From Rhodospirillales bacterium (GTDB lineage Bacteria > Pseudomonadota > Alphaproteobacteria > Rhodospirillales > Thalassospiraceae), in the NCBI GenBank assembly GCA_019634165.1, contig JAHQVT010000012.1, positions 117,528-181,527 on the forward strand: a stretch of DNA of 64,000 nucleotides. The letters are read 5' to 3'. How positions within the stretch are numbered: position 1 is the first letter of the stretch; each line of letters starts with the position of its first letter. Below, one piece after another: positions 1 through 64,000 of the stretch. The position numbers were made by a program, and so were the translations under genes. The notes beneath the pieces are model-generated. The model did no database searches and was not told the origin of the DNA. It worked only from the letters and a program-made list of their open reading frames with translations.

Positions 1-16
1 ATATACAGGATCGCCA

Positions 17-1066
17 ATGTCCGGTTTGGTCTTCGATTCCATTGTTAAAAAGTTCGGTGATTTTACTGCCGTTCATGAAACCAGCCTTACAATCCCGCAA
101 GGAAAATTTGTCTGTCTTCTTGGCCCTTCGGGCTGTGGCAAGACGACCTTGCTTCGGATGATTGCCGGTCTGGAAGACCCGACCACTGGACGTATTTTGT
201 TGGAAGGTAACGACGTTACCCGCATCCCGACCCATCAACGCGATTTTGGGATGGTGTTTCAAAACCTGGCCCTTTTCCCGCATCTGAGCGTTGGGGAAAA
301 TATCGCCTATCCGCTGCGCATTCGTGGCGGGTCCAAGGCCGATTGTTTCAAGGCCGTCAAACGCCTGCTTGATCTGGTGCAATTGCCTGATATGGCTGAT
401 CGTCCCGTTGCCAGGCTTTCAGGTGGTCAGAAACAGCGCGTTGCAATCGCGCGTGCCTTGGCGTTGGAGCCAAAGCTTTTCCTGCTTGATGAGCCGTTAT
501 CTGCCCTTGATGCGAAATTGCGCGAAAGCATGCAGATTGAACTTAAACAGCTTCAGCAAAAATTGGGCATTACCACGATTGTCGTGACCCATGATCAGCG
601 CGAAGCCATGACCATGGCCGATCTGGTTGTTGTGATGTCACAGGGCAAAGTCCATCAGGTTGCCCCACCGGTTGAAATTTACCGCAAACCCAAGGATGCC
701 TTTGTCGCCGACTTTATCGGTTCGACCAACCTGATTTCTGGGCGGGTGAGTGCAGCGGGCAAGATCGCTGTGGCGGGCGGCACTTTGCTGGCCGATGATC
801 TGCCAAAATCAGGCGATGTTACCCTTTCGGTTCGACCAGAAAATATCCGCTTAACCAAGGAAAACGGCGAAAATTCCCTCGGAACATTGACCGGGGATGT
901 TTCCTATATCCGCGATCTTGGCGCGAGTATCGAATTCTATCTGAACGTTGCAGGTCAACAGATCACGGCGATTACCACCCCGTCAGACCGACCGGATGTT
1001 GTTGCCGGTGACAGTGTTTCAGTCGCCTTCCCCAAAGATGCCTGTGTGGTGTTGGGGGACGCATGA
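17..1066 (+). CDS. ABC transporter ATP-binding protein, PotA/polyamine-opine family
   Basis: Walker A GPSGCGKT, signature LSGGQKQRVA, Walker B LLLDEP-like (FLLDEP), C-terminal TOBE-like domain. Confidence 0.93.
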   Translation: MSGLVFDSIVKKFGDFTAVHETSLTIPQGKFVCLLGPSGCGKTTLLRMIAGLEDPTTGRILLEGNDVTRIPTHQRDFGMVFQNLALFPHLSVGENIAYPLRIRGGSKADCFKAVKRLLDLVQLPDMADRPVARLSGGQKQRVAIARALALEPKLFLLDEPLSALDAKLRESMQIELKQLQQKLGITTIVVTHDQREAMTMADLVVVMSQGKVHQVAPPVEIYRKPKDAFVADFIGSTNLISGRVSAAGKIAVAGGTLLADDLPKSGDVTLSVRPENIRLTKENGENSLGTLTGDVSYIRDLGASIEFYLNVAGQQITAITTPSDRPDVVAGDSVSVAFPKDACVVLGDA

Positions 1067-1914
1067 AAATCAAACCCGGAAAGTTTTCCGATTACGCGGC
1101 AATAGGCTTCCCAGCCGGGATGCTAACGGTTTTCTTTGTCATACCGTTTGGCATCATGATCGCAATGTCGTTCTTTCAGCGCGTGCAGGGTGCCTTTTAT
1201 GAGCCGGCATTTGTCTTTGAAAACTATGCCCGGTTCCTAAGCACCTTCTTTGCGGGCATTCTTGGATTTTCGGTTGGATTGGCGGCCCTTGTTGCGGTGG
1301 TATCCGTCCTTTTAGCCTTTCCATTTACCTATATCCTGACCCGAATGGCACGCCAAACACAGGTCGTGTGGCTGGTGTTTTTGTTGTCAGTCCTGTCTTT
1401 GTCTGAAGTGCTGATTGGCTTTGGTTGGTCAACATTGTTGTCCCGAACAGCCGGGATCACCAATCTTTTGGTATCACTGGGCATCATGGATAAACCGATG
1501 TCACTGTCGCCAAGCTTCGGCGCGGTCATGACCGGCATGGTCTATCAGACATTCCCCTATACGGTTCTTGTCCTTTACCCCGCATTGTCACGCCTTGATC
1601 CGTCGCTGGTTGAAGCCGCACGGACATTGGGTTCTGGCCCGGCGCGCAGTTTCTTGAATGTCGTTGTTCCGGCCTTGCGCAACAGCATCGTCTCGACCCT
1701 TATCATGGTGTTTGTCTTTGCACTGGGCTGTTATTTGCTGCCGCAATTGTTGGGCAAACCATCGCATTGGACACTGTCGGTGCTGATCACGGATCAGGCG
1801 ATTTATCAGTCAAACATGCCGTTTGCTGCTGCCATGGCGGTGTTTCTTGTGCTGGTCAGCCTGTCGTTGGTCGCGATCTCGCTTCTCTATGGCAAAAAGG
1901 AGAATGCAGGATGA
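1063..1914 (+). CDS. ABC transporter permease, PotB-like
   Basis: Multiple TM helices, EAA loop (SLVEAARTLG); ATGA overlap with upstream gene. Confidence 0.92.
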   Translation: MKIKPGKFSDYAAIGFPAGMLTVFFVIPFGIMIAMSFFQRVQGAFYEPAFVFENYARFLSTFFAGILGFSVGLAALVAVVSVLLAFPFTYILTRMARQTQVVWLVFLLSVLSLSEVLIGFGWSTLLSRTAGITNLLVSLGIMDKPMSLSPSFGAVMTGMVYQTFPYTVLVLYPALSRLDPSLVEAARTLGSGPARSFLNVVVPALRNSIVSTLIMVFVFALGCYLLPQLLGKPSHWTLSVLITDQAIYQSNMPFAAAMAVFLVLVSLSLVAISLLYGKKENAG

Positions 1915-2717
1915 TCAACCGTTTTGTCTTGCGCCTGTTCCTTGCCGCAATGGCGCTGTTTCTTTCAGCTCCGTTGGTTGTGGTCGCAGGAGTATCGTTT
2001 AACGAAAAGAAGTCCCTTTCATTCCCGCCCGAAGGTTTCTCGCTAGATTGGTATGCTCAGATATTTACCGAAGATAGCTGGCGACAGGCCCTGTTTAACA
2101 GTCTGGGTGTGGCAATCGGGGCATCAAGCCTTTCGGTGATTATCGCCTTTCCGCTTGCGTGGTTCTTATGGCGGTTTCATGCCCCGTGGGCGCGGATTGT
2201 TCAGGTGCTTGGACTGGCACCATTCATCTTGCCGCCGGTGATTACCGCTCTTGGCTTCCTAAGTTTCTGGACCACGGCGGGGGCCTATGGGCAGCCATGG
2301 ACGGTGGTGATCAGCCACGGGATTTTCTTTGTTACCTTGCCGCTGGTCACGCTGACCCTTGGGTTCGAGGCCGTCGATGACAGTCTGGTCGAAGCCGCCG
2401 CGACGATGGGGGCGGATGACAGGACCATTTTACGGACAATCATTTTGCCGCTGATCCTGCCTTACATCATTTCGGGCATGGCTTTCGCGTTCGTGCTCTC
2501 GCTGAACGAATATATCGTTGCCTATATGGCGGTCGGCTTCACGGTCGAGACCCTGCCGATCAAGATTTTCAATTCCCTGCGATATGGCTACACGCCAACC
2601 ATGGCCTCGGTCACTGTGCTGTTTGTCGCGGTGGCGATAGTGGTGTTTGGTTTGATTGCACGCTTTGGCGATCTGCCGCGTCTACTTGGCGCCTGGCGTC
2701 ATGACGAGGACAGCTAA
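1911..2717 (+). CDS. ABC transporter permease, PotC-like
   Basis: Start re-called to ATG 1911 (ATGA overlap); SFNEKKSLSFPPEGFSLDWY motif and EAA loop (LVEAAATMGA). Confidence 0.92.
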   Translation: MINRFVLRLFLAAMALFLSAPLVVVAGVSFNEKKSLSFPPEGFSLDWYAQIFTEDSWRQALFNSLGVAIGASSLSVIIAFPLAWFLWRFHAPWARIVQVLGLAPFILPPVITALGFLSFWTTAGAYGQPWTVVISHGIFFVTLPLVTLTLGFEAVDDSLVEAAATMGADDRTILRTIILPLILPYIISGMAFAFVLSLNEYIVAYMAVGFTVETLPIKIFNSLRYGYTPTMASVTVLFVAVAIVVFGLIARFGDLPRLLGAWRHDEDS

Positions 2718-2779
2718 TGCAATCTACGCCCGCAATTTCAAACAATCAGAAACGTCCCACACGGTATTAGGAGGCCACC

Positions 2780-3835
2780 ATGGTTAACAGTGAAAAGCTT
2801 GCGAAACTCCGCGAAAAATATGGCAATGCCAAAGGCGGCGATATGTTCGATCCGCATTTTAAGGAAGTTGCTGAAACCCAGTTTTCCGCAAGCGGTGAAC
2901 GCAAGTGGCCGTTTGCCGGTGTGTCGACATTCCTTGATGCGCCTTTTGCGCCCGATGCGGCCAAAACCAACTTTGACGGTATTGATGTTGCCTTGGTCGG
3001 TGTGCCGATGGATTTGGGGGTGACCAACCGTGCCGGTGCGCGTCTTGGCCCGCGTGCGGTACGTAACATTGAACGCATTGGTCCGTATGAACATGTGTTG
3101 CGCATGGTGCCCGGTGCCCAATGCGCGGTTGCCGATATTGGCGATGTTCCGTTCAGAAGCCGCTTTTCTTTGGAAAAATGCCATGAGGACATCGAACAGT
3201 ATTTTAATAAAATTGTTGATGCTGGTGTCATTCCAATTGCGATTGGCGGGGATCATTCAATCACCTATTCCATCCAGCGTGCAGTTGGTAAAGACCGCCC
3301 GGTCGGCATGATCCATCTGGATGCTCATTGTGACACCAGCGGCGAATATGAAGGGGCAAAATTCCATCATGGGGGGCCGTTCCGTCAATCGGTTATGGAT
3401 GGTGTTCTTGATCCGGAACGCACCATTCAGATCGGTATTCGCGGTGGTGCGGAATATCTCTGGGAATTTTCCTATGACAGCGGCATGACCGTGATCCATG
3501 CCGAAGAAGTCCCGCAAATGGGGGTTGAGGCCGTCATTGCCAAGGCGCGTGAAGTCATTGGTGATGGCCCGGTTTATCTGTCCTTTGACGTTGATTGCCT
3601 TGATCCGTCCTTTGCACCGGGCACCGGAACACCGGAAATCGGTGGTCTGACATCGCGTGAAGCATTGGCCATTTTGCGCGGGCTTAAGGGTCTTGATTTT
3701 GTTGGTGCCGATGTGGTCGAGGTTGCCCCACAATATGATGCCACCACCAACACCGCCCATGCCGGTGCGCAGGTTCTGTTCGAAGAATTATGTTTGGTGA
3801 CCGATGCGTTTAAACGTCGCAAGGGCGGGGCATAA
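2780..3835 (+). CDS. Agmatinase/ureohydrolase family protein
   Basis: GGDHS, DAHCD, SFDVDCLDP and GTGTP metal-binding motifs; AGGAGG RBS; exact substrate not determinable. Confidence 0.9.
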   Translation: MVNSEKLAKLREKYGNAKGGDMFDPHFKEVAETQFSASGERKWPFAGVSTFLDAPFAPDAAKTNFDGIDVALVGVPMDLGVTNRAGARLGPRAVRNIERIGPYEHVLRMVPGAQCAVADIGDVPFRSRFSLEKCHEDIEQYFNKIVDAGVIPIAIGGDHSITYSIQRAVGKDRPVGMIHLDAHCDTSGEYEGAKFHHGGPFRQSVMDGVLDPERTIQIGIRGGAEYLWEFSYDSGMTVIHAEEVPQMGVEAVIAKAREVIGDGPVYLSFDVDCLDPSFAPGTGTPEIGGLTSREALAILRGLKGLDFVGADVVEVAPQYDATTNTAHAGAQVLFEELCLVTDAFKRRKGGA

Positions 3836-3838
3836 GTC

Positions 3839-4642
3839 ATGAAAATTGCGGTTTATCAGTCCGGCCCAAACGCAGTCATTGATAAACCGACCCGGATCGC
3901 GAGCCTTGCACGCCGCGCGCGTGAGGCCCGCGATGCCGGTGCCGAGTTGATCGTGGCACCTGAAATGTATTTGACCGGCTATAATATTGGCCGCGAAAAG
4001 ATTCTGTCGGAATCCGAACCGTTGTCGGGTGAAAGCCTGTCGGCGGTATGTGATATCGCGCGAGAAACCGGCATTGCGATTGTGGTTGGCTTTGGCGAAT
4101 TGGGCGATGACGGGCGCAATTACAATTCCTGCGCATTGTTTGATAAAACCGGCAAACGGCGTTTGCTGCACCGTAAAATTCAGTTGTTTGGTGAGCTTGA
4201 CCGCACGTGTTTTGCACCGGGCAATAACATGCCGCTGGTGATTGACTGGAACGGCATCAAAGTATCGATGCTGATCTGCTATGACGTTGAATTTCCTGAA
4301 TTGGTGCGCAGCATTGCGTTAAAGGGATGTGATCTTTTATTGGTCCCAACCGCCCAGATGGCTCCCTATGATCGGGTGGCGGAAATGATGGTTCCCATAC
4401 GTGCGATGGAAAGTCAGATGTTTCTGGCCTATGCCAATCGTTGCGATCAGGAAGGCGCGCTTGATTATGTTGGCAAAAGCGTGATCTGCAGCCCATGGTG
4501 CGACCTTGCCCGTGCGGGGGATCAGGATGATCTGATCGTGGCTGATCTGGATTTTGCTGCGTTGAAAAAATCACGCGCCGAATTCCCGTATATCGCAGAT
4601 CGACGCCCGGAAAGCTATTTGGGCATTCTTGACGAAAATTGA
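3839..4642 (+). CDS. Carbon-nitrogen hydrolase (nitrilase superfamily) amidase, DavA-like
   Basis: Catalytic triad contexts PEMYLTGY, RKIQLFG, ICYDVEFPE. Confidence 0.9.
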   Translation: MKIAVYQSGPNAVIDKPTRIASLARRAREARDAGAELIVAPEMYLTGYNIGREKILSESEPLSGESLSAVCDIARETGIAIVVGFGELGDDGRNYNSCALFDKTGKRRLLHRKIQLFGELDRTCFAPGNNMPLVIDWNGIKVSMLICYDVEFPELVRSIALKGCDLLLVPTAQMAPYDRVAEMMVPIRAMESQMFLAYANRCDQEGALDYVGKSVICSPWCDLARAGDQDDLIVADLDFAALKKSRAEFPYIADRRPESYLGILDEN

Positions 4643-5523
4643 TCAAGGCTTGCGATAAAGGCACCGGGGCTGACCCCCCACATTGCCTTGAAATGGCGGT
4701 TCAGATGGCTTTGATCTGAAAACCCGGTCGCAGCCGCGACATCGGCAATCGGTTCGCCGTCAAACAGCATCCGCTTGGCGCGGCGCAATCGCATATGATT
4801 GAAATAGGCGTGCGGCGGAAGCCCGGTGGCCGCGCGAAACACGCGCAGCAAATGAAACCGGCTTATCCCGGTAAGGGTTGCCAAATCATCCAGTGCGATA
4901 TTCTCATCAAGATGGGCTTGCATATAATCAATCACCGTCTGGACCCGTTTGTCTTCTGATCCGGGGCGATAAAGATAAGGCGGGGCATCCGCGTGACGCA
5001 GGGCCAAGCGTGCAGCACTGTATAAAAGCTGACTGTCGCGTTCGAGCAAGCTGGTTGTTTGTGCGAAATCTGGTCGGAACATGCGGTGCAGTGAGCGAAG
5101 CTGCAAATGCAGTTCCGGGTCATCAATCACGCAATTACCAAAAAATGGTAGGCCCTTGCTATTGGGGGATAATTCACTGACCAGATCACCAAACACGTCC
5201 GGGGCGATGAACATGATTTGGTATTGATAACCATCATCGGATGCCGGACCGCCATCGTGAACCTGCATCGGGTTCATCATTAAAAGCTGCCCACGCGATG
5301 CGACATAATTCGTGCCGCGCGTCATAAATTGTTCCGCCCCATTCAGGATGGTGCCAAAGGCGTAATAGTCATGACTGTGTTTGGGAAAGGTGAAGTTCTT
5401 ATAGTCAGCTTCAAACAAATCAATCCCGTTGGCTGCCCGCCAATGACGGGCAATCTCACGCGGGCGTCGGGTCGTGGTATTTCGGTTGCGCGACGCTGGG
5501 ATGTTTCGCAAAGCCTGTTCCAT
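4615..5523 (-). CDS. AraC family transcriptional regulator
   Basis: N-terminal cupin (FPKHSHDYY), C-terminal double HTH (GFSDQSHLNRHFK); start uncertain (5523-5595); 28-nt convergent overlap with the amidase. Confidence 0.9.
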   Translation of the reverse strand: MEQALRNIPASRNRNTTTRRPREIARHWRAANGIDLFEADYKNFTFPKHSHDYYAFGTILNGAEQFMTRGTNYVASRGQLLMMNPMQVHDGGPASDDGYQYQIMFIAPDVFGDLVSELSPNSKGLPFFGNCVIDDPELHLQLRSLHRMFRPDFAQTTSLLERDSQLLYSAARLALRHADAPPYLYRPGSEDKRVQTVIDYMQAHLDENIALDDLATLTGISRFHLLRVFRAATGLPPHAYFNHMRLRRAKRMLFDGEPIADVAAATGFSDQSHLNRHFKAMWGVSPGAFIASLDQFSSRMPK

Positions 5524-5884
5524 CGGGAAATTATAGCGATCCCAAATCATCCCGGCTTGTACAATATTGTCATGGCGACATTTTAAGGCAGGCATATTCG
5601 GATTTTTCTGGTTCTAAAATGCAGAAACCAGCGAGTCGTAGCCTAGATCACCCCAAAACCGTACTTTGCAGCTTTTAAAAAGGAATAAGATGCCCCCTAT
5701 ATCTGTATAGGGCAATATTCATATGAACATTAGTGGCGGGCTTAAATGTTGTTTTGCGCTGCGAAATGGTTCATAGCGACCAAATGCATCTAGATGAATG
5801 CGGATTTCATCTAAGTGTTACAAAACTAACTGATCTGCCGATGTAAGGATCGCGCCAAACATTCACATATTGTTTGGATATCTC

Positions 5885-8014
5885 ATGTTCCTTGACCGAA
5901 TTCGCATTGGTTCGCGCATCTTCGCCGGTTTCTTTGTTCTGGTTGTCTTGCTTGTCGGCCTAAGTGCGCTTTCATCGACTTATCTTCTTGGCTTTGGTGC
6001 GCATGCCGATCGTATCGCCAAAAGTACCGGCCTTGTTGGCCTTGCCAATGATTACGCTCTGAAACTTGAACGTTTATCAAATCAGGTTCTGCTGTTTGCC
6101 CAAACTGTTGATCTTCAGGATCGCGAAGGCATTGCCACCATCCGTCAAGCCGCAGAACAAAGTGGCGCGACCCTTGTTGAGGCGTTGCGCAATTCTGGTG
6201 ATCTTAACCGCGCCGATGCACTTGAAAGCTTAAGTGCGGAATATATCGGAACACTTGAGCCCCTTGTTCTGCGTGCCGAAAACCTGACGGCGGCGTCTGA
6301 TACGATGCTGCTTGGTGCGAACCAATTGGGCAAATCTGCGGCCAAGCTTGAAGAATTCATCGCCAAACGCGATCCGGCCATTGCGGAAAAATACAGCGAT
6401 AAACTTGGTGCGGCCAATCTGGCCGCCATCGTCAACAGTTTGCAATTCCCGATCTTGCGAACCGACGAAGCCCTTGAAACGGCGCGCAATCAGACATCTG
6501 CACTCACCGATCTTCAAGAAGAAATCAAATCGTCCTTTGACGGGCTTAAGCGTAACGACAAGAAACTGTTTTCTTATGCGATCCGCGACAATGATTTGCT
6601 GAAACAAGGTGCCAATCAGCTTGAAGCATCCATAAGCGGGTTCCGCCAATCGATGGATGATTTCAAATCTGCGGTGCATGAAGTGCAATCCATCACCCAA
6701 AATATCCGCCAAGAGGCAATGGCAAACCAAACCGCATTGGTCGAAGCCGCCCATGCAGAGTCGGAAAATTCTGCATTGACCAACATCATGGTCGCGGCGG
6801 GGGGCGTGATCATTGCGCTGGCACTGGCATTTGCAATTGCCATGAGCATCCTGCGCCCGCTTAAGCGGGTAAATGATGATATGACGCGCCTAAGTGAAAA
6901 TGACACCAATATTGATCTGGTCGATACCAAACGGTTCGATGAGTTTGGCGCCATGTCACGCACTGTTGCGATCTTCCGCGAAAACGCGCTTAAGATTGAA
7001 CAAATGGCCGAAGAACGCATCACCATGCAGCGTATCGAAGAAGAAAAACGTCGCGCATCCCTTGGTGCGATGGCCGAAACGATCGAAGGTGAAACCACCG
7101 GTCTTGTCAAATCCGTCAGCCATCAGGTCACCCGCATGCGCGAAGCCGTGACCGAGGTCGCCGCGGCGGCCGAACGTGTAACCGCCCAAACTCAAACCGC
7201 GACGGGTGCCGCACAAGACAGCCAATCGCATTCGAACGCAATTGGTGATGCGGCGAACCGTCTGACCAAGGCGATTGGATCAATTGCCAACCGGGTCGAA
7301 CATCAACGTGAGATTGCCCAAAATGCCGTCGGATCGACCGAACAATCGACCAAGGCGGTTGATGATCTTCGTGAAGTCGCTGTGAGCATCGAACAGATTG
7401 TTGATTTGATCCGTGGCATTGCCGGGCAAACCAATTTGCTGGCCCTGAATGCAACAATTGAAGCCGCCCGTGCTGGCGAAGCTGGCAAAGGTTTTGCTGT
7501 TGTCGCAGCCGAGGTCAAAAATCTTGCCGGTCAAACCGAACAGGCAACCAAACAGATTACCGAACATGTCAATGCAATGGGCGCGGTGACGGATCGTTGT
7601 GTTGCATCCATGGAAGAAGTCGGTGTGACGGTGCGTTCGATGATGTCGATATCTGACGAGGTCGCGGGGGATGTCGAACATCAACGCCGCGAAACCGAAG
7701 AAATCACCGGGGCCATTTCCCTTGCTGGCGATGCCGTGCGCAATGTCGGTACAGCAATTGGTGCCGTGTCCGATGATATCGAAGTCACCCGGAAGCTTAG
7801 CCTTGATCTGAACCGTCGTGCCGATGAAGTCGAACGCAACGTCACTGAACTGACCACTTCGCTTGATCGTGCTGTGGCCTCGGCTGATGGCGATGATCAG
7901 CTATCTGAGGGCGCAGACAATGATTGGGATGGCAATGATACATCCCCGTCCTATGATTTGCGCGATCAGAACCTTGTCGCTTTTCCGCACCGAAATATGC
8001 GTGGGGCTGCCTGA
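5885..8014 (+). CDS. Methyl-accepting chemotaxis protein (2 TM, HAMP, MA domain)
   Basis: [37 protein letters not shown] signalling motif; HAMP with DEFGAM. Confidence 0.95.
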
Positions 8015-8076
8015 TCCTGTGGTTTAAAGAAGATCACGTGTAACGGACATAAGTCTTGTCGTGATGTGAACGAAAT

Positions 8077-8118
8077 GGGCCTGCATGCCGTATCTGGTGT
8101 GCGGGCTCTTTGTTTTCC
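8077..8118 (+). terminator. Rho-independent terminator after the MCP
   Basis: 13-bp stem with G-U pairs (8077-8089/8096-8108) followed by TTTTGTTTT. Confidence 0.75.
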
Positions 8119-8374
8119 TATTCCATTTGAATTCATGTATCGGCAAGAAACGTAGAGTTTATCGAGAGTTGAGATACAAACTGAGACGTTTCTGATACAC
8201 TTTTTGTGTGGTTCTGGCGGGCAGGGTGCAATATCTTTCCCGGCATACGTATTTCAAAAAAGAACATCCACCCTTCTTGGGTAATAAACTGAAATACAAA
8301 AGTTTTCCCGAACGGGAACGGGGCTCTCACGGGGAAGGTCATATGATCCGATCCGACTTGGAAGTATCAATGCG

Positions 8375-9520
8375 ATGGCGCGTAAATCAACGCTTCTGAT
8401 CGCAGGTGTTGCACTGATTATCATTGCCGCATCTGCCTATATCTTTGCCAAGGACGAAATCACAGCACTTGTGTCGCCGGTTGGAGATTCGAAACAGGCT
8501 GAACAGCGCGGTGGATTCAACGGTGGTGATCGAAGCCTGCCGGTGATTGCCGAATATGCCAGTCTGATGGACGAAAAAACCGTGGTTGAATCTGTCGGGA
8601 CCGGCAAATCCGCACTGGGTGTTTCAATCTATCCGGCGGTGTCTGGCGAAGTGTCCGATGTCTTGGTGCGTGCCGGTGACAAGGTTGCCAAGGGGCAGGT
8701 TCTTGTGATCCTGAATTCCGAACGCGAACGTCTTGCCCGGGATTTGGCCGCCGTTCAGGCCAAAGATGCCCAGCAACTTTTGGGTCGCTATGAACAAGCC
8801 CGTCCATTGGGGGCCGTTGCAGAAAGTGAAGTCGATAGCGCCCGCACAGCATTGGCAGAAGCAAGAATTCAGCTTGATCAGGCCGAAGTAAATCTGGCCG
8901 ATCGCACCATTTTGGCCCCGTTTGACGGTATCATCGGCATCCCGCAGATCGAAGCAGGCGACCGGGTTGATAGTTCAACCATCTTGGTGACGCTTGATAA
9001 CATCGAAAGCATTCTGGTCGATTTTGAAGTCGCAGAAACCCGGTTTGACAATGTAAAGCCCGGTCAATCGGTTCGGGTTGAAACATGGAGCCTGCCGGGG
9101 GAGCTGTTTACGGGTGTTGTCGAATCAATCAGCAGCCGTATTGACCCTGAAAGCCGGACTTTTAACGTTCGCGCCCGTGTGCCCAATCCCAATGGCCGAT
9201 TGTTGGCCGGGATGTCCTTTGCGGTTTATGTCGATATTGAAGGCAAACAATACCCATCCGTTGCCGAAATTTCGGTTCTTTGGGGCGATGATGGCACCTA
9301 TGTCTGGCGGATAAAGGATGAAAAAGTTTCGCGCGTTCCTGTCCGTGTCGTGAAACGTACCAACGGCCGCATCTTGCTTGATGGCGGGGTTTCCAGGGGT
9401 GACTTGATTGTGGTTGAAGGTGTCTTGCGCCTGCGGCCGGGGCGAACCGTTGCGGCAACCATTCGCGGCAGCGATGAAACCGGCGTTGCCACCCGCGACG
9501 GTACTGGTGAAGGATCCTAA
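8375..9520 (+). CDS. RND efflux periplasmic adaptor (MFP)
   Basis: N-terminal TM anchor, lipoyl-like halves (VSGEV...GDKVAKGQVL, ILAPFDGIIG). Confidence 0.93.
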   Translation: MARKSTLLIAGVALIIIAASAYIFAKDEITALVSPVGDSKQAEQRGGFNGGDRSLPVIAEYASLMDEKTVVESVGTGKSALGVSIYPAVSGEVSDVLVRAGDKVAKGQVLVILNSERERLARDLAAVQAKDAQQLLGRYEQARPLGAVAESEVDSARTALAEARIQLDQAEVNLADRTILAPFDGIIGIPQIEAGDRVDSSTILVTLDNIESILVDFEVAETRFDNVKPGQSVRVETWSLPGELFTGVVESISSRIDPESRTFNVRARVPNPNGRLLAGMSFAVYVDIEGKQYPSVAEISVLWGDDGTYVWRIKDEKVSRVPVRVVKRTNGRILLDGGVSRGDLIVVEGVLRLRPGRTVAATIRGSDETGVATRDGTGEGS

Positions 9521-9522
9521 TC

Positions 9523-12500
9523 ATGACGGATGCGCCCGGTAATCAGGACCACAATGATCTTGCGTCGCTCAGTATTCGGCGGCCGGTTCTTGTGTGTGTG
9601 GTTTCACTTCTGATCATTCTTGCCGGTCTTGCGGCGATGTTGGGTGTCGAAATCCGCGAACTTCCCAATGTGGACCGTCCGACCGTCACGATTACCGCCG
9701 ATTATAGCGGTGCTTCGCCGGAAACGGTCGATTCTGAAGTAACCTCTGTTCTTGAAAGTGCAGCATCACGGGTTAGTGGCGTTAAAGACATCAATTCCCA
9801 AAGCGAAGAGGGCAATGCCCGCATCCGGATTGAATTTTACCCCGATGTTGAAATCAACGATGCCGCCAGCGACATTCGCGAAGCGATCAGTCGCGCATCG
9901 CGCAGTCTGCCCGATGGGGTCGAAGATGTGCGTGTGGTTAAGGCCGACGCCGATGCCAGTGCGATCATGCGCATGGCAGTTGTCAGCAACCGTCTAACCG
10001 AAGAAGAACTGGCAAATGTGGTTGATGATCAAATCAGCCCAGCACTTTTGGCCGTGCCCGGAGTTGCTGAAATAACAGTGAACGGGGACCGCGAAAAAGT
10101 CTTGCATGTGCGGATTGATCCGCTGCGCATCGCAAGTTACGGCCTATCGGTTCAAGACATTGCCGATGTGTTGCGAACCGCACAGTTTGACATTCCCGCT
10201 GGTAGTTTTGAATCAACCGATCAGAAACTGTTTGTGCGTGCCGATGCATCCGTTTGGGAAGTCGACAAGCTAAACCAGATGCTTGTTCGTGGGGCGATCC
10301 TTCTTGGCGATATTGCCGATATTTATTACGGCCCGGATGATGCGTCATCCTATGTGCGTCTTGATGGGCGTACTGTGATCGGGCTTGGTGTTGTGCGTCA
10401 GGCACAATCAAACACAATCGCAATTTCCAACGGTGTGCGTGATGTCGTTGAACGGCTGAACAGTCAATATGATGATCTTGACGTTTTCGTAAATTCCGAC
10501 GATGCGGTCTTTATCGAAGGCGCGTTGTGGGAGGTGATCTTTAGCCTTGCCTTGGCGGTCATTATTGTTATTGGCGTGCTCTATCTGTTCCTGCGTTCCT
10601 TTAGTGCAACATTAATCCCCACCGTGACCATTCCGATTGCCCTTATTGGGACCGTAGCAGCGATTTGGGCGATGGGATTTTCGATCAATATTCTGACCTT
10701 GCTTGCCCTTGTTCTGGCAACCGGGATGATTGTTGATGATGCGATCGTGGTTTTGGAAAACATTCAGCGCCGTCGTCATCAGGGGCTTGGTTCCATGGCC
10801 GCAGCGGTTTTGGGCACCCGACAGGTTTTCTTTGCGGTTATTGCAACGACCCTGACGTTGATTTCGGTATTCGTTCCGATTTCATTCCTGCCCAGCACGG
10901 CAGGAAGGCTTTTCCGCGAATTTGGCTTTGTTCTGGCCTTTTCAGTCGCAGTGTCGTCGTTCGTCGCCCTGACATTGTGCCCGATGCTGGCGTCGCGTCT
11001 TAAACATATCGATCCGCATGATGGGGATGCGGATAGAAAACCAAATTTGTTGGAACGCGTCGGGTTTTTCTGTGCCGGAATTTACCGCCAGATCCTTGAA
11101 CGGGTTTTGCGCAATCCAGTCGTCACCTTGATGATCTGCATTGTTGCCGGTGGTCTGGCCTTTGGCGCCTATAACACCGTGACCAAGGAACTGTTGCCCG
11201 AAGAAGATCGCGGGCGCATTTTGGTGTCATTGCGTGGGCCTGATGGGGTTGGTATTGATTATATGGACCGCCAGGTCGAGGCAGTTGAAGACATTCTGCG
11301 CCCGGTAGTTGATACCGGTGATGCCCATAATATCTACACGATTGTTGGTTTGTGGGACCCTAATCGCGCGTTGGTTATTGCACCTTTGGTGCCATGGGAT
11401 GAACGTATCCGCAGTCAGCAAGAAATCACCAGCAGCATACGTGGAAAACTCAACGCGCTTCCCGGTGTTCAGGCCGTTGTCTGGCAACCCAACAGCTTGG
11501 GGCTGCGCGGTGGAACAGGCGAAGGTTTGCAGTTTGCCCTGACCGGGACCAATTATCGCACCCTTGCGGCCAATGCGCGCGCCATGCAGCAGGAAATTGA
11601 AACCAGCTATCCCAACTTGACCGGGTTGCGGGTGTCCTATCAAACGACCCAGCCGCAGCTTCTGGTCAATATTGATCGCAAACGTGCCTTTGATCTTGGC
11701 ATTGCTATTGATGAACTTGATACGACATTACGTGCGATGATCGAAGGATATGAAGTCACCAATATCAATGTTGATGATCAAAACATTCCGGTCAAACTGC
11801 GCAGTGCTGTTGGCAGCATCAATGACCCATCGGATCTTGAGAACCTGTTTGTATCGGGAACCAATGGCCGCATCTTGCCATTGTCATCGGTTATCACGCT
11901 GAGCGAAGAAGCCGTCGCATCCGAACTTGAACGCGAAGGCCAACAACGTGCCGTGACGGTTTCGGCCAACCTTGCACCGGGCTACACGCTTGATGAAGCC
12001 GTTCGTGATGTAAACGCAGTTGCCGATAAAACCCTGCCACCGGGTATCGGCGTTTTGTTCTTGGGCGATGCTGCAGTCCTTGGTGAAACATCAAATGATG
12101 TGCAAATTACCTTCTTGATTGCGGTGCTTGTTGTGTTGCTTGTCCTTGCTGCACAGTTCGAAAGTTTCATGTCGGCTTTGGTGGTTGTTCTGACCGTGCC
12201 CTTTGGTTTGGCCGCAGCCATTTACGCGCTTAGCCTAAGTGGCACATCAATCAATATCTATAGCCAGATCGGGCTTGTGATGCTGGTCGGGCTAATGGCC
12301 AAAAACGGTATTTTGGTTGTCGAATTTGCCGATCAGCTCCGTGATGCAGGAAAATCCGTCCGCGAAGCTGTCCATGATGCGGCAATGGTGCGTCTGCGCC
12401 CGATCATGATGACAATGATTTCAACCGTTCTGGGCGGTTTGCCATTGGTGTTGGGATCGGGTGCTGGTGCCGAAGCCCGTGCCGCGATTGGCTGGGTCGT

Positions 12501-12714
12501 GTTTGGTGGGCTGGGCTTTGCAACGGTCTTTACCTTGTTCCTGACCCCGGTTCTGTATTTGCTGCTGGCACCTTTGGTGTCGGCCCGTGCAGATGGCAGC
12601 CTGAAATTGCAAACTCAGCTCCGTGCGGCAGAAGACATTCCCGATACGGGGGAAATTCCAGAAGACACCCTGCATGGCACCGCGCCAGACGGGATTGAAG
12701 GAAGTGCGAAATAA
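9523..12714 (+). CDS. RND efflux permease (AcrB/HAE family)
   Basis: 1063 aa; GMIVDDAIVVLENI, GLMAKNGILVVEFA and RLRPIMMT motifs. Confidence 0.96.
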   Translation: MTDAPGNQDHNDLASLSIRRPVLVCVVSLLIILAGLAAMLGVEIRELPNVDRPTVTITADYSGASPETVDSEVTSVLESAASRVSGVKDINSQSEEGNARIRIEFYPDVEINDAASDIREAISRASRSLPDGVEDVRVVKADADASAIMRMAVVSNRLTEEELANVVDDQISPALLAVPGVAEITVNGDREKVLHVRIDPLRIASYGLSVQDIADVLRTAQFDIPAGSFESTDQKLFVRADASVWEVDKLNQMLVRGAILLGDIADIYYGPDDASSYVRLDGRTVIGLGVVRQAQSNTIAISNGVRDVVERLNSQYDDLDVFVNSDDAVFIEGALWEVIFSLALAVIIVIGVLYLFLRSFSATLIPTVTIPIALIGTVAAIWAMGFSINILTLLALVLATGMIVDDAIVVLENIQRRRHQGLGSMAAAVLGTRQVFFAVIATTLTLISVFVPISFLPSTAGRLFREFGFVLAFSVAVSSFVALTLCPMLASRLKHIDPHDGDADRKPNLLERVGFFCAGIYRQILERVLRNPVVTLMICIVAGGLAFGAYNTVTKELLPEEDRGRILVSLRGPDGVGIDYMDRQVEAVEDILRPVVDTGDAHNIYTIVGLWDPNRALVIAPLVPWDERIRSQQEITSSIRGKLNALPGVQAVVWQPNSLGLRGGTGEGLQFALTGTNYRTLAANARAMQQEIETSYPNLTGLRVSYQTTQPQLLVNIDRKRAFDLGIAIDELDTTLRAMIEGYEVTNINVDDQNIPVKLRSAVGSINDPSDLENLFVSGTNGRILPLSSVITLSEEAVASELEREGQQRAVTVSANLAPGYTLDEAVRDVNAVADKTLPPGIGVLFLGDAAVLGETSNDVQITFLIAVLVVLLVLAAQFESFMSALVVVLTVPFGLAAAIYALSLSGTSINIYSQIGLVMLVGLMAKNGILVVEFADQLRDAGKSVREAVHDAAMVRLRPIMMTMISTVLGGLPLVLGSGAGAEARAAIGWVVFGGLGFATVFTLFLTPVLYLLLAPLVSARADGSLKLQTQLRAAEDIPDTGEIPEDTLHGTAPDGIEGSAK

Positions 12715-12715
12715 C

Positions 12716-14167
12716 ATGAAAAATAATCGTCTTTTCGCAGTTTCGGGCATCGCAATGTTGGTCGGGTTGGCCGGTTGTCAATCGGTTGGCCCCGATTACA
12801 CCGCACCGAATTTTGATCTGGTTGGCGCATATTCCCCGGAAATTCCAGTGATTGCCGCACGTCAGGCCGATCACGGACGTTGGTGGGAAAGCACGACTGA
12901 TCCGGTCTTACAACGGCTGATCGACGAAGGGGTTGCGAATAATATCGACCTTAAAATCGCAATCAGCCGTATTCGTGCGGCTGCGGCAACTGCGCGTGGT
13001 GTGTCTGGGGCCAATGGCCCAACACTTGATGCAAGTGTGGATGGATCGGCAGATCGCACAACCTCAAGCCGGGCCAGTGGCAATCGGGTGGATGATATTG
13101 GCTATGGTGCGGGGATTGATCTGTCCTGGACGGCCGATATCTGGGGTGGCCAATCACGCGAAGAAGAAGTTGCCGAAGCCGATTATTTGCAGCAGGTTTA
13201 TCTGCGTGAAGATGTCTATCGCACGATGATTGCCGACATCATCACCAACTATATCGAACTGCGTGGCACGCAAAAGCGCCTTGGTCTTTTACAAGACTCG
13301 CTTGATCTTCAACGTCAGACCAGAAACATCGTTCAGGTGCGGTTACAAACCGGGCTTGGTTCGGAACTTGATCTGTCGCGTGCGCGTGCCGAAGTCGCCG
13401 ACCTTGAGGCGACCGTACCAACCTTGCAGACCAGCATCGATCGATCCATCAATGCAATTTCGATCCTTGTCGGTGCTCAGCCGGGCAAACATCGTGATGC
13501 CTTGCTTGATACAGCACCCTTGCCAGAATTCCAAAGCAGTCCGCCGATTGGCATCCCCGCCGATCTTTTGCGCCGTCGCCCAGATGTCCGTGCCGCCGAA
13601 CTTTCCCTGATTGCGGCGACCTCGCAAATTGGGGTCGAAACCGCAACGCTATATCCTGAACTAACCCTAAGTGGGTCTTTGGCCTTGGGGGCGACGGGGT
13701 ATGGCACAGGTCCGATCATTCGAACCGTAATGGCAGCCATTGGTGCGGTGATTGATGCAACCCTTTATGACGGTGGGGAACGTCGGGCCAATATCACCGT
13801 TGCCGAAGAAGAAGCCGAACAGGCGTTCTTGACCTATCGCCAGACGTTGTTAAGCGCGATTGAGGAAGTTGAAAGTGCGATTTACGGCTATGTCGGGGCG
13901 ATGCAACAACGCGATTCCCTGATTGCATCCGTGCAATATCACCGTGATGCCTTTGATCAATCGCGGGTCCGTTATGTGCAAGGTCTGTCGGATTTTCTTG
14001 ATGTTCTTGATTCCCAGCGCAGTCTGACCGGATCGTTGCAATCCCTTGCCGATGCCGAGACGGATTTGGAACTTGAAACCATCAATCTTTACAGTGCGGC
14101 GGGGCTCAGTGTTGAAGATGTCGAACGCTTTGCCGCACAAGAAGGTATGACGCTGATCAACGGCTAG
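12716..14167 (+). CDS. RND efflux outer-membrane lipoprotein (NodT/OprM family)
   Basis: Start re-called to ATG 12716; lipobox LAGC then VGPDY; LLRRRPDVRAAE motif. Confidence 0.93.
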   Translation: MKNNRLFAVSGIAMLVGLAGCQSVGPDYTAPNFDLVGAYSPEIPVIAARQADHGRWWESTTDPVLQRLIDEGVANNIDLKIAISRIRAAAATARGVSGANGPTLDASVDGSADRTTSSRASGNRVDDIGYGAGIDLSWTADIWGGQSREEEVAEADYLQQVYLREDVYRTMIADIITNYIELRGTQKRLGLLQDSLDLQRQTRNIVQVRLQTGLGSELDLSRARAEVADLEATVPTLQTSIDRSINAISILVGAQPGKHRDALLDTAPLPEFQSSPPIGIPADLLRRRPDVRAAELSLIAATSQIGVETATLYPELTLSGSLALGATGYGTGPIIRTVMAAIGAVIDATLYDGGERRANITVAEEEAEQAFLTYRQTLLSAIEEVESAIYGYVGAMQQRDSLIASVQYHRDAFDQSRVRYVQGLSDFLDVLDSQRSLTGSLQSLADAETDLELETINLYSAAGLSVEDVERFAAQEGMTLING

Positions 14168-14230
14168 GTTTTGGCGCTGTGTGGTGCCAACAATTTGCAA
14201 AAACGAATATATCAGCGATCTGTGGCTTGA

Positions 14231-14245
14231 GTTTCGGACGTGTTC
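14231..14245 (+). promoter_or_regulatory. Candidate alphaproteobacterial LexA box
   Basis: GTTT-CGGACGT-GTTC, one mismatch to GTTC-N7-GTTC, 39 nt upstream of alkB ATG. Confidence 0.35.
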
Positions 14246-14283
14246 GGCCTAGGTCTTTGGCAGAATGACTTCCGGGGAAAACC

Positions 14284-14901
14284 ATGACCGGCGATCTGTT
14301 TGCCAATGAACCACCACGCAACCTTTTGCCGTTTGACGGCAAAGCATTGTTGCTGCGTGACATCATGCCACCCGATGACGCTGACCGGACCTTTGCCCGC
14401 CTTAAAACCGGCATTGTCTGGCAGCAGGAAATTGCCCGAATTCATGGCAAAGAAATCGCCGTTCCGCGCCTGACCGCATGGTATGGCGAAGTCGCCTATC
14501 GCTATAGCGGTGTTTACCATCCAGCCGCACCTTTTCCGTCAATCATCGCCCCGTTGCGAGATTTGGCCGAAGACCTTGCTGGGGGTGGGGTATCGTTTAA
14601 CACGGTTCTTTTGAACCAGTACCGCGATGGTCGCGACAGCGTTTCCTGGCATGCCGATGACGAAGAAGTGCTGGGGCAAAACCCGATTATTGCCAGTTTA
14701 TCGTTTGGCGAGGAACGCCGGTTTCATTTGCGACACAAGAAAACCGGTGATCGGATCAGCATTGATTTGCCGCATAACTCCGCCCTGATCATGTCGGGTG
14801 AAACGCAGCATTGCTGGCTTCATCAATTGCCCAAAACCGCAAGGCAGGTTGGGCCCCGTATCAATCTGACATTCCGCAAGACGCAATCGGAATCGCGATA
14901 G
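14284..14901 (+). CDS. alkB: Alpha-ketoglutarate-dependent dioxygenase AlkB (AlkB2/ALKBH3-like)
   Basis: VPRLTAWYG, NQYRDGRDSVSWHADDE (HxD), WLHQLPK, RINLTFR. Confidence 0.92.
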   Translation: MTGDLFANEPPRNLLPFDGKALLLRDIMPPDDADRTFARLKTGIVWQQEIARIHGKEIAVPRLTAWYGEVAYRYSGVYHPAAPFPSIIAPLRDLAEDLAGGGVSFNTVLLNQYRDGRDSVSWHADDEEVLGQNPIIASLSFGEERRFHLRHKKTGDRISIDLPHNSALIMSGETQHCWLHQLPKTARQVGPRINLTFRKTQSESR

Positions 14902-15005
14902 ATGTTTGACCAATGTCTTCTGGTAGAGACGCTTGGCTTCTGGCTATAGTGTAGCCAATTCAAACCAATAGCATCGTGAATACACGGGATCGGGGAACGG
15001 GACGC

Positions 15006-16052
15006 ATGGCAAAACGCGTAAAACTTCTGGATGTCGCAAAGGCTGCCGGGGTTTCGCAAGGAACAGCGTCGAATGCCTTTGGCAAACCTGATCTGGTGCG
15101 CCCGGAAGTTCGCGAACGCATTTTTGCGGCCGCCAAGGAACTTGGCTATCGCGGACCACATGTCATGGCCCGCATGTTGCGTACTGGTAAGGCCGGCGCG
15201 CTTGGCGTGGTTTTTCCTGACAATCTTGAATATGCCTTTACCGATCCGGCGGCGATTGAATTGCTGCGCGGGATCGGGCGTGAATGCGCCCATCACGGGG
15301 TCAATGTCATGATCATATCGGCAGAAAATCAAAAGCAGGCGATTGCTGCAGTCAATAATGCCGCGGTCGATGCATTTCTGGTCCATTGCTATTCGGATAA
15401 CAATGACATCATTGCCGCCATTCAGCGCCGCAATCAGCCGTTAATTAGCATTGATACCGATATTGCCGGTGCGGCGGGAAGTGTGGTCCTTGATGATCAT
15501 GCTGCGGCAAAGGGGGCGGCGGAACATCTGCTTGATTGTGGTGCGAAAAAGTTTGCTATTCTGTTGTTGCAGGCAACTGAACATGACCATTTTGGTCCGA
15601 TGAATGCCAACCGCGTTGGCGCAGCCAGCCACCGTGTCGTGCGCGAACGATTGGCAGGCTATCATGACGCCTTGGTCGAGGCCGGGATCGCACCTGATGA
15701 TGTGATCCATATCGAATGCGACAACCAATCTGAACATAGTGCTCGGCTGACTGTCGAAATGTTGGAAAAACACCCCGAAATTGACGGCATCCTTGCCATG
15801 TCTGATGTCATTGCGATTGGTGCTATTGATGCCGCTCATACGGTTGGGCGCAAGGTGCCAGATGATCTTAAAATCATCGGCATTGACGGGATTGTGGCGG
15901 GCGAACGCAGCGATCCCCCTTTAACGACGATGTGTCAGGATTCGGTTGAAAAAGGCCGTCTGGCCGCTGAAATGGCGCTGTCAGATGAAGGCGGCAAAGC
16001 CATCACCCTTTCAACCAAACTGTTGCTACGCGGCTCAACCCAGTCGCGTTAA
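15006..16052 (+). CDS. LacI family transcriptional regulator
   Basis: N-terminal HTH LLDVAKAAGVSQGTASNAF; periplasmic-binding-fold C-terminus (VPDDLKIIGID, PPLTT). Confidence 0.92.
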   Translation: MAKRVKLLDVAKAAGVSQGTASNAFGKPDLVRPEVRERIFAAAKELGYRGPHVMARMLRTGKAGALGVVFPDNLEYAFTDPAAIELLRGIGRECAHHGVNVMIISAENQKQAIAAVNNAAVDAFLVHCYSDNNDIIAAIQRRNQPLISIDTDIAGAAGSVVLDDHAAAKGAAEHLLDCGAKKFAILLLQATEHDHFGPMNANRVGAASHRVVRERLAGYHDALVEAGIAPDDVIHIECDNQSEHSARLTVEMLEKHPEIDGILAMSDVIAIGAIDAAHTVGRKVPDDLKIIGIDGIVAGERSDPPLTTMCQDSVEKGRLAAEMALSDEGGKAITLSTKLLLRGSTQSR

Positions 16053-17212
16053 CCGGGAAAATCAAATTCCGGCAAGTCCCGCTTCCCCGCCAAACCATCC
16101 CAAAGCGCAAGATACCGGTCATTCATGGCAGTTAGGCTGTAATGATCAATGATCCGTTTGCGGGATGCGGCCTTGCGGAATGCTTTGCTGTTTGGGTCTT
16201 CGTTCAAAAGTTCTTCAATCGCGGTGGCCATTTCATTTGGCGCATGCAGTTTTACGGTTTTTCCCGTTCCACCAAGGATTTCGGCAACATCGCCAACATC
16301 ATTCCCAACTGCTGGTACACCACATGCCATGGCTTCTCCGATAACATTGGGGAACCCTTCGCCAAAGCTTGATGAAAGAACCGCAACATCAAGGGCCGGA
16401 ACAAGTTGGGCGACGTCACGGCGCAGGCCAAGGGCAGATACATGGCCCTTTAACCCATCAGGGATAGGTAGGGTTTCAGTATCCTGTCCGATCAAAACCA
16501 AATGCAGATCATGGCCGTTTGCACGGGCAAGCTCGACAGCCTTAAACAAGGTCGCATGATCCTTTGCCGGGTCTTTGCGTGCGACCATGCCAATCAGCGA
16601 TGTGGTCGGGGCAAGGCCAAGTTCTTTGCTTAGGCGTTTTTTCGCGCCGAAATCAGGGCGCCATTCGTCGGTATCAAACCCGTTTGGAAGATAGGCCCAC
16701 TTTTTCGGGTGATAGCCGCATGTGATGTGGTGGCGTTGTCCGGCATGGGAATTTGCGGCAATAACTGCTGGTCGGCCTGAAAGCTTTGCCTGAGCGCTTA
16801 AAACAATCCGTGTTGATCTGCCATAAAGCGACAAATCCATTTCCGCACAGCGAATGTTCCACGCCAGCCGCTTGGTTCCGCGTCCTGAAATGGTTGCGGC
16901 CAAGGTGGCGATAAAGTCGGAATGATACAGCCATGACATGATGGCATCAGGTTTATGGCGGCGCATCAGACTGGCAAGCTTGAATATCGCACCGGGCAGA
17001 TCACGGATGCCCGATGTCATGCCCAGACAAAATAGCTCAACCCCTGCTTTGCGAAGGTCCGCCCCATAAACACCTTCATCCATCAGCGAAACAACGATCT
17101 GGCGCGGGGCATCAGGATCAGTACTTTTGGCATTATGGCATGCGATCCGGGTCAGGACGCGCTCTGCGCCCCCGGCATCAAGTTCATTGATGATGTGCAT
17201 TACCAAAGTCAT
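16049..17212 (-). CDS. Glycosyltransferase family 4
   Basis: GGAERVL N-terminal motif and EGFPNVIGEAMACGVP GT-B motif. Confidence 0.92.
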   Translation of the reverse strand: MTLVMHIINELDAGGAERVLTRIACHNAKSTDPDAPRQIVVSLMDEGVYGADLRKAGVELFCLGMTSGIRDLPGAIFKLASLMRRHKPDAIMSWLYHSDFIATLAATISGRGTKRLAWNIRCAEMDLSLYGRSTRIVLSAQAKLSGRPAVIAANSHAGQRHHITCGYHPKKWAYLPNGFDTDEWRPDFGAKKRLSKELGLAPTTSLIGMVARKDPAKDHATLFKAVELARANGHDLHLVLIGQDTETLPIPDGLKGHVSALGLRRDVAQLVPALDVAVLSSSFGEGFPNVIGEAMACGVPAVGNDVGDVAEILGGTGKTVKLHAPNEMATAIEELLNEDPNSKAFRKAASRKRIIDHYSLTAMNDRYLALWDGLAGKRDLPEFDFPG

Positions 17213-17252
17213 ACCAACGCTATAGCAGGCCTTGGTCGATCCGAACAGATGG

Positions 17253-17840
17253 CTATTTTATCAGATCATGGTAGCGGTAACATTCAACCGTATGGTCCAT
17301 TACAAGGCCGGTGGCCTGTAAGAATGAATAGATGATGGTGGTGCCGACAAACTTCATGCTGCGTTTTTTCAAATCCTTTGAAATGCAGTCGCTAAGCGCG
17401 TTTGAAACCGGGACATCGCCTATGGTGTTCCAGTGATTGATCACGGGTTGGTTATTCACGAACTGCCAGATATAGGCATCAAAGCTTCCGAACTCTTTTT
17501 GGATGGCGATGAATGTTTTGGCATTTTGAATAGTCGCCGCGACTTTTAACTTATTTCGAATAATCCCCGGATCGGCCAAAAGGGTCTGTTGTTTGGCATC
17601 GTCATAGGCCGCAACTTTATGCACATCGAAATTATCGAATGCCGCGCGATATGTGTCCCGCCTGGCCAGAATGGTCAACCAGCTTAATCCGGCCTGTGCG
17701 CCTTCAAGGATCAGCATTTCAAAGAAAAGCCGGTCATCATGGACTGGAACACCCCACTCAGCGTCGTGATAATCGACATAAAACGTTTTGTCAGCATGGG
17801 TCATTGCCCAGCTGCACCGTGGGGAATCCTGATGGGTCAT
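17253..17840 (-). CDS. tag: DNA-3-methyladenine glycosylase I
   Basis: RCSW, YHDAEWGVP, LEGAQAGLSW, GIIRNKLK, DHTVEC zinc ligands. Confidence 0.95.
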   Translation of the reverse strand: MTHQDSPRCSWAMTHADKTFYVDYHDAEWGVPVHDDRLFFEMLILEGAQAGLSWLTILARRDTYRAAFDNFDVHKVAAYDDAKQQTLLADPGIIRNKLKVAATIQNAKTFIAIQKEFGSFDAYIWQFVNNQPVINHWNTIGDVPVSNALSDCISKDLKKRSMKFVGTTIIYSFLQATGLVMDHTVECYRYHDLIK

Positions 17841-18155
17841 GATTTCGGCTCCTTAGATTGCGTGGCGGTATTTTTGGCGCGAAGGGTAATTTGCTGCAAG
17901 CTGTTATCAGCAATTGCCTGACATCTCCTGACAGTTTCTGGCAGGGGTATGGTTGGCTGATTTTTGCTGTTGGCGCTGGTTTAAAGCGGTCAATTTGGTG
18001 ACAGGGATCACAAAGCGATGAAAACTTGGTCCAAAGCGTGCGAAAAACAACGCTCTGCGCTTGCGTTACCGGTCATTGCCGACTAGGTTTTGCAGCGTGT
18101 AAACATCTTACCGGGCGTATATCGAATTTCGGCCCGGCGATCGTAAGGAGCGGCA

Positions 18156-18452
18156 ATGCTGGCGATTTTTTGGCTTATTGACACTGTAGTTGGTATCTAC
18201 ATTTTCATGCTGATTGCATCTGCAATCCTGTCATGGCTTGTGGCGTTCAACGTGATCAATACCAGCAACCGGTTCGTTTATATGCTTGGCGATACCCTTT
18301 ATCGCCTGACAGAGCCGGCCTTGCGCCCAATCCGGCGGATCATGCCTGACCTTGGCGGCATTGATATTTCGCCGATCATTCTGATTCTGGTTCTGCAATT
18401 TGCCAATATGCTGATTCAGACCGATATCCGGATGGCTCTTTTAGGTTATTAA
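18156..18452 (+). CDS. yggT: YggT family membrane protein
   Basis: [23 protein letters not shown] motif; AGGAG RBS. Confidence 0.93.
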
Positions 18453-18468
18453 ATGTCTCAATCAGACA

Positions 18469-18804
18469 ATGTCCGATCCTGTTTGCGAGATACTCTCTGA
18501 CCAAACCGGGATACGTCTGTTTGTGCGTTTAACACCAAAGGCTTCGCGTGATGCGATCAATGGTCTGATGAATGATGCCAGTGGGCGCATGCGCCTTAAG
18601 GTATCGGTAAGTGCGGTGCCGGAAAACGGCAAAGCCAATCAGGCCATGATAAAACTTTTGGCAAAAGCGATCAAATGGCCTAAATCCTCGTTCGGGATCG
18701 CTACCGGAACGACAGACCGTACCAAATTGCTGGTCATTACGGGCAATCCCACAGAGTTAATGTCGCAAATTACCGAACTGACAGGCGGACGCACACATGA
18801 GTAA
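18469..18804 (+). CDS. DUF167 (YggU) family protein
   Basis: [28 protein letters not shown]; conserved yggT-DUF167-folD order. Confidence 0.9.
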
Positions 18805-19696
18805 CGCAAAAATCATCGACGGCAAGGCATTCGCAGCAAAACTGCGCGAAGACATTACAGCCGAAGTAACCAAGCTGAAAGCCGAGCACGGCGTTACCCC
18901 CGGTCTGGCCGTGATCTTGGTCGGTGAAGACCCCGCCAGTCAGGTTTATGTACGCAACAAGGGCAAGCAGACCCTTGAGTGCGGGATGAATTCCTTTGAA
19001 CATAAGTTGTCGCCAGACACCCCGCAGGATGAACTTTTGGCATTGATCGCCAAACTGAATGCCGATCCGAACGTTCATGGCATCCTGTGCCAGTTGCCAG
19101 TTCCCGATCATATCGACGATCAGGCAATTTTGGCGGCAATCGATCCGGCCAAGGATGTTGATGGTTTCCATGTGGTCAATGCCGGTGCCTTGGCAACCGG
19201 TGGCGAAGGTTTCGCACCCTGCACGCCTTATGGCTGCTTGATGTTGCTCAAAGACACCCTGGGCGATCTGTCGGGCAAACGTGCAGTGGTTGTTGGTCGT
19301 TCCAACATCGTTGGCAAGCCGATGGCGCAATTGCTGTTAAAAGAAAGCTGCACAGTCACCATCGCCCATTCGCGCACCCGCGACCTTCCAGAAGAAGTCC
19401 GCCGTGCTGATATCGTGATTGCCGCCGTTGGCCGCCCAAACATGGTCAAAGGCGACTGGATTGCGCCGGGTGCGACCGTGATTGATGTTGGCATCAACCG
19501 CATCGAAGGCGAGAACGGCAAAATGAAACTGGTCGGTGATGTTGAATTTGAAGGCGCATCAAAAATTGCCGGTGCCATCACCCCGGTTCCGGGCGGTGTT
19601 GGCCCGATGACCATTGCGTGTTTGCTGAACAACACCCTGATTTCGGCTTGCCGTGCAAATGGCGTTGCTGTGCCCAACCTTGGTTTTGACAGCTAA
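18797..19696 (+). CDS. folD: Methylenetetrahydrofolate dehydrogenase/cyclohydrolase
   Basis: [40 protein letters not shown]. Confidence 0.97.
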
Positions 19697-19716
19697 GATA
19701 CGGGGAAATAATGGGG

Positions 19717-19742
19717 AAGGCGGCACACAGCCGCCTTTTTTA
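19717..19742 (+). terminator. Rho-independent terminator after folD
   Basis: AAGGCGGC-ACACA-GCCGCCTT plus T tract. Confidence 0.85.
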
Positions 19743-19762
19743 TGAGTGAATGGTATATCTTT

Positions 19763-20581
19763 TTACTGATACCAATCTGTTGGTATAGGTTGTCTGCGTT
19801 GGCTTCGAAGATGGGTACCATGTACAACATGCCAAGCCATCCAGTTACCCGGTTGAGAATCAATCAGAAACACTTCATCAAATGAGAATTCTCTCATTTG
19901 ATAGATTTGATCAATTGCATCTAAGATAAGTAGGTGTGATGAGAGTGACTGGTCGCTGAATTCAAGTGCAAGAACTGCCTTGTTGTTACGCTTCGGAAGC
20001 CCCTGAAACTTCTTCAGTTTGCTTATGAACGCCTTTTCGATCCGGCTATTGCGTAAGCTTTCTAGTGCGGGAGGTGACAGCCTCGTGAAGTTAGTATGTC
20101 CGCCGTGAGGAGTTCTTGTGGTCGCAAGGATGCGGATTTCCAAGCCGTTAATGTTTATTGAGATTTCTTTGTACGGTTGATCATCATTTAGGTCTGTAAT
20201 AAGCGGAATGATTCTGTTGATTCTCAAAGCGGCTTCTCTCGCATTCGCATTAATTGTTCGGCTAGAGAAATCATAAACTTTGTAGGACACACAAATGTTT
20301 ACTTCAACGTGATCTGGAACCGGTGCGGTTACTTCCATCCGTAGTTGTGAAATAAATCGCAAAAACTTTTCATCACCTTTGAGTGCGCCATCATACGGCT
20401 CAATTTGTGTGTGTTCTATCCAATAGCTTGTTCCTTTCAGATCTACATGCCAATCGGTTGCTTTTTTTTCCTGGTCTAGCTCATCTGGTGCGAATTCGTT
20501 GGCGGGCAACGAATTCGTCATACGAGCTAAGAGCTGAACGACAATTTCGCAGCACTTTTTTTGGTTAGGTGTTTCTCCCAT
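19763..20581 (-). CDS. Hypothetical protein, AT-rich, possible PD-(D/E)XK-like nuclease fold
   Basis: 272-aa ORF from ATG 20581 with GGAG RBS; GC 30-52% per 60-nt line in spot counts versus ~53% background; APD...TDW...WIEHT pattern (fold call is inference). Confidence 0.75.
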   Translation of the reverse strand: MGETPNQKKCCEIVVQLLARMTNSLPANEFAPDELDQEKKATDWHVDLKGTSYWIEHTQIEPYDGALKGDEKFLRFISQLRMEVTAPVPDHVEVNICVSYKVYDFSSRTINANAREAALRINRIIPLITDLNDDQPYKEISININGLEIRILATTRTPHGGHTNFTRLSPPALESLRNSRIEKAFISKLKKFQGLPKRNNKAVLALEFSDQSLSSHLLILDAIDQIYQMREFSFDEVFLIDSQPGNWMAWHVVHGTHLRSQRRQPIPTDWYQ

Positions 20582-20646
20582 GCGGCTACCAACTCCACTA
20601 ACTGAAGTGTACGAAATCTGTCTCGTATGATTTGAACGGTCCTGTA

Positions 20647-20750
20647 TTGCAAAGGCCAAGCTCAAAGCGACATCGGGACGCCAACGGCAACTAGTATGAT
20701 TTCAAACACTCAGCCGTATTTCAAGTCAGCGCAAATTCAAAGCCACTGGT
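20647..20750 (-). pseudogene. Decayed copy of the 3' end of the SLC13 permease gene
   Basis: 20647-20705 matches 25036-25094 at 48/59 nt; translates FEIILVAVGVPMSL*AWPLQ versus IEIIVVAVGVPMLLWVWPL*; weaker gapped similarity continues to ~20750. Confidence 0.85.
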
Positions 20751-20979
20751 ACTGCAAATACAAGCGCCATCATGATGCGTCTGGCCTGATTTCTTATTGG
20801 TTGGTTTGGTTTATTGATCGGCCTTGCCGCGTGCAGTGCGGTGAAGTATTGCTGCATGCCGCTGTCATCTGAATAATGATGCCGCGATCTTTTTCCACCA
20901 GATGAAATTGGTGTATGCTGGTCGTCTTCGGACCATCATAATGAAGTTTGTGCGCTTCTGATTGAACAAGGTTTTACCG

Positions 20980-22278
20980 ATGCCCCATTCCCAACCCGAA
21001 CTTGCCTATGGCCGTGGATTTATTTCGGTAAAACTGCCCGACACTGCGCGCGCGACCGTCATTCGTAAGGCCGAGCTTGCAAAGCTTCCTGACAATCAGG
21101 TTGCCATTCGAAATGCACTTGAAAATCCGGTTGATGCCGCACCGCTTTCGGAGCTGGCCAAAAATCGCAAAAGTGCCTGTATCCTGATTTGCGATATTAC
21201 CCGCCCCGTTCCCAATAAGCTGTTCCTGCGCCCGATGATCGAGACGATGCTCGCGGCAGGCATCGCGCAAAGCGAAATTACCGTTTTGGTTGCGACCGGT
21301 CTGCACCGACCCAATCTGGACGAAGAGCTTGAAGAACTTGTGGGTGACCCGTGGGTTTTGGAAAATGTTCGGGTTGAAAACCATTATGCGCGGAACGAAG
21401 ACGATTTGATCGACCTTGGCGTAACGCCAACCCGTGGTGTTCCGGTCAAGCTTAACAAACGTTTGGTCGAGGCTGATCTTCGGATTGCAACAGGCTTGGT
21501 TGAGCCGCATTTCATGGCAGGTTGGTCTGGCGGGCGTAAAGTTGTTGCGCCTGGTGTTGCCGGACATGAAACCATCCGCACATTCCATTCCGCCCGTTTC
21601 ATGGAAGACCCGCTGGCGGTTCAATGCAATCTTGCAGGCAATCCGCTGCATGAAGAGCAGCTTGAAATCGTTCGCAAGCTTGGCGAGACATATGCGCTGA
21701 ACACCGTTCTGGATGAAGACCGTGACCTTGTTCATGTGACATTTGGCGAAATCATCGCCAGCCACCTTGCCGCTGTGAGCTATATTTCAGAAGCAACCCG
21801 TGTTGATGTTGGCCGGAAATACAGCACCGTGGTTACGTCGTCTGCTGGTTATCCGCTTGATAAAACCTATTATCAGACGGTCAAGGGCATGGTCACCCCG
21901 ATGGATATCCTGAAACCCGGCGGGACCTTGATCATTGCATCAGAATGTTCCGAAGGGTTTGGGTCCGAGGAATTCCGCGATGCACAGGCAAGGTTGGCCG
22001 AGCTTGGGTCCGAGCGTTTTTTGGCAACGCTGAAAGCCAAAGCACTTGCCGATATCGACGAATGGCAAACCGAAATGCAGCTTAAACCGATGCGGGTTGG
22101 CAAGGTGCAGCTTTATACCAAAGGGCTGAGTGCGGAAGAAAAACGCATTACCTGTGTTGAGGTTGTGGATGATCTTGATCAGGCCATTGCGCACAGCATT
22201 GCGCAAAGCGGTGATATGGACGTCGCCATTATCCCCGAAGGCCCCTATGTCATTCCGGTGTCGGGCAACAATGAATGA
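20980..22278 (+). CDS. larA: Nickel-pincer-dependent lactate racemase superfamily protein (LarA homolog)
   Basis: DITRPVP, ATGLHRP, EPHFMAGWSGGRK, GYPLDKTYYQTVKG; start ATG 20980 (TTG 20962 possible). Confidence 0.92.
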   Translation: MPHSQPELAYGRGFISVKLPDTARATVIRKAELAKLPDNQVAIRNALENPVDAAPLSELAKNRKSACILICDITRPVPNKLFLRPMIETMLAAGIAQSEITVLVATGLHRPNLDEELEELVGDPWVLENVRVENHYARNEDDLIDLGVTPTRGVPVKLNKRLVEADLRIATGLVEPHFMAGWSGGRKVVAPGVAGHETIRTFHSARFMEDPLAVQCNLAGNPLHEEQLEIVRKLGETYALNTVLDEDRDLVHVTFGEIIASHLAAVSYISEATRVDVGRKYSTVVTSSAGYPLDKTYYQTVKGMVTPMDILKPGGTLIIASECSEGFGSEEFRDAQARLAELGSERFLATLKAKALADIDEWQTEMQLKPMRVGKVQLYTKGLSAEEKRITCVEVVDDLDQAIAHSIAQSGDMDVAIIPEGPYVIPVSGNNE

Positions 22279-23516
22279 ACCATATCCATCTTGATGCTGT
22301 TGGCGGGATTGCCGGCGATATGTTTATCGCCGCAATGCTTGATATGATCCCGCATCTGCGCCCAACGATTGATCAGGACATAAAACGCATTGTTCCCTCC
22401 GATGTTGGCAGCGTTGAAATTGCGAAAATCCGCAAAAACGGCATGCATGCCCAAACGTTCAATCTGGTCTTTAACCCGGATTATGAAGCGCATGGCAAAT
22501 CGGATCATGGGCATGATCACGAACACGATCACCGCATAGGATCTGGCGCATACACCGATATTGTTGGCTATATCCGGTCTTCTGAACTGGCACCGGGTAC
22601 GATTGAGGTTGCCTGTGCCATCTTGACGATTTTGGCGGAAGCCGAAGCAAAAACCCATGCGGTTGATATAAAGGACGTTCATTTTCACGAGATTGCCGAT
22701 TGGGATTCTGTTTTGGATGTCGTGATCGCAGGCAGCATCATTGCCGCCTTGGCTGATACCAGATGGAGCGTATCGGACCTGCCGCGTGGCGGCGGGCTTG
22801 TTAAAACCCAGCATGGGTTGTTGCCCGTTCCGGCCCCGGCAACGGCCGAAATTCTGTCCGGATTTGCGTGGCGTGATGACGGTGTTTCGGGTGAACGTGT
22901 GACTCCAACCGGTGCCGCCATCTTGAAATATCTGATTGATCCAGAAAATACCGATGCGGCTTGGCCGAGGTCTGCAAGGTTGCTTGCAAGTGGTGTTGGG
23001 GCAGGAACGCGCACCATTACGGAATTGCCAAACATTCTGCGCGCATTGCAGTTTAGTGCGGCATCTGAGGCGGGCGATGCAGCCTATGATCAGGATCATG
23101 TTACGGTCATTGAATTTGAAATCGACGATATGACAGGCGAGGAAATTGCCACTGCATCGGAAATTTTACGCGGTTGTGATGGTGTCATTGATCTGGTGCT
23201 ATTGACAGGTCAGGGCAAGAAAAACCGCGCGGTGACGTCGTTCCGATTATTGGCACAGCCTGCCTTGGCAGACCATGTAATGGATGCGTGTTTTGCCCAG
23301 ACATCGACCATCGGTCTTCGTCATCAGGTGAGCGAACGACGTATCCTGCGCCGTGTTGCAGGACTTGATAAAAGTGGTGTTCGGGTCAAGCATGTTACGC
23401 GGCCTGATGGGGTTACGTCGTGCAAGGCGGAACATGATGATTTAACCGGCAAAGATTTGCATTCTCGCCGTCGTCAAAAATACCAAGCCGAACTACAAGC
23501 TGAACAAAAGGGGTGA
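22275..23516 (+). CDS. larC: Nickel-pincer cofactor nickel insertase LarC
   Basis: GIAGDMFIAA, His-rich HGKSDHGHDHEHDH, VHFHEIADWDS, PVPAPAT, TPTGAA, IDDMTGE, TSTIGLR. Confidence 0.93.
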   Translation: MNHIHLDAVGGIAGDMFIAAMLDMIPHLRPTIDQDIKRIVPSDVGSVEIAKIRKNGMHAQTFNLVFNPDYEAHGKSDHGHDHEHDHRIGSGAYTDIVGYIRSSELAPGTIEVACAILTILAEAEAKTHAVDIKDVHFHEIADWDSVLDVVIAGSIIAALADTRWSVSDLPRGGGLVKTQHGLLPVPAPATAEILSGFAWRDDGVSGERVTPTGAAILKYLIDPENTDAAWPRSARLLASGVGAGTRTITELPNILRALQFSAASEAGDAAYDQDHVTVIEFEIDDMTGEEIATASEILRGCDGVIDLVLLTGQGKKNRAVTSFRLLAQPALADHVMDACFAQTSTIGLRHQVSERRILRRVAGLDKSGVRVKHVTRPDGVTSCKAEHDDLTGKDLHSRRRQKYQAELQAEQKG

Positions 23517-24304
23517 GCATGGTTTTGCGTTCTCACCAATTTCTTGCCGATATCATCCTTGCCCAACCGCGTCTTGCAATCGCGGTAAGCGGTGGTGTTG
23601 ATAGCATGACGCTTGCAACATTTGCTCACATGGTGGCAGCTGATCGGATTGAAATGCTGCATGCTGTATCGCCTGCTGTGCAGCCTGCTGCGACGGTTCG
23701 GGTGCGCGATGCGGGGCGTTTGCAAAACTGGCACTTAACCGTGACCGGCACGGGTGAATTTGATGATCCGCGTTATCGTGATAACCCGGTTAATCGGTGC
23801 TATTTCTGCAAGACCAATTTATATGACCGGATACGCAGTTTGACGTCGGCCCCGATTGCATCGGGAGCAAATCTTGATGACCTAGGGGAATATCGGCCGG
23901 GATTGCTTGCAGCATCGGAACGGGATGTTATTCACCCGTTTGTTGATGCCGGTATGGCAAAAACAGACATCCGCGCACTTGCCCGCGAACTTGGGTTGGA
24001 TGATGTTGCCGAACTTCCAGCGCAGCCTTGCCTTGCCAGCCGCATAGAAACCGGCATTGCGATTGATCCAAACGATCTTGCCTTTGTCGATAGCATCGAA
24101 GGGTTTCTCAGCAACGAGCTTGGCCTAAGCGGGGATGTCAGATGCCGAATTACAAAATCAGGTGTGATTATTGAACTTCCCGAAAGCGAAATAACCTCCG
24201 AAATTCAAGCCCGGATTGCAGAACGTTGCAAGATTAACGATCGCGCGCTTATGGGGCTGCGCCCCTATCAGCGGGGTGCGATGTTTATTCAGGACAGACC
24301 ATGA
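23513..24304 (+). CDS. larE: ATP-dependent sulfur transferase LarE
   Basis: PP-loop SGGVDS, NRCYFCK, DDLGEYRPG, PCLASR. Confidence 0.92.
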   Translation: MSMVLRSHQFLADIILAQPRLAIAVSGGVDSMTLATFAHMVAADRIEMLHAVSPAVQPAATVRVRDAGRLQNWHLTVTGTGEFDDPRYRDNPVNRCYFCKTNLYDRIRSLTSAPIASGANLDDLGEYRPGLLAASERDVIHPFVDAGMAKTDIRALARELGLDDVAELPAQPCLASRIETGIAIDPNDLAFVDSIEGFLSNELGLSGDVRCRITKSGVIIELPESEITSEIQARIAERCKINDRALMGLRPYQRGAMFIQDRP

Positions 24305-24957
24305 AAAACGTTCATCAGCCCGATTGGGACCGACAAAGCCGAACCGGCTTTCCCGAGGCGATCTATTGCGCCCGAAAATCGCCTGAGCAAATCAACATCA
24401 TTATTGAAGATGCGGTTACGCGCCAGCGCCCGCTTTTCCTGACCGCTCTTGGGGTGGAAACCTATCAGGGGCTTGATCGGGACAATAGCGCGCAGCTTGA
24501 CTATGATCATGTGTCGGCCACGGGGATTGTTGGCAAGACAGCGCCGCTTGGACAATCAGGGGTCGGGATTATTGCGGCGGGAACGTCAGATATTCCTGTG
24601 GCGACCGAAGCCCAGAGAACCTTGGCGTTTTGCGGTTATGACAGCACAATGATCCACGATGTTGGTGTGGCAGGTCTTTGGCGGTTACTTGAACGGATTG
24701 AAGAAATTCAGCAATTCCGAGTCATCATTGCGCTTGCCGGGATGGAAGGTGCTTTGTTTAGTGTTCTGGCCGGACTGGTTGAGGCACCCGTAATTGCGGT
24801 GCCAACATCCGTTGGGTACGGCGTGTCAACGGGCGGAAGAACCGCCCTTGAATCCGCACTGGGAAGCTGTTCACCCGGCATCATGACGGTCAATATCGAC
24901 AATGGTTTTGGTGCGGCGGCAGCCACAATCAAAATCCTGCAATCTGCACATAAATAA
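24301..24957 (+). CDS. larB: Nickel-pincer cofactor biosynthesis carboxylase/hydrolase LarB
   Basis: DRQSRTGFPEAIY, AAGTSDIPVA, DVGVAGLWRL, AGMEGAL, PTSVGYG, VNIDNGFGAA. Confidence 0.95.
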   Translation: MKNVHQPDWDRQSRTGFPEAIYCARKSPEQINIIIEDAVTRQRPLFLTALGVETYQGLDRDNSAQLDYDHVSATGIVGKTAPLGQSGVGIIAAGTSDIPVATEAQRTLAFCGYDSTMIHDVGVAGLWRLLERIEEIQQFRVIIALAGMEGALFSVLAGLVEAPVIAVPTSVGYGVSTGGRTALESALGSCSPGIMTVNIDNGFGAAAATIKILQSAHK

Positions 24958-25035
24958 GGGTTAAAAGGCCGGAATCAAATTGTGGCCTTTCATGCTGTGC
25001 GAGGACGGTCGCCAGATTGATTTTGGCGGTGTGAC

Positions 25036-26943
25036 TTACAACGGCCAAACCCAAAGAAGCATCGGGACGCCAACGGCAACCACGATAATTTCAATCGGGA
25101 GGCCAAGCTTCCAGTAATCGCCAAACTTGAACCCGCCGGGGCCCAAGATCAGGGTATTGTTTTGATGCCCGATCGGCGTCAAAAAGGCGCAGGATGCACC
25201 AATTGCAACGGCCATCAGGAATGGATCGGAGCTGGCACCGAGTTGTGCGGCACTACCAATGGCAATCGGGCACATGACGGCTGCGGTAGCAGCATTATTC
25301 ATGAAATCAGATAGCGTCATGGTCACGACAAGGATCAACCCAACCGCAATCACGGCGTTGCCTTGTGCGACACTTTCAAGCAGGAAGCGCGCGATAAGGT
25401 CGGCACTTCCTGTACTTTCCATTGCATTGGCAACCGGTATCAATGCGGCAAGCAACACAATGACCGGCCAATCAACCGCATCATAAAGTGTTCTTGGGGA
25501 CACCACACCAAACAGCAGGGCAGCCAGAACACCAAAGGAGAATGAAACGGCGGCAGGCACAATGCCAAACGCCGCAAGCAGAATGGCAATTGCCATGATG
25601 GCGCTGGCTTTCAGTGCTTGTGATTTATCCCCCAGATAGATCGATCGTTCGGCAAGGGGCGCACAGCCCATCTGGTTGCCAAATTCATTGATCGCAGCGG
25701 GGGCTCCTTGCATCAAAAGCACGTCGCCAGCCTGAATTTTCATGGTGCGCAGGCGGGTCATGGAACGCTGCCCCTGACGTGATAGGGCCAAAAGATTGAT
25801 GCCATAGCGGCTGCGAATGCGGATGTCAGCAGCGGAGCGACCAATGAAATCGGCATTTGGCAGAACCACCACTTCGATCAGTGATACATCATCGGATTGA
25901 AGTGCTTTTTCATGCGATTTTTGTTCGGAGGATGCGTCTTTTTGGTCGCTATCTTTTTTCGTGGCGATTGCCTTTTCGGGGGATTTTTCAGCCTTTTGTG
26001 CCTTGGCCTGTTCTTTGGCTTCTTCCTTTTCCGCGGCATTGGCAGCAGCACTGCGCCACTCAGCTTCAAGTGTTAGTTCAAGCCCGGCCAAGGCACTTGC
26101 CAATCCTTCGGGTTCGGCTTCGATCAGAAGAATGTCGTTTTGATGTAACTCGCGATAGGGGCTTGGGGCGGCGATCCGGCGTTCATCGCGGATCAGTCCA
26201 ATGACCTGTGCATCGGATTTATCAAGTTCCAAGTTAATATCGCGCAGCAGCATTTTGGCCGCTTTGCTGCCTTCGGTAATGCGGGCTTCGGTCAAATATG
26301 ATCCAGTTTCAAACCCTTCTGCCCCGGCACGTTCGCGGGTCGGAACCAAAAACCGGCCAACCAGCATGACAAAGGCCAACCCCGATATGGCAATGGCAAT
26401 CCCAACCGGGCTGTAATCAAACATCGAAAAGCCGCTGCCGGTCAATTCAGCGCGGAAGCCCGATACAATCAGGTTGGGCGGTGTGCCGATCAAGGTTGTC
26501 ATGCCGCCCAAGATCGACCCAAACGCCAAGGGCATAAGGACTTTTCCCGGTGGGACACCTTGTTTGTTGGCAATCTGAAGGGCAACCGGCATCAAAAGGG
26601 CCAAGGCCCCGACATTGTTCATAAAGGCCGAAAGGATTGCTGCCAGCAGACTAAGTGCCGCAAGGGTGACAAACGGTCCTGCGGACTGCGGAAGGACTGT
26701 TCGTGTCAGGGTGTCAACGGCACCAGATTGCTGTAATGCCGATGACAGGACCAGAATGCAGGCAACTGTAATGACGGCGGGGTGGCCAAAACCAACAAAA
26801 GCGGCCTCGGTCGGGACCAGCCCCAAGCCCACACACATCAAAAGGGATGCCATCGCGACCATGTCATGGCGCCAACGTCCCCACAAAAACAGGGCGACCG
26901 TACCAATAAGAACGGTCAGAATCATGATTTGCGGGTTACTCAT
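25036..26943 (-). CDS. SLC13/DASS family permease with TrkA-C domains
   Basis: Start re-called to ATG 26943 (AGGA RBS); SAFMNN, LIGTPPNL, SDFMNNAAT, FLTPIGHQNN; two TrkA-C repeats. Confidence 0.93.
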   Translation of the reverse strand: MSNPQIMILTVLIGTVALFLWGRWRHDMVAMASLLMCVGLGLVPTEAAFVGFGHPAVITVACILVLSSALQQSGAVDTLTRTVLPQSAGPFVTLAALSLLAAILSAFMNNVGALALLMPVALQIANKQGVPPGKVLMPLAFGSILGGMTTLIGTPPNLIVSGFRAELTGSGFSMFDYSPVGIAIAISGLAFVMLVGRFLVPTRERAGAEGFETGSYLTEARITEGSKAAKMLLRDINLELDKSDAQVIGLIRDERRIAAPSPYRELHQNDILLIEAEPEGLASALAGLELTLEAEWRSAAANAAEKEEAKEQAKAQKAEKSPEKAIATKKDSDQKDASSEQKSHEKALQSDDVSLIEVVVLPNADFIGRSAADIRIRSRYGINLLALSRQGQRSMTRLRTMKIQAGDVLLMQGAPAAINEFGNQMGCAPLAERSIYLGDKSQALKASAIMAIAILLAAFGIVPAAVSFSFGVLAALLFGVVSPRTLYDAVDWPVIVLLAALIPVANAMESTGSADLIARFLLESVAQGNAVIAVGLILVVTMTLSDFMNNAATAAVMCPIAIGSAAQLGASSDPFLMAVAIGASCAFLTPIGHQNNTLILGPGGFKFGDYWKLGLPIEIIVVAVGVPMLLWVWPL

Positions 26944-27174
26944 TATGGTCGGTCCTGATGTGAAGGCCATACATTGGCCAATGGAAGAAAAGCCTATGGG
27001 GTTGGGGCTTGATTGGTCAAGCACAGTCCGATGAAATGATGGAAACCCAGTCTAAAACAAAAGCGTTTTCAGAGATATGAGGCTGCTGCCATATTTGTCA
27101 GGAGGATGTGATAGCATCTTCCTGTTTTTATGTGCCAATTTGATTGTTTGATCATGCAAAATGACAGTGCCGAC

Positions 27175-28392
27175 ATGCCAAACTCTTCAGTCGCCATTTC
27201 GGTGAAACAAGCACGGAACCTTGCCCTTGTCGGGCAGGGGTTTGATTCCGATGAAAGCCGTCCTGTCACCAAGCGCCGGATTATGAAGGCGATCCGCAAG
27301 ACCAACATGTTGCAGGTCGATAGTGTGAACGTTTTAACCCGCGCGCATTACATGCCGATCTTTAGTCGTTTGGGGGTCTATGACCCGGCATTGCTTGACG
27401 ACATTGTGTGGGGCAAGGCACGGGATCGCAAACTGTTTGAATATTGGGGGCATGAGGCCTCTATGATCCCGGTGGAGGATTATCCGCTTTATCGGTGGCG
27501 AATGGAGGATGCGAAATCGGGCATGGGGACATGGGGGCGTATCGCCCGCATTCAGCGAGAAAAACCCGATTTGATCAAAGGTATCCTAGACCACATCGAA
27601 CGCGAAGGTGCGGTTGGGTCTAGCGACCTTGAAGATAAAGGCGAAAGCCGTTCGGAATGGTGGGGGTGGTCAGACACCAAAACCGCGATGGAATACCTGT
27701 TTTGGAGCGGTCAGGTCACAGCACTTAAGCGCCGTAACAGTTTCGAGCGGGTTTATGATCTTCCGCATCGCATTATTGGCGATATTGCAAATGATCCGGC
27801 CCCTGACCGGATTGATGCCCAGTCCGATTTGATCTGTAAGGGCATTGGCGCAATGGGCATCGCGACCGAAGCCGATTTGCGCAAATATTTCCGCCTGCCA
27901 ACACAGGAAGTCAAAACCTGTTTGGCCAGATTGCTTGAAGAAGGCCGATTGTTGCGTGCGGATGTGCAAGGCTGGAAACAGGCAGGGTATTTGTGCCCCA
28001 ACGTTAACCAGCGATCACGGGCCAAACCAACCTGTTTGATGGTGCCGTTTGACCCGGTGATGTGGGAACGTGACCGGATAGAGCGGATATTCGGGTTTAA
28101 CTACCGGATCGAGATATATGTTCCGGCAGAAAAGCGCCAATACGGATATTACGTCCTGCCATTCATGTTGAACGGCGAATTTGTTGCGCGTGTGGATTTG
28201 AAATCAGATCGTAAGGCCGGGGTTCTTTTGGTGCAAAGCGCGCATCTTGAAGATGGCTTTGCCAAGGGTGATGTTGCCGGGCCCTTGATGGACAATCTGC
28301 AACGTCTGGCCGGGTTTCTTGGCCTTGGCGGGGTAAAGGTTGTTCGCGCCAATACGTTTTCAAAATATCTGGCAGATGTCAGGCTTGTTTAA
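27175..28392 (+). CDS. ycaQ: YcaQ/AlkZ family (HTH_42) DNA cross-link repair glycosylase
   Basis: QxD motif (MLQVDSVNV), LFEYWGHEA, PFDPVMWER, YRIEIYVPAEKRQYGYYVLP; start 27130 or 27175. Confidence 0.9.
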   Translation: MPNSSVAISVKQARNLALVGQGFDSDESRPVTKRRIMKAIRKTNMLQVDSVNVLTRAHYMPIFSRLGVYDPALLDDIVWGKARDRKLFEYWGHEASMIPVEDYPLYRWRMEDAKSGMGTWGRIARIQREKPDLIKGILDHIEREGAVGSSDLEDKGESRSEWWGWSDTKTAMEYLFWSGQVTALKRRNSFERVYDLPHRIIGDIANDPAPDRIDAQSDLICKGIGAMGIATEADLRKYFRLPTQEVKTCLARLLEEGRLLRADVQGWKQAGYLCPNVNQRSRAKPTCLMVPFDPVMWERDRIERIFGFNYRIEIYVPAEKRQYGYYVLPFMLNGEFVARVDLKSDRKAGVLLVQSAHLEDGFAKGDVAGPLMDNLQRLAGFLGLGGVKVVRANTFSKYLADVRLV

Positions 28393-28398
28393 AAAGGT

Positions 28399-28433
28399 AA
28401 ACGGGGCGCAGGTCCCACAACCGCGCCCCGTTT
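28399..28433. terminator. Bidirectional terminator between ycaQ and the SDR gene
   Basis: AAACGGGGCGC / GCGCCCCGTTT 11-bp inverted repeat between convergent genes. Confidence 0.75.
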
Positions 28434-28509
28434 CACCATCGCACTGACCTGATCACAACGAGTACAGGTCCTTGCTTCAGGACATTGTGATCAACAGTTC
28501 CACCTGGCC

Positions 28510-29280
28510 TTACCAGCAGGTGTAACCCCCATCAGCCAATACGATGGATCCGGTCATCAGGCTGGAGGCGTCTGAGGCAAGGAACAGCACAACCGATCCG
28601 ATTTCTTCGGTTTCGCCCAGTCGGGCCATCGGGGTGCCATTGATCCATGCGTCATACATTTCCGGCTTGGATTTCACGAATTCATTTAATGGTGTTGCGA
28701 TATAGGTCGGTGCAACCGCATTGACGCGCACACCTCGCCCACCCCATTCGGCGGCAAGTGATTTGGTCAGGTGATGCACAGCGGCCTTGGATGCGTTGTA
28801 ATAAGCCTGTTCTTGCGGCTTGTTGACGATAAAGCCTGACATGGAACCGACATTGACAATCACGCCGTTTTTCTTGGCCAGCATCTGTTTGCCAAATTCA
28901 CGGCAGCACCAGAATGTGCCGTTCAAATTGACATCAATGACATTCAGCCAATGTTCGTCGGCGACATTTTCAGCCGGGGTTTCCGAACGCGCGATACCGG
29001 CATTGTTCACCAGAATGTCGATGCCGCCTTCGCGGGCCATTTTGTAGGCACTTGCCCGGACCTGATCGGTATTGGTGACATCCATGATATCGATATCGGC
29101 CGAGTACCCTTTGGATTTCAGGTAATCACGGCCTTCTTCGGCGACACCTTCGCTGATATCGCCAATGACAACATGTGCGCCTGCTTCTGCCAAAGCTTCG
29201 CAGCAAGACAGTCCGATGGCGCGACCACCACCGGTGACATAGGCACGACGCCCGGAAAGATCGAACTTTTTAAGGTACAT
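28510..29280 (-). CDS. SDR family polyol dehydrogenase
   Basis: TGGGRAIG, NNAG, YNASK, VNKPQ motif typical of the sugar-alcohol dehydrogenase clade. Confidence 0.88.
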   Translation of the reverse strand: MYLKKFDLSGRRAYVTGGGRAIGLSCCEALAEAGAHVVIGDISEGVAEEGRDYLKSKGYSADIDIMDVTNTDQVRASAYKMAREGGIDILVNNAGIARSETPAENVADEHWLNVIDVNLNGTFWCCREFGKQMLAKKNGVIVNVGSMSGFIVNKPQEQAYYNASKAAVHHLTKSLAAEWGGRGVRVNAVAPTYIATPLNEFVKSKPEMYDAWINGTPMARLGETEEIGSVVLFLASDASSLMTGSIVLADGGYTCW

Positions 29281-29362
29281 TTTGGTCTCACACTTCTTCT
29301 TTGTCTGGTAAGGCGGGATCGCAAAACGCGTGGGAATTATGCGACCCGTTTATTCATGTTTT

Positions 29363-30370
29363 TTAGGACGCCGCCACTGCAAGCCCTTGGGCATCAAAGC
29401 GATGGATGCGATCCGGTTCAGGGGTTAGGAAGATTTTGTCATGCTCACCCAAGGGCACTTCGCCGGTGGCGCGCACCGTCATTGGGCCATATTCATCGGC
29501 CACGACATGTAGATATGTCTCAGCCCCAAGATGTTCGGCGATTTTGACGGTTGCGGCGATCTCGCCGCTTTCGGTGCTTACGGCAAGATGTTCTGGGCGA
29601 ACGCCGATCTCGTGGCAGGTGTGTTTTGCGGCAAGCTCCCCGCCAAGGAAGTTCATTTTCGGCGAGCCAATGAAACCAGCGACGAATTTGTTGGCCGGTT
29701 TGCTATAGAGATCCATCGGTTTGCCGACTTGCTCAACCCGGCCTGCTTGCAGCACCACAATTTTGTCGGCCATGGTCATGGCTTCGACCTGATCATGGGT
29801 CACATAGATCATGGTGGTTTTCAGTTCCTGATGCAGACCGGTGATTTCCAGACGCATATTGACGCGAAGGGCGGCATCAAGGTTCGATAACGGTTCGTCA
29901 AACAGGAAGGCTGCCGGGTTACGGACAATCGCACGGCCAATGGCAACGCGCTGTCGCTGACCGCCTGATAGGGCGCCGGGGCGTCGTTCAAGATAATCCG
30001 TCAGATTAAGGATTTTCGCCGCACTTTGGACTTTTTCGTTGATAACTTCTTTGCTTTCGCCAGCCATTTTCAGACCAAAAGCAATGTTGTTATAAACCGT
30101 CATATGCGGATAAAGCGCATAGGACTGAAAGACCATCGACAGGCCACGTTTGGCCGGTGCTTCGTTGGCAACGTCGGTTCCGTCAATCAGGATTTTACCG
30201 TCGGTGACATCTTCAAGCCCGGCAATCAGACGCAGCAAAGTTGATTTGCCACAGCCTGACGGGCCAACAAAGACAACGAACTCACCATCATTGATTTCAA
30301 GATCGACACCCGGAATCACATCCAGCGTTCCGAAGGTTTTCTTGACTTTCTCCAGTCGGATAGCACCCAT
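29363..30370 (-). CDS. smoK: Polyol ABC transporter ATP-binding protein
   Basis: [34 protein letters not shown]. Confidence 0.9.
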
Positions 30371-30409
30371 TTTGGTGTTCCTTCTTACTATATTTCGATA
30401 GGGCAGCGG

Positions 30410-31240
30410 TTACTTGACCGCGCCAAATGTCAAACCACGAACAAGCTGTTTCTGAGAGAACCAGCCAATCACCAGGATCGGTGCAACAGCCAATGTTGAG
30501 GCAGCGGAAAGCTTTGCCCAGAACAGCCCTTCCGGACTGGAATAGGACGCGATGAAAGCTGTCAGCGGTGCCGCATCGGATGTTGTCAGATTGAGTGTCC
30601 AGAAGGCTTCATTCCACGCCAGAATCACATTGAGCAGCATGGTCGATGCAATGCCGGGAACCGCCATGGGCAACAGCACAAAGATGATTTCCTTGGGCAG
30701 GGTTGCGCCATCCATTCGCGCAGCTTCAAGAATGTCGGTCGGGATTTCTTTGAAATAGGTGTAAAGCATCCAGACCATGATCGGCAGGTTCATCAAAAAC
30801 AGAACCATGATCAAGCCAAACCGGGTATCAAGCAGGCCCCAATCGCGGAACAAAAGATAAATCGGCACAAGAACACCAACCGGTGGCATCATCTTGGTCG
30901 AAAGCATCCAAAGAAGCGCATTCTTGGTGCGTTTGGTCGGGTTAAACGCCATGGCCCATGCACAGGTCACAGCAAAGACCAAACCAACCAGCGTTGATCC
31001 GACGGCCAGAATGACGGAGTTCATGGCGAACTTGAAATAGTTCGACCGTTCCTGAACCTCGGCATAGTTTTCCAACGTCCAGTCAAAGGAAATGAAGCTG
31101 GGCGGGATTGAGACGGCTTCAAGTTCGGACTTGAAGCTTGTCAGGACCATCCAGAAAATCGGGAAGAAGATCAGAAGGCCGACAATCCAGGCAAATACCG
31201 AAAAACTGATATAGCCAAGGGGTGTTTGTTTGTTTTCCAT
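30410..31240 (-). CDS. smoG: Polyol ABC transporter permease
   Basis: EAARMDGA, WMLSTKMMPPVG, SQKQLVRGLTFGAVK. Confidence 0.9.
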   Translation of the reverse strand: MENKQTPLGYISFSVFAWIVGLLIFFPIFWMVLTSFKSELEAVSIPPSFISFDWTLENYAEVQERSNYFKFAMNSVILAVGSTLVGLVFAVTCAWAMAFNPTKRTKNALLWMLSTKMMPPVGVLVPIYLLFRDWGLLDTRFGLIMVLFLMNLPIMVWMLYTYFKEIPTDILEAARMDGATLPKEIIFVLLPMAVPGIASTMLLNVILAWNEAFWTLNLTTSDAAPLTAFIASYSSPEGLFWAKLSAASTLAVAPILVIGWFSQKQLVRGLTFGAVK

Positions 31241-31250
31241 GTCGTGCCCC

Positions 31251-32123
31251 TTAATTATCCAGATTTTTGCCGATAAGGCGGATCAGGAAGATCGCCACGA
31301 TATTGGCCAGAATGACAGCGACAATGCCGCCAGCCGAAGCACCGCCAACGTCGTACTGCAACAAGGCCTGCGTATAGACAAGGAAGGCAATGTTGGTCGT
31401 CGCCAAACCCGGGCCACCACCCGTGGTGACAAAGATTTCAGCAAAGACGGTCAGCAGGAAAATGGTTTCGATCAGGACGACAACCGTGATCGCACGGCTA
31501 AGATGGGGCAGCGTAATATAGAAAAAGATAGAGACCGGACCGGCTCCATCCATCTGGGCGGCTTCTTTTTGATCGCGGTCAAGCGATTGAAGTGCGGTCA
31601 GAAGGATCAGCACAGCAAAGGGCAACCATTGCCAAGACACCATGATAATGATCGATGTCAGGGGGATGTTGGTGAACCAGTCAATGGCAGGCAATCCCAG
31701 CAAGCTGGCAAGCCAGGCAAACATCCCTGAAACCGGGTCCATCAAAAGGTTTTTCCAAACCAGTGCATTCACGGTCGGCATAATGAAGAAAGGTGCGATT
31801 ACCAGCAGGCGCAAAATGCCACGCCCGAAAATCGGCTGATCAAGCATCAAGCCAAGAAGGATGCCGCCAACCACGGTAATGACTAAAACTGAGCCGACAA
31901 GCAAAAGCGTGTTTGTCAGCGAGGCAAAGAACGCCGGGTCGGTCAGGAAAAATTCGTAATTGAGTGTGCCGATCCATTCTTCCATTCCCGGCGACAGCAG
32001 ATTGTAGCGCAGGAAGGAGAAATAAATCGTCATGCCCAGCGGGACGGCCATCCACAAGAACAGGACGATGATCGACGGTGCGGACATAATACGCCCGGTA
32101 AGGGTCGAGGCCCGTGTCGACAT
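31251..32123 (-). CDS. smoF: Polyol ABC transporter permease
   Basis: Start re-called to ATG 32123; WQWLPFA, EAAQMDGA, GGGPGLATTN. Confidence 0.9.
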   Translation of the reverse strand: MSTRASTLTGRIMSAPSIIVLFLWMAVPLGMTIYFSFLRYNLLSPGMEEWIGTLNYEFFLTDPAFFASLTNTLLLVGSVLVITVVGGILLGLMLDQPIFGRGILRLLVIAPFFIMPTVNALVWKNLLMDPVSGMFAWLASLLGLPAIDWFTNIPLTSIIIMVSWQWLPFAVLILLTALQSLDRDQKEAAQMDGAGPVSIFFYITLPHLSRAITVVVLIETIFLLTVFAEIFVTTGGGPGLATTNIAFLVYTQALLQYDVGGASAGGIVAVILANIVAIFLIRLIGKNLDN

Positions 32124-32277
32124 GATGTGATCCCCCGAAATTGATGTTGATGCCCCAGTCCGGATGGAAAGAGGGTGGCGATTGTTTACAATCCCCACCC
32201 CAAGTTCATCAGGTCAAGGAGGCAGGCCAGACATCATTTCATGAAATGAGATGAAGTGAAGTCTGGCCCGTGGTGCA

Positions 32278-33588
32278 TCAGTAGTAGCCAGCTTTGCGCA
32301 TGGTACGATCAGTGCTTGATTGTGCGGCCGAAAGGGCCTCAGCAACACTGGACTGACCGGCAAGGGCTGCAGAGAACTGCTGACCAACGATCGTACCGAT
32401 ACCCTGGAATTCCGGGATCGCAGCGAACTGGACACCGATATAGGGTTTCGGTTTCAGGGTGGAGTTAACCGGATCAGCACTTTCGATAGCAGCAAGGGTT
32501 TTTGCCGCGAACGGTGCTGCTGAGGTGTATTCCGGGTTTTTATAAAGCGACATACGGGTTCCCGGAGGAACGTTTGCCCAACCTTCTTTGGAAGCAACCA
32601 GTTCCAGATATTCTTTCGAGGTCGCCCAAGCGATGAATTTCTGAGCAGCTTCGACTTTCTGGGAGCCCATTGGGATACCAAGGTTCCAAGCCCAGAGCCA
32701 GTTGGCGCCATTACAAGTCACAGCACATGGTGATTCGGTGAAGCCAACTTTGTCGGCGACTTTGGAGTCTTTTGGGTTGGTGACAAAGGATGCTGCAACC
32801 GTTGCATCAATCCACATGCCACATTTGCCGGAGTTGAACAGCGACAGGTTTTCGTTAAACCCGTTCGAGGTTGCACCCGGAGGACCATAGTTACCAAGGA
32901 TGTTGGTATACATGTCCAGCGCGGTTTTCCATTCTGGGCCGTCGAAGGTTGGTTTCCATTCTTCGTCGAACCAGCGAGCGCCATAAGCGTTGCCCATGGT
33001 CGTAATCAGCGCCATGTTTTCGCCCCAGCCGGCTTTGCCGCGCAGGCAGATGCCATATACGCCGTTATCCGGATCATGGAGTTTTTGGGCGATCTCAAGG
33101 GTCTGATCCCAAGTAAGACGGCCATCAATTTTGATGCCGGCTTTTTCGAACAGATCCGTGCGATACATCATCATCGAGCTTTCGCCGTAAAACGGCGCAG
33201 CATAAAGAGCATCATCCTTGGAAACGGCTGAACGGATTGCTGGCATGATGTCGTCGACATCATAGTCTGCACCAAGGCCATCAAGCGGTGCCAACCAGCC
33301 TTTTTCGGCCCAGATCGGAACTTCATACGTTCCGATGGTCATCACGTCATACTGGCCACCTTTGGTGGCAATGTCGGTGGTAACCCGCTGACGCAGGGTG
33401 TTTTCTTCGAGCGTTACCCACTCAAGAGAAATGTCGGGGTTTTTGGCAGTGAAATCACCCGTCAGCTTCTGCATGCGGATCATGTCACCATTGTTCACGG
33501 TGGCGATGGTTAGTTTTGTTTCGGCATTGGCGTGTGCGATACCGCCTGCCAACAGCGCACCAAGCGCTGCTCCCATTACGCGTTTCAT
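32278..33588 (-). CDS. smoE: Polyol (sorbitol/mannitol-type) ABC substrate-binding protein
   Basis: Signal peptide; ATVNNGDMIRMQ, RQRVTTDIATKGGQYD, RGKAGWGEN, WLWAW, PYIGVQFAAIPEFQGIG. Confidence 0.9.
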   Translation of the reverse strand: MKRVMGAALGALLAGGIAHANAETKLTIATVNNGDMIRMQKLTGDFTAKNPDISLEWVTLEENTLRQRVTTDIATKGGQYDVMTIGTYEVPIWAEKGWLAPLDGLGADYDVDDIMPAIRSAVSKDDALYAAPFYGESSMMMYRTDLFEKAGIKIDGRLTWDQTLEIAQKLHDPDNGVYGICLRGKAGWGENMALITTMGNAYGARWFDEEWKPTFDGPEWKTALDMYTNILGNYGPPGATSNGFNENLSLFNSGKCGMWIDATVAASFVTNPKDSKVADKVGFTESPCAVTCNGANWLWAWNLGIPMGSQKVEAAQKFIAWATSKEYLELVASKEGWANVPPGTRMSLYKNPEYTSAAPFAAKTLAAIESADPVNSTLKPKPYIGVQFAAIPEFQGIGTIVGQQFSAALAGQSSVAEALSAAQSSTDRTMRKAGYY

Positions 33589-33640
33589 GTTTCCTCCCAA
33601 AAGGACTATCTACCCGTTGAGCAATTTGAATTGCCCGTCT

Positions 33641-33673
33641 TGATCATTTGTTCAGGTGATGAGCATTCACTCA
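33641..33673. promoter_or_regulatory. Tandem candidate operators for the SorC/SmoC-type regulator
   Basis: TGATCATTTGTTCA (33641-33654) and TGAGCATTCACTCA (33660-33673), both TGA-N8-TCA dyads upstream of smoE. Confidence 0.55.
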
Positions 33674-33724
33674 ATTTCAAGCAAGCTTGTCAAACTAATT
33701 CGTTTTTGCGGCGCACAAGATAAA

Positions 33725-33747
33725 CCCTGCCAACCGGGTTGGCAGGG
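33725..33747 (-). terminator. Hairpin/terminator downstream of smoC
   Basis: CCCTGCCAAC / GTTGGCAGGG 10-bp inverted repeat. Confidence 0.55.
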
Positions 33748-33784
33748 CGACTAAGTCTTTCATTCTTGCAAGGTAGCAGGCGTG

Positions 33785-34735
33785 CTATTGCAGCAAAGCT
33801 TCTGCTGTTGCTTCGTCGGTTATTAGGGTGGATAGCAGTTTGCCGCGCATGGCACCGCGAATCGCTGCGACCTTTTTCGCGCCCTTGGCAACCGCGATGG
33901 TGTTGGAGGCCGGCTGTAATGCGGGGGCGCTGGTGACACAATGATTAACCGGATGGTCCAAAATATTGCCGTCCGGATCAAAGGACCAACTGATTACTTC
34001 ACCAATTGCACCAGCATCGCGGAGCGAAGACAGCTCGTTTTTAGTAATGAAGCCATCAATGTGAAGTGGTGCGTCATCGCCAAGATGACCAACACCGATA
34101 AACCGAATGTCGGCTTCACGTGCGAGTTTCAGGATATTATCCATCGGCGGCTGGGTCTGCATCCGTTCGCGCATTTTCGGATCTTCGATAATGACTGGAA
34201 TGGGCAACGGATAATGCGGCGCACGGGTACGGTCGGCCAAATCGGTCACCGCATCATAGAAACTTGCTGCCCCGTCATGGGCAATGGTGCCGACCAAGGA
34301 GACGATCTTGTGATGGCGGCCATCAACACGGCCGACTTCATCGACCATGGCGCGCATCGCACGACCTGTTCCCAATGCAATGATCTGGGGTTCGGATGAT
34401 TGCAGCGCACGTTCAAGATAGTTTGCCGCAGCCTGTGCCATGCCAAACATTGCTTCGGGGGCTGCGGGATCGGTTGGCACCACATCGCAACTTACCAGAT
34501 CGTATTGTTCGCAGATGGCTTTGCCCAGTTCCATGCAATGGGCAATTGGGTGATCAAGGCGTACCTTCACAAGCCCTTCGCTAACAGCAGCCGAGACAAG
34601 GCGCTGTGCGGTTGGCCGCGAGACCCCCAGTTTGTGGGCGATCTCGTCTTGGGTGTTTCCAGCACAATAATAAAGCCAGCCAGCGCGGGCGGCTTCATCA
34701 AGTCGGGCCGCTTCCTTGCGGGTTCTTTTTACCAT
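33785..34735 (-). CDS. smoC: SorC/DeoR sugar-binding transcriptional regulator
   Basis: AARAGWLYY, TQDEIAHKLGVSR, GTGRAMRA, GAIGEVISW; start re-called to ATG 34735. Confidence 0.9.
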   Translation of the reverse strand: MVKRTRKEAARLDEAARAGWLYYCAGNTQDEIAHKLGVSRPTAQRLVSAAVSEGLVKVRLDHPIAHCMELGKAICEQYDLVSCDVVPTDPAAPEAMFGMAQAAANYLERALQSSEPQIIALGTGRAMRAMVDEVGRVDGRHHKIVSLVGTIAHDGAASFYDAVTDLADRTRAPHYPLPIPVIIEDPKMRERMQTQPPMDNILKLAREADIRFIGVGHLGDDAPLHIDGFITKNELSSLRDAGAIGEVISWSFDPDGNILDHPVNHCVTSAPALQPASNTIAVAKGAKKVAAIRGAMRGKLLSTLITDEATAEALLQ

Positions 34736-34867
34736 CCGATTCCCCCGAAAGTTTTTGTTCTTCATCTATAAGCGGGCAGGCGGCGGGCGATTTCATCCCT
34801 GAAGTCTTATTCTTTTCCCTAGCGCCTTTTGGCGGTTGTTACCAGTCTCTATGCGTCTATATACGCC

Positions 34868-34897
34868 AAAACCCGCCCAAAGTTGGACGGGTTTTGG
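34868..34897 (-). terminator. Terminator downstream of asd
   Basis: CAAAACCCG...CGGGTTTTG inverted repeat. Confidence 0.6.
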
Positions 34898-34917
34898 TTT
34901 GAATTCGGTGATGAAGA

Positions 34918-35943
34918 TCACTTTTTAGGTAGGAATTCCGCGACCAGTTTTTCTGCAATCTGAACGGCGTTAAGGGCCGCACCCTTACGCAGGTTGTCGC
35001 CAACACACCAAAGTGACAGGCCGTTTTCAACGGTTGGGTCTTTGCGAACGCGCGATATAAAGACATTGTCTTCACCCTGAACTTCCTGCGGGGTGACATA
35101 CCCTTCGTCCTGACGGTAATCGACAACCGAAACGCCGGGGAATGCTTTCATTGCCTTGCGGGCATCTTCAACCGTGATCGGTTTTGCAAATTCGATATTT
35201 ACCGCTTCGCCGTGGCCGACAAAGACTGGAACACGAACGCAGGTTGCGTGAACGGCGATCTCAGACGGTGCAAGGATTTTGCGAGTCTCGACCGACATTT
35301 TCCATTCTTCGCGGGTCGCACCATCATCCATGAAGCTGTCGATATGCGGGATAACGTTAAAGGCGATCTGTTTGGTGAATTCTTCTTTTTTCGGAAGATC
35401 ATTCACATAGATGCCCTTGGTCTGGTTGAACAGTTCGTCCATGGCGGCACGACCGGCACCAGATACCGACTGATAGGTCGAAACGACAACGCGTTTGATC
35501 GTCGCCATGTCATGAAGCGGTTTAAGTGCCAGTACCATCTGAATGGTTGAGCAGTTCGGGTTGGCAATGATGTTCTTTTTGGCGTAACCGGCAAGGGCTT
35601 CACCATTGACTTCGGGCACGATCAGCGGAACGCCCGGCTCCATGCGCCAATAGCTTGAATTGTCGATCACGACACAGCCCGCTTCAGCAGCCTTAGGGGC
35701 CAGTTTCTTGGCGGTTTCACCACCGGCAGAAAACAGGGCGATATCGACTTTGGAAAAATCGAAGGTCGCGGAGTCCAGAACGCCGAGGTCGGTATCATCG
35801 CCATATCCAACCGTGCGGCCAATCGATTTTGACGATGCCAGCGCAAAGATTTCATCAGCCGGGAAGTTACGTTCGGCAAGCGTATTGAGCATTTCGCGCC
35901 CGACATTTCCGGTCGCGCCGACAACGGCAATTTTATAGCCCAT
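34918..35943 (-). CDS. asd: Aspartate-semialdehyde dehydrogenase
   Basis: GATGNVG, ANPNCST, STYQSVSGAG, DNLRKGAALNAVQ. Confidence 0.97.
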   Translation of the reverse strand: MGYKIAVVGATGNVGREMLNTLAERNFPADEIFALASSKSIGRTVGYGDDTDLGVLDSATFDFSKVDIALFSAGGETAKKLAPKAAEAGCVVIDNSSYWRMEPGVPLIVPEVNGEALAGYAKKNIIANPNCSTIQMVLALKPLHDMATIKRVVVSTYQSVSGAGRAAMDELFNQTKGIYVNDLPKKEEFTKQIAFNVIPHIDSFMDDGATREEWKMSVETRKILAPSEIAVHATCVRVPVFVGHGEAVNIEFAKPITVEDARKAMKAFPGVSVVDYRQDEGYVTPQEVQGEDNVFISRVRKDPTVENGLSLWCVGDNLRKGAALNAVQIAEKLVAEFLPKK

Positions 35944-36379
35944 CAGGTGCCTCTTTTCAGTCTGTAGGGCATGTCGGCCTGATCCGGGCTGTGGATGTGA
36001 AAATCACAGCAGCAAAACGGACGGCGCAGGATACATGCCTGTGGATAATTTTTGATAATCTGCGGCGAGATGTAAGGCGTTCGGGGCAAGAGCGCAAGCG
36101 TATCCTTGAGGACCCAGCTATGATTACTACTTGAGATCGCAAAAAAATCTGGCAAAATCGTAACTGGGGTTCATGTGTCGAACCGAAAATCAGAATCGTT
36201 TTGCATCAAGCTTGGTTGATTTCTGTTTTTGGGCATATGGCGATGACTTTGCCTGTTCCAAATCCTGGCTACCTTCCGGACGGTTTGATCGAACGATCCT
36301 GATGTTGGGTCCGATGCATATATGCGGCATGTACGCATATGGGGCGATCAATATTCCGACTTTGAAAGAAGGACGGCCA

Positions 36380-37615
36380 ATGACGTACCCGATGAATTTG
36401 GATTGGACACAGAAAAAGGTTCTCGATTTCTTTCGGGAACACGTCACGCGCGGAACATTGGTTTTTCGCGTGGATGACAAGCATGAAGTTGTTTTGGGGG
36501 ATGGAACAAGCCCCCGTGCGGCAATGACAATACCCGATTGGGCCAATACGCTTAAAATGGCGCTGACCCCTGATCCGGGTTTTGGCGAAGCTTTTATGCA
36601 TGGTGGGTTCAAGGTTATCAGCGGCGAGCTGGAAGACCTGATCCGGGTGTTGCGCCTTAATTTTGAAGGCGGACATTCGGCCAACGGGTTTGGCAGTTTT
36701 CTGGAGAAACTTCAGGCGCTTAAATTCCAGATTGCGCAGTTCACGACGGTAAAAGCCGCATCCAAGCGTGTGCGCCATCATTATGATATTGGCAATGATC
36801 TTTATACCCGGTTCCTTGATCCGGAGATGCAATATTCATGTGCCTTTTGGGACGATGGGGCACAGACCCTTGAAGAAGCCCAGCATCGGAAAATGAGCCT
36901 GACCACCCAGCGCCTTAACATCAATGAACCCGGCTTGCGGGTGGTTGATATTGGCTGTGGCTGGGGTGGGCTCAGCCGGTTTATCCACCGCGAAACCGGG
37001 GCTGAAGTGCATGGCATTACATTATCGACCGAGCAATATGGCTGGGCGCAGGAAAAGCGTTCCGAGATGGGGGAGAATGCCAAATCCGGGCTTGATTATC
37101 ATCTGCTTGATTACCGGTTATTTGCCGATGCCAATGCAGGCAAATATGATCGGGTGGTGTCGGTTGGGATGTTTGAACATGTTGGGCGCCATCAGTTCAA
37201 AACGTACTTTGAAAAGGTTGCCGAACTTCTGAAGGCAGGCGGCCGTTCAGTAATTCACACCATCATCAAGCCACGACCTGAATTCACATCGCCATGGATT
37301 GATAAATACATCTTTCCGGGGGGATATATTCCGGCGGTCCACGAAGTGATCGAGGCGGCCGAACATGCCAACCTGATTGTTGAAGCATCGCATTTCCATG
37401 CGGGGCAAAATTACGCCCAGACATTGATTGCCTGGCGGGACCGTTTCCGGACCATTGCCGATCAACTTGATCCAACCAAATATGACGATGAGTTCAAACG
37501 CATGTGGGAGTTTTATCTGGCAGGCTGCATCAATGCCTTTGACGATGAGGAAGGCGGTGGCGGCATGCGGGTCGGCCAGTTTGTCTTTACCAAGCCGGGA
37601 TTTGATTATGCATGA
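36380..37615 (+). CDS. cfa: Cyclopropane-fatty-acyl-phospholipid synthase family methyltransferase
   Basis: HYDIGND, MQYSCA, DIGCGWG, SVGMFEHVG, IDKYIFPGG, RMWEFYL; start re-called to ATG 36380. Confidence 0.92.
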   Translation: MTYPMNLDWTQKKVLDFFREHVTRGTLVFRVDDKHEVVLGDGTSPRAAMTIPDWANTLKMALTPDPGFGEAFMHGGFKVISGELEDLIRVLRLNFEGGHSANGFGSFLEKLQALKFQIAQFTTVKAASKRVRHHYDIGNDLYTRFLDPEMQYSCAFWDDGAQTLEEAQHRKMSLTTQRLNINEPGLRVVDIGCGWGGLSRFIHRETGAEVHGITLSTEQYGWAQEKRSEMGENAKSGLDYHLLDYRLFADANAGKYDRVVSVGMFEHVGRHQFKTYFEKVAELLKAGGRSVIHTIIKPRPEFTSPWIDKYIFPGGYIPAVHEVIEAAEHANLIVEASHFHAGQNYAQTLIAWRDRFRTIADQLDPTKYDDEFKRMWEFYLAGCINAFDDEEGGGGMRVGQFVFTKPGFDYA

Positions 37616-37619
37616 TGAT

Positions 37620-37651
37620 ACGGGGCGGGAAACGATGGTTTCCTGCCCCGT
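37620..37651 (+). terminator. Terminator after cfa
   Basis: ACGGGGCGGGAAAC-GATG-GTTTCCTGCCCCGT stem-loop followed by TT. Confidence 0.7.
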
Positions 37652-37828
37652 TTGATTTTGGTCCCCATATGCAAGAATACGGATGCTTTTTGCTGCACAA
37701 CGAACTGCAGCATTGCCAACAAATGAAAGAACAAACGTGCCTTTGAGTTCAATACGCATCGCGTGATCGACCGGCGCGGCAGATGTGGAAAAACTGATGA
37801 ACCGGTCATTCTGTCGGGAGGAAACGAC

Positions 37829-38251
37829 ATGCTTAAAGTGATGAACTGGGATGACGCCGACCATCAGGGGAATGATGTATCCGATACTGCCCGTGCTGCA
37901 CATATCGGAACGACCGAAGATTACGTGCGGGCCTTTACCACCATCGTCCTTTCAACATGTGAACGCGATATGCTGCGCGCCCATGCCAAAGCACCAGGGC
38001 GCAAAATTACCGGACTGAGTTTGGCCAATACGGTCGGGCATTTTGGGTCCCGCATGGGTAACAAGAAATATGGGCGTCTTGCGGCTAAAGTCGCAACTGC
38101 GGCGGGTCTTCCGATGTGCCAAACAGATGTTAGTGATTATCTGGCTGCGATCTTTACCCTTGCTGAGGGCAAACAATCCGATGGTGAAGACTGGGATTGG
38201 GTGATGCATGACAATGTGGCCAAGGCGCTAGAACAGGCCGGGATGGTTTAA
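37829..38251 (+). CDS. Hypothetical protein (140 aa)
   Basis: GGGAGGA RBS before ATG 37829; AH..PG..T..LA..YG.LA...W.W.M...A.ALE pattern. Confidence 0.75.
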   Translation: MLKVMNWDDADHQGNDVSDTARAAHIGTTEDYVRAFTTIVLSTCERDMLRAHAKAPGRKITGLSLANTVGHFGSRMGNKKYGRLAAKVATAAGLPMCQTDVSDYLAAIFTLAEGKQSDGEDWDWVMHDNVAKALEQAGMV

Positions 38252-38305
38252 CGGGTAGTGATCCAAAAGCGGTTCTGAAAATTTTTTTGGAAAAGGGCGG
38301 ACCTG

Positions 38306-38332
38306 TGTAACGCGGTCCGCCCTTGTTTCGTC
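38306..38332 (+). promoter_or_regulatory. Candidate ECF41-dependent promoter
   Basis: TGTAACG-N16-CGTC upstream of the CMD gene; -35 lies in the loop of an 11-bp perfect inverted repeat (38293-38324). Confidence 0.6.
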
Positions 38333-38379
38333 CTTGTTGGCAGAAGGGAGTTTTCCCCTACTCAACAAGGAGACAACAT

Positions 38380-38814
38380 ATGAGCCGCTTTAATTTTCCT
38401 GAAATCAGCCCGAAGCTTTTTAAGGCGATGTTTGATTTGGCATCTGTTCTTGGAACGGATGGTAAAATCTCACCTGTGTTGCGTGATCTGATCGAATGCC
38501 GCGTATCGCAGATCAATCAATGTGCCTATTGTCAGCGCATGCATTCCAAAAGCTTTGCCGAGCATAGCGGTGATGCCATGAAGCTTGGGATGCTGCCTGT
38601 GTGGCGTGCGGCCAGTGGTTTTGACGATGCAGAACGCGCAGCGCTTGACTGGGCCGAATGCCTGACCGACGTTGGGTCGCAAGAACGCATTTCACAAAGT
38701 CATCGCAAGTTGCTTGATCATTTCGAAGAAGACGAAATTTCCGAGCTTACCTGCATCATTTCAACGATGAATGCCTGGAACCGTTTGGGGATTGCGCAGC
38801 ATGAGTTTGCGTAA
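38380..38814 (+). CDS. Carboxymuconolactone decarboxylase/AhpD family protein
   Basis: RVSQINQCAYCQRMH, ERAALDWAE, MNAWNRL; AAGGAG RBS. Confidence 0.92.
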   Translation: MSRFNFPEISPKLFKAMFDLASVLGTDGKISPVLRDLIECRVSQINQCAYCQRMHSKSFAEHSGDAMKLGMLPVWRAASGFDDAERAALDWAECLTDVGSQERISQSHRKLLDHFEEDEISELTCIISTMNAWNRLGIAQHEFA

Positions 38815-38959
38815 ATCCGTTCATCGGAATTCTTTGGGCGGGGGTGACCTCGCCCCTTTGCATCCCCGTCCCCCTTCGGGCAGGATGGCGCGGGAAGAGA
38901 AATCTTATCAAGCGGTACGGGAAAGCCCCGTATCGCTTCACCTGTATGATGGACCTACA

Positions 38960-39883
38960 ATGGCGGATCAGATTTTTGAAACGCACCGGCCGCGTTTAAC
39001 TGCCTTGGCTTTTCGCATGTTGGGCAGTCACGCCGATGCCGAAGATGCGGTGCAGGATGTTTGGCTTAGATGGCGCAATCAGGATCATGACGCAATCAGG
39101 GATGCCACCGGGTGGTTGGTTCGGGTTTGTAGCAACATCTGTCTTGATGTTTTGAAATCAGCACGGCGGCAACGCGAACATTATGTTGGAAACTGGTTGC
39201 CGGAACCGTGGCTTCCGGCAGAAGACCCGCAAGCAGAAAAGAACCTGATTGAACAAGATGGTTTGGGGCAGGCTTATTTATTGATGCTTGAACGGTTGGC
39301 CCCGGTTGAACGCGTAGCACTGGTCCTGTATGAAGTGTTTGACTGGGTGCATGACGACATTGCCCCGGTGATTGAACGGACACCCAACAATACGCGGCAA
39401 ATCTTGTTTCGTGCCCGCCGGAAGATGCAGCGTGAAAATGATCGTGATGCAACACCGCAAACAAATGCACAGGCCTGCGAGGCATCAAAGATAGAGGCCT
39501 TTATCAAGGCGCTTAATCTGGGCGATGTCAGCCTGTTGATTGGTCAGTTGGCCCCTGATGTCATTATGCATTCGGATGGTGGGGGCAAAGGGTCTGCCGC
39601 ACTTAATCCGCTGTACGGTTCTGAAAATGTTGCACGGTTCTTTGTTGGCGTATGGGGTAAGCGCGAACCAGATGCGCGGACTTTCTATTTTTCCAACGGT
39701 CGGGAAAATTGGCTTTTGATGACGGCAGGCGGGGCGATTGTAACAGGCATTAGTGCATCAGAACGCGATGGGTTGCTTGTTGATGTGTTTGTTCATCGCA
39801 ACCCGGACAAGCTTGCCCATTTTGAACCGGTTCTTGGGCAGGCGGTTGAAGTTACGATGGATAACAAAAAGGCCGGGGAATGA
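38960..39883 (+). CDS. sigJ: ECF41 sigma factor with SnoaL-like C-terminal domain
   Basis: DAEDAVQD, YVGNWLPEP, DGGGK and NPDKL motifs diagnostic of ECF41; start re-called to ATG 38960. Confidence 0.92.
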   Translation: MADQIFETHRPRLTALAFRMLGSHADAEDAVQDVWLRWRNQDHDAIRDATGWLVRVCSNICLDVLKSARRQREHYVGNWLPEPWLPAEDPQAEKNLIEQDGLGQAYLLMLERLAPVERVALVLYEVFDWVHDDIAPVIERTPNNTRQILFRARRKMQRENDRDATPQTNAQACEASKIEAFIKALNLGDVSLLIGQLAPDVIMHSDGGGKGSAALNPLYGSENVARFFVGVWGKREPDARTFYFSNGRENWLLMTAGGAIVTGISASERDGLLVDVFVHRNPDKLAHFEPVLGQAVEVTMDNKKAGE

Positions 39884-39896
39884 TACCCGGCCTTTT
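39867..39896. terminator. Bidirectional terminator between sigJ and leuB
   Basis: AAAAGGCCGGG / CCCGGCCTTTT, overlapping the sigJ stop codon. Confidence 0.85.
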
Positions 39897-39921
39897 GAAA
39901 TTCAAAGATCAGTACGAACGA

Positions 39922-41025
39922 TTAAGCAAGCTTGTCGAGTTCGTTGATCAGGGCTTCGCCCATAACCGTTGTCGAAACTTTGGCCATGCCGTCCTGCATG
40001 ATGTCAGCGGTACGCAGGCCACCTTTCAGAACGTTCTGAACGGCGGTTTCGATCAGGGTCGCATCATCGCCCATATCGAACGAATAGCGCAGCATCATGG
40101 CAAATGACAGGATGGTTGCCAGTGGGTTGGCTATGTCCTGACCGGCAATGTCGGGGGCCGAACCATGTACCGGCTCATACAGTGCTTTGCGTTTGCCAGC
40201 GGCATCTGCAGCACCAAGGGAAGCCGATGGCAGCATGCCAAGCGATCCGGTCAACATTGCAGCACAATCAGAAAGAATGTCGCCAAACATGTTGGTGGTG
40301 ACCATCACGTCGAACTGTTTTGGGTTGCGCACCAACTGCATGGCAGCGTTATCGACATACATGTGGCTTACATCGACTTCCGGGAAGTCTTTGGCAACAC
40401 GTTCGACAACTTCGCGCCACAGAACGGTAGATTCCAGAACGTTTGCTTTGTCGACAGAACACAGACGTTTGTCGCGTTTCATCGCCATATCAAAAGCAAC
40501 ACGTGCGATGCGTTCGACTTCCGGTTCGGAATAAACCAGCGTGTTAAAGCCAGTGCGAACACCATCACGTTCTTCGATGCCGCGCGGCTGGCCGAAATAG
40601 ATGCCGCCGGTCAGTTCGCGCAGGATCATGATGTCCAGACCCTTGACGATGTCTTCTTTTAGCGTCGAGGCACCAACAAGCGCATCAAACACAAGGGCCG
40701 GGCGCAGGTTTGCGAACAAGGCCATTTCCTTGCGGATTTTCAGAAGACCGCGTTCCGGTTTGATATCAAACGGAAGGTCATCCCATTTCGGACCACCAAC
40801 AGCACCCAGCAGAACGGCATCCGCCGCCATTGCATCAGCAAGGGTTTCGTCGGTCAGCGGGTTGTTATGTGCATCAATCGAAGCACCGCCGATCAGGCCT
40901 TCGGTGATTTCGAAATTCACATCACGTTTTTTCGCCATCCAGTCCATGACGCGCTGAACCTGACGCATGACTTCCGGGCCAATTCCGTCGCCCGGCAGCA
41001 TCAGTACTTTTTTGGTGGTGGTCAT
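39922..41025 (-). CDS. leuB: 3-isopropylmalate dehydrogenase
   Basis: [39 protein letters not shown]. Confidence 0.97.
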
Positions 41026-41076
41026 AAAAGGTTCCTTCCCAGATATTTTCGGGGGTATCGATCCCGTAGAGACAGA

Positions 41077-41113
41077 AAAAGGGCGGCAAACACCGGGTTC
41101 ACCGCCCCTTTTT
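41077..41113 (-). terminator. Hairpin/terminator between leuD and leuB
   Basis: AAAAAGGGCGG...CCGCCCCTTTTT with A/T tracts on both sides. Confidence 0.65.
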
Positions 41114-41115
41114 AA

Positions 41116-41727
41116 TTAAAGCGACAGCCAAGGCTGCGAGGCAGCGCGCTTGGCTTCGAAATTATCAATGGCATCGCCCTTTTGCAGGGTCAGGCCAATG
41201 TCATCAAGACCATTGAGCATGCAATGCTTACGGAAGGCTTCGACTTCAAACTTGATGCAGCCGCCGTCCGGACCGGTGATTTCCTGTTTTTCAAGGTCGA
41301 TGGTCACGGTGGCATTTGCACCACGTTCGGCGTCAGCCATCAGCTTGTCGACATCTTCCTGTGGCAAACGGATCGGAAGGATGCCGTTCTTAAAGCAGTT
41401 ATTATAGAAAATGTCGGCAAAGCTTGGTGCGATGACGCAGCGAATGCCAAAATCAAGCAGCGACCAAGGTGCGTGTTCACGTGACGAACCACAGCCGAAA
41501 TTATCGCCAGATACAAGGATCTGCGCATTGCGATAGGCCGGTTTGTTGAGAACGAAATCAGGGATTTCGTTGCCATTGTCATCGAACCGCATTTCATCAA
41601 ACAGATTCTTGCCAAGGCCAGAACGTTTGATGGTTTTGAGGAACTGTTTGGGAATGATCATGTCGGTATCAACATTGATCATCGGCAGCGGTGCTGCAAC
41701 GCCGGTGAGCTTGGTGAATTTATCCAT
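41116..41727 (-). CDS. leuD: 3-isopropylmalate dehydratase small subunit
   Basis: [34 protein letters not shown]. Confidence 0.97.
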
Positions 41728-41731
41728 TGTC

Positions 41732-41920
41732 TTATCCCTTGCTTCCAGTTTCCCAGGCCAGACCCAGTGCTTCGATCAATTCTTCGGTCGCGTCGATTTC
41801 CTGTGCGACAAAGTCGGGCAGGTTAATCCCGGTTAGCTGCGGCAAAAGTTGCTCGAGCACCGGGGCGCGCCCCATACGGGGAGCACTTTCGCGGAAATTG
41901 ATCAATGCCTGTTCGGCCAT
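41732..41920 (-). CDS. Small hypothetical protein (62 aa) between leuC and leuD
   Basis: AAGGA RBS, ATG 11 nt after the leuC stop; its stop overlaps the leuD RBS; fills the whole gap. Confidence 0.65.
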
Positions 41921-41931
41921 GGGAACTATCC

Positions 41932-43338
41932 TTAACCGAGTTTACGAATGTCGGTCAGATGACCGGTGATAGCCGCAGCCGCAGCCATGGCTGGGCTGAC
42001 CAGATGGGTACGACCACCACGGCCCTGACGGCCTTCGAAGTTACGGTTCGAGGTCGAAGCGCAACGCTCACCCGGGGACAAACGGTCCGGGTTCATTGCC
42101 AGACACATCGAGCAGCCCGGCTCACGCCAGTCAAAGCCTGCTTCGATGAAGATTTTATGCAGACCTTCGGCTTCGGCCTGTTCTTTGACAAGACCAGAAC
42201 CCGGAACGATCATTGCATTAACGGTTTCAGAAACTTTGCGGCCCTTGGCGACTTCGGCAACAGCACGCAAATCTTCAATACGACCATTGGTACAAGACCC
42301 GATAAAGACACGGTCAATCTTGATGTCTTCGATATTGGTTCCTGCAGTCAGGCCCATATATTCAAGCGAACGTGCAATGGCTTTTTGCTTGCCGGGATCG
42401 GAAGAATCGGTTGGTGCCGGAACTTTGCCGGTGACTGGAACGACGTCTTCCGGGCTGGTGCCCCAGGTAACCTGCGGAACGATTTCCGATGCATCAAGTT
42501 CGACGATCTTGTCGTAATGCGCACCTTCGTCAGATGGCAGGGTTTTCCAGTATTCAACGGCTTGTTCATATGCGGCACCTTTTGGTGCCATCGGACGGCC
42601 TTTGATATATTCAAAGGTTTTTTCATCCGGTGCGATCAGGCCAGCGCGTGCGCCACCTTCGATCGACATATTGCAAACCGTCATGCGGCCTTCGACCGAC
42701 AGTGAACGAATGGCTGAACCAGCATATTCGATCACATAACCGGTACCACCGGCGGTGCCGATGCGACCGATAATGGCAAGGGTGATGTCCTTGGCAGTAA
42801 CGCCCGGATGGAGTTCGCCTTCAACTTTGACCAGCATGTTTTTGGCCGGTTTTTGAACCAGTGTCTGGGTTGCCAGAACATGTTCAACTTCAGACGTGCC
42901 AATGCCAAATGCCAGCGCACCGAATGCGCCGTGGGTGGAGGTATGCGAGTCACCACAAACCATCGTCACACCAGGAAGGGTGAAACCTTCTTCCGGGCCG
43001 ACAATATGAACGATGCCCTGACGCAGATCATTCATCGGGAAGTAATGAATGCCGGTGTCGCGCGCGTTCTGGTCAAGGGTTTCGACCTGAATGCGGCTGT
43101 CTTCTTCCTTGATGCCTTGGGATCGATCAGACGTCGGAACGTTGTGATCGGGAACCGCCAAGGTCAGTTCAGGGTGGCGCACTTTGCGGCCGGAATTGCG
43201 AAGACCTTCAAAGGCCTGCGGGCTGGTCACTTCGTGGACGAGATGACGGTCAATATAAATCAGGCAGGTACCATCATCCTGCGTGTCGACGACATGACTT
43301 TCCCAAATCTTGTCAAAAAGGGTTTTAGGTTGACCCAT
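41932..43338 (-). CDS. leuC: 3-isopropylmalate dehydratase large subunit
   Basis: [38 protein letters not shown]; start re-called to ATG 43338 (GAGGAGG RBS). Confidence 0.97.
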
Positions 43339-43973
43339 CTCGACCTCCTCATAAAACATCGATCTTTTGTGCAGCAACAATCATCCGAATAATGTGAATT
43401 TGGATATCGCGAAGAAGAACCGAAAGGCAGCCATACCCATGGGGGGGGCCAAGATTTGGCGTTTTCTTCGACGCAACCGGCTTTATCCGGTTTGCGAAAT
43501 TTTATTATCCAAAATCACGCGGGTTTGATCGTTTTTGCCGCGGGAGTGCCTTTATACACCTCGGCCCTTAAATCGCAAGGCGCAGAGCGCGTGTTTTGCA
43601 ATGGTTTGCACTCGTAAATAGAGCTGGGCGAAAATCGGCATCCCATAGTAGCCAAAACCGCGGAATTCGATATAGGTAAGGGATAGCTGATATAATGAAA
43701 GCTGATGGAAAATTGTAAAGGTTTCTGCGGGGCTGGGGAAATGGCGCGGAAATACTGCGATTCGCTATAATGCACGTATAGCGTGTTTTTCTATTAGTGT
43801 CATCTCTTGGCGGCGCTGTGTTTTGGGGCCGGGCAAGTTGGACGAGGTGGGCTTGTTGCAGAGGTGCACTTGGTCGCGGGGCGTTAGGTAGGGCGGGGCA
43901 AGGCAACTTGAGCGCTGCTGCGATAGAGGGACCGTGGATATGGCGAGTTTCGATAAACTCATACGGTCAAATG

Positions 43974-44002
43974 AAAACGGGCCCACCCGAAGGTGAGCCC
44001 GC
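43974..44002 (-). terminator. Terminator after rplS
   Basis: GCGGGCTCACC-TTCG-GGTGGGCCCGT-TTT with a cUUCGg tetraloop. Confidence 0.9.
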
Positions 44003-44033
44003 TTATTATTCCGACATGCCGGAACGCCAAGAA

Positions 44034-44444
44034 TTACTTCTTGCTTTTGGTGCGTTCTGCAGCGGTCAGTTTGCCTTTGTGGCCGGTGGTCTGCTCGGCG
44101 ATACGTGCAGATTTACCGGTACGTCCACGAAGGTAGTAAAGTTTCGCGCGACGTACGTCACCGCGGCGAACGACTTCGATTTTGTCGATTGCCGGGGAAT
44201 AGGTCTGGAAGATACGCTCAACGCCTTCGCCCGATGCGATTTTACGCACGGTGAAAGCAGAGTTGAGGCCGCGGTTCTTAATGGCGATGCAAACGCCTTC
44301 GAACTGCTGGATACGCTCACGCGTTCCTTCAACGACTTTCAGGTGTACACGAACGGTATCACCTGCGTCGAATTCAGGAACTTCACGCTGCGCAACGATT
44401 TTGTCGAGCTGCTCATTCTCGAGCTGCTGGATGATGTTGGTCAT
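44034..44444 (-). CDS. rplS: 50S ribosomal protein L19
   Basis: [35 protein letters not shown]. Confidence 0.98.
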
Positions 44445-44447
44445 GGT

Positions 44448-45164
44448 TTAACCCTCTTTGATGTTCCCGTTTGCAACATACCGGTCCCAAAGGTCCGGGC
44501 GTCGCTCACGGGTAATTTCTTCTGCCTGTGCATGCCGCCAGGCTTGTACCTTGGCATGATGACCGGAAAGCAAGATCTCCGGCACGTCACGCCCGTTCCA
44601 ATTGGCCGGGCGCGTGTAATGCGGATATTCAAGCAACCCGGTTTCAAAGCTTTCCTCATCTACGGAGGCGGTCGTGTTGACCGTTCCTTCGATAAGGCGA
44701 ATGCACGATTCAATCAGGACCATGGCCGGCAGTTCGCCGCCCATGAGGATGTAATCACCGATGCTGATCTCTTCGGCCTGATGTTCATCCAAAACCCGTT
44801 GGTCGATACCTTCGTAACGACCGCAAAGCAGGATGGCACCAGGGCCTGCTGCCAATTCGCGGCAACGTTTCTGGTTCAGCACTTTTCCCCGCGGGCTGAG
44901 ATAAATCAGCGGTAATTGCGGTGCAGATGCACGCAGTTCACACAGGGCGGCGTCGACAATATCCGGGCGCATGACCATACCGGCCCCGCCCCCAAATGGG
45001 TTGTCGTCTACAGTGCGGTGGCGGTCGGTTGCATGATCGCGGATGTTTTTGACATCAAGCGACCAGATCCCGTTCTCAAGCGCACGACCAGCCAAAGACT
45101 GACCAAGTACGCCCGGAAACATTTCCGGGAACAGGGTTGCAACTTTTGCCTGCCACACAGACAT
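44448..45164 (-). CDS. trmD: tRNA (guanine37-N1)-methyltransferase
   Basis: [38 protein letters not shown]. Confidence 0.98.
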
Positions 45165-45167
45165 CGA

Positions 45168-45845
45168 TCAGGCCTCCTTCCCGCTGCCGGTCGCGGTTTC
45201 CGCGCCTACTGCATCTGCAGTAACGGCATCAGAAGAATCGCGGTCGGCCTGAGAGTCTTTGCGGGATTTGTTGGGACGACGGGTACGATTGCCCGGTCCT
45301 TCCTCATCCTGCAGTAGCCCCTCGGGCGGATTTACCACCAGCTTGCGTTCCGAAAGAACCACTTCGGGAACTGCTTCTTTGGTAAACGGAAGGACGACAA
45401 CCTTGCCCCGGACTTCTTCAAGCGCGACTTCGATTACGTCGCCAGCGCCAAAATCAGCCACACCCCGTACGGTACCAAACAGCGAACCATCAATGTGGTA
45501 GGCGGTCAGACCAACAAGGTCAGCAAGATAAAATTCGTCTTCGTCTACCGTTTCAGGCAGTGCCGCACGCGGTACATGAAGCTTGGTTCCCCGCAGCCGT
45601 TCGGCAGCATCCCGATCGTCTACGCCTTCGATCTTTGCGATCAACTGGTCGCGGACATGTCCGACAGGAGACAGCTTGTATTTCAAAGTGCCTTTAGCGT
45701 CGAACAACGGGCCATAACCGACAAGGTTATCCGGGTCGACGGTATAGCTTTTGACGCGCACGGCACCACGCACCCCGTGAGGAGCGGTGATCATGCCGAC
45801 GCAGACATAAGCTTCGTCGTTTTTGGATTTGCGGGTATCAGCCAT
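45168..45845 (-). CDS. rimM: Ribosome maturation factor RimM
   Basis: APHGVRG, DRDAAERLRG, EFYLADLVG, FGAGDV. Confidence 0.96.
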   Translation of the reverse strand: MADTRKSKNDEAYVCVGMITAPHGVRGAVRVKSYTVDPDNLVGYGPLFDAKGTLKYKLSPVGHVRDQLIAKIEGVDDRDAAERLRGTKLHVPRAALPETVDEDEFYLADLVGLTAYHIDGSLFGTVRGVADFGAGDVIEVALEEVRGKVVVLPFTKEAVPEVVLSERKLVVNPPEGLLQDEEGPGNRTRRPNKSRKDSQADRDSSDAVTADAVGAETATGSGKEA

Positions 45846-45892
45846 TTCGGTTCACAAGTTTCCGGTATCTGATCAAAGCGTGCGTTCAGCGA

Positions 45893-46303
45893 TTACTCGC
45901 CTGCAGCTTCTTCAGCAGGTGCTGCTGCTTCGGCAGCGGCTTCCGCAGCAGCGGCAGCAGCAGCTTCAGCTTTTTCAGCTTTCTCACGAAGACGTTCCTG
46001 AGCTTTCGCTTTCGGAGCAGACTTCTGCGGCTGTTCGGTCGGTTTGAACGCATCAGCAAGGCCAGCTTTGCCCAGGAAACGTGCAACACGATCGGTCGGC
46101 TGTGCGCCAACAGACAGCCAATATTTAATGCGCTCTTCTTTGAAGGTTACGCGGTTGTCAGCATCTTTCGGGAGCATCGGGTCATAAGTACCGACGCGCT
46201 CGATGAAGCTGCCGTCACGCGGAGCACGAACGTCAGCAACTACGATACGGTAGTACGGACGCTTTTTGGCACCGCCACGGGAAAGACGAATCTTAACAGC
46301 CAT
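45893..46303 (-). CDS. rpsP: 30S ribosomal protein S16
   Basis: [28 protein letters not shown]. Confidence 0.98.
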
Positions 46304-46454
46304 TCGGATAAGTTCCTTTCAGCTTGGGTTTGTTGTCTTCTAAATCATGGCCCCGAGGGGCCTATTCAATCAGTCTTTGTAGATCGGCTTTGTGGGCCGT
46401 TTTGGTTCCTAAGAGAAATTCTTCAAGAACCTTCTTTCAGAACCGGGGGTTTGG

Positions 46455-47942
46455 CTATTTCTTCTTGCCGAACCCCGGAAATCCAGGAGGCATGCCACCG
46501 CCGCCCCCTAATCCCGGAAGGCCGGGTGGTAAACCACCACCGCCACCGGTTAATCCTTTTGGCAGATTGCCAAGGTCTGGCATTTCGCCGCCCTCAAGCA
46601 TTGCCGGGTCCATTTTTGGCATGCCGCCAAACAGACCCTTTTTACCCATCTTGCCCATCTTTTTAATCATGGTGGACATGGTTTGGTATTGCTTCAGAAG
46701 CTTGTTCACTTCCTGAACTGACAGACCGCAACCCGCAGCAATACGCTTTTTGCGCGATGCCTTGATCAGGGCCGGGTTTTCGCGTTCTTTTGGCGTCATC
46801 GAAAGGATGATCGCTTCTTGATGCGTCAGAAGTTTCGGATCAAGCTTGGTCTGCGACATCTGTTTTTTCAGCGCGCCCATGCCCGGCAGCATGCCCATGA
46901 TGCCGGAAAGATCACCCATCTTCTGAAGCTGTTTAAGCTGAGCAAGAAGATCGTTGAGGTCAAACTGACCTTTACGAAGCTTCTTGGCCATTTTCTCGGC
47001 GTCTTCTGCCTTGATGTTCTCAGCAGCTTTTTCAACAAGGCTGACAACGTCACCCATGCCAAGAATACGGTTGGCAATACGATCAGGATGGAAGGCTTCC
47101 ATCTCGTCGATTTTTTCGCCAACACCAAGCATCTTGATCGGGCAACCGGTGATCTGACGCATTGAAAGGGCCGCACCACCACGTGCATCACCGTCAACAC
47201 GGGTCAGAACGATACCGGTGATACCAACCTTTTCAGCAAATTCCTTGGCGACATTGACCGAGTCTTGACCGGTCATCGCATCGGTAACCAAAAGGGTCTC
47301 GACCGGGGTGACTGCATCACGGATCTGGGCGACTTCGCTCATCAGTTCCATGTCGATATGCAGACGACCAGCAGTATCAAGGATAACTGCGTCGTAGCCT
47401 TCTTTGCGGCCCATATCCATGGCGCGCTTGGCAATCGAAACCGGCTTTTCGCCCATAGCGATCGGAAGAACACCCAAACCATTATCGTCGGCCAAAACCT
47501 TAAGCTGCTGCTGTGCAGCCGGACGATAAATATCAAGCGATGCCAGAAGGACTTTCTTATTGCGCTTTTTGGTCAGATGCAGCGCGATTTTGGCCGAACT
47601 GGTGGTTTTACCAGAACCCTGCAGACCAACCATCAGGATCGGAACCGGCGGGGTGGCAGCAAGATTGATGTCTTCGCCTTCGCCCAGCATGTTTTTAAGT
47701 TCGTCATGGACGATCTTAACAACCATCTGCCCCGGGGTTACCGAGCGCAAAACATCTGCGCCAACCGCACGTTCGGTTGCATTGGTGATGAAGGTTTTAA
47801 CGACCGGCAGCGCCACGTCAGCCTCAAGCAAGGCGACGCGTACTTCGCGCATGGCTTCCTTGACGTCGGATTCTTTCAGCGCGCCACGTTTGCGCAGCTT
47901 ATCAAGAACCCCGCCAAGGCGATCGCTTAGTCCTTCAAACAT
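46455..47942 (-). CDS. ffh: Signal recognition particle protein
   Basis: MFEGLSDRL, GLQGSGKTT, DTAGR, TRVDGDARGG, M domain; start re-called to ATG 47942. Confidence 0.98.
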   Translation of the reverse strand: MFEGLSDRLGGVLDKLRKRGALKESDVKEAMREVRVALLEADVALPVVKTFITNATERAVGADVLRSVTPGQMVVKIVHDELKNMLGEGEDINLAATPPVPILMVGLQGSGKTTSSAKIALHLTKKRNKKVLLASLDIYRPAAQQQLKVLADDNGLGVLPIAMGEKPVSIAKRAMDMGRKEGYDAVILDTAGRLHIDMELMSEVAQIRDAVTPVETLLVTDAMTGQDSVNVAKEFAEKVGITGIVLTRVDGDARGGAALSMRQITGCPIKMLGVGEKIDEMEAFHPDRIANRILGMGDVVSLVEKAAENIKAEDAEKMAKKLRKGQFDLNDLLAQLKQLQKMGDLSGIMGMLPGMGALKKQMSQTKLDPKLLTHQEAIILSMTPKERENPALIKASRKKRIAAGCGLSVQEVNKLLKQYQTMSTMIKKMGKMGKKGLFGGMPKMDPAMLEGGEMPDLGNLPKGLTGGGGGLPPGLPGLGGGGGMPPGFPGFGKKK

Positions 47943-47986
47943 TCCAAATCCCGTCTGTGTTGCCGGTGTTTCCACCGTATGCGCAC

Positions 47987-48053
47987 AAAAAACTAAAACC
48001 CAGTGCTCGAAAACTCGAGGACTGGGGGAGGCGCCACTTGGGCGACCTGTGGT
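47987..48053 (-). ncRNA. Structured ffh 5' leader with terminator-like hairpin
   Basis: CGCC-CAAGT-GGCG hairpin, then CCCAGT..CTCGA-GTTT-TCGAG..ACTGGG followed by TTTTAGTTTTTT; position matches the described alphaproteobacterial ffh leader motif. Confidence 0.6.
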
Positions 48054-48059
48054 GGGGAG

Positions 48060-48088
48060 GGTTTATTGGATCGGGGGTAGGGAGTCAA
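48060..48088 (-). promoter_or_regulatory. Sigma70-type promoter of ffh
   Basis: TTGACT-N17-TAAACC. Confidence 0.65.
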
Positions 48089-48174
48089 GTGCTATTGGGC
48101 GCAAAAGCCCAATGTTCTGCGCTTTTCGAGTCATTTCATGCCCAATCAGCGATTCTGCCAGCAGGGTTGGGTAT

Positions 48175-49044
48175 TTAACCCGCAATGTTGGCCGGTGTAA
48201 TCGCATGATTATCAATCAGGCGGGCCTTGCCAAGATGTGCTGCAACGAAGATCCGTGCTGGTTTGGTAACGGTTTGCCCCACCAGTTCAAGGGTCAGTGC
48301 ATCGCGGACTTCAAGATAATCAATCGGATCAAACCCGGCGGCCAGAATGTCTTGGCGGCCTTTTGCCAAAAGCGGGCCAAGTTCGGCTCCGGTGGCGGCC
48401 TTGGCGGTGATTTCGGCCAAGACGCGGTTTAAGCTTGGGGCAATGGTGCGTTCTGTCACCGAAAGATAGCGGTTGCGCGATGACATGGCGAGGCCGTCTT
48501 TTTCGCGTAGAATTTTTGCACCAATAATATCAACAGGGATGTTCAGATCATCGCAAAAGCGGCGAATGACCATAAGCTGTTGATAATCTTTCTGGCCGAA
48601 AATTGCACAATCGGGCAGCGATTGAAGCAGAAGCTTGGTGACGATCTGGGCAACACCATCGAAATGACCGGGGCGGGCGGCACCACACAAAACATTGGTC
48701 ATGGCACCATCGACGCTGACCTTGGTGGCAAAGCCTTCGGGGTACATTTCATCGACCGATGGGGCAAAGCACAGCGCGACCCCAGCAGCATCAAGAAGTT
48801 TCTGATCGTCAGGCAAGGTGCGTGGATAGGCGCTGAAATCTTCGGTCGGGCCGAACTGAGTCGGATTAACAAAGATCGAAACGATCACACGGTCTGCATG
48901 TTCGCGGGCAAGCTTGGTTAAGCTGATATGGCCATCATGAAGTGCGCCCATGGTTGGAACCAGGGCAACACGAAGGCCTTCAGCGCGCCATGCGGCAACA
49001 GTCGCGCGCAAATCAGCGACAGTGTGAACAGTCGTAAGGGACAT
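48175..49044 (-). CDS. panC: Pantoate--beta-alanine ligase
   Basis: VPTMGALHDGH, FVNPTQF, RPGHFDGV, FGQKDYQQ, LAMSSRN. Confidence 0.97.
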   Translation of the reverse strand: MSLTTVHTVADLRATVAAWRAEGLRVALVPTMGALHDGHISLTKLAREHADRVIVSIFVNPTQFGPTEDFSAYPRTLPDDQKLLDAAGVALCFAPSVDEMYPEGFATKVSVDGAMTNVLCGAARPGHFDGVAQIVTKLLLQSLPDCAIFGQKDYQQLMVIRRFCDDLNIPVDIIGAKILREKDGLAMSSRNRYLSVTERTIAPSLNRVLAEITAKAATGAELGPLLAKGRQDILAAGFDPIDYLEVRDALTLELVGQTVTKPARIFVAAHLGKARLIDNHAITPANIAG

Positions 49045-49100
49045 CTTTATCGTCGTATCGAAAATTTCATGAAATCGCGGCGGTCCATACCCTTGGCGGA

Positions 49101-49946
49101 TCAGACCGCGCGCAACTTACCTTTTTTCGCAATGCCAAAGCAATGTTCATCCGCCGGGAACTGGCGGGTGCGTACTTCGCTGGCATATTGGCCAACGGCT
49201 TCGGACACAGCATCACCAAGATTGGCATAGCGTTTGACGAATTTCGGTGTGAAGTCAGAAAACAGCCCAAGGATATCCTCGGTAACCAGAACCTGACCAT
49301 CGCATGCGACCGAGGCACCAATGCCGATGGTCGGAATATCGATGGTTTCAGTAATGCGTCGTGCGACGGCCTCGACCGTTCCTTCGACAACAACTGAAAA
49401 CGCACCGGCATCGGCAACAGCCTTGGCATCGGCGATCATTTTCTCGGCTGCTTCGTCATCGCGGCCCTGGCTTTTGAAGCCGCCCATGGTGTTGACCTGC
49501 TGGGGCATCAGGCCGATATGGGCCATCACAGGTACGCCACGCTGGGATAAAAATTCGATGGTTTCGGCAAGTTCTGCACCACCTTCAAGCTTTACCGCAG
49601 CACAGCCGGTTTCAGCAAGAATGTGGGATGCTGTTCGGAATGCCTGTTCTTTGGATTCCTGATAGCTGCCAAAGGGCAGATCAACAACAACGCAGGCATT
49701 TTTCGATCCGCGCATAACCGCCTTGCCGTGATTGACCATCATATCGACGGTGACGGCAAGGGTGCTTTCCATCCCATAGACAACCATACCCAATGAATCG
49801 CCGACCAAAAGAAGGTCGCAATGTTCATCAAGTCGCTGGGCCATCGGGGTGGTGTAGGCCGTAAGGCAGACAATTGGTTCCGCACCTTTGCGGGCGCGAA
49901 GTTGTGGGACGGACATCCGGCCCATCTTTTTACTGGTGGCACTCAT
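49101..49946 (-). CDS. panB: 3-methyl-2-oxobutanoate hydroxymethyltransferase
   Basis: [32 protein letters not shown]. Confidence 0.97.
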
Positions 49947-50160
49947 GACGTTTCTCCCCCGGTTCTACCGGAATTGGCTGCCCGATCTTTGTCGGGCGTG
50001 CGGTCATGTTTACAATATGATGACCATCTGCGGGAAATGTTTTTTCGCAATCGCGAAATAAGCAATTCGGCCAACAAGTTGTGTTTCTAGCGGAATGAAC
50101 CTATCGCTTCGAATGATCTACGAGCTATTTGTAGTTTTACTGTGCAGGCGCACAACAAAA

Positions 50161-50859
50161 TCACAAACCTTCGGCAAGATCTTCGAGCATGTCCAAACCA
50201 ACCGCTTCGATGTGGCGGTTATCTTTGAGTGCAATCGTTGATTCTTTGCGCAACTGGGTCAAGGTGCGTGACACGGTTTCGATCGTTAAGCCAAGGTAAT
50301 CGGCAATGTCGGACCGGCTCATAGGCACATTGATTGTGTCGCTGTTTTCGCCGCGATGTTCTTGTCTGCGTGCAAGCATCAGCAAGAATGATGCGACCTT
50401 TTCCTTGGCAGTTTTACGCCCAAGAAGGAGCATTTGATCTTGTGCTGCTGCCAGTTCGTCAACCGCCATGCCAAGCATGCGTTTTTCAAGATGAGGAAAC
50501 TCATCAAACAGCTTTTCAAGCTTTTGACGCGGAAAACGACAGGCGGTGACCGGTTCGATTGCTTCGGCGGTATAGCTGTAATTAGCGTTCAGCGCCAAAC
50601 CAAGAAAATCGCCAGCAAACAGGAAACCGGTGATTTGACGGCGTCCGTCGCCCAGCAATTTATAAAGCTTTACCGACCCGGTGGTGACGTTAAAAACGTA
50701 GTCGGCATCTTCGGCTTCGTGGAAAATGGTGCTGTGGCCGTCATACTGGACATGGGTCAACAGTTTGCGCAACTGATCGTGCTCGGCCCCGTGTAACGAG
50801 GAGCAGAACGTCAAGTCTTTGATAGAACAAGCTTCGCAAAGTTGGGGGCGGACTGCCAT
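50161..50859 (-). CDS. fnr: FNR-type O2-sensing regulator (FnrL/FnrN class)
   Basis: N-terminal CEACSIKDLTFC cysteine motif, central VTACRF Cys, HTH IADYLGLTIETVSR. Confidence 0.93.
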   Translation of the reverse strand: MAVRPQLCEACSIKDLTFCSSLHGAEHDQLRKLLTHVQYDGHSTIFHEAEDADYVFNVTTGSVKLYKLLGDGRRQITGFLFAGDFLGLALNANYSYTAEAIEPVTACRFPRQKLEKLFDEFPHLEKRMLGMAVDELAAAQDQMLLLGRKTAKEKVASFLLMLARRQEHRGENSDTINVPMSRSDIADYLGLTIETVSRTLTQLRKESTIALKDNRHIEAVGLDMLEDLAEGL

Positions 50860-50938
50860 CGCAGACTCCGATTCTGGTAACCCGACAGGTTAAGACGTGA
50901 CCAATCTATGCGATCAGATAGGGGTGTTTCAAGTTATT

Positions 50939-51127
50939 CTAACTGTCACCTGGTTCGATTTTCTTCGATTTGGCAGAAATGGCTTCGTCATCGTCATCAA
51001 ACAAGATGCGGTTAGCGGCCCCTTCCATATCATCGAATTGGCCGGAACGCAGCGACCATAAGAACGCCGCCAGCCCTAAAAGACCCAAAAATAACGCGAC
51101 CGGGATCAGGAGGAGAAGGTTACTCAT
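50939..51127 (-). CDS. ccoS: cbb3 oxidase assembly protein CcoS/FixS
   Basis: LLLIPVAL, FLWSLRSGQFDDMEGAANRIL. Confidence 0.95.
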   Translation of the reverse strand: MSNLLLLIPVALFLGLLGLAAFLWSLRSGQFDDMEGAANRILFDDDDEAISAKSKKIEPGDS

Positions 51128-51138
51128 GACGTAGGATC

Positions 51139-53559
51139 CTAGGCTTCTGCCTGTTGGGCGGTTTGGGGAATGCTATCGACGACGGTGTCTTTTGATGTCG
51201 CGGAGTTTGCATGCAGACGCAGGGCATTGGCAATGACAATCAAAGATGATGATGACATGGCAATCGCCGCAATAAGCGGGGTGACAAAGCCAGACACCGC
51301 AAGGGGTATCGTGATCAGGTTGTAGGCAAAAGATAGGGCAAAATTTTGACGCACAAGCCGATCAGCCTTACGTGCGACGTCAATTGCCTCAATTACCGCA
51401 CCTAAACGATCGCCCTGAAAGACGATGTCGGCGGCATTCTGGGAAATTTCGGCGGCTGTGGCTGGTGACATGGATGCATGCGCACAGGCAAGGGCGGGGG
51501 CATCATTGATCCCGTCGCCGACCATTAAATCAAGATGTTCTTCATCTGCGCGGGCTTGAATGCGGGCTGCTTTTTGCGTTGGCGACATCTGAGCTTGCCA
51601 ATTTTTAAGGCCAAGCATTTCGGCGAGTTGTTGCACCGTTTTGTTCCGATCGCCAGACAGCAAGCCGACGTCAAAGCCGCGTGACTGCAGTTGGCTGATC
51701 ACGCTTGCCGCGTCCTTTCTGGGGGTGTCGCGGAAAACAAACCGTTGGGCTGCTTTGCCCGATTCGGCCATCCATAATTCTGGCCCGACGACATCGCTTG
51801 GAAGATCGGAATGTTCGGCAATGCCGCAAAAATCACGGCTGCCAAGGCGAATGACGCCAGTTGGGCCTTGCGCAATCAAGCCTTGACCGGGATGCTCGGT
51901 GACATTGGGGTGTGGGGTAACGTTGCCTGTGGCCCGGACGAGAGCGCGCGAAAGAGGGTGGTTGCTGTTTGCGGCGATTTCCGCGGCAAGCATCAGGGTT
52001 TTTTCATCCGGGCTTCTGATCAGTTCAGGCTTGCCGGTGGTTAGGGTGCCGGTTTTATCAAAAATGACGCCGGTGATTTTGGTCAGCCGTTCCAGTGCGG
52101 TTGCCGATTTCACCAAGATTCCCGCGCGCAACAGCCGTCCGGTGGCAATGACTTGGACAACAGGGACTGCCAGTGCCAATGCACAGGGGCAGGTAATGAT
52201 CAAAACGGCAATCGCATTCATCAATGCGTCATGCCAAGGCAAGCCACCAATCAGCCACCAGCCAACAAATGTTGCCAAGGAAAGCAGGTGAACAACCGGG
52301 GCGTATGATTTTGCCACCCGATCAGCGATGGCGACATATTTGGCGCGCCCCTGTTCGGCATTTTCCATCAAACGTACGATTTCAGACAGCAAGGTATTCC
52401 CACCCGTTGCGCTAACACGTATGCGCAATGGACCCGATATATTGGTTGTTCCGGCAAATACTTTTGCGCCGGGCTGTGTCAGAACGGGGATGCTTTCACC
52501 GCTAATGACGCTTGTGTCGATGTCTGATTTTCCGTCGATGACTTCGCCGTCAACGCCAATACGTTCACCCGCTGCGGTCAGGACAATCATGCCTGGTTCG
52601 GCTTTTTGCGGGGCGATCAAGCGTCGGGTGCCATCGTTTTCAATTACCGTGATTGACCGGGCATTTAATGACAAAAGATTTTCGGCAGCGGATCGGGCCT
52701 GACCGCGTGCGCGGCCATCAAGATAGCGCCCGATCAAAAGGAAAAAGAGTAGTGTTATCGCACTATCAAAATAGGCATGGGGTTCACTGCGGATGGTTTG
52801 CGCCAAGCTCATCCCCAGTGCCAAGATCACGCCCAAACTAATCGGGACATCCATATTGACCCGACGATTACGGATCGCGCCAAAGGCAGATCGGTAAAAT
52901 GGCATGCCGGCATAAGCCGCAGCAGGCAGTGCGATCAGGGCAGATAGCCAATGAAAAAGATCGCGTGTTGCCCCGCCCATGCCCTGAAAATATCCCGCCC
53001 AGACCGAGACGGATAGCAACATCACATTGCCTGCGGCAAAACCAGACACAGCCAAACAGCGCAGCAATTCCTTGTTGCGTGATGCGGTTGCCTGTTCAAG
53101 TGCTGCTGGATCGAACGGGATCAGGCGATAGCCCATCTGAAGAACGGGATGAATGATTGTCGCGATATCATCAAGTTTCCCCTGCCAGCTTAGGCGCAGG
53201 CGGCGGGTTGTCATGTTTATGCGGGCAGAAAGAACAGCATCATTTCGCTGTAACAGGGTTTCGATCAGCCAGACACAAGCAGCACAATGAATGCCATCGA
53301 CCATCAGATTAAGATGGTGTTTGCCGTCTTCATCGGTGCTGGCCAGTTCGGTGAAGTCAAAACTTGCAATTTCGTCTTCATCCGGGCGCAAAGCGCGGAT
53401 TTTCGGATCAATCGCACGGCGTTTGTAATAGGAAGACAGCCCTAATTCGCCAAGCAGTGCATACGCACCAGCGCAGCCCGTACAGCAAAAATCCGGGGCG
53501 GCGGGGGATTGCGCCGTTACCGGTTCATTGCAATGGCGGCACAGGGCAGTCTGGCTCAT
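51139..53559 (-). CDS. ccoI: Copper-translocating P1B ATPase CcoI/FixI
   Basis: CRHC/CCTGC N-terminus, HMA GIHCAAC, CPC, DKTGTLT, GDGIND. Confidence 0.96.
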   Translation of the reverse strand: MSQTALCRHCNEPVTAQSPAAPDFCCTGCAGAYALLGELGLSSYYKRRAIDPKIRALRPDEDEIASFDFTELASTDEDGKHHLNLMVDGIHCAACVWLIETLLQRNDAVLSARINMTTRRLRLSWQGKLDDIATIIHPVLQMGYRLIPFDPAALEQATASRNKELLRCLAVSGFAAGNVMLLSVSVWAGYFQGMGGATRDLFHWLSALIALPAAAYAGMPFYRSAFGAIRNRRVNMDVPISLGVILALGMSLAQTIRSEPHAYFDSAITLLFFLLIGRYLDGRARGQARSAAENLLSLNARSITVIENDGTRRLIAPQKAEPGMIVLTAAGERIGVDGEVIDGKSDIDTSVISGESIPVLTQPGAKVFAGTTNISGPLRIRVSATGGNTLLSEIVRLMENAEQGRAKYVAIADRVAKSYAPVVHLLSLATFVGWWLIGGLPWHDALMNAIAVLIITCPCALALAVPVVQVIATGRLLRAGILVKSATALERLTKITGVIFDKTGTLTTGKPELIRSPDEKTLMLAAEIAANSNHPLSRALVRATGNVTPHPNVTEHPGQGLIAQGPTGVIRLGSRDFCGIAEHSDLPSDVVGPELWMAESGKAAQRFVFRDTPRKDAASVISQLQSRGFDVGLLSGDRNKTVQQLAEMLGLKNWQAQMSPTQKAARIQARADEEHLDLMVGDGINDAPALACAHASMSPATAAEISQNAADIVFQGDRLGAVIEAIDVARKADRLVRQNFALSFAYNLITIPLAVSGFVTPLIAAIAMSSSSLIVIANALRLHANSATSKDTVVDSIPQTAQQAEA

Positions 53560-54074
53560 GGATTTACGACGACGTTCTCGACCGTTTGGTAATCATCACC
53601 CATGGCATGGGCAATGGTGCGCAATTGCCAACGACCATACACCGGGAAAGATGCACTGGCACGGTATTCGCCCGGTGCGATTTCAACCATCGGAACGGTC
53701 ATGTCCAAATCATCTCGGTCGGATCGGATCATCACCACAGACATTTTGGCACCCGTGATCGGCTGCGAGTTCTTATCGCGGAACAGAACCGTAATGGTGC
53801 CGCTCTGATTGATGACACCGCTTACCGAAAGTTTGCTGCGCCACCCCAATTCAGCCTGACGCGCAGCTCCGGACATTGCGGCGTTGTAATTGTTACCTTC
53901 TTCAAAGGCGTGTTTGGTGACAAGGCCGTTCCAACTGGTCATGGAAAACGTGATCAGCGAGATGTTGGCTATCAGCATGATGGCAAAGCCGCCAACGAAG
54001 TACCACGGAATCCAGCGATCCGATTTACGTGGACCATTCTGATCAGATGAAGGCGAGGTCATATGCGTTGCCAT
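53556..54074 (-). CDS. ccoH: FixH/CcoH family protein
   Basis: DRWIPWYFVGGF, SWNGLVT, GRWQL; start re-called to ATG 54074. Confidence 0.92.
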   Translation of the reverse strand: MATHMTSPSSDQNGPRKSDRWIPWYFVGGFAIMLIANISLITFSMTSWNGLVTKHAFEEGNNYNAAMSGAARQAELGWRSKLSVSGVINQSGTITVLFRDKNSQPITGAKMSVVMIRSDRDDLDMTVPMVEIAPGEYRASASFPVYGRWQLRTIAHAMGDDYQTVENVVVNP

Positions 54075-54108
54075 AGGTTGTCTTTCCTGAACTGAGCCGT
54101 TTTCACGA

Positions 54109-55614
54109 TCAGCGGTCGGTCTTTGGACCGGCGAACACTGTATCATAAGTTTCGGAATTTCCGGTTTCCAGATCGGTTACCTTAAATTCAAACGGGGTAG
54201 AGTCGCCATCAAGTGTTGATGGTGTTGCCGCCACAAAGACCCGGAAGCTGCCAACCCGATCAGGCGCGACATCAAGATTAAAGCTGCCATCCTGATTGGG
54301 TGTTTGACCAATGATTTGGAGATCGGTCGTATCAAGGCCCGTGACCGACAAAACATAGGTTTTGTTAGCCTGTTCCTTGTTGAGCACCTTAAGGGTGTAG
54401 CCGTTGCGGACATCGCCATCGGACAAAGTGACATATAGCGGATTGCGATCGCGCAGGACATTGAGTTCCAGAACCGAGCGGTTAAACAGGCCAAACATCA
54501 TGACCGACGCGACGATGGTCAAAATGATAGTATAAAAAATGGTACGCGGACGGACAAGCCGCACACGGGTTGCTTTGCCTGTCGCCCGAAGTTGGGTGTT
54601 TTGAACCGAGTCAAACCGCACGAGATCACGGGGGAAGCCCACCTTGTCCATGATATCGTTACAGGCATCAATACACAGGCCACAACCAATGCATTCCATC
54701 TGCAAGCCATCGCGGATATCAATGCCTGTCGGGCAAACATTGACACAGGCATGGCAATCAATGCAGTGGCCGGTTTCTGGGACTTCGCCGCGGGTAAGGT
54801 TCTTGCGTTTGATCGGACCGCGGGTTTCACCGCGCCATCCTTCATAGGTAACAATCAGGCTTTCATCATCAAGCATGGCCGACTGAAAGCGCGGCCATGG
54901 GCACATATAGGTGCAGACCTGTTCGCGGGCCCAACCCGCCAGAAGGTAGGTTGAAGATGTTAGAAACGCGATGGTGACATAAACGGCAAGTGACGCATTG
55001 CCGGTAAACACATCAACCACCACTGTTGGCGCATCGTTGAAATACAGAACAAACGCGCCGCCTGTTGCCATTGAAATGGCAATCCAAGCCAGATGGGTTG
55101 CGCCGATTTTCCAGATTTTTTCAAGCGTCCATTTTGATTTATCAAGCCGAACACGGGCGTTTCGATCACCCTGAATATAACGTTCGACCAGCATAAACAA
55201 ATCGGTCCAGACGGTTTGCGGACATCCGTAACCGCACCAGATGCGGCCAAACAGGGAGGTTGCCAAAAACAGCCCGATTGCAGCCATGATCAGGATACCG
55301 GTAATGTAATAAACTTCCTGAGGCCAGATTTCGATGAAGAAGAAATAAGCCCGGCCCAAATCCATATCGATCAGAACAGCCTGATCAGGGGCCGTTGCCC
55401 CACGATCCCAACGCAGCCACGGAACAAGCCAGTAAATCGCCAAAAGGGCGATCAAAGCGGCCCATTTTAGATTTCTGAAATATCCTGAAACCCGTTTTGG
55501 ATAAACCTTATCGCGGGTTTTATAGAGCGGCACATCATCATAATCCTCGCCATCACTGGCAAGGGTATTGGGCTGAAGGTCGGCATCGGGATGCGGCAAA
55601 TTGGACATGGCCAT
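54109..55614 (-). CDS. ccoG: cbb3 oxidase accessory polyferredoxin CcoG/FixG
   Basis: GRIWCGYGCPQTVW, CTYMCPWPRFQ, CIDCHACVNVCPTGIDIR, CIGCGLCIDAC. Confidence 0.96.
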   Translation of the reverse strand: MAMSNLPHPDADLQPNTLASDGEDYDDVPLYKTRDKVYPKRVSGYFRNLKWAALIALLAIYWLVPWLRWDRGATAPDQAVLIDMDLGRAYFFFIEIWPQEVYYITGILIMAAIGLFLATSLFGRIWCGYGCPQTVWTDLFMLVERYIQGDRNARVRLDKSKWTLEKIWKIGATHLAWIAISMATGGAFVLYFNDAPTVVVDVFTGNASLAVYVTIAFLTSSTYLLAGWAREQVCTYMCPWPRFQSAMLDDESLIVTYEGWRGETRGPIKRKNLTRGEVPETGHCIDCHACVNVCPTGIDIRDGLQMECIGCGLCIDACNDIMDKVGFPRDLVRFDSVQNTQLRATGKATRVRLVRPRTIFYTIILTIVASVMMFGLFNRSVLELNVLRDRNPLYVTLSDGDVRNGYTLKVLNKEQANKTYVLSVTGLDTTDLQIIGQTPNQDGSFNLDVAPDRVGSFRVFVAATPSTLDGDSTPFEFKVTDLETGNSETYDTVFAGPKTDR

Positions 55615-55790
55615 TTTCGCTACCTGTTAAATGCTCCCTGCCGAACCGACTGCTCTCAATGCGGGGGGAACCGCCAGTCGGATAAGTTGGCTTGGCTGTC
55701 AGGAAAACTGGTTTTTCTGGCAGCCTTAGGGAGCAGGCTTTCATTATTCAAATCTCAGGCTGAAAATACGAAATGTCCGCTACAGCGACC

Positions 55791-55804
55791 ATGATACATG
55801 TCAA
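55791..55804 (-). promoter_or_regulatory. FNR box upstream of ccoG
   Basis: TTGAC-ATGT-ATCAT on the minus strand. Confidence 0.65.
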
Positions 55805-55872
55805 TTTGTGACCTGATCTTGGACTTAAAACTGTGGCGGACACATCGTTTGAAATAAGAAAGCCAGATGTAA

Positions 55873-55905
55873 AGAAGGCCAATGAATGTTGATCATTGGC
55901 CTTCT
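55873..55905 (-). terminator. Terminator after ccoP
   Basis: 13-bp perfect inverted repeat AGAAGGCCAATGA / TCATTGGCCTTCT. Confidence 0.75.
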
Positions 55906-55917
55906 GTCTTTTGGGTC

Positions 55918-56790
55918 TTACTGACCGCCACCAAGCGAGTGGACATAAACGGTCAGCATTTTGATGGTTTCTTCATCCAGACGACCGCCCCATGCGGGCA
56001 TCACACCCCGGCGTGAATTGTTGATGGTTTCGGTAATCGTGGATTTATCACCGCCATAAAGCCAGATGGCATCGGTCAGGTTTGGTCCACCAAGTTCCTG
56101 AATGCCTTTGGCATCATCACCATGACAGGATGCGCAGTTTTCTTCAAAAACAACGGCACCGCGATCAGAAGCTTCTGTATCTGTGGCCCTGTTGGTAAAG
56201 GCCATAACATACTGAACGACGTCTTCGATCTGGTCGCGTTCAAGCAAACCGTCACGACCAAAGGCGGGCATATCGTTGAAACGTGTATCTTCGTTGGCAT
56301 CCCAGCGAATGCCGACATGAAGCGTTTCATTGATCGCATCAAGCGACCCACCCCAAAGCCATGCGTCATCCTGAAGCGATGGGAAACCCGGATTGCCCGA
56401 TCCCCCCGTGCCGTGACATGGCGCGCAGTTATCAGCAAAGACAGCTTTGCCCCCGGCCATGGAGAAGTTCAGAAGTTCTGGATCATTGACGACTTCTGAG
56501 ACATCCAACGCAGCCAAACGTTCCATATACGGCGCCCGTTCAGCGGCCACATTGGCCATGGTTTCATGAAGTTGGGTACGGTTGGTCGTGCCAAACGTGC
56601 CTTTGAGATAGTCGGTTGCACTTGGCCAAGATGGATAGACCACCCAGTAACCAACTGACCAGATACAACAGGCCCAGAAGACATAAACCCACCATGACGG
56701 CAAGGGGGTGTTGAGTTCCTTGATGCCGTCCCATTCGTGACCGGTGGTTTCCCGCCCGGATACTTGGTCTTTCTCGACTTTTGTCGACAT
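55918..56790 (-). CDS. ccoP: cbb3-type cytochrome c oxidase subunit III
   Basis: TTGHEWDGIKELN; two heme motifs CAPCH and CASCH. Confidence 0.97.
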   Translation of the reverse strand: MSTKVEKDQVSGRETTGHEWDGIKELNTPLPSWWVYVFWACCIWSVGYWVVYPSWPSATDYLKGTFGTTNRTQLHETMANVAAERAPYMERLAALDVSEVVNDPELLNFSMAGGKAVFADNCAPCHGTGGSGNPGFPSLQDDAWLWGGSLDAINETLHVGIRWDANEDTRFNDMPAFGRDGLLERDQIEDVVQYVMAFTNRATDTEASDRGAVVFEENCASCHGDDAKGIQELGGPNLTDAIWLYGGDKSTITETINNSRRGVMPAWGGRLDEETIKMLTVYVHSLGGGQ

Positions 56791-56805
56791 TGTTCGGTTC
56801 TCCCC

Positions 56806-56967
56806 TTAATCCTGATCCCGCAATGGGATTTGGGCGTGGTCTTCCATGTCTTTATTGCGCTTTTTGCTAGGCCACATGACCCAGGCAATGATCGCGCCGA
56901 ATAAAAGCATCAGCCACAACCCCCACAGAGGGCGGAAAAAGTCAGCGAGTTGCGAAAAGAATTCCAT
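56806..56967 (-). CDS. ccoQ: cbb3-type cytochrome c oxidase subunit IV (53 aa, absent from the ORF track)
   Basis: Manual translation MEFFSQLADFFRPLWGLWLMLLFGAIIAWVMWPSKKRNKDMEDHAQIPLRDQD; lies between ccoO and ccoP with an RBS. Confidence 0.93.
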   Translation of the reverse strand: MEFFSQLADFFRPLWGLWLMLLFGAIIAWVMWPSKKRNKDMEDHAQIPLRDQD

Positions 56968-56984
56968 GACGTTCCCCTTTGCCT

Positions 56985-57716
56985 CTAGCGCAGGTTCATC
57001 TGCGGATTGTAGGTGGTGAAGTCGACCATCTGGCCCAACACCTGCAGATACGCAACCAGCGCATCCATCTCGGTCAGTTTTGCCGGATTGCCGTCAAAAT
57101 CACCTGTTGCCGCATTTGGATACCGTGCAAGGAAATCATCGTCATAGGCGGCGTCCTCGCTGGCTTGCAGGTAAAGGTCTGCTTTGGCGGCCTCGATCAT
57201 CTCATCGGTATAGGGAACCCCAACCATTTTAAGCGTTTCGAGGTGGGCCTTTGCGTCATCGAATTTCAATTTGCGGTCTGCAAGGAACGGATAGCCCGGC
57301 ATGATCGATTCAGGCACAACTGCGCGTGGATCAATCAGGTGGGCAACATGCCAGTCGTTGGAATATTTCCCGCCAACACGCGCAAGATCGGGACCAGTAC
57401 GTTTCGATCCCCACTGGAACGGGTGGTCATACATCGATTCTGCGGCAAGGCTGTAGTGGCCATAACGTTCGACCTCGTCACGGAATGGACGAATCTGCTG
57501 AGAATGGCAGTTATAGCAGCCTTCGCGGATATAAATGTTACGACCAGCCTGTTCGAGCGGCGAGTACGGACGCACCCCTTCGACCTTCTCGATGGTTTGT
57601 TCCATCGTAAAGAGCGGCACGATTTCGACAATACCGCCGATGATGATGGTCAGGAAAATGCCAAGGATCAGAACAAAGACGTTCTTTTCAACAATATGGT
57701 GTTTTTTAAGAAGCAT
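56985..57716 (-). CDS. ccoO: cbb3-type cytochrome c oxidase subunit II
   Basis: [26 protein letters not shown]; start re-called to ATG 57716. Confidence 0.97.
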
Positions 57717-57729
57717 ATCTCGTTCCCCC

Positions 57730-59202
57730 TTATTCTGCTGCAACGGTTGCAGGTGTGCCTATCGGTGCTTCGTTGCGCAGATCGCCACGGATCGTCTTGT
57801 AGACGTTCCAGACCATCAGCAACGAACCGAGCAAGAACAACAGACCGCCGGTTGCACGAATGATGTAGTAGGGATGCATCGCTTCAACGGTTTCGATGAA
57901 GGAATACTGCAGGAAGCCCAATTCGTCATAGGCACGCCACATCAAGCCCTGCATGATCCCCGAAACCCACATCGAGGTGATGTAAAGAACGATCCCGATG
58001 GTCGCCAACCAGAAGTGGTGCGATACCAGACGCATCGAATATAACCGTTCGCGGTTCCAAAGAACCGGGATCAGGAAGTAGATCGCCCCGAATGAGACAA
58101 AGGCAACCCAGCCAAGTGCACCTGAATGCACGTGACCAATGGTCCAGTCAGTGTAGTGCGACAGACCGTTAACTGCCTTGATCGACATGACCGGACCTTC
58201 GAAGGTCGACATGCCATAGAAACCAACAGCAGCAACCATGAAACGCAGAACCGGGTCCGTACGCAGTTTGTCCCAAGCGCCCGAAAGCGTCATCAGACCG
58301 TTGATCATCCCACCCCAAGACGGCATCCACAACATGATCGAGAAGGTCATGCCAAGGGTCTGTGCCCAATCAGGAAGAGCGGTGTAATGCAGATGATGCG
58401 GACCCGCCCAGATATACAGGAAGATCAGCGCCCAAAAGTGAATGATCGACAGGCGATAGGAATAAACCGGGCGTTCGGCACGTTTCGGGATGAAGTAATA
58501 CATCATCCCCAAGAAGCCGGCGGTCAGGAAGAAGCCAACCGCATTATGGCCGTACCACCACTGGGTCAAGGCATCCTGCACGCCTGAGAACATCGAATAG
58601 GATTTCGTGCCCATGAACGAGACAGGAATGGCAAGGTTATTGCCAAGATGCAGCATCGCAATCGTGACGATAAAGGCCAGATAGAACCAGTTCGCGACGT
58701 AGATATGCGGTTCACGGCGTTTCAGAAGTGTGCCGACGAACACTGCCAGATAGCAAACCCAAACCACTGTCAGCCACAGATCAACAAACCATTCCGGTTC
58801 GGCATATTCGCGCCCCTGGGTGGTTCCCGTGACATAGCCGATTGCCGCCATGACGATGAACAACTGATATCCCCAGAAGACGAAAGCTGGCAGTGACTTG
58901 CCGCCATAAAGCTGTGCGCGGCAGGTGCGCTGTACAACATAGAAGGATGTCGCCAGAAGCGCGTTGCCACCAAAGGCAAAAATGACTGCAGACGTGTGCA
59001 GCGGGCGCAGACGTCCGAAGTTCAGAAATTCGTTATCGAAATTGAGAACCGGAAAGGCGAGCTGCCATGCAATGACATCCCCGACTAAAAATCCGATTAC
59101 GCCCCAAAATACGGTCGCCAATGCGCCCCAGCGCACAACGTCCATATTATAGTCGACAGCAACAGATGGCGATGCTGCCGGTGCCATGCTCCCCTGGCTC
59201 AT
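57730..59202 (-). CDS. ccoN: cbb3-type cytochrome c oxidase subunit I
   Basis: [33 protein letters not shown]; start re-called to ATG 59202. Confidence 0.97.
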
Positions 59203-59414
59203 GCTTGACTCCCGTTCAAGGTATTCGGGTGAACTGTCCAAAACCCTCTTGGACAATTTCATTAGTCCCGGTGAACTAACGGTGCGAGAACCGATAACTT
59301 CACCTGCACAAAAAGCCCCACCTGATCTCCGTGCAGTCAAAGACGAACACATCCGTTCCAGGCGAGGTTTTCTAATCTGTAGGGCAAGTATGCGGGCATG
59401 CAGGGCAAAAACCA

Positions 59415-59428
59415 TTGATCCACGTCAA
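59415..59428. promoter_or_regulatory. FNR box (ccoN-proximal)
   Basis: TTGAT-CCAC-GTCAA. Confidence 0.75.
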
Positions 59429-59535
59429 CATCAAGCTGCAAAACCCGGCATAAATTCACTCACAGAAAACAACCGCCTGTTGATAGGGCTGTTGAATGCT
59501 AGAGATGTTTATGCCTATCAAGCCCGCCAAAGGTG

Positions 59536-59549
59536 TTGATGCACATCAA
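59536..59549. promoter_or_regulatory. Perfect FNR box (proximal to the divergent ORF)
   Basis: TTGAT-GCAC-ATCAA. Confidence 0.85.
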
Positions 59550-59602
59550 GGTTGGAGTGATTTATTTCCGGCATGATCCGAAAATTCAAAAAGGGTAGGA
59601 TC

Positions 59603-60109
59603 ATGCCAGAAGGCTATCAGGCGCTTCCACTTACATCATACACCGCGGATATGACCTTTCCGCTTGTTCAGATGTTGCAAGTCGATCTGACATTGGATCG
59701 GTGGCGTGCGTTTGTGGATCAATACTGCCTACCGGTCGTTAAAGACGCACAAAATAAAAAGGATTGCGGGGATAGCATCCTGTGGCAGCGTCAACGCGGC
59801 ATCATCGTCATTGCCAATGAGCGTGGCTATATCCATGGATTGTTTTCATATCTTGTGCGTGATGACATGACCAATGGTCTTGTTCTTCACGTTGATAATG
59901 TCATGGCGGTCGAAATTGTTTCTGGCGACTATGTTTTAGATGCCATGCGCGATGCCATGAGCCGACTGGCCAGTGATCATAAATGCAGCAACGTTTATGT
60001 TTCTCTTGGCGAGATGGAAGACCGATTACGTGGATATTTTGCCAAGGCGGGCTTTGCCCCCAGAAAAGTGCGCTATTGTGCGCCTGCGACGCCCAAAGTT
60101 TCCGCCTGA
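59603..60109 (+). CDS. Hypothetical protein, probable GNAT-like fold
   Basis: AGGA RBS before ATG 59603; beta-beta-beta-alpha-beta-alpha pattern ending YFAKAGF (fold is inference). Confidence 0.75.
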   Translation: MPEGYQALPLTSYTADMTFPLVQMLQVDLTLDRWRAFVDQYCLPVVKDAQNKKDCGDSILWQRQRGIIVIANERGYIHGLFSYLVRDDMTNGLVLHVDNVMAVEIVSGDYVLDAMRDAMSRLASDHKCSNVYVSLGEMEDRLRGYFAKAGFAPRKVRYCAPATPKVSA

Positions 60110-60373
60110 CGAAGCCGTTTGCGAATAGGCAACAGGGGCGATGATAGAGGCGGTTGGGGCAATGCTGCGATCGACTTAATTCGCTGAAAACCCTTGATGG
60201 CTATTCTGTGGGAAGAAACAGAGAAGTTCACATTCACCAAGTTCCATAGCGCAGGTTTTTCCTGATCCGTCATCACCGGTCACAAAACCGCAAGGTTGCG
60301 GAACATAAAGGCGGGTCTATATCTGGGTAAGCCACATATGGACGCGGTTTGGAATCAGGACTATAAGGCGGTT

Positions 60374-61219
60374 ATGAACGGTATTCCTTTTGTCAAAATG
60401 CATGGTCTGGGAAATGATTTCGTTGTCTTTGACGGACGACGCGATCCTGCTGTGCTTGATCTTGATAACGCAACCGCTGCTCGGATTGCAGATCGCAAGA
60501 CCGGCGTTGGCTGCGATCAGTTGATTGTAATTGAACCTGCCCGCGAAGATTTGGCCGATGCCTTTATGCGCATCCGCAACAATGACGGTGGCGAGGTTGA
60601 AGCATGTGGCAATGCCGCACGTTGTGTCGCCAATATTGTCATGGGCGAATTGGGCCGCAAAGACGTCATCATTGAAACCGTGGTTGGACTTTTGGATGCC
60701 AATGGGCTTGCCGACGGTCGGGTGAGCGTCGATATGGGGCAGATCAAGCTTGACTGGCGTGATATCCCGCTATCCCAGGCGGTTGATACCAATCATATTC
60801 CGCTGTCTCTTGGTCCGCTTTCCGATGCGGTGGGTGTCAATGTCGGCAATCCGCACGCGGTATTTTTTGTCGATGATGCCGAGGCTATTGATATCGAAAA
60901 GCTTGGACCGGTTCTTGAACATCATGAAATGTTCCCGGAACGCGCCAATATTGAAGTTTGCAGCATTGTCTGCGAAAACCAGATCAGGATGCGCGTGTGG
61001 GAACGCGGTGTTGGGGTAACCCGTGCCTGTGGCACAGGTGCCTGTGCGGTTGGGGTCGCAGCAGCACGCCGTGGCCTGACAGATCGTAAAACCGAAATCA
61101 TTCTTGATGGTGGCAAACTGACCATCGAATGGTTGGCGGATGATCATGTTTTGATGACCGGGCCGGTGGCGACAAGCTTCCAAGGCTTTTTGCATTCATC
61201 CCTTTTGGGATCGCATTGA
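60374..61219 (+). CDS. dapF: Diaminopimelate epimerase
   Basis: FVKMHGLGNDF, EACGNAARC, VNVGNPH, ERGVGVTRACGTGAC. Confidence 0.97.
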   Translation: MNGIPFVKMHGLGNDFVVFDGRRDPAVLDLDNATAARIADRKTGVGCDQLIVIEPAREDLADAFMRIRNNDGGEVEACGNAARCVANIVMGELGRKDVIIETVVGLLDANGLADGRVSVDMGQIKLDWRDIPLSQAVDTNHIPLSLGPLSDAVGVNVGNPHAVFFVDDAEAIDIEKLGPVLEHHEMFPERANIEVCSIVCENQIRMRVWERGVGVTRACGTGACAVGVAAARRGLTDRKTEIILDGGKLTIEWLADDHVLMTGPVATSFQGFLHSSLLGSH

Positions 61220-61234
61220 TAAGATTTTGAATTT

Positions 61235-61268
61235 CGGCCAGCACAAAGCGTGACTGGCCGTTATTTTT
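61235..61268 (+). terminator. Terminator after dapF
   Basis: CGGCCAG...CTGGCCG plus TTATTTTT. Confidence 0.65.
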
Positions 61269-61420
61269 ACAAATACCTTTTGCAGGTATTCTTACGGACC
61301 CCATCTGGCCTTGCGTCGATCGCACTGATCGGGCAAAACAAGGCGCATCAGGATTTGGTTCGATCCATGTCGGGACATCCCCCTCCCGTCTTTTGTAAAA
61401 CTCAAAAGCAGGTTCAGATA

Positions 61421-62617
61421 ATGGCTGACTTTAATACGCTTGACGGTGTCAATGTCGCTGGCAAGCGCGTTTTGCTGCGCGCTGATCTTAACGTTCCGAT
61501 GAAGGATGGTGTTGTTGGCGATACAACACGTATTGAACGGACTGTCCCCGGATTGATCGAACTGGCTGATGCCGGTGCGAAATTGGTTGTGATCACCCAT
61601 TTTGGCCGCCCAAAAGGCCAACGTGTTGCGGAAATGACCTTAAAGCCGGTTGCAGAAGCACTTGCCAAACAGCTTGGCCGGCCAGTGAAGTTTGCCGATG
61701 ACTGCATTGGGGCAAAAGCAGCCGATGTGGTGAACAGCCTTGAGAACGGCGAGATTGTGCTTTTGGAAAACCTGCGCTATCACGGAGAAGAAGAAAAAAA
61801 CGATCCGGCATTTGTCGCCGAATTGGCCAAACTTGGCGATATTTTCGTCAATGACGCCTTTTCCTGTGCGCATCGTGCCCACGCATCGACCGAAGGTTTA
61901 GCACGCGCACTTCCGGCCTATGCCGGACGTTTGATGCAGGCTGAACTTGAAGCACTTGGCAATGCGCTTGAAGCACCAAAACACCCGGTGATGGCGATCG
62001 TTGGTGGGGCAAAAATTTCGACCAAGCTTGATCTTTTGGGCAATTTGGTCGCCAAGGTTGATCAGCTTGTCATTGGCGGTGGTATGGCCAATACGTTCCT
62101 TGCGGCCAAAGGTGTCAATGTTGGCAAATCTCTTTGCGAGCATGATTTGCTTGCAACCGCACGCGAGATTTTCACCAAGGCCGAAGCTGCCAATTGCGAA
62201 ATCGTTTTGCCGGTAGATGGATTGGTTGCCAAAGAATTTGCTGCAAATGCGCCGCATGATATTTCAGACATCAATGACGTGGCAGCGGATGGCATGATCC
62301 TTGATGCCGGTCCAAAAACCATCAAAGACCTTAATAAACGTTTGGAGACCTGTGAAACGTTGGTTTGGAACGGACCGCTTGGTGCGTTTGAAATCGCCCC
62401 GTTTGACACCGCGACGGTTTCAGTTGCCCAACATGCCGCCAAATTGACCAAGGAAGGAAAGCTTCTTTCGGTTGCCGGTGGTGGTGACACGGTCGCAGCA
62501 CTGCGACATGCAGATTCCGATCAGGCATTTTCATATGTCTCGACCGCAGGTGGGGCTTTCCTTGAATGGCTTGAAGGCAAAACCCTTCCGGGTGTTGCAG
62601 CCCTTTGCGCCAAATAA
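61421..62617 (+). CDS. pgk: Phosphoglycerate kinase
   Basis: [48 protein letters not shown]; start re-called to ATG 61421. Confidence 0.98.
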
Positions 62618-62655
62618 GCAGATTTAAAAATTCGGGTATCAATACCCAAAATGAC

Positions 62656-62686
62656 AAACCCCGCCAGTTTGGCGGGGTTTTCTTTT
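62656..62686. terminator. Bidirectional terminator between pgk and the synthase gene
   Basis: AAACCCCGCCA-GTT-TGGCGGGGTTT plus T tract. Confidence 0.85.
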
Positions 62687-62718
62687 GCAGGGGTTTGGTC
62701 GGGTCCGCCCGGCGGTGA

Positions 62719-63708
62719 CTATTCGTCTTCCTTGACGTCCGGTAGGCTGTTTTGTGCGGTGGTCTGCATAATATTGTCGCGGTCTTTCAGGAAGCTGGCA
62801 TAGCCATTTTCCATCATCGAACCACCCAGTTCGATATAGACCGTAAACAAGCGCGAAAGCGTATCGGCCTCGTCGGTATCAAGAACGGATAGGAGTTCAC
62901 CCGATCGGGCCTGACCCGTTTCAAAATGTTCCCACGCGCGCTCAAGCAGGATTCCGCCAAGATAATCAAGATCGCCATATTTCCCCTGACCAATCGCATT
63001 GCGAACTTCGCCAAGGGTAATATCGGCGGCAATTAGCATTTCTGATGGAATGGTCACAAGGCGGTCGGGGCCTTTGATGTCTTCGGGAAGATCGCGCAGG
63101 ATATGGATGATGTAACAGAAAATCGCCATATCGCGTGCATGATAGATCGGCGGATTGGTCAGTGGGGATGTATAGCCAATCTCCGGATCGTATCGGGCAG
63201 ACAGCAAATAGACAAAAATCGATGCCGGGGCAGCGGTCGCACCTTCGCAGTAAGCGATGAAGTCATCCCATTCATCCATGGGTTCTTCGGCGACATCATG
63301 ATGAAGCGCGTCGGCCAGTTCGATCCATGGTTCAGGTGTTAGGTCGCTGCGGCCAAGGGTTGCGCGCAGGGCTTCGTAAACATCGTTGTTAAGCGGCCCG
63401 GATTCGGGGAACGGATTGTCGGCGTCTGCCTTGGCGGAAATAACCTGTGCCTGCCACTGATCAATCGTTTCAAGGATATTTTCACGATGGGCATCACGTT
63501 CTGCATCAGGAAGTTCAAGGAAACCGTCATCGACAATATCGTCTATGACACGCATCGAGGCGTAGCTTGCCAAAAAGAAACGTTGGCGTTCCGGTGAAAG
63601 CCGCATGGCCGCACGGTAAAGATTGGCGTTTTTGGCTGCTGCAAGTTGGTTGCAGGCGTCAAACGGTGCGCCAAGGACGGACTTTTCTGGGGGGAGCGAA
63701 TGGCTCAT
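62719..63708 (-). CDS. Squalene/phytoene synthase family protein (divergent)
   Basis: First Asp-rich motif RVIDDIVDD and second motif HILRDLPED. Confidence 0.8.
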   Translation of the reverse strand: MSHSLPPEKSVLGAPFDACNQLAAAKNANLYRAAMRLSPERQRFFLASYASMRVIDDIVDDGFLELPDAERDAHRENILETIDQWQAQVISAKADADNPFPESGPLNNDVYEALRATLGRSDLTPEPWIELADALHHDVAEEPMDEWDDFIAYCEGATAAPASIFVYLLSARYDPEIGYTSPLTNPPIYHARDMAIFCYIIHILRDLPEDIKGPDRLVTIPSEMLIAADITLGEVRNAIGQGKYGDLDYLGGILLERAWEHFETGQARSGELLSVLDTDEADTLSRLFTVYIELGGSMMENGYASFLKDRDNIMQTTAQNSLPDVKEDE

Positions 63709-63821
63709 GCGTGTCTATATGTCCCTTTGGTTTGCCTTTCAAAGAGTCATACAGGACTGCCCGCCCTGTGCAACAGCGGAATTGATTTGGGAATGATAAA
63801 TTGGCTGGCATTGGCGGTAAA

Positions 63822-63998
63822 TCAGAACTGAATGCGATAGCTTGCGGTAAGGCCAAGCATGGCATCAATGCCATCAAGAATGCCCTGATCGGGGGCGGTT
63901 GGTATTAGGTTGTGTGACACACTGCCGTGCAAGCCAATCCAGATGTCTTCAAGGGGCATGTAAGATAGCGATGCCGCAAGGCCAGCGTCGTTAAACAG
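63822..63998 (-). CDS. 3' end of a gene truncated by the window edge, probable outer-membrane beta-barrel protein
   Basis: Manual translation ...IWIGLHGSVSHNL...MLGLTASYRIQF*, with alternating beta strands and a terminal Phe. Confidence 0.6.
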   Translation of the reverse strand: MFNDAGLAASLSYMPLEDIWIGLHGSVSHNLIPTAPDQGILDGIDAMLGLTASYRIQF

Positions 63999-64000
63999 GA

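What the first reader, a model, noticed from the sequence alone, without database searches (positions are those of the whole stretch)
17..4642. Importer + ureohydrolase + DavA-like amidase: candidate guanidino-amide catabolic operon
Seen: five co-oriented genes, the last four closely spaced or overlapping. Known: the arginine monooxygenase route uses an omega-amidase (guanidinobutyramidase) and a ureohydrolase (guanidinobutyrase). The amidase here closely resembles, from memory, P. putida DavA (PEMxLTGYNIG, LFGELDR, ICYDxEFPE). Inference: the operon imports and degrades a guanidino-amide or a related guanidine compound, rather than performing plain agmatine-to-putrescine conversion. The ureohydrolase also has a long N-terminal extension (MVNSEKLAKLREKYG...).
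Basis: partly seen in the sequence, partly recalled or inferred. Interest (0 to 1): 0.55.

Follow-up and report, generated by a model that had tools for sequence, protein, structure and literature searches.

The report
Guanidino-compound uptake and hydrolysis operon
A marine Thalassospira carries an operon that most likely imports an arginine-derived guanidino compound, perhaps the amide 4-guanidinobutyramide, and splits it into GABA, urea and ammonia; the chemistry is known, but this importer-linked form, which lacks the usual oxidising enzyme, has not been studied.

Summary
The unit has six genes: a binding protein lies just before the window and a divergent LysR regulator lies before that.

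The "agmatinase" is 66% identical to Sinorhizobium meliloti SpeB2, including its 44-residue N-terminal extension. Published assays show SpeB2 hydrolyses 4-guanidinobutanoate, 4-guanidinobutanal and 2-ketoarginine, and barely touches agmatine or arginine.

The amidase belongs to the DavA family. In 69 of its 80 closest homologue loci it sits beside a DavB-type amino-acid 2-monooxygenase. Five actinobacterial loci and Zavarzinia add a ureohydrolase, which gives the arginine 2-monooxygenase route. No such monooxygenase was found in this genome, nor in nine other genomes that hold the ureohydrolase with the amidase and/or the importer, although control genomes did match.

Ureohydrolase and amidase lie together in seven alphaproteobacterial genera, five of them also with the importer. 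One Thalassospira species lacks importer and amidase together.

Best reading: salvage of an external 4-guanidinobutyr-type compound, plausibly the amide. The substrate is untested, and the amidase differs at 11 of 64 family-conserved positions. I class it as a new variant of a known pathway, of moderate interest.

The parts
17..1066 (+). ABC importer ATP-binding subunit (PotA/PhnT2-like, with a TOBE domain)
   Evidence: PF00005 and PF08402. It scores below every NCBIfam equivalog cut-off. It is 89% identical in T. lucentensis, and 58-69% identical orthologues lie next to the ureohydrolase clade in other genera.
1063..1914 (+). ABC importer permease 1 (PotB-like)
   Evidence: PF00528. ATGA overlap with the ATPase stop. 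Orthologues are 63-75% identical in related operons.
1911..2717 (+). ABC importer permease 2 (PotC-like); the start is revised to the ATG at 1911
   Evidence: PF00528. ATGA overlap and an upstream AAGGAG. It has the same length, 268 aa, as the T. lucentensis gene.
2780..3835 (+). SpeB2-type ureohydrolase (guanidinobutyrase-like), with a conserved 44-residue, two-helix N-terminal extension
   Evidence: PF00491, E 1e-89. 66% identical to S. meliloti SpeB2. Metal ligands H159, D181, H183, D185, D270, D272 and the catalytic H197 are invariant. The best solved relatives are GpuA (48%) and GbuA (43%). The AF2 model has pLDDT 90.5, with helices at 4-14 and 25-34.
3839..4642 (+). DavA-family carbon-nitrogen hydrolase (omega-amidase); candidate 4-guanidinobutyramide or omega-amino-amide hydrolase
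   Evidence: PF00795. The E42/K113/C147 triad is present. It lies inside the clade of monooxygenase-linked DavA homologues. dN/dS against T. lucentensis is 0.16. It deviates at 11 of 64 family-conserved positions.
4615..5595 (-). Convergent AraC-family regulator; a neighbour, probably not part of the unit
   Evidence: PF12833 and PF02311. It stays at the same place in a Thalassospira species that lacks the importer and amidase (L128). It is not found beside the ureohydrolase in other genera.

Best explanation
This is a LysR-controlled uptake-and-hydrolysis operon for an arginine-derived C4 guanidino compound.

Proposed mechanism:
1. A PotD-like binding-protein ABC importer brings the compound in.
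2. A DavA-family amidase turns a terminal carboxamide into the acid and releases ammonia.
3. A SpeB2-type ureohydrolase removes the guanidino group as urea and leaves GABA.

The most likely extra substrate conferred by the amidase is 4-guanidinobutyramide. The order of the two hydrolytic steps is open, because SpeB2 accepts the uncharged aldehyde and DavA-type enzymes act on omega-amino amides. Urea can then be used through the genome's urease.

No DavB-type 2-monooxygenase was found in the genome, so the amide would have to be made by other organisms.

Shown: gene content and order, family membership, orthology to SpeB2, co-conservation of the parts, and no monooxygenase found where controls matched. 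Inferred: co-transcription, the transported ligand, the amidase's substrate and the external origin of that substrate.
For: Ureohydrolase:
- It is 66% identical to S. meliloti SpeB2 over 340 residues, including the N-terminal extension. P0350 begins MAWDEQK, exactly what the SMc01967 cloning primer encodes.
- SpeB2 V0 values in umol/min/mg are: 4-guanidinobutanoate 1.11, 5-guanidino-2-oxopentanoate 1.49, 4-guanidinobutanal 2.69, agmatine 0.03, arginine 0.00.

Amidase:
- 69 of its 80 best homologue loci have a roughly 560-aa PF01593 monooxygenase beside it.
- Five actinobacterial loci add a GbuA-like ureohydrolase.
- Zavarzinia aquatilis has LysR | SBP-ATPase-permease-permease-ureohydrolase-ADH-amidase-monooxygenase-TPP enzyme, with orthologous parts.
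- A 4-guanidinobutyramide hydrolase acting after an arginine monooxygenase is an established Streptomyces activity (PMC5082578). Its protein family was not checked here.

No monooxygenase:
- None was found in this genome, which is 98.75% complete, nor in nine other genomes carrying the pair or the importer. Three control genomes did match.

Co-conservation:
- Ureohydrolase and amidase are adjacent in Thalassospira, Ancylobacter, Zavarzinia, Sneathiella, Stappia, Neorhizobium and one unnamed genus. Two gene orders occur.
- Thalassospira G731 keeps LysR-ureohydrolase-AraC but has neither the amidase nor the binding protein anywhere in its genome.
- All genes are under purifying selection (dN/dS 0.03-0.16).

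Genome context:
- Urease is present.
- A separate GpuA-like ureohydrolase with a TauA/NMT1-type importer already serves acidic guanidino compounds.
Against: - No enzyme or binding assay exists for any Thalassospira protein of this operon.
- The amidase differs from monooxygenase-linked family members at 11 of 64 conserved positions, including YGYPE to VGFGE and YRKTHL to HRKIQL next to the catalytic lysine. It also sits on a long branch, so its substrate may have shifted.
- Azospirillum cavernae and Rhizobium etli carry the orthologous importer and ureohydrolase without the amidase. The importer's core ligand may therefore be the acid or another guanidino compound.
- 4-Guanidinobutyramide is not documented as an environmental nutrient in the papers I could search.
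- The binding protein is only distantly PotD-like (65 bits), which says nothing about its ligand.
Confidence: 0.5

Rival explanations
1. The operon is in essence a 4-guanidinobutyrate (or other guanidino-acid, aldehyde or keto-acid) uptake and guanidinobutyrase system. The amidase would be an accessory with a different, unknown amide substrate, or a leftover from an ancestral monooxygenase-containing operon.
For: - SpeB2 already handles the acid, the aldehyde and the 2-oxo acid.
- The importer plus ureohydrolase occur without the amidase in Azospirillum cavernae (with a TPP decarboxylase and an aldehyde dehydrogenase) and in R. etli.
- The amidase has the highest dN/dS of the operon (0.16) and altered pocket-region residues.
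- A LysR-ureohydrolase core persists alone in Thalassospira G731.
Against: - The amidase is intact, keeps its catalytic triad, starts 3 nt after the ureohydrolase stop and is under purifying selection.
- It recurs next to this ureohydrolase clade in seven genera and in two gene orders.
- The amidase and importer are gained or lost together within Thalassospira.
- The genome has a second, GpuA-like ureohydrolase with a TauA-type importer that is better suited to acidic guanidino compounds.
Confidence: 0.3
2. The operon is a polyamine system as the database names suggest: a Pot-type spermidine/putrescine importer, an agmatinase (agmatine to putrescine) and an N-carbamoylputrescine amidase.
For: - The ureohydrolase passes the TIGR01230 agmatinase cut-off (195.9 against 174.3 bits), and homologues are named agmatinase by NCBI.
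- The transporter's nearest named models are PotA, PotB, PotC and PotD.
Against: - The characterised orthologue SpeB2 shows 0.03 umol/min/mg on agmatine against 1.1-2.7 on 4-guanidinobutyr-type substrates.
- The score is below the NF002564 agmatinase cut-off (287.5 against 302).
- The amidase scores 95.9 bits against a cut-off of 410 for AguB and belongs to the DavA clade.
- Agmatinase and N-carbamoylputrescine amidase belong to alternative routes, not consecutive steps (established pathway knowledge).
- All Pot models score far below their cut-offs.
Confidence: 0.05
3. The operon degrades a different guanidino amide or related natural product, for example a homoarginine-derived C5 amide, 3-guanidinopropionamide or an antibiotic fragment, rather than the arginine-derived C4 series.
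For: - The ureohydrolase is slightly closer to GpuA (C3 substrate) than to GbuA among solved structures.
- The amidase's residues near the catalytic lysine differ from those of canonical family members.
- Neighbours of this ureohydrolase clade vary widely: short-chain dehydrogenases, aminotransferases and amidase-signature enzymes.
Against: - The only assayed clade member works on C4 guanidino compounds.
- Relatives' operons contain AruI-like TPP decarboxylases, aldehyde dehydrogenases and AruH-like aminotransferases, which are typical of arginine catabolism.
Confidence: 0.12

Closest known systems
Sinorhizobium meliloti SpeB2 (SMc01967) and its locus SMc01962-SMc01969 (Flores-Tinoco et al. 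2020, PMC7268258)
   Same: - The ureohydrolase is 66% identical and has the same N-terminal extension.
- It is flanked by a PotD-like binding protein, an ATPase and two permeases that are co-regulated with it (PMC2912261 and PMC3596328).
- Related Rhizobiaceae, Sneathiella and Stappia loci add a LysR regulator, an aminotransferase and a CN-hydrolase.
- SMc01962 has the size of a CN-hydrolase (780 bp).
   Different: - The gene order differs: ureohydrolase first and amidase last in the rhizobial type, against importer first and ureohydrolase-amidase last here.
- The amidases of the two types are only 33-41% identical.
- The role of the transporter and of SMc01962 was not studied in S. meliloti.
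- I could not fetch the S. meliloti chromosome to confirm that SMc01962 is a CN-hydrolase.
Arginine 2-monooxygenase route: arginine monooxygenase, 4-guanidinobutyramide hydrolase and guanidinobutyrase, including the Streptomyces arginoketide starter-unit pathway (PMC5082578)
   Same: - It uses an amidase step followed by a guanidino-acid step.
- The amidase here is a homologue of the CN-hydrolases that sit beside DavB-type monooxygenases, with a ureohydrolase also present in five actinobacterial loci and in Zavarzinia.
   Different: - No monooxygenase was found in this genome.
- An ABC importer takes its place in the operon.
- The ureohydrolase belongs to the SpeB2 clade, not to the GbuA-like type seen in the actinobacterial loci.
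- In Streptomyces the acid goes on to CoA ligation, not to catabolism.
Pseudomonas davBA (lysine 2-monooxygenase and 5-aminopentanamidase)
   Different: There is no DavB partner. The amidase is paired with a ureohydrolase and an importer. It deviates at 11 of 64 family-conserved positions.
Pseudomonas aeruginosa GpuA and GbuA (PDB 3NIP, 3NIO)
   Same: They have the same fold and metal site and are the best solved relatives: 48% and 43% identity, TM-score about 0.8 over the core. Like the operon here, the P. aeruginosa genes are under LysR-type control (from memory, not checked).
   Different: - They are not orthologues: another gene of this genome matches GpuA better (376 against 298 bits).
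- This clade has an extra 44 N-terminal residues.
- It has FHHGGPFR where GpuA and GbuA have an HGT motif.
- It has Gly101 where GbuA has the carboxylate-capping Arg72.

Membership tests
Ureohydrolase (arginase) superfamily, PF00491 | Binuclear-metal ligands (His, Asp, His, Asp, Asp, Asp) and the catalytic His and Glu | tested here: met
   PF00491, E 1.4e-89. H159, D181, H183, D185, D270, D272, H197 and E314 are invariant in 61 aligned sequences.
SpeB2-type ureohydrolase clade (S. meliloti SMc01967) | High identity to SpeB2 across the full length, including the roughly 44-residue N-terminal extension and the clade signatures (ERIGPY, FHHGGPFR, APQYD) | tested here: met
   66% identity over 340 aa to P0350, whose N-terminus equals the SMc01967 primer translation. 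The signatures appear in alignments A1 and A2. The extension folds as two helices at pLDDT about 90.
SpeB2-type ureohydrolase clade (S. meliloti SMc01967) | Activity on 4-guanidinobutanoate, 4-guanidinobutanal and 5-guanidino-2-oxopentanoate, but not on agmatine or arginine | not testable with these tools
   Known only for the S. meliloti enzyme. It needs an assay of the Thalassospira protein.
3-Guanidinopropionase GpuA (orthology) | It should be the genome's best match to P. aeruginosa GpuA | tested here: not met
   The paralogue at G000:C6:66238-67137 scores 376 bits against 3NIP, and this gene scores 298.
Agmatinase SpeB | Score above the curated model cut-offs, and agmatine as the preferred substrate | tested here: inconclusive
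   It passes TIGR01230 (195.9 against 174.3) but fails NF002564 (287.5 against 302). The characterised orthologue has about 1-3% relative activity on agmatine.
DavA family (omega-amidase partner of amino-acid 2-monooxygenases) | CN-hydrolase fold with the Glu-Lys-Cys triad, and placement inside the clade of monooxygenase-linked homologues | tested here: met
   PF00795. E42, K113 and C147 are present. It lies within the 87-sequence clade, separate from the genome's own paralogues (SH-aLRT 85).
DavA family (omega-amidase partner of amino-acid 2-monooxygenases) | An adjacent DavB-type flavin 2-monooxygenase | tested here: not met
   None is in the operon and none was found in the genome, while the control genomes G224, G404 and G405 matched.
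DavA family (omega-amidase partner of amino-acid 2-monooxygenases) | Conservation of family-specific positions | tested here: inconclusive
   53 of 64 positions that are at least 92% conserved are kept. The 11 changes include residues beside the catalytic Lys.
N-carbamoylputrescine amidase AguB | Score above the TIGR03381 cut-off | tested here: not met
   95.9 bits against a cut-off of 410.25.
PotABCD-type binding-protein ABC importer | Binding protein, two permeases and an ATPase with a TOBE domain; equivalog-level match to the Pot proteins | tested here: inconclusive
   The architecture is met. All PotA, PotB, PotC, PotD, PotF, PotG, PotH and PotI equivalog scores are far below their cut-offs, so the ligand is undefined.
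Arginine 2-monooxygenase pathway (complete) | Monooxygenase, amidase and guanidinobutyrase in one organism | tested here: not met
   Candidates for the amidase and the ureohydrolase are present, but no monooxygenase was found.

The most novel reading that the evidence does not exclude
Marine and soil Alphaproteobacteria use this module to scavenge 4-guanidinobutyramide, or a close guanidino amide, released by other organisms' arginine 2-monooxygenases or oxidases. That would make a so far unrecognised amide a cross-fed nitrogen source. The PotD-like binding protein would be specific for a guanidino amide, and the DavA-type amidase would have been freed from its monooxygenase partner.
Probability: 0.35. 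Interest if true: 0.6.

Novelty: new variant of a known kind. Interest (0 to 1): 0.45.

Why it matters
Databases label these genes as an agmatinase, a polyamine transporter and a generic CN-hydrolase. The evidence here points instead to catabolism of guanidinobutyr-type compounds.

The same module occurs in Sinorhizobium, Rhizobium, Neorhizobium, Stappia, Sneathiella, Zavarzinia and Thalassospira. In that module only the ureohydrolase has ever been assayed.

If the amidase and importer act on a guanidino amide, three things would follow:
- a new nutrient and a cross-feeding link would be defined;
- many genome annotations would be corrected;
- the arginine transamination network described for rhizobial bacteroids would gain a missing piece.

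If they do not, the operon is still a cleanly testable case of a DavA-type amidase that has lost its monooxygenase partner.

Tried and rejected
I built neighbourhoods from fetched loci with my own ORF calling and tblastn instead.
- A greedy ORF caller gave spurious antisense ORFs in high-GC loci. I replaced it with GC3-aware calls.
- One Pfam call failed on a wrong reading frame.
- Promoter and terminator scans were at chance level.
- An exact-pattern search for the SMc01967 primer in 251 Rhizobiaceae genomes found nothing, because S. meliloti was not in the sample. The link was made instead through a named S. meliloti protein.
- The backbone of the amidase tree is unresolved. It cannot say whether the ureohydrolase association arose once or several times.
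I used bit scores, Foldseek and a reciprocal test instead.
- Literature searches for a guanidinobutyramide transporter or a marine occurrence found nothing.
- Guanidine hydrolase and metformin hydrolase readings were rejected: 22-30% identity and far lower scores.
- A DavB-like role for the genome's own PF01593 proteins was rejected. They are 454-468 aa and have no significant similarity to DavB-type enzymes.


Full report
**Anatomy.**
The window is G000:C12:117528-181527 of a genome that is 98.75% complete. The best amidase match is a Thalassospira sp. protein at 95% identity. ORF listing and Pfam confirm five co-oriented genes at 17-4642:
- an ABC ATPase with a TOBE domain;
- two BPD-type permeases;
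- an arginase-family protein of 351 aa;
- a CN-hydrolase of 267 aa.

The second permease starts at 1911 in an ATGA overlap. The ureohydrolase has an AGGAGG ribosome-binding site before its ATG at 2780, so its long N-terminus is real.

I fetched 10 kb upstream. An SBP_bac_8 binding protein ends 132 nt before the ATPase, and a divergent LysR regulator precedes it. A convergent AraC gene overlaps the amidase end by 28 nt. The unit is therefore LysR | SBP-ATPase-permease-permease-ureohydrolase-amidase. Co-transcription is inferred from spacing, because the consensus scans were at chance level.

**The ureohydrolase.**
Among solved structures the best matches are P. aeruginosa guanidinopropionase GpuA (298 bits, 48% identity) and guanidinobutyrase GbuA (265 bits, 43%). 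Agmatinases score lower, at 200-215 bits. It is not the GpuA orthologue, because another gene of this genome (C6:66238-67137) scores 376 bits against GpuA.

Homologues at about 70% identity are widespread in Alphaproteobacteria, and all carry the roughly 44-residue N-terminal extension. In an AF2 model with mean pLDDT 90.5 the extension forms two confident helices. The metal ligands and catalytic residues are invariant. Clade signatures include FHHGGPFR. Gly101 aligns with Arg72 of GbuA, the residue proposed to cap the substrate carboxylate.

The clade has a characterised member. An S. meliloti protein (P0350) that starts MAWDEQK, exactly what the published cloning primer for SMc01967 (speB2) encodes, is 66% identical to the window protein over 340 residues. 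Published V0 values for SpeB2, in umol/min/mg, are (PMC7268258 Appendix Table S4):

| Substrate | V0 |
|---|---|
| 4-guanidinobutanoate | 1.11 |
| 5-guanidino-2-oxopentanoate | 1.49 |
| 4-guanidinobutanal | 2.69 |
| agmatine | 0.03 |
| arginine | 0.00 |

The plain-agmatinase reading is therefore very unlikely. An uncharged tail is tolerated, which makes an amide substrate conceivable.

**The amidase.**
Its best solved relatives are short-chain amidases and nitrilases at about 136 bits. The AguB model scores 96 bits against a cut-off of 410.

I fetched the 80 best homologue loci from species genomes. In 69 of them a roughly 560-aa flavin amine-oxidase-family protein lies directly beside the CN-hydrolase. 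These proteins are 55-70% identical to one another, across the Pseudomonas davBA-type, actinobacterial and Zavarzinia loci. The window protein is 43-50% identical to these CN-hydrolases, keeps E42, K113 and C147, and falls inside their clade, apart from the genome's own paralogues.

Five actinobacterial loci contain monooxygenase, amidase and a GbuA-like ureohydrolase, which is the arginine 2-monooxygenase route. An arginine monooxygenase followed by a 4-guanidinobutyramide hydrolase is an established pair of activities in Streptomyces (PMC5082578). I did not check which protein family that hydrolase belongs to.

**No monooxygenase.**
A DavB-type query found nothing in this genome, while the control genomes matched at E below 1e-230. 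The genome's PF01593 proteins are 454-468 aa and unrelated to DavB.

The same negative result holds for T. lucentensis, two Ancylobacter species, the second Zavarzinia-genus genome, three Sneathiella genomes, G001 and Azospirillum cavernae. Only Zavarzinia aquatilis has the monooxygenase. There it sits inside the operon LysR | SBP-ATPase-permease-permease-ureohydrolase-ADH-amidase-monooxygenase-TPP enzyme, whose parts are orthologous to those of the window.

**Co-conservation.**
I located 29 loci of the ureohydrolase clade in an even sample of 400 alphaproteobacterial genomes, and 18 more in a phylum-level sample.
- The whole operon recurs in T. lucentensis at 84-96% protein identity and dN/dS 0.03-0.16.
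- Ureohydrolase and amidase are adjacent in Ancylobacter.
- Ureohydrolase-SBP-ATPase-permease-permease-amidase occurs in Sneathiella, Stappia, Neorhizobium and one unnamed genus, often with a LysR regulator and a class I/II aminotransferase.
- Azospirillum cavernae has importer-ureohydrolase-TPP decarboxylase-aldehyde dehydrogenase, which looks like the 2-ketoarginine route.
- R. etli has the importer and ureohydrolase only.
- In S. meliloti, SMc01963-67 are co-regulated.
- Thalassospira G731 keeps LysR-ureohydrolase-AraC at the same place but has no orthologue of the amidase or of the binding protein anywhere in its genome. Importer and amidase are therefore gained or lost together.

**Caveats on the amidase.**
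Across 64 positions that are at least 92% conserved in monooxygenase-linked family members, the Thalassospira enzyme differs at 11. The changes include YGYPE to VGFGE and YRKTHL to HRKIQL beside the catalytic lysine. The Ancylobacter and Zavarzinia enzymes differ at only 4-5 positions. The Thalassospira enzyme also sits on a long branch. Its substrate may therefore have drifted from that of canonical family members.

**Genome context.**
Urease is present. Two related modules exist elsewhere in the genome:
- a GpuA-like ureohydrolase with a TauA/NMT1-type importer and a LysR regulator;
- a second PotD-like importer with a 41%-identical CN-hydrolase, a class III aminotransferase, an M20 hydrolase, a flavin monooxygenase-like protein and an aldehyde dehydrogenase.

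This division of labour fits the idea that the window operon handles a non-acidic guanidino compound. That point is an inference.

**Verdict.**

My results agree with it and add the SpeB2 link, the negative monooxygenase searches backed by controls, and the within-genus co-variation.

The chemistry is known. The importer-coupled arrangement without a monooxygenase, and the role of its amidase, have not been studied in the papers I could search.

Noticed in passing
G000:C11:1771-13002 (locus L126): A second operon of similar design lies in the same genome: LuxR-type regulator | ABC ATPase-permease-permease-SBP_bac_8 binding protein-CN-hydrolase (41% identical to the window amidase, sharing its RKIQL motif)-class III aminotransferase-M20 hydrolase-flavin monooxygenase-like protein ... 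aldehyde dehydrogenase. It looks like an uptake and catabolic unit for an omega-amino amide or an acylated amine.
   Followed up: partly
G000:C6:63497-68335 (locus L127:5498-10336): The genome's better GpuA match (376 bits to PDB 3NIP) sits in LysR | ureohydrolase-NMT1/TauA-like binding protein-permease-ATPase. This is a likely importer-linked hydrolase for an acidic guanidino compound such as 3-guanidinopropionate or taurocyamine.
   Followed up: partly
L128 (Thalassospira G731:C12:163961-183001), 7850-11133: A sister species has only LysR | ureohydrolase (86% identical) | AraC at the same place. The four importer genes and the amidase are missing from the locus. No orthologue of the binding protein or the amidase was found anywhere in that genome, which is 100% complete.
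   Followed up: yes
L093 (Zavarzinia aquatilis), 3707-15018: This is the most complete version of the pathway seen: LysR | SBP-ATPase-permease-permease-ureohydrolase-Zn-ADH-amidase-DavB-type monooxygenase-AruI-like TPP enzyme. Both the amide and the 2-oxo-acid products of an arginine monooxygenase/oxidase could be funnelled to 4-guanidinobutyrate there. The genome also has a second DavB-type gene at C40:145711-147384.
   Followed up: partly
L095/L096, L108, L109, L111: In several other genera an amidase-signature (PF01425) enzyme lies 3-8 kb from the SpeB2-type ureohydrolase. This may be a non-homologous replacement for the CN-hydrolase, but the linkage is loose.
   Followed up: no
window 5870-8014 and 8375-9520: Downstream of the AraC gene lie a 714-aa methyl-accepting chemotaxis protein and an RND-type periplasmic adaptor. 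I saw no link to the operon.
   Followed up: no

Follow-up and report, generated by a model that had tools for sequence, protein, structure and literature searches.

The gap between the stop codon of an SLC13/CitMHS-type permease gene and that of folD is very probably an integrase-free gene-gain hot spot in Thalassospira, a statement that covers the anatomy and history of the site alone. In the stretch of DNA analysed here (the window; 64,000 nucleotides of genome G000), this gap holds a lar block bracketed by a live and a decaying copy of the permease 3' end. Most gene-gain hot spots of bacterial chromosomes carry no mobile-element genes, and the route by which DNA enters them is mostly inferred. 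At this locus the joints can still be read: the nested old ends indicate that Z arrived first, Y next and lar last, and show entry at the 3' end of one flanking gene, with later exchanges crossing over inside the stubs. The locus is a variant of the known sequential-displacement arrays and minimal-mobile-element hot spots, and the variant itself is new.

The displaced permease end and the lar block

The intact permease gene (25036-27024, minus strand) encodes a 662-aa CitMHS/DASS protein with two TrkA_C domains (Pfam CitMHS at residues 44-609, TrkA_C twice, Na_sulph_symp to residue 661). Orthologues were found in 29 of the 37 genomes of the genus, and the gene is intact in all three lar-bearing genomes. 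The conserved distal flank is folD (18797-19696, plus strand; Pfam THF_DHG_CYH and THF_DHG_CYH_C), which is syntenic in all Thalassospira loci examined. Beside folD lies an orphan gene (19763-20581, minus strand), an older resident cargo of the hot spot, of 272 aa if read from ATG, or 300 aa if a TTG further upstream (20665) is the start. It has no Pfam, PADLOC or NCBIfam match, and its GC content is 43-47% compared to 52-55% in the flanks.

The repeat search reported a single direct-repeat family, formed by 20647-20735 and 25036-25124 on the same strand (72% identity over 89 nt), the latter, proximal copy being the live permease 3' end. BLAST of the genome against itself recovered 20647-20705 as a copy with 81.4% identity over 59 nt (48/59). 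When the 5.5 kb separating the copies were shuffled 200 times, no ungapped alignment with the 89-mer exceeded 44 matching positions, compared to the 64/89 observed. A genome-wide scan of G000 yielded a few dozen local direct repeats, mostly from one repetitive gene and tandem paralogues. The repeat search, self-BLAST and shuffles confirmed the same-strand copy and its perfect 21-nt core, CATCGGGACGCCAACGGCAAC (20671-20691 and 25060-25080), as described in an earlier, sequence-only reading of the window. The translated ends, EIIVVAVGVPMLLWVWPL* for the gene and EIILVAVGVPMSL*AWPLQ for the fragment, bear out the differences listed there, namely three synonymous changes, V/L, V/A, TGG>TGA (W to stop) and TAA>CAA (stop to Q); a further, non-conservative change, L>S (CTT>TCG), had been omitted.

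The fragment (20647-20735, minus strand) is a displaced, decaying old permease 3' end, secure for 20647-20726; other permease alleles align with it to 20726 at most. Fainter similarity had been noted up to about 20750. It can be followed, marginally, to about 20735, but 20736-20877 showed no significant similarity to any permease (z ≤ 2.8). In G001, a 45%-identical homologue of the orphan gene directly follows the permease, an arrangement that the sequence-only reading had proposed to look for in a relative, and positions 20391-20705 of the window (fragment and orphan-gene start) are collinear with the permease end of G001 and the beginning of its orphan gene (65% over 319 nt). This identifies the fragment as the former 3' end of the orthologous gene rather than a piece of an unrelated deleted paralogue, the origin that would have contradicted that reading.

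The 21-nt identity stretch (20671-20691, minus strand) stands out within a diverged pair: the window's two copies are 75% identical over their last 67 nt, and the probability of an exact run of at least 21 nt with 17 mismatches in 67 positions is 0.0096. Of 30 sequences aligned, the window permease and the window fragment alone contain the exact 21-mer, and its GTC codon is unique to both. Since it is private to these two copies, the stretch more likely represents a recent conversion tract or crossover point between them than a recombinase site or a shared att core. The longest exact stub-gene runs lie at different positions in different pairs. No tyrosine recombinase (PF00589) match was found in the window, the only three of G000 all lying outside it, two of them of Xer-like size, and no recombinase domain was detected in the scanned cargo ORFs of ~17 Thalassospira loci. 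The earlier statement that no integrase is present thus stands. The resemblance to att-type 3'-end replacement extends to the 3'-end duplication flanking the insert, but not to an integrase or a shared core. A dif/Xer site was also considered and rejected, as the core on inspection is unlike dif sequences.

The lar block itself comprises, on the plus strand, a larA-family gene for a nickel-pincer 2-hydroxyacid racemase/epimerase (20962-22278; Pfam Lar_N and LarA_C), larC with C1 and C2 fused (22275-23516; Pfam Ni_insertion, NCBIfam LarC1 and LarC2 above their cut-offs), larE (23513-24304; NCBIfam TIGR00268 LarE, 241 bits versus a cut-off of 150) and larB (24301-24957; NCBIfam LarB, 249.5 bits versus a cut-off of 175; Pfam AIRC). 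LarB, LarC and LarE each exceed the NCBIfam equivalog cut-offs, so that the cofactor-synthesis set is complete. The LarA homologue scores 362.7 bits compared to the cut-off of 460 for Ni_dep_LarA, and lies below the cut-offs of every LarAH model in NCBIfam. A role as lactate racemase proper was rejected on the basis of the Ni_dep_LarA score and of the native context, a sugar-acid operon.

This native context is found in G004, where a second lar copy, 99.5% identical over 4013 nt, lies at the end of an ABC-transporter/enolase/SDR/FAA-hydrolase/MOFRL operon common to G009. Directly upstream of the window larA, a 3'-end relic of a DUF4147/MOFRL (glycerate-kinase-like) gene (20872-20961, plus strand) forms the left breakpoint of the captured block; its translation, NNDAAIFFHQM-KLVYAG, pairs with NNDAWTFFHQLDRLVHTG (tblastn/translation). 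Only 4 of the 37 Thalassospira genomes carry larA. The native operon island is absent from G000, whose sole lar copy is that of the window. Judged from these gene contexts, the lar block comes from the tail of a sugar-acid operon within the genus and retains a remnant of the gene that preceded it there. The whole nickel-pincer cofactor module was cut from this operon and kept alone, which bears on the role of the LarA homologue in G000. Outside Thalassospira, no lar-permease linkage was found in 73 genome and 71 metagenome loci, save for a distant larB-like match in one of them (L210).

Both joints of the block contain spacers. The 136 nt between fragment and block (20736-20871) do not significantly resemble either the permease or the corresponding spacers of G004 and G051, and have no homologue in the 37 Thalassospira genomes. 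The 78 nt between the convergent larB and permease genes (24958-25035) are partly common to G004 and G051 and absent at the native lar locus (junction alignment); no other source of this spacer was found.

States of the site and order of the layers

The gene order SDR-alkZ-permease-variable region-folD is kept in 27 Thalassospira species. The site is empty in six of them (G002, G010, G015, G023, G041 and G050), with 57-71 bp between the permease and folD stop codons, and holds cargo of 0.2-5.4 kb in 21. This cargo includes defence genes, transporters, orphan genes and lar, as well as DUF2059, LysR with EamA, and lipoprotein-like proteins. In G012 no folD is present within 32 kb of the permease, and the region is either rearranged or carries a large island. 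Empty sites in relatives and other cargo at the same position had both been named in the sequence-only reading as things to look for; together with the G001 collinearity, they support its central claim that the lar block entered at the permease 3' end and displaced the old end, which is decaying. A sliding-window comparison of the permease gene gave ~80% identity to every allele and is uninformative on the donor, and no conspecific strains are on record by exact folD protein match.

Six genomes carry at least one stub. Z occurs alone in G024 and G046; in G009, Y is followed by a fragment and Z; and in G051, lar is followed by a first fragment, Y, a second fragment and Z, giving two nested stubs. 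Similarly, X lies directly behind the permease in G006 and G013, and in G020 and UBA1131 Y is followed by a fragment and X. The fragment of the latter two still has the TAG stop, and behind it TTTGTCAC, as in the X-type genomes G006 and G013. The first fragment of G051 ends with TGAGGTGGAACTCC, which corresponds to a permease end plus downstream sequence typical of Y-bearing genomes. In G004 and G051, the same lar block as in the window is followed by a better-preserved, 245-nt old permease end; these two stubs are 93% identical from -245 to ~-62, and then diverge into unrelated DNA. At the sequence level, these comparisons establish in which order the layers lie and that crossovers took place within the stubs.

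Stub lengths vary (about 80-90, 135, 245, 281 and 136 nt). Scars of the same kind mark two or more other insertions within the genus and, in addition, one each in Denitromonas and a metagenome contig. Divergence along the stubs is uneven, the right part being well preserved and the left lost in the window, and the reverse in Denitromonas; extra events are therefore needed. The larA-side junction differs as well, with 136 nt of unique DNA and a short stub in the window versus 70 nt and a 245-nt stub in G004 and G051. The window retains three to four more codons of the MOFRL relic than these two genomes, and the adjacent 83 nt (20878-20960) are 98% identical to them, followed by abrupt loss of similarity. 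This junction cannot be explained by simple vertical inheritance or by a simple crossover within the stub. No microhomology was found for the spacers, and a search of the loci, of G000 and of the 37 genomes of the genus yielded no source for the 136-nt spacer of the window or for those of G004 and G051.

Mode of entry and competing explanations

We propose that new DNA enters at the permease 3' end, and that each entry would leave an intact permease 3' end while the previous end, with everything behind it, is pushed downstream as a dead stub (sequential displacement). The ancestor of the present locus very probably had the order permease-orphan gene-folD, as in G001. A 4.1-kb block, consisting of larA-larC-larE-larB and ~90 nt of the gene preceding larA at the native locus, was taken from the tail of a sugar-acid catabolic operon of the genus and now lies between the live and the old permease ends. 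Each cargo was presumably first joined by illegitimate recombination, with or without the help of homology, and this step would have duplicated or newly supplied 135-280 nt of the permease end. Cargo and stub would thereafter have permease sequence on either side. Recombination of the ordinary, presumably RecA-dependent type could then carry the cargo into any permease-bearing genome, whatever lies behind the gene. Both steps have counterparts: sequential displacement in T6SS and Rhs arrays has been attributed to homology-facilitated illegitimate recombination (PMC5361080), and there is precedent for cassette exchange through recombination in conserved flanks (PMC3787668). Taken as a whole, mechanism included, the account of scars that are left by illegitimate or homology-facilitated insertion and then serve ordinary homologous recombination as homology arms is the one we favour, with moderate confidence. 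The uneven divergence along the stubs, the deviating larA-side junction and the spacers without source or microhomology speak against it.

The main competitor holds that duplication came first. A tandem duplication, or staggered-break or template-switch repair, would have produced a second copy of the final 135-280 nt of the resident permease, simultaneously capturing the cargo; the copies would then have been identical at birth, with no foreign allele involved. The lar block derives from the same genus and possibly the same genome, and therefore no permease-lar donor existed before the first event. Such a course would also fit the left 180 nt of the G004/G051 stub, whose nearest permease alleles are those of the lar-bearing genomes, and the ends of the lar block, both of which look like random breaks. 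However, the joint spacers match nothing downstream, contrary to simple tandem duplication, the later mosaicism indicates that exchange between alleles also occurred, and divergence between the window copies (75% identity over the last 67 nt) is too great for a common origin to be recognised. We consider this explanation rather unlikely, though the most serious of the alternatives.

Much less probable is site-specific integration in trans, with the permease 3' end as attB and integrase-less cassettes, each carrying an attP-like copy of the gene end, moved by a tyrosine or serine recombinase encoded elsewhere, in the manner of integron cassettes or of phage 21 and e14 at icd. The topology of intact gene end, insert and displaced gene end would be as expected, new cargo always adjoins the permease so that arrays grow from the proximal end, the 21-nt perfect core of the window is flanked by diverged sequence, and the scars in Denitromonas and the metagenome contig lie behind the same permease family. 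Yet the scanned loci contain no recombinase gene at the site (the three PF00589 genes of G000 are all outside the window), the stubs have different left limits (-80/-90, -135, -245 and -281), exact-identity runs occur at differing positions, with the 21-mer private to this genome, and the lar block is a random piece of an operon that includes a remnant of a neighbouring gene, instead of a cassette with a defined recombination site. Even harder to credit is the view that the fragment is what is left of a second, paralogous permease gene beside lar, most of which was deleted. A large internal or 5' deletion would leave a short 3' fragment, and other, distant CitMHS paralogues exist in the genome, but these are only ~30% identical in protein, no genome examined has two full tandem copies, and the fragment is collinear with the orthologous permease end and orphan gene of G001. 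Moreover, the fragments of relatives retain the stop codon and downstream DNA of orthologous permeases lacking the proximal insert.

Within the favoured account of joining followed by homologous exchange, the stub may itself be the working part: cargo plus stub would form a 'homology-tagged cassette' that RecA alone could paste into any related genome, ahead of the cargo already present behind its permease, or loop out. We advance this extension tentatively, judging it somewhat less probable than not to hold. If true, it would constitute an integron-like, order-preserving capture array with neither integrase nor special site, and a general route by which integrase-free hot spots could grow by addition instead of replacement.

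Comparison with known systems

The closest parallels are the arrays of T6SS effector, Rhs and CdiA genes, in which orphaned 3' ends and immunity genes lie behind an intact gene (PMC5361080). As in these sequential-displacement arrays, displaced 3' ends are strung out behind an intact gene, new modules are proximal and older ones pushed distally, no dedicated recombinase is involved, the upstream gene acts as homologous anchor, and orphan ends can recombine again. In contrast, the permease C-terminus is conserved and belongs to a transporter rather than to a variable toxin tip, and the Thalassospira cargo (cofactor pathway, defence, regulators, transporters) is unrelated to the gene. The stubs are non-functional, and neither toxin-immunity logic nor selection for tip switching applies at the permease site.

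Minimal mobile elements (Saunders & Snyder 2002, as cited in PMC3787668) are hot spots without an integrase that are bounded by conserved genes. By the outline given in that citing source, the permease and folD resemble their flanks in enclosing differing whole-gene cassettes without mobility genes; the mosaic make-up of flanks and stubs would fit exchange by homologous recombination. In the same outline, the classical elements are replaced whole and without scars by double crossover in the flanks, whereas the permease site adds cargo and retains layers, each with a duplicated gene end as potential homology arm.

Prophage 21 and e14 in the icd gene of Escherichia coli carry a substitute icd 3' end, their own integrase and a fixed core. 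They share with the permease site the insertion inside the 3' end of a protein-coding gene, the restoration of an intact end and the displacement of the old end to the far side; the permease site differs in having no integrase or fixed core and in its cargo of 0.6-4 kb of ordinary genes. Integron arrays, too, accumulate cassettes without mobility genes proximally and so record the order of acquisition, but no IntI was found in the window, and the repeat is a piece of a coding gene with variable boundaries. In a marine genus that is culturable and non-pathogenic, the permease-folD gap makes it testable at one small locus whether integrase-free hot spots grow by homology-anchored illegitimate joining and then ordinary recombination.

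Permease ends on both sides of the lar block

The window carries, in order, folD (18797-19696, +), an orphan gene without a family match (19763-20581/20665, -), larA (20962-22278, +), larC (22275-23516, +), larE (23513-24304, +), larB (24301-24957, +), a CitMHS/DASS permease gene encoding 662 aa with two TrkA_C domains (25036-27024, -), alkZ (+) and an SDR gene (-). LarB, LarC and LarE passed the NCBIfam equivalog cut-offs. LarA scored under every NCBIfam LarA and LarAH cut-off, and is therefore called a LarA homologue. The orphan gene (19763-20581, -) is AT-rich (GC 43-47%) and had no match in Pfam, PADLOC or NCBIfam.

A repeat search of the window identified a same-strand direct repeat, 20647-20735 and 25036-25124, with 72% identity over 89 nt (64/89 matches, compared to 44/89 in the best of 200 shuffles). 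BLAST aligned 20647-20705 with the permease end at 48/59 nt, including a perfect 21-nt stretch (20671-20691 and 25060-25080), and past ~20735 no significant permease similarity was left. The translated ends are ...EIIVVAVGVPMLLWVWPL* in the gene and ...EIILVAVGVPMSL*AWPLQ in the fragment. This confirmed the duplicated permease 3' end proposed in the sequence-only reading. The changes which that reading listed between gene and fragment agree with the translations, but the list was incomplete, L>S having been left out.

In an alignment of 30 permease ends and stubs (displaced, decaying gene ends), the exact 21-mer was found only in the two copies of the window, and its GTC codon is private to these two copies. 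The longest exact run between the fragment and any other allele is 11 nt, and the probability of a run of at least 21 matches, given 17 mismatches in 67 positions, is P = 0.0096. The part of the fragment to the right of the core has long been non-functional (W>stop, stop>Q, ∼23% divergence from the nearest allele), so the identity of the core is younger than the displacement. The best reading of the core is a short stretch of conversion, or a crossover, that would have taken place between both copies in the lineage of G000, the genome holding the window. In other genomes the longest exact runs occupy other parts of the repeat; since their placement differs between genomes, no core is shared.

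A promoter-like TTGAAA-17-AATCAT with an upstream TG is located at 20696-20724 (-), inside the dead permease end and upstream of the orphan gene; the count of promoter-like sites in the region was not above chance. The promoter of the orphan gene may now be supplied by the stub, and such a role could be the reason why the last 60 nt of the stub were kept better than the remainder. Elsewhere in G000, self-BLAST of the genome revealed a dense cluster of internal direct repeats (G000:C10:219500-241000), probably a giant repetitive gene.

Cargo and displaced gene ends across Thalassospira

The order SDR-alkZ-permease-gap-folD-...-tag is kept across the genus. An orthologous permease was present in 29 of 37 Thalassospira genomes, and the site between the permease and folD stop codons was readable in 27. 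In the eight genomes without the orthologue (G003, G016, G017, G021, G043, G044, G045 and G047), the best matches were ∼30-40% paralogues. In G012, a UG17 defence reverse transcriptase (PADLOC E = 4e-132) and its SLATT partner lie directly behind the permease (L036 4434-6551), followed by >10 kb of sugar-utilisation genes; this site was unreadable because there is no folD within 32 kb of the permease.

The site is empty in six species (G002, G010, G015, G023, G041 and G050), where the gap of 57-71 bp holds a shared terminator-like segment only, and filled in the remaining 21 of 27, with a gap of 0.2-5.4 kb. The cargo includes an Mrr-type nuclease, a HEPN-like protein (a weak match), a DUF3800 protein, an AbiEii-like pair, LysR with a TRAP transporter and an opine-type dehydrogenase, several orphans, and three recurrent types: LysR with an EamA exporter (X), a secreted DUF2059 protein (Y) and a lipoprotein-like family (Z). 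The site showed neither an integrase nor a transposase, and none of the three PF00589 genes of G000 is located within the window. The orphan gene of the window may be a defence-type gene, judging from its hot-spot neighbours in other species.

In G001, the permease is followed by 50 nt, an orphan-gene homologue (45% identical) at the same site, and folD. Window positions 20391-20705 are collinear with the end of the G001 permease and the start of this homologue (65% over 319 nt), which indicates that the G000 ancestor had the order permease-orphan-folD and that the lar block now parts the live gene from its former end. The fragment is the old end of the orthologous permease gene. The proposal that the lar block entered at the permease 3' end and displaced the old end is thus supported by the comparison with relatives.

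Downstream of the live gene, nucleotide searches detected fragments of the permease end in G004, G051 (two), G009, G020 and UBA1131/G049. In G006 and G013 the order is permease, X, folD, and in G020 and UBA1131 it is permease, Y, fragment, X, folD; here X begins at exactly the point at which it follows the stop codon in G006 and G013, and the fragment retains the TAG stop and the following TTTGTCAC of these two genomes. G024 and G046 carry Z alone, G009 carries Y, fragment and Z, and G051 carries lar, a first fragment, Y, a second fragment and Z. The first fragment of G051 terminates in TGAGGTGGAACTCC, which is how permeases adjoining Y end and continue downstream. Each stub has therefore kept as its neighbour the DNA that trailed the permease before the next insertion, and the array reads as a series of additions at the proximal end. 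Insertion occurs at the permease 3' end and leaves the gene intact, old permease ends are displaced, and the additions are ordered.

The stubs are also mosaic. Those behind lar in G004 and G051 both start 245 nt before the stop codon and are 93% identical to about -62, beyond which they have diverged, have different stops (TAA and TGA) and are followed by unrelated sequence, a 181-aa ORF in one genome and Y, the second fragment and Z in the other. The repeats of G004 measure 228 nt and share 88% identity. The three genomes with lar at the site (G000, G004 and G051) are mutual closest relatives on the folD side, and orf18469 is 95% (G004) and 84-100% (G051) identical to the window copy, compared to at most 81% elsewhere. 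Despite this kinship, the DNA behind the stub differs among all three. Either lar and its stub were pasted before a different resident array in each genome, or the distal layers were exchanged with the stub as the left arm; under both alternatives the stub acted as homology.

Origin and junction of the lar block

The lar block is of within-genus origin. larA was found in four of the 37 Thalassospira genomes: G000, G004 and G051 have it at the permease site, and G004 and G009 have it at another, native locus. At the native locus, larACEB stand at the end of an operon that also includes a sugar ABC transporter, an enolase-superfamily enzyme, an SDR, an FAA-hydrolase-family enzyme and a DUF4147/MOFRL glycerate-kinase-like gene. 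The G004 copies, in the native sugar-acid operon and at the permease site (loci L126, G004:C1:100000-119900, and L029, G004:C1:3302000-3319000), are ∼3.2 Mb apart and 99.5% identical over 4013 nt, a near-identity that points to recent gene conversion or recopying.

In the window, the C-terminus of the MOFRL gene can still be recognised in the translation of the 90 nt preceding larA, and the other boundary of the block is the larB stop. The block is therefore an arbitrary chunk of the operon, not a cassette with built-in sites. Its boundaries are common to all three site copies within ∼10 nt, so a single capture took place. The MOFRL relic is 3-4 codons longer in G000 than in G004 and G051, so the G000 junction is not derivable from theirs. 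Positions 20736-20871, adjoined by 83 nt that are 98% identical to G004 and G051, stand where those genomes have a 70-nt spacer and the left 160 nt of the stub; no homologue of this segment was found among the permease-site loci, in G000 or in the 37 Thalassospira genomes.

The native lar island is absent from G000. The only tyrosine recombinase of G000 that is not Xer-sized lies ∼18 kb from the region flanking the lar-containing island of G009 (G000:C6:215471-215896 and G000:C6:233473-239867). The "native" operon may itself be located in a genomic island.

Mode of insertion and scars outside the genus

The primary joins would be illegitimate, either with a single anchor of homology in the permease, or through a break or template switch duplicating the gene end. 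Experiments in transformable bacteria have documented homology-facilitated illegitimate recombination, as cited in PMC2884548. Secondary spread and reshuffling would proceed by ordinary homologous recombination, with the permease and the stub as arms. Such a mechanism agrees with the model of sequential displacement put forward for T6SS, Rhs and CDI arrays (PMC5361080), as well as with the flank-driven exchange of minimal mobile elements (PMC3787668). Hot-spot and sequential-displacement behaviour are already known, and the permease site is a variation on both: a clear layered case of integrase-free, scar-leaving gene accretion at the 3' end of a transporter gene.

Approximately 130 loci with the same permease family in other taxa were checked for the scar, which was present in two independent cases. 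In Denitromonas halophila (L111 11809-15141), a stub of 281 nt (84% identical) lies 3 kb downstream, behind a single cargo gene for a CBS-PAS-GGDEF-EAL protein. In a metagenome contig (L191 3405-4813), a stub of 136 nt (78% identical) lies 1.2 kb downstream, and the single cargo gene encodes a PEP-CTERM-like protein, a call made by eye from the C-terminal motif and not by family search. Neither case contains a recombinase. Given this frequency and the lack of a recombinase in both, the scars are a low-frequency by-product of insertion behind the permease, with an enrichment in Thalassospira, the genus in which the site is a hot spot.

Follow-up and report, generated by a model that had tools for sequence, protein, structure and literature searches.

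A selected nickel-pincer racemase operon in a Thalassospira-like alphaproteobacterium, probably relocated from an anhydrogalactose operon

The founding lactate racemase system is the lar locus of Lactiplantibacillus plantarum, in which larA to larE are accompanied by larR and the nickel transporter genes larMNQO, LarC is split by a frameshift into LarC1/C2, and LarE is of the sacrificial Cys176 type. The LarE of Thermotoga maritima (LarE_Tm) instead has a CXXC-C arrangement, with a Cys one residue past the Cys176 position of the L. plantarum enzyme, LarE_Lp (PMC9283937). Group 2 LarA homologs, which include Snov_3500 of Starkeya novella, carry L-M or F-M ('Phe and Met') in the loop after the second catalytic His, and Trp and Gln/Glu at the W358/T359 equivalents (Desguin 2020, PMC7583248). 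LarA_Ip (LarAH2; PDB 9eia, 9eid and 9eif) from Isosphaera pallida, a thermophilic enzyme without a known physiological context, acts on lactate, 2-hydroxybutyrate and glycerate and prefers the first two (PMC11851776), and LAR-group enzymes including LarAH43 of Enterocloster asparagiformis racemise glycerate in vitro (PMC11770544).

Layout and cofactor genes of the larACEB cassette

The window, a 64,000-nucleotide stretch of DNA, contains four co-directional, intact ORFs at 20980-24957 on the plus strand, in the order larA-larC-larE-larB and joined by the three predicted 4-nt overlaps (ATGA, GTGA and ATGA, in order). The first, larA (20980-22278), starts at the ATG at 20980, with a TTG further upstream at 20962, and is predicted to encode a 432-aa NPN-dependent 2-hydroxyacid racemase of the Group 2 / SAR type with matches to Pfam Lar_N (PF09861, 2.5e-59) and LarA_C (PF21113, 1.9e-17). 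It is followed by larC (22275-23516), a putative nickel-inserting cyclometallase whose fused LarC1 and LarC2 parts share a single frame (Pfam Ni_insertion, 4.6e-82; NCBIfam LarC1 161.3 bits against a cut-off of 90 and LarC2 89.9 against 50), by larE (23513-24304, with an alternative ATG start 6 nt downstream), a putative ATP-dependent sulfur insertase (TIGR00268, 241 bits, cut-off 150), and by larB (24301-24957), a putative NaAD carboxylase/hydrolase (NF033503, 249.5 bits, cut-off 175). LarB and LarC each form one intact frame scoring above curated equivalog cut-offs, and the original prediction of a self-contained NPN racemase module is borne out by this gene content.

The functions of LarA, LarB, LarC and LarE are common to this locus and that of L. 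plantarum, which differs in having larD, larR and larMNQO, in its gene order and in its split LarC. LarE has the motifs SGGVDS (PP-loop), CYFC and PCLASR, and in alignment its third Cys sits one residue after Cys176 of LarE_Lp, which places it by motif in the CXXC-C ([4Fe-4S]) class of T. maritima. As anticipated, neither an aquaglyceroporin (LarD) nor a Crp-type LarR nor a nickel transporter was found by Pfam and NCBIfam among the annotated neighbours within ~10 kb, which are a GT4 glycosyltransferase, tag, yggT, a DUF167 gene, folD, a 300-aa orphan, a CitMHS/DASS permease, an AlkZ-like glycosylase, an SDR and a CUT1 sugar ABC transporter. Genes for CbiM, NicO and urease are located elsewhere in the genome. 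In the mechanism that we propose, LarB, the [4Fe-4S]-type LarE and the fused LarC would build the NPN cofactor, to be loaded into the Group-2 LarA, and nickel would be supplied by the distant CbiM- and NicO-family transporters.

The lar operon is intact and under purifying selection. Compared with relatives that carry it at the same site, all four lar genes have dN/dS values of 0.04-0.18 at dS of 0.17-0.73, and those of folD are 0.05-0.06 at similar dS; from the lar values we argue that the cassette is functional.

Residues, phylogeny and specificity class of LarA

The motifs predicted for LarA were all confirmed (ATGLH at residue 105, EPHF at 175, GGRK at 184 and TFH at 201), and DITRP at 72, YYQTVK at 297 and DEWQT at 360 can be added. 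LarA matches PDB 9eid at 1e-98 over residues 14-433, and in an alignment with the Desguin reference set it keeps the equivalents of the catalytic His residues H108 and H174, the NPN-tethering Lys K184, the Ni-ligating His H200, D72, and the carboxylate/hydroxyl binders R75, Y294, Q295 and K298. Its 20-residue signature (D R H H F M K H L Y Q V K A I D W Q T M) is that of Snov_3500 apart from one V to I change, and its specificity positions read F-M-W-Q, the residues of Group 2 / SAR. Identity is 77.6% to Snov_3500, which has the same F-M loop, 40.9% to LarA_Ip, and ~32% to LarA_Tt and the G1 enzymes. A maximum-likelihood tree places LarA and Snov_3500 in one alphaproteobacterial clade (support 100/100) that nests with LarA_Ip, AciX9_2432 and Mahau_0818 (99/97); Group 2 as a whole is supported at 90/91 only. 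By these residues and this tree, LarA is a member of the published Group 2 / SAR, the short-chain 2-hydroxyacid racemases.

LarA_Ip, the closest tested enzyme, shares with the present LarA its fold, its domains and its catalytic and NPN-binding residues. The two differ in the pocket, which reads L-M-W-Q in LarA_Ip, and at three positions where the present clade has A353, T360 and M362 and LarA_Ip has F, L and E. The alphaproteobacterial clade also sits on a long stem of 0.82 changes per site, which together with the identity to LarA_Ip of only 41% means that the specificity of the clade may have shifted. The glycerate-preferring LarAH43 belongs to G1 rather than G2; nevertheless, it too has Gln at the T359 equivalent and a small hydrophobic Trp pocket. 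A malate or 2-hydroxyglutarate racemase (Groups 5, 6 and 7) is unlikely, F-M-W-Q being neither the H/Q-K of MAR nor the Y-F-H/Q-T of HGR; the MAR models gave 317 and 271 bits, below their cut-offs of 500 and 462.

The original prediction had described a racemase of unknown substrate giving access to a new 2-hydroxy-acid stereoisomer. That part does not hold up well, LarA being a Group 2 enzyme with the diagnostic F-M loop whose relatives use lactate, 2-hydroxybutyrate and glycerate. Grouping with a lactate-type racemase, which had been named as the outcome that would count against the prediction, is at the sequence level largely what was found. One could then read the locus as an ordinary lactate racemase operon, in which D- and L-lactate, imported or endogenous, would be interconverted for oxidation and glycerate would be a side activity. 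All close homologs are named 'nickel-dependent lactate racemase' by NCBI, Ni_dep_LarA (NF033504) is the best NCBIfam model for LarA, and lactate is among the favoured substrates of LarA_Ip. The score against that model, however, is 362.7 bits, where the equivalog cut-off stands at 460, and the loop has F-M in place of the F-F of canonical Group 1 lactate racemases and of the L. plantarum-type system. The genomic context bearing on this reading is taken up below.

The insertion site and the neighbouring permease

The host was predicted to be a marine alphaproteobacterium, in keeping with its best protein matches, which are to Thalassospira sp. at 97-98% identity. Only 4 of 37 genomes of this genus (Thalassospira, by those matches) carry larA. 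On its left the lar insertion is bounded by a decayed direct duplicate, at 20647-20870, of the permease gene's final ~230 nt; the genuine 3' end of that gene lies at 25036-25265 on the other side of the cassette. Within it, 20647-20735 and 25036-25124 form a direct repeat of 89 nt with 72% identity and a 21-nt identical core. The corresponding upstream copy in two relatives, G027 and G010, spans 228-231 nt at 78-80% identity, a further degenerate copy occurs at the same site in G003, and in G029 the site is empty, with folD and the permease gene ~209 bp apart. Direct repeats derived from the target gene's 3' end, together with an empty site in relatives, are the pattern of a site-specifically integrated genomic islet, and by this comparison the permease 3' end is a recurrent insertion site. 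No integrase or recombinase was found in the insert, and no tRNA gene lies near it.

The sole other ORF of the insert (19763-20665, minus strand; 300 aa from a TTG, or perhaps 19763-20581 from an ATG) has a GC content of 43.5%, compared with ~53% in its flanks. It matched no Pfam or NCBIfam family, and has no homolog in eight loci of genus relatives and no paralog in its own genome; we count it as low-GC cargo carried by this insertion region, outside the lar function.

The description of the cassette as portable fits its patchy distribution and this hotspot well. The unit at 20940-24939 of the window is the only part shared with loci L119 and L121, and G010 holds the lar unit in two contexts, as copies 99.5% identical over 4013 nt.

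The permease itself (25036-27024, minus strand) is by Pfam a CitMHS/DASS (SLC13-like) protein with two TrkA_C domains. Its orthologs align from residue 25-32 onward only, so that the true start probably lies ~26-32 codons inside the listed ORF. It had been proposed to feed the racemase: as a carboxylate permease next to lar, it would bring in a new 2-hydroxy acid for LarA to act on. The two genes do adjoin, convergently and with a 78-nt gap, DASS transporters carry di- and tricarboxylates, LarA reaches the cut-off of no curated LarA equivalog model, and its clade has residues of its own (A353, T360 and M362). However, 29 of the 37 genus genomes have a permease ortholog whether or not they carry lar, and in lar-less relatives it keeps the same place beside folD; G003 and, for its second copy, G010 have the lar unit at another place; and a DASS gene occurs in none of 80 related loci. 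A pocket without the MAR or HGR residues also makes a dicarboxylate unlikely. With the permease 3' end duplicated, the adjacency looks like a by-product of insertion: lar and the permease adjoin because the 3' end of the permease gene is the insertion site. We regard supply by this permease of a new hydroxy acid as very improbable.

A glycerate kinase relic and the anhydrogalactose operon

In G003 and G010, glyK-larA-larC-larE-larB closes an operon for 3,6-anhydro-L-galactose, a red-algal sugar. Before these five genes come, in order, a 3,6-anhydro-L-galactose dehydrogenase-type aldehyde dehydrogenase, a sugar ABC transporter, a 3,6-anhydro-L-galactonate cycloisomerase (7e-157 to PDB 5xd7), an L-KDF/L-KDGal 4-dehydrogenase (3e-91 to the L-KDF 4-dehydrogenase of PDB 8y11/8y46, which oxidises L-KDGal) and a 2,4-diketo-3-deoxy-acid hydrolase (8e-98 to the diketo-rhamnonate hydrolase of PDB 8gsr); glyK carries glycerate 2-kinase domains. 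Within the genus, only these two genomes have a cycloisomerase ortholog, both with lar behind glyK, and the cycloisomerase operon is absent from the present genome.

What the present genome has is a relic. Directly upstream of larA, ~90 nt on the plus strand (20872-20961) correspond to the 3' end of a glycerate 2-kinase (MOFRL) gene and are colinear with the end of glyK in the operon of G003 and G010. By tblastn, NNDAAIFFHQM-KLVYAGRLRTIIMKF aligns with NNDAWTFFHQLDRLVHTGPTLTNVNDF at 13 of 27 identical positions. The 90 nt that lie 40-130 nt ahead of the ATG, aligned globally, gave z = 8.1 and 7.1, with 0 of 3000 shuffles scoring as high and control loci at 2-8 compared with 17-19. Neither the relic nor the origin in an anhydrogalactose operon had been noticed in the original prediction. 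Together they give a concrete substrate hypothesis. The 4-kb lar unit appears to have been copied to its present place from the end of the larger operon, the direction of copying being inferred; in this genome only the lar part and ~90 nt of glyK would have moved, into the site at the permease 3' end.

Such a tail, severed from its operon, might also be a hitch-hiking remnant with no current function, possibly not even transcribed: the upstream pathway genes are missing from this genome, a sigma-70-like promoter was looked for ahead of larA and not found, and what is left of glyK is clearly degraded. Yet the four lar frames are intact, all reported to pass curated cut-offs, and their dN/dS is on par with that of the housekeeping gene folD. 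We regard a remnant as very improbable.

The operon resembles the canonical bacterial 3,6-anhydro-L-galactose pathway (AHG dehydrogenase, AHGA cycloisomerase 5xd7) in its regulator, aldehyde dehydrogenase, ABC transporter and cycloisomerase. The lower steps of AHG catabolism, reportedly described in Lee et al. 2014 and Yun et al. 2015, are said to be an L-KDGal 5-dehydrogenase and a 5-reductase leading to KDG. In the lar-donor operon, by contrast, the lower half consists of a Route III 4-dehydrogenase and diketo-acid hydrolase, then the glycerate 2-kinase and larACEB; a Roseibium plasmid has the same upper half but ends in a Zn-ADH and an SDR, the canonical lower route, as in a module swap. 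An 8y46-like dehydrogenase and an 8gsr-like FAH-family hydrolase are common to this operon and to the Route III non-phosphorylative L-fucose, L-rhamnose and pentose pathways, which yield pyruvate and a 2-hydroxy acid (PMC6336799, PMC11199699). The described routes of this kind have no racemase, whereas this operon and plasmids of Rhizobium and Phyllobacterium add a set of lar genes to them. Both glycerate and any hydrolase are absent from a 2024 review of KDGal catabolism.

The operon route would split 2-keto-3-deoxy-L-galactonate into pyruvate and L-glycerate, the L configuration being suggested by analogy with L-lactate from L-fuconate, and LarA would turn L-glycerate into D-glycerate for the D-specific glycerate 2-kinase. 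Given this glyK-larACEB context, racemisation of glycerate (and lactate) is the most likely role of the present LarA, whose partners, encoded at other places in the genome, would be two glycerate 2-kinases, LutABC and GlcD-like oxidases. Against this role counts the lack, in this genome, of the cycloisomerase operon that would supply L-glycerate, as does the lack of a promoter-like site ahead of larA. The context of this LarA points to glycerate, in a way that LarA_Ip offers no parallel for.

The context is not free of lactate genes. The genome encodes a lactate permease and LutBC, LutBC adjoin larA in 2 of the 80 related loci, and the Rhizobium and Phyllobacterium plasmids combine larA with an L-fucose-type Route III set, whose product is L-lactate, a GlcD-like FAD oxidoreductase and gloA. 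In the genus, however, the lar unit is fused to glycerate kinase and not to lactate genes, and since the genome has three GlcD-like oxidases and seems able to oxidise L-lactate through LutABC, its need for a racemase to use lactate is not obvious. Across the 80 loci no neighbour is dominant (glycerate kinase in 4, FAH in 3, GlcD-like in 6), which weighs against the glycerate reading; in other genera, an FAH and SDR pair, a glycerate kinase or a GlcD-like oxidase recurs beside larA. We consider an ordinary lactate racemase operon unlikely, if worth keeping in view. The explanation that we favour, and judge reasonably probable, is a selected NPN racemase operon, relocated from an anhydrogalactose operon, that racemises glycerate and lactate.

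More tentatively, and with rather less confidence than in that explanation, we suggest that the donor operon encodes an undescribed variant of agar (3,6-anhydro-L-galactose) catabolism, in which L-KDGal would be oxidised at C4 and hydrolysed to pyruvate and L-glycerate, LarA would be the physiological glycerate racemase feeding D-glycerate 2-kinase, and the lar unit of the window would be a fossil-tagged copy. If this is true, the Group-2 alphaproteobacterial LarAs would be stereo-adaptors, inverting the L-2-hydroxy acid that Route III diketo-acid hydrolases set free, be it L-glycerate or L-lactate, to the D form on which D-specific kinases or dehydrogenases act.

The lar operon and its racemase

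The cassette consists of four co-directional ORFs on the + strand, namely larA (20980-22278; Lar_N 2.5e-59, LarA_C 1.9e-17), larC (22275-23516; Ni_insertion 4.6e-82, with the NCBIfam LarC1 and LarC2 models both above cut-off in a single fused frame), larE (23513-24304; TIGR00268, 241 bits with a cut-off of 150) and larB (24301-24957; NF033503, 249.5 bits with a cut-off of 175). The junctions larA/larC, larC/larE and larE/larB read ATGA, GTGA and ATGA, agreeing with the gene order and 4-nt overlaps of the original prediction, and all of the LarA motifs named there were found in the protein. Besides this larA, the 4.28-Mb genome has no Lar_N gene, and the best matches to the LarA protein are Thalassospira sp. 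proteins at 97-98% identity. The annotated genes within about 10 kb encode a GT4 glycosyltransferase, Tag, YggT, a DUF167 protein, FolD, an orphan of 300 aa, a CitMHS/DASS permease carrying two TrkA_C domains, an AlkZ-like glycosylase, an SDR and a CUT1 sugar ABC transporter. As had been stated, this set includes no gene for LarD, LarR or nickel transport, and the description of the module as self-contained holds as well. Nickel-handling genes lie at a distance in the same genome (CbiM at C6:443861, a NicO-family gene at C3:225570 and urease at C10:270853, each named by contig). Upstream of larA, neither a promoter-like consensus site on the + strand nor a riboswitch or any other Rfam family was found. 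Taken alone, the cassette is a well-annotated kind of operon.

LarE carries the motifs SGGVDS, CYFC and PCLASR. When it is aligned to the LarE of L. plantarum, its third cysteine falls one residue past Cys176 and CYFC lies opposite WYYA, and these residues place it in the CXXC-C class, which binds a [4Fe-4S] cluster and is catalytic in Thermotoga maritima (PMC9283937). The label "sacrificial" therefore probably does not apply to it.

The LarA protein reaches none of the NCBIfam equivalogs (Ni_dep_LarA 362.7 with a cut-off of 460; malate racemase models 317 and 271). Its predicted fold is settled by the match to solved LarA structures, the closest being that of the broad-spectrum LarA of Isosphaera pallida, LarA_Ip (PDB 9eid/9eia, 1e-98). 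It falls in a very large alphaproteobacterial clade, with 70-79% identity across members in Rhizobium, Ancylobacter, Vineibacter, Skermanella, Inquilinus, Acetobacteraceae and others. Snov_3500 of Starkeya novella, which Desguin et al. 2020 (PMC7583248) list among their Group 02, "SAR", sequences, is 77.6% identical to the window LarA, LarA_Ip 40.9% and the Group 1 reference LarA_Tt 31.8%. In a maximum-likelihood tree with references from Groups 1, 2, 3, 5 and 6, it shares a clade with Snov_3500 (support 100/100). This clade has a long stem (0.82 changes per site) and groups with LarA_Ip, AciX9_2432 and Mahau_0818 with support of 99/97. The 20-position signature (D R H H F M K H L Y Q V K A I D W Q T M) differs from that of Snov_3500 solely in V to I, and the four specificity positions, F-M-W-Q, are unlike those of malate and 2-hydroxyglutarate racemases alike. 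Lactate and 2-hydroxybutyrate are the best substrates of LarA_Ip, followed by L-glycerate (PMC11851776), and glycerate is also racemised by LAR-group enzymes, being the preferred substrate of one (PMC11770544). Together, the Group 2 placement, the specificity residues and the activities of the relatives show that this LarA is no orphan; the group to which it belongs is known and has been characterised in part. The earlier reading of the substrate as unknown was thus not supported, as the protein falls in Group 2, with relatives active on lactate, 2-hydroxybutyrate and glycerate.

The insertion site between folD and the permease gene

Among the 37 Thalassospira species genomes compared, four carry larA. 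In three genomes, those of the window, G027 and G010, folD and the permease gene flank the lar unit, and in genome G029 the gap from folD to the permease gene is only about 209 bp. The left edge of the insert is a decayed copy of the last ~230 nt of the permease gene. In the window, the repeat of 25036-25265 at 20647-20870 is 72% identical over 89 nt and has an identical core of 21 nt, and in G027 and G010 the repeat extends over 228-231 nt at 78-80% identity. G027 holds a second degenerate copy, and in genome G003 one is found at this site, where the small insert is a different one. The duplication was located in the extracted loci L118 (11873-12102 and 12784-12903) and L123 (7356-7451); in several genomes of the genus, the permease 3' end is duplicated once or twice upstream of differing small inserts. 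These repeated copies around differing inserts show that the permease gene's 3' end is a recurrent insertion site, or hotspot, between folD and the permease gene. Neither an integrase nor a tRNA was found at the site.

The orphan ORF at 19763-20665 (-), of 300 aa, has a GC content of 43.5% compared with ~53% in the flanks and falls in no Pfam/NCBIfam family. Neither a same-site homolog in relatives nor a paralog in its own genome was found, and the ORF is a separate cargo of the folD-permease hotspot. The GT4 glycosyltransferase gene at 16049-17212 (-) is present in the window genome, G027 and G010 and not at the equivalent position in the genus genomes G032, G029, G003 and G005, and is another small accessory insertion.

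The original prediction had the SLC13 permease possibly feeding LarA, which was not supported. The permease gene is convergent with larB and adjoins folD in relatives with and without lar, its 3' end is the target of insertion, and the LarA pocket makes a dicarboxylate unlikely; no support for a functional link between permease and lar was found. As listed, the permease ORF (25036-27024, -, 662 aa) begins at an upstream GTG, and the ortholog alignment starts at residue 25-32, so that the true start is probably ~26-32 codons inside the listed ORF. The permeases of G027 and G010 have stop codons in the stretch matching query residues 8-27; we considered these genes as pseudogenes and rejected this, since the stops precede the probable true start.

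Measured against same-site relatives, dN/dS is 0.04-0.08 for larA, 0.15-0.18 for larC, 0.08-0.09 for larE and 0.09-0.10 for larB at dS of 0.17-0.73, and 0.05-0.06 for folD at dS of 0.26-0.38. These ratios show purifying selection on the cassette since its insertion.

A glycerate-kinase relic and a sister anhydrogalactose operon

The same 4-kb unit (window 20940-24939) occurs elsewhere in G003 and as a second copy in G010, where the two lar copies are 99.5% identical over 4013 nt. The small number of carrier genomes, the two contexts and the near-identity of the G010 copies bear out the proposed portability of the module. In the second context, larA lies 10 nt downstream of a glycerate 2-kinase gene, glyK (DUF4147 + MOFRL), and in the window 90 nt situated 40-130 nt upstream of larA align with the 3' end of this glyK. 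Position-matched global alignment settled the match, giving z = 8.1 and 7.1, with 0/3000 shuffles reaching the score and controls at 2-8 vs 17-19, while a stringent local nucleotide alignment was marginal (3/2000 and 58/2000 shuffles); the peptide match is 13/27 residues. From this relic we infer that the lar unit at the window site was copied from a glyK-larACEB arrangement.

The sister copies end an operon found in G003 (locus L125, 7238-12373, and locus L119, 419-12161) and in G010 (loci L121 and L126). In G003, a GMC oxidoreductase gene and a GntR-FCD regulator gene (divergent) are followed by genes for an aldehyde dehydrogenase, a sugar-binding protein, an ABC ATPase, two permeases, an MR_MLE enzyme, an SDR, a FAH-family protein and glycerate 2-kinase, and then by larA, larC, larE and larB. 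The MR_MLE enzyme matches 3,6-anhydro-alpha-L-galactonate cycloisomerase (PDB 5xd7, 7e-157), and the aldehyde dehydrogenase matches PDB 6j75 (8e-147), an entry titled just "aldehyde dehydrogenase A" which we take to be anhydrogalactose dehydrogenase. The FAH protein matches L-2,4-diketo-3-deoxyrhamnonate hydrolase (PDB 8gsr, 8e-98) and reaches 434 bits with the NCBIfam model of that hydrolase, and the SDR matches L-KDF 4-dehydrogenase (PDB 8y11/8y46/8y4j, 3e-91), whose second-best substrate is L-KDGal (PMC11199699). Within the genus, cycloisomerase orthologs are found only in G003 and G010, both of which carry lar.

A plasmid of Roseibium aggregatum (locus L138) shares the regulator, dehydrogenase, transporter and cycloisomerase with this operon; the genes that come next, for a Zn-type alcohol dehydrogenase and for an SDR, represent the canonical lower anhydrogalactose route. 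In contrast, the lower half of the Thalassospira operon encodes the KDF-type 4-dehydrogenase, the diketo-acid hydrolase, glycerate 2-kinase and LarACEB. With the upper part being the same, the genus version has thus exchanged its lower half for the chemistry of Route III. Just as L-fuconate is converted to pyruvate and L-lactate, this Route III half should by analogy give pyruvate and L-glycerate by way of the 4-dehydrogenase and the hydrolase, and LarA would then turn L-glycerate to D-glycerate, supplied to glycerate 2-kinase. Glycerate and hydrolases both go unmentioned in a 2024 review of KDGal catabolism, and in the open literature we found no paper on "glycerate racemase" and none on lactate racemase together with fuconate. 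The sister operon is a candidate for a not yet described way of breaking down agar sugars, and points to a likely new lower branch in marine bacteria.

Neighbourhoods in other genera and the role of the retained cassette

Neighbour genes in 80 related loci were identified by tblastn synteny and a GC3-weighted ORF caller. larC, larE and larB are all ≤8 kb from larA in 52 of the 80, most commonly in the order A-C-E-B, and in none of them is the permease, the orphan, AlkZ or folD near larA. A minority have GntR-FCD regulators (12), KDF-dehydrogenase-like SDRs (12), aldo-keto reductases (10), 3-hydroxyisobutyrate-dehydrogenase-like genes (7), HAAT ABC transporters (7), GlcD-like FAD oxidases (6), glycerate kinase (4), FAH hydrolase (3) or LutBC (2). 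On megaplasmids of Rhizobium and Phyllobacterium, larA lies within a Route III cluster of L-fucose type that also contains a GlcD-like oxidoreductase and gloA, a layout which fits inversion of L-lactate to D-lactate. In two such loci, L130 (Rhizobium leguminosarum pSK01) and L131 (Phyllobacterium zundukense plasmid), genes for a GntR regulator and an NAD(P) oxidoreductase separate larA from larCEB, and the cluster also includes an MR_MLE enzyme, two aldo-keto reductases, an amidohydrolase, a HAAT-type ABC transporter, a FAH hydrolase, an SDR, an FAD oxidoreductase and gloA; by gene content, these are Route III deoxy-sugar clusters with an attached racemase. The common theme, as judged from gene neighbourhoods, would be a small-hydroxy-acid racemase recruited so that the L compound released by a diketo-acid hydrolase is turned into a usable D form.

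The cycloisomerase operon was not found in the window's own genome. This genome has two glycerate 2-kinases, neither near lar, in clusters of tartrate type (TctABC and two Iso_dh genes) and glyoxylate type (GntR, Hyi-like), as well as a lactate permease, LutBC and three GlcD-like oxidases; a clear LldD was not found in it. In the cluster at C2:242298-252411 (L128), a glycerate 2-kinase gene lies between two Iso_dh-family (tartrate-dehydrogenase-like) genes and adjoins TctABC; this is likely a tartrate utilisation cluster, and it could take D-glycerate made by LarA. A 72% identical homolog of the FAH protein (C12:312939-313781) was considered as a Route III marker and rejected, its neighbours (phenol hydroxylase, a glyoxalase-family dioxygenase and LysR) forming an aromatic context. 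With the cycloisomerase operon missing and glycerate kinases, lactate permease, LutBC and GlcD-like oxidases present, the retained cassette most likely acts in trans, interconverting the stereoisomers of glycerate and/or lactate. Of the earlier interpretation as a whole, the portable and self-contained parts are supported, and the unknown-substrate and permease-coupling parts are not.

To our knowledge, LarA homologs have many in-vitro activities and almost no demonstrated physiological roles. The glyK remnant beside the lar unit, together with the sister copies ending an anhydrogalactose operon, leads us to propose a specific, testable role, namely racemisation of L-glycerate to D-glycerate. 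The locus documents a cofactor-plus-enzyme package moving as a 4-kb unit and retained by selection after separation from its pathway, and what it adds is a traceable origin and a testable hypothesis of a glycerate racemase and a variant agar-sugar pathway.
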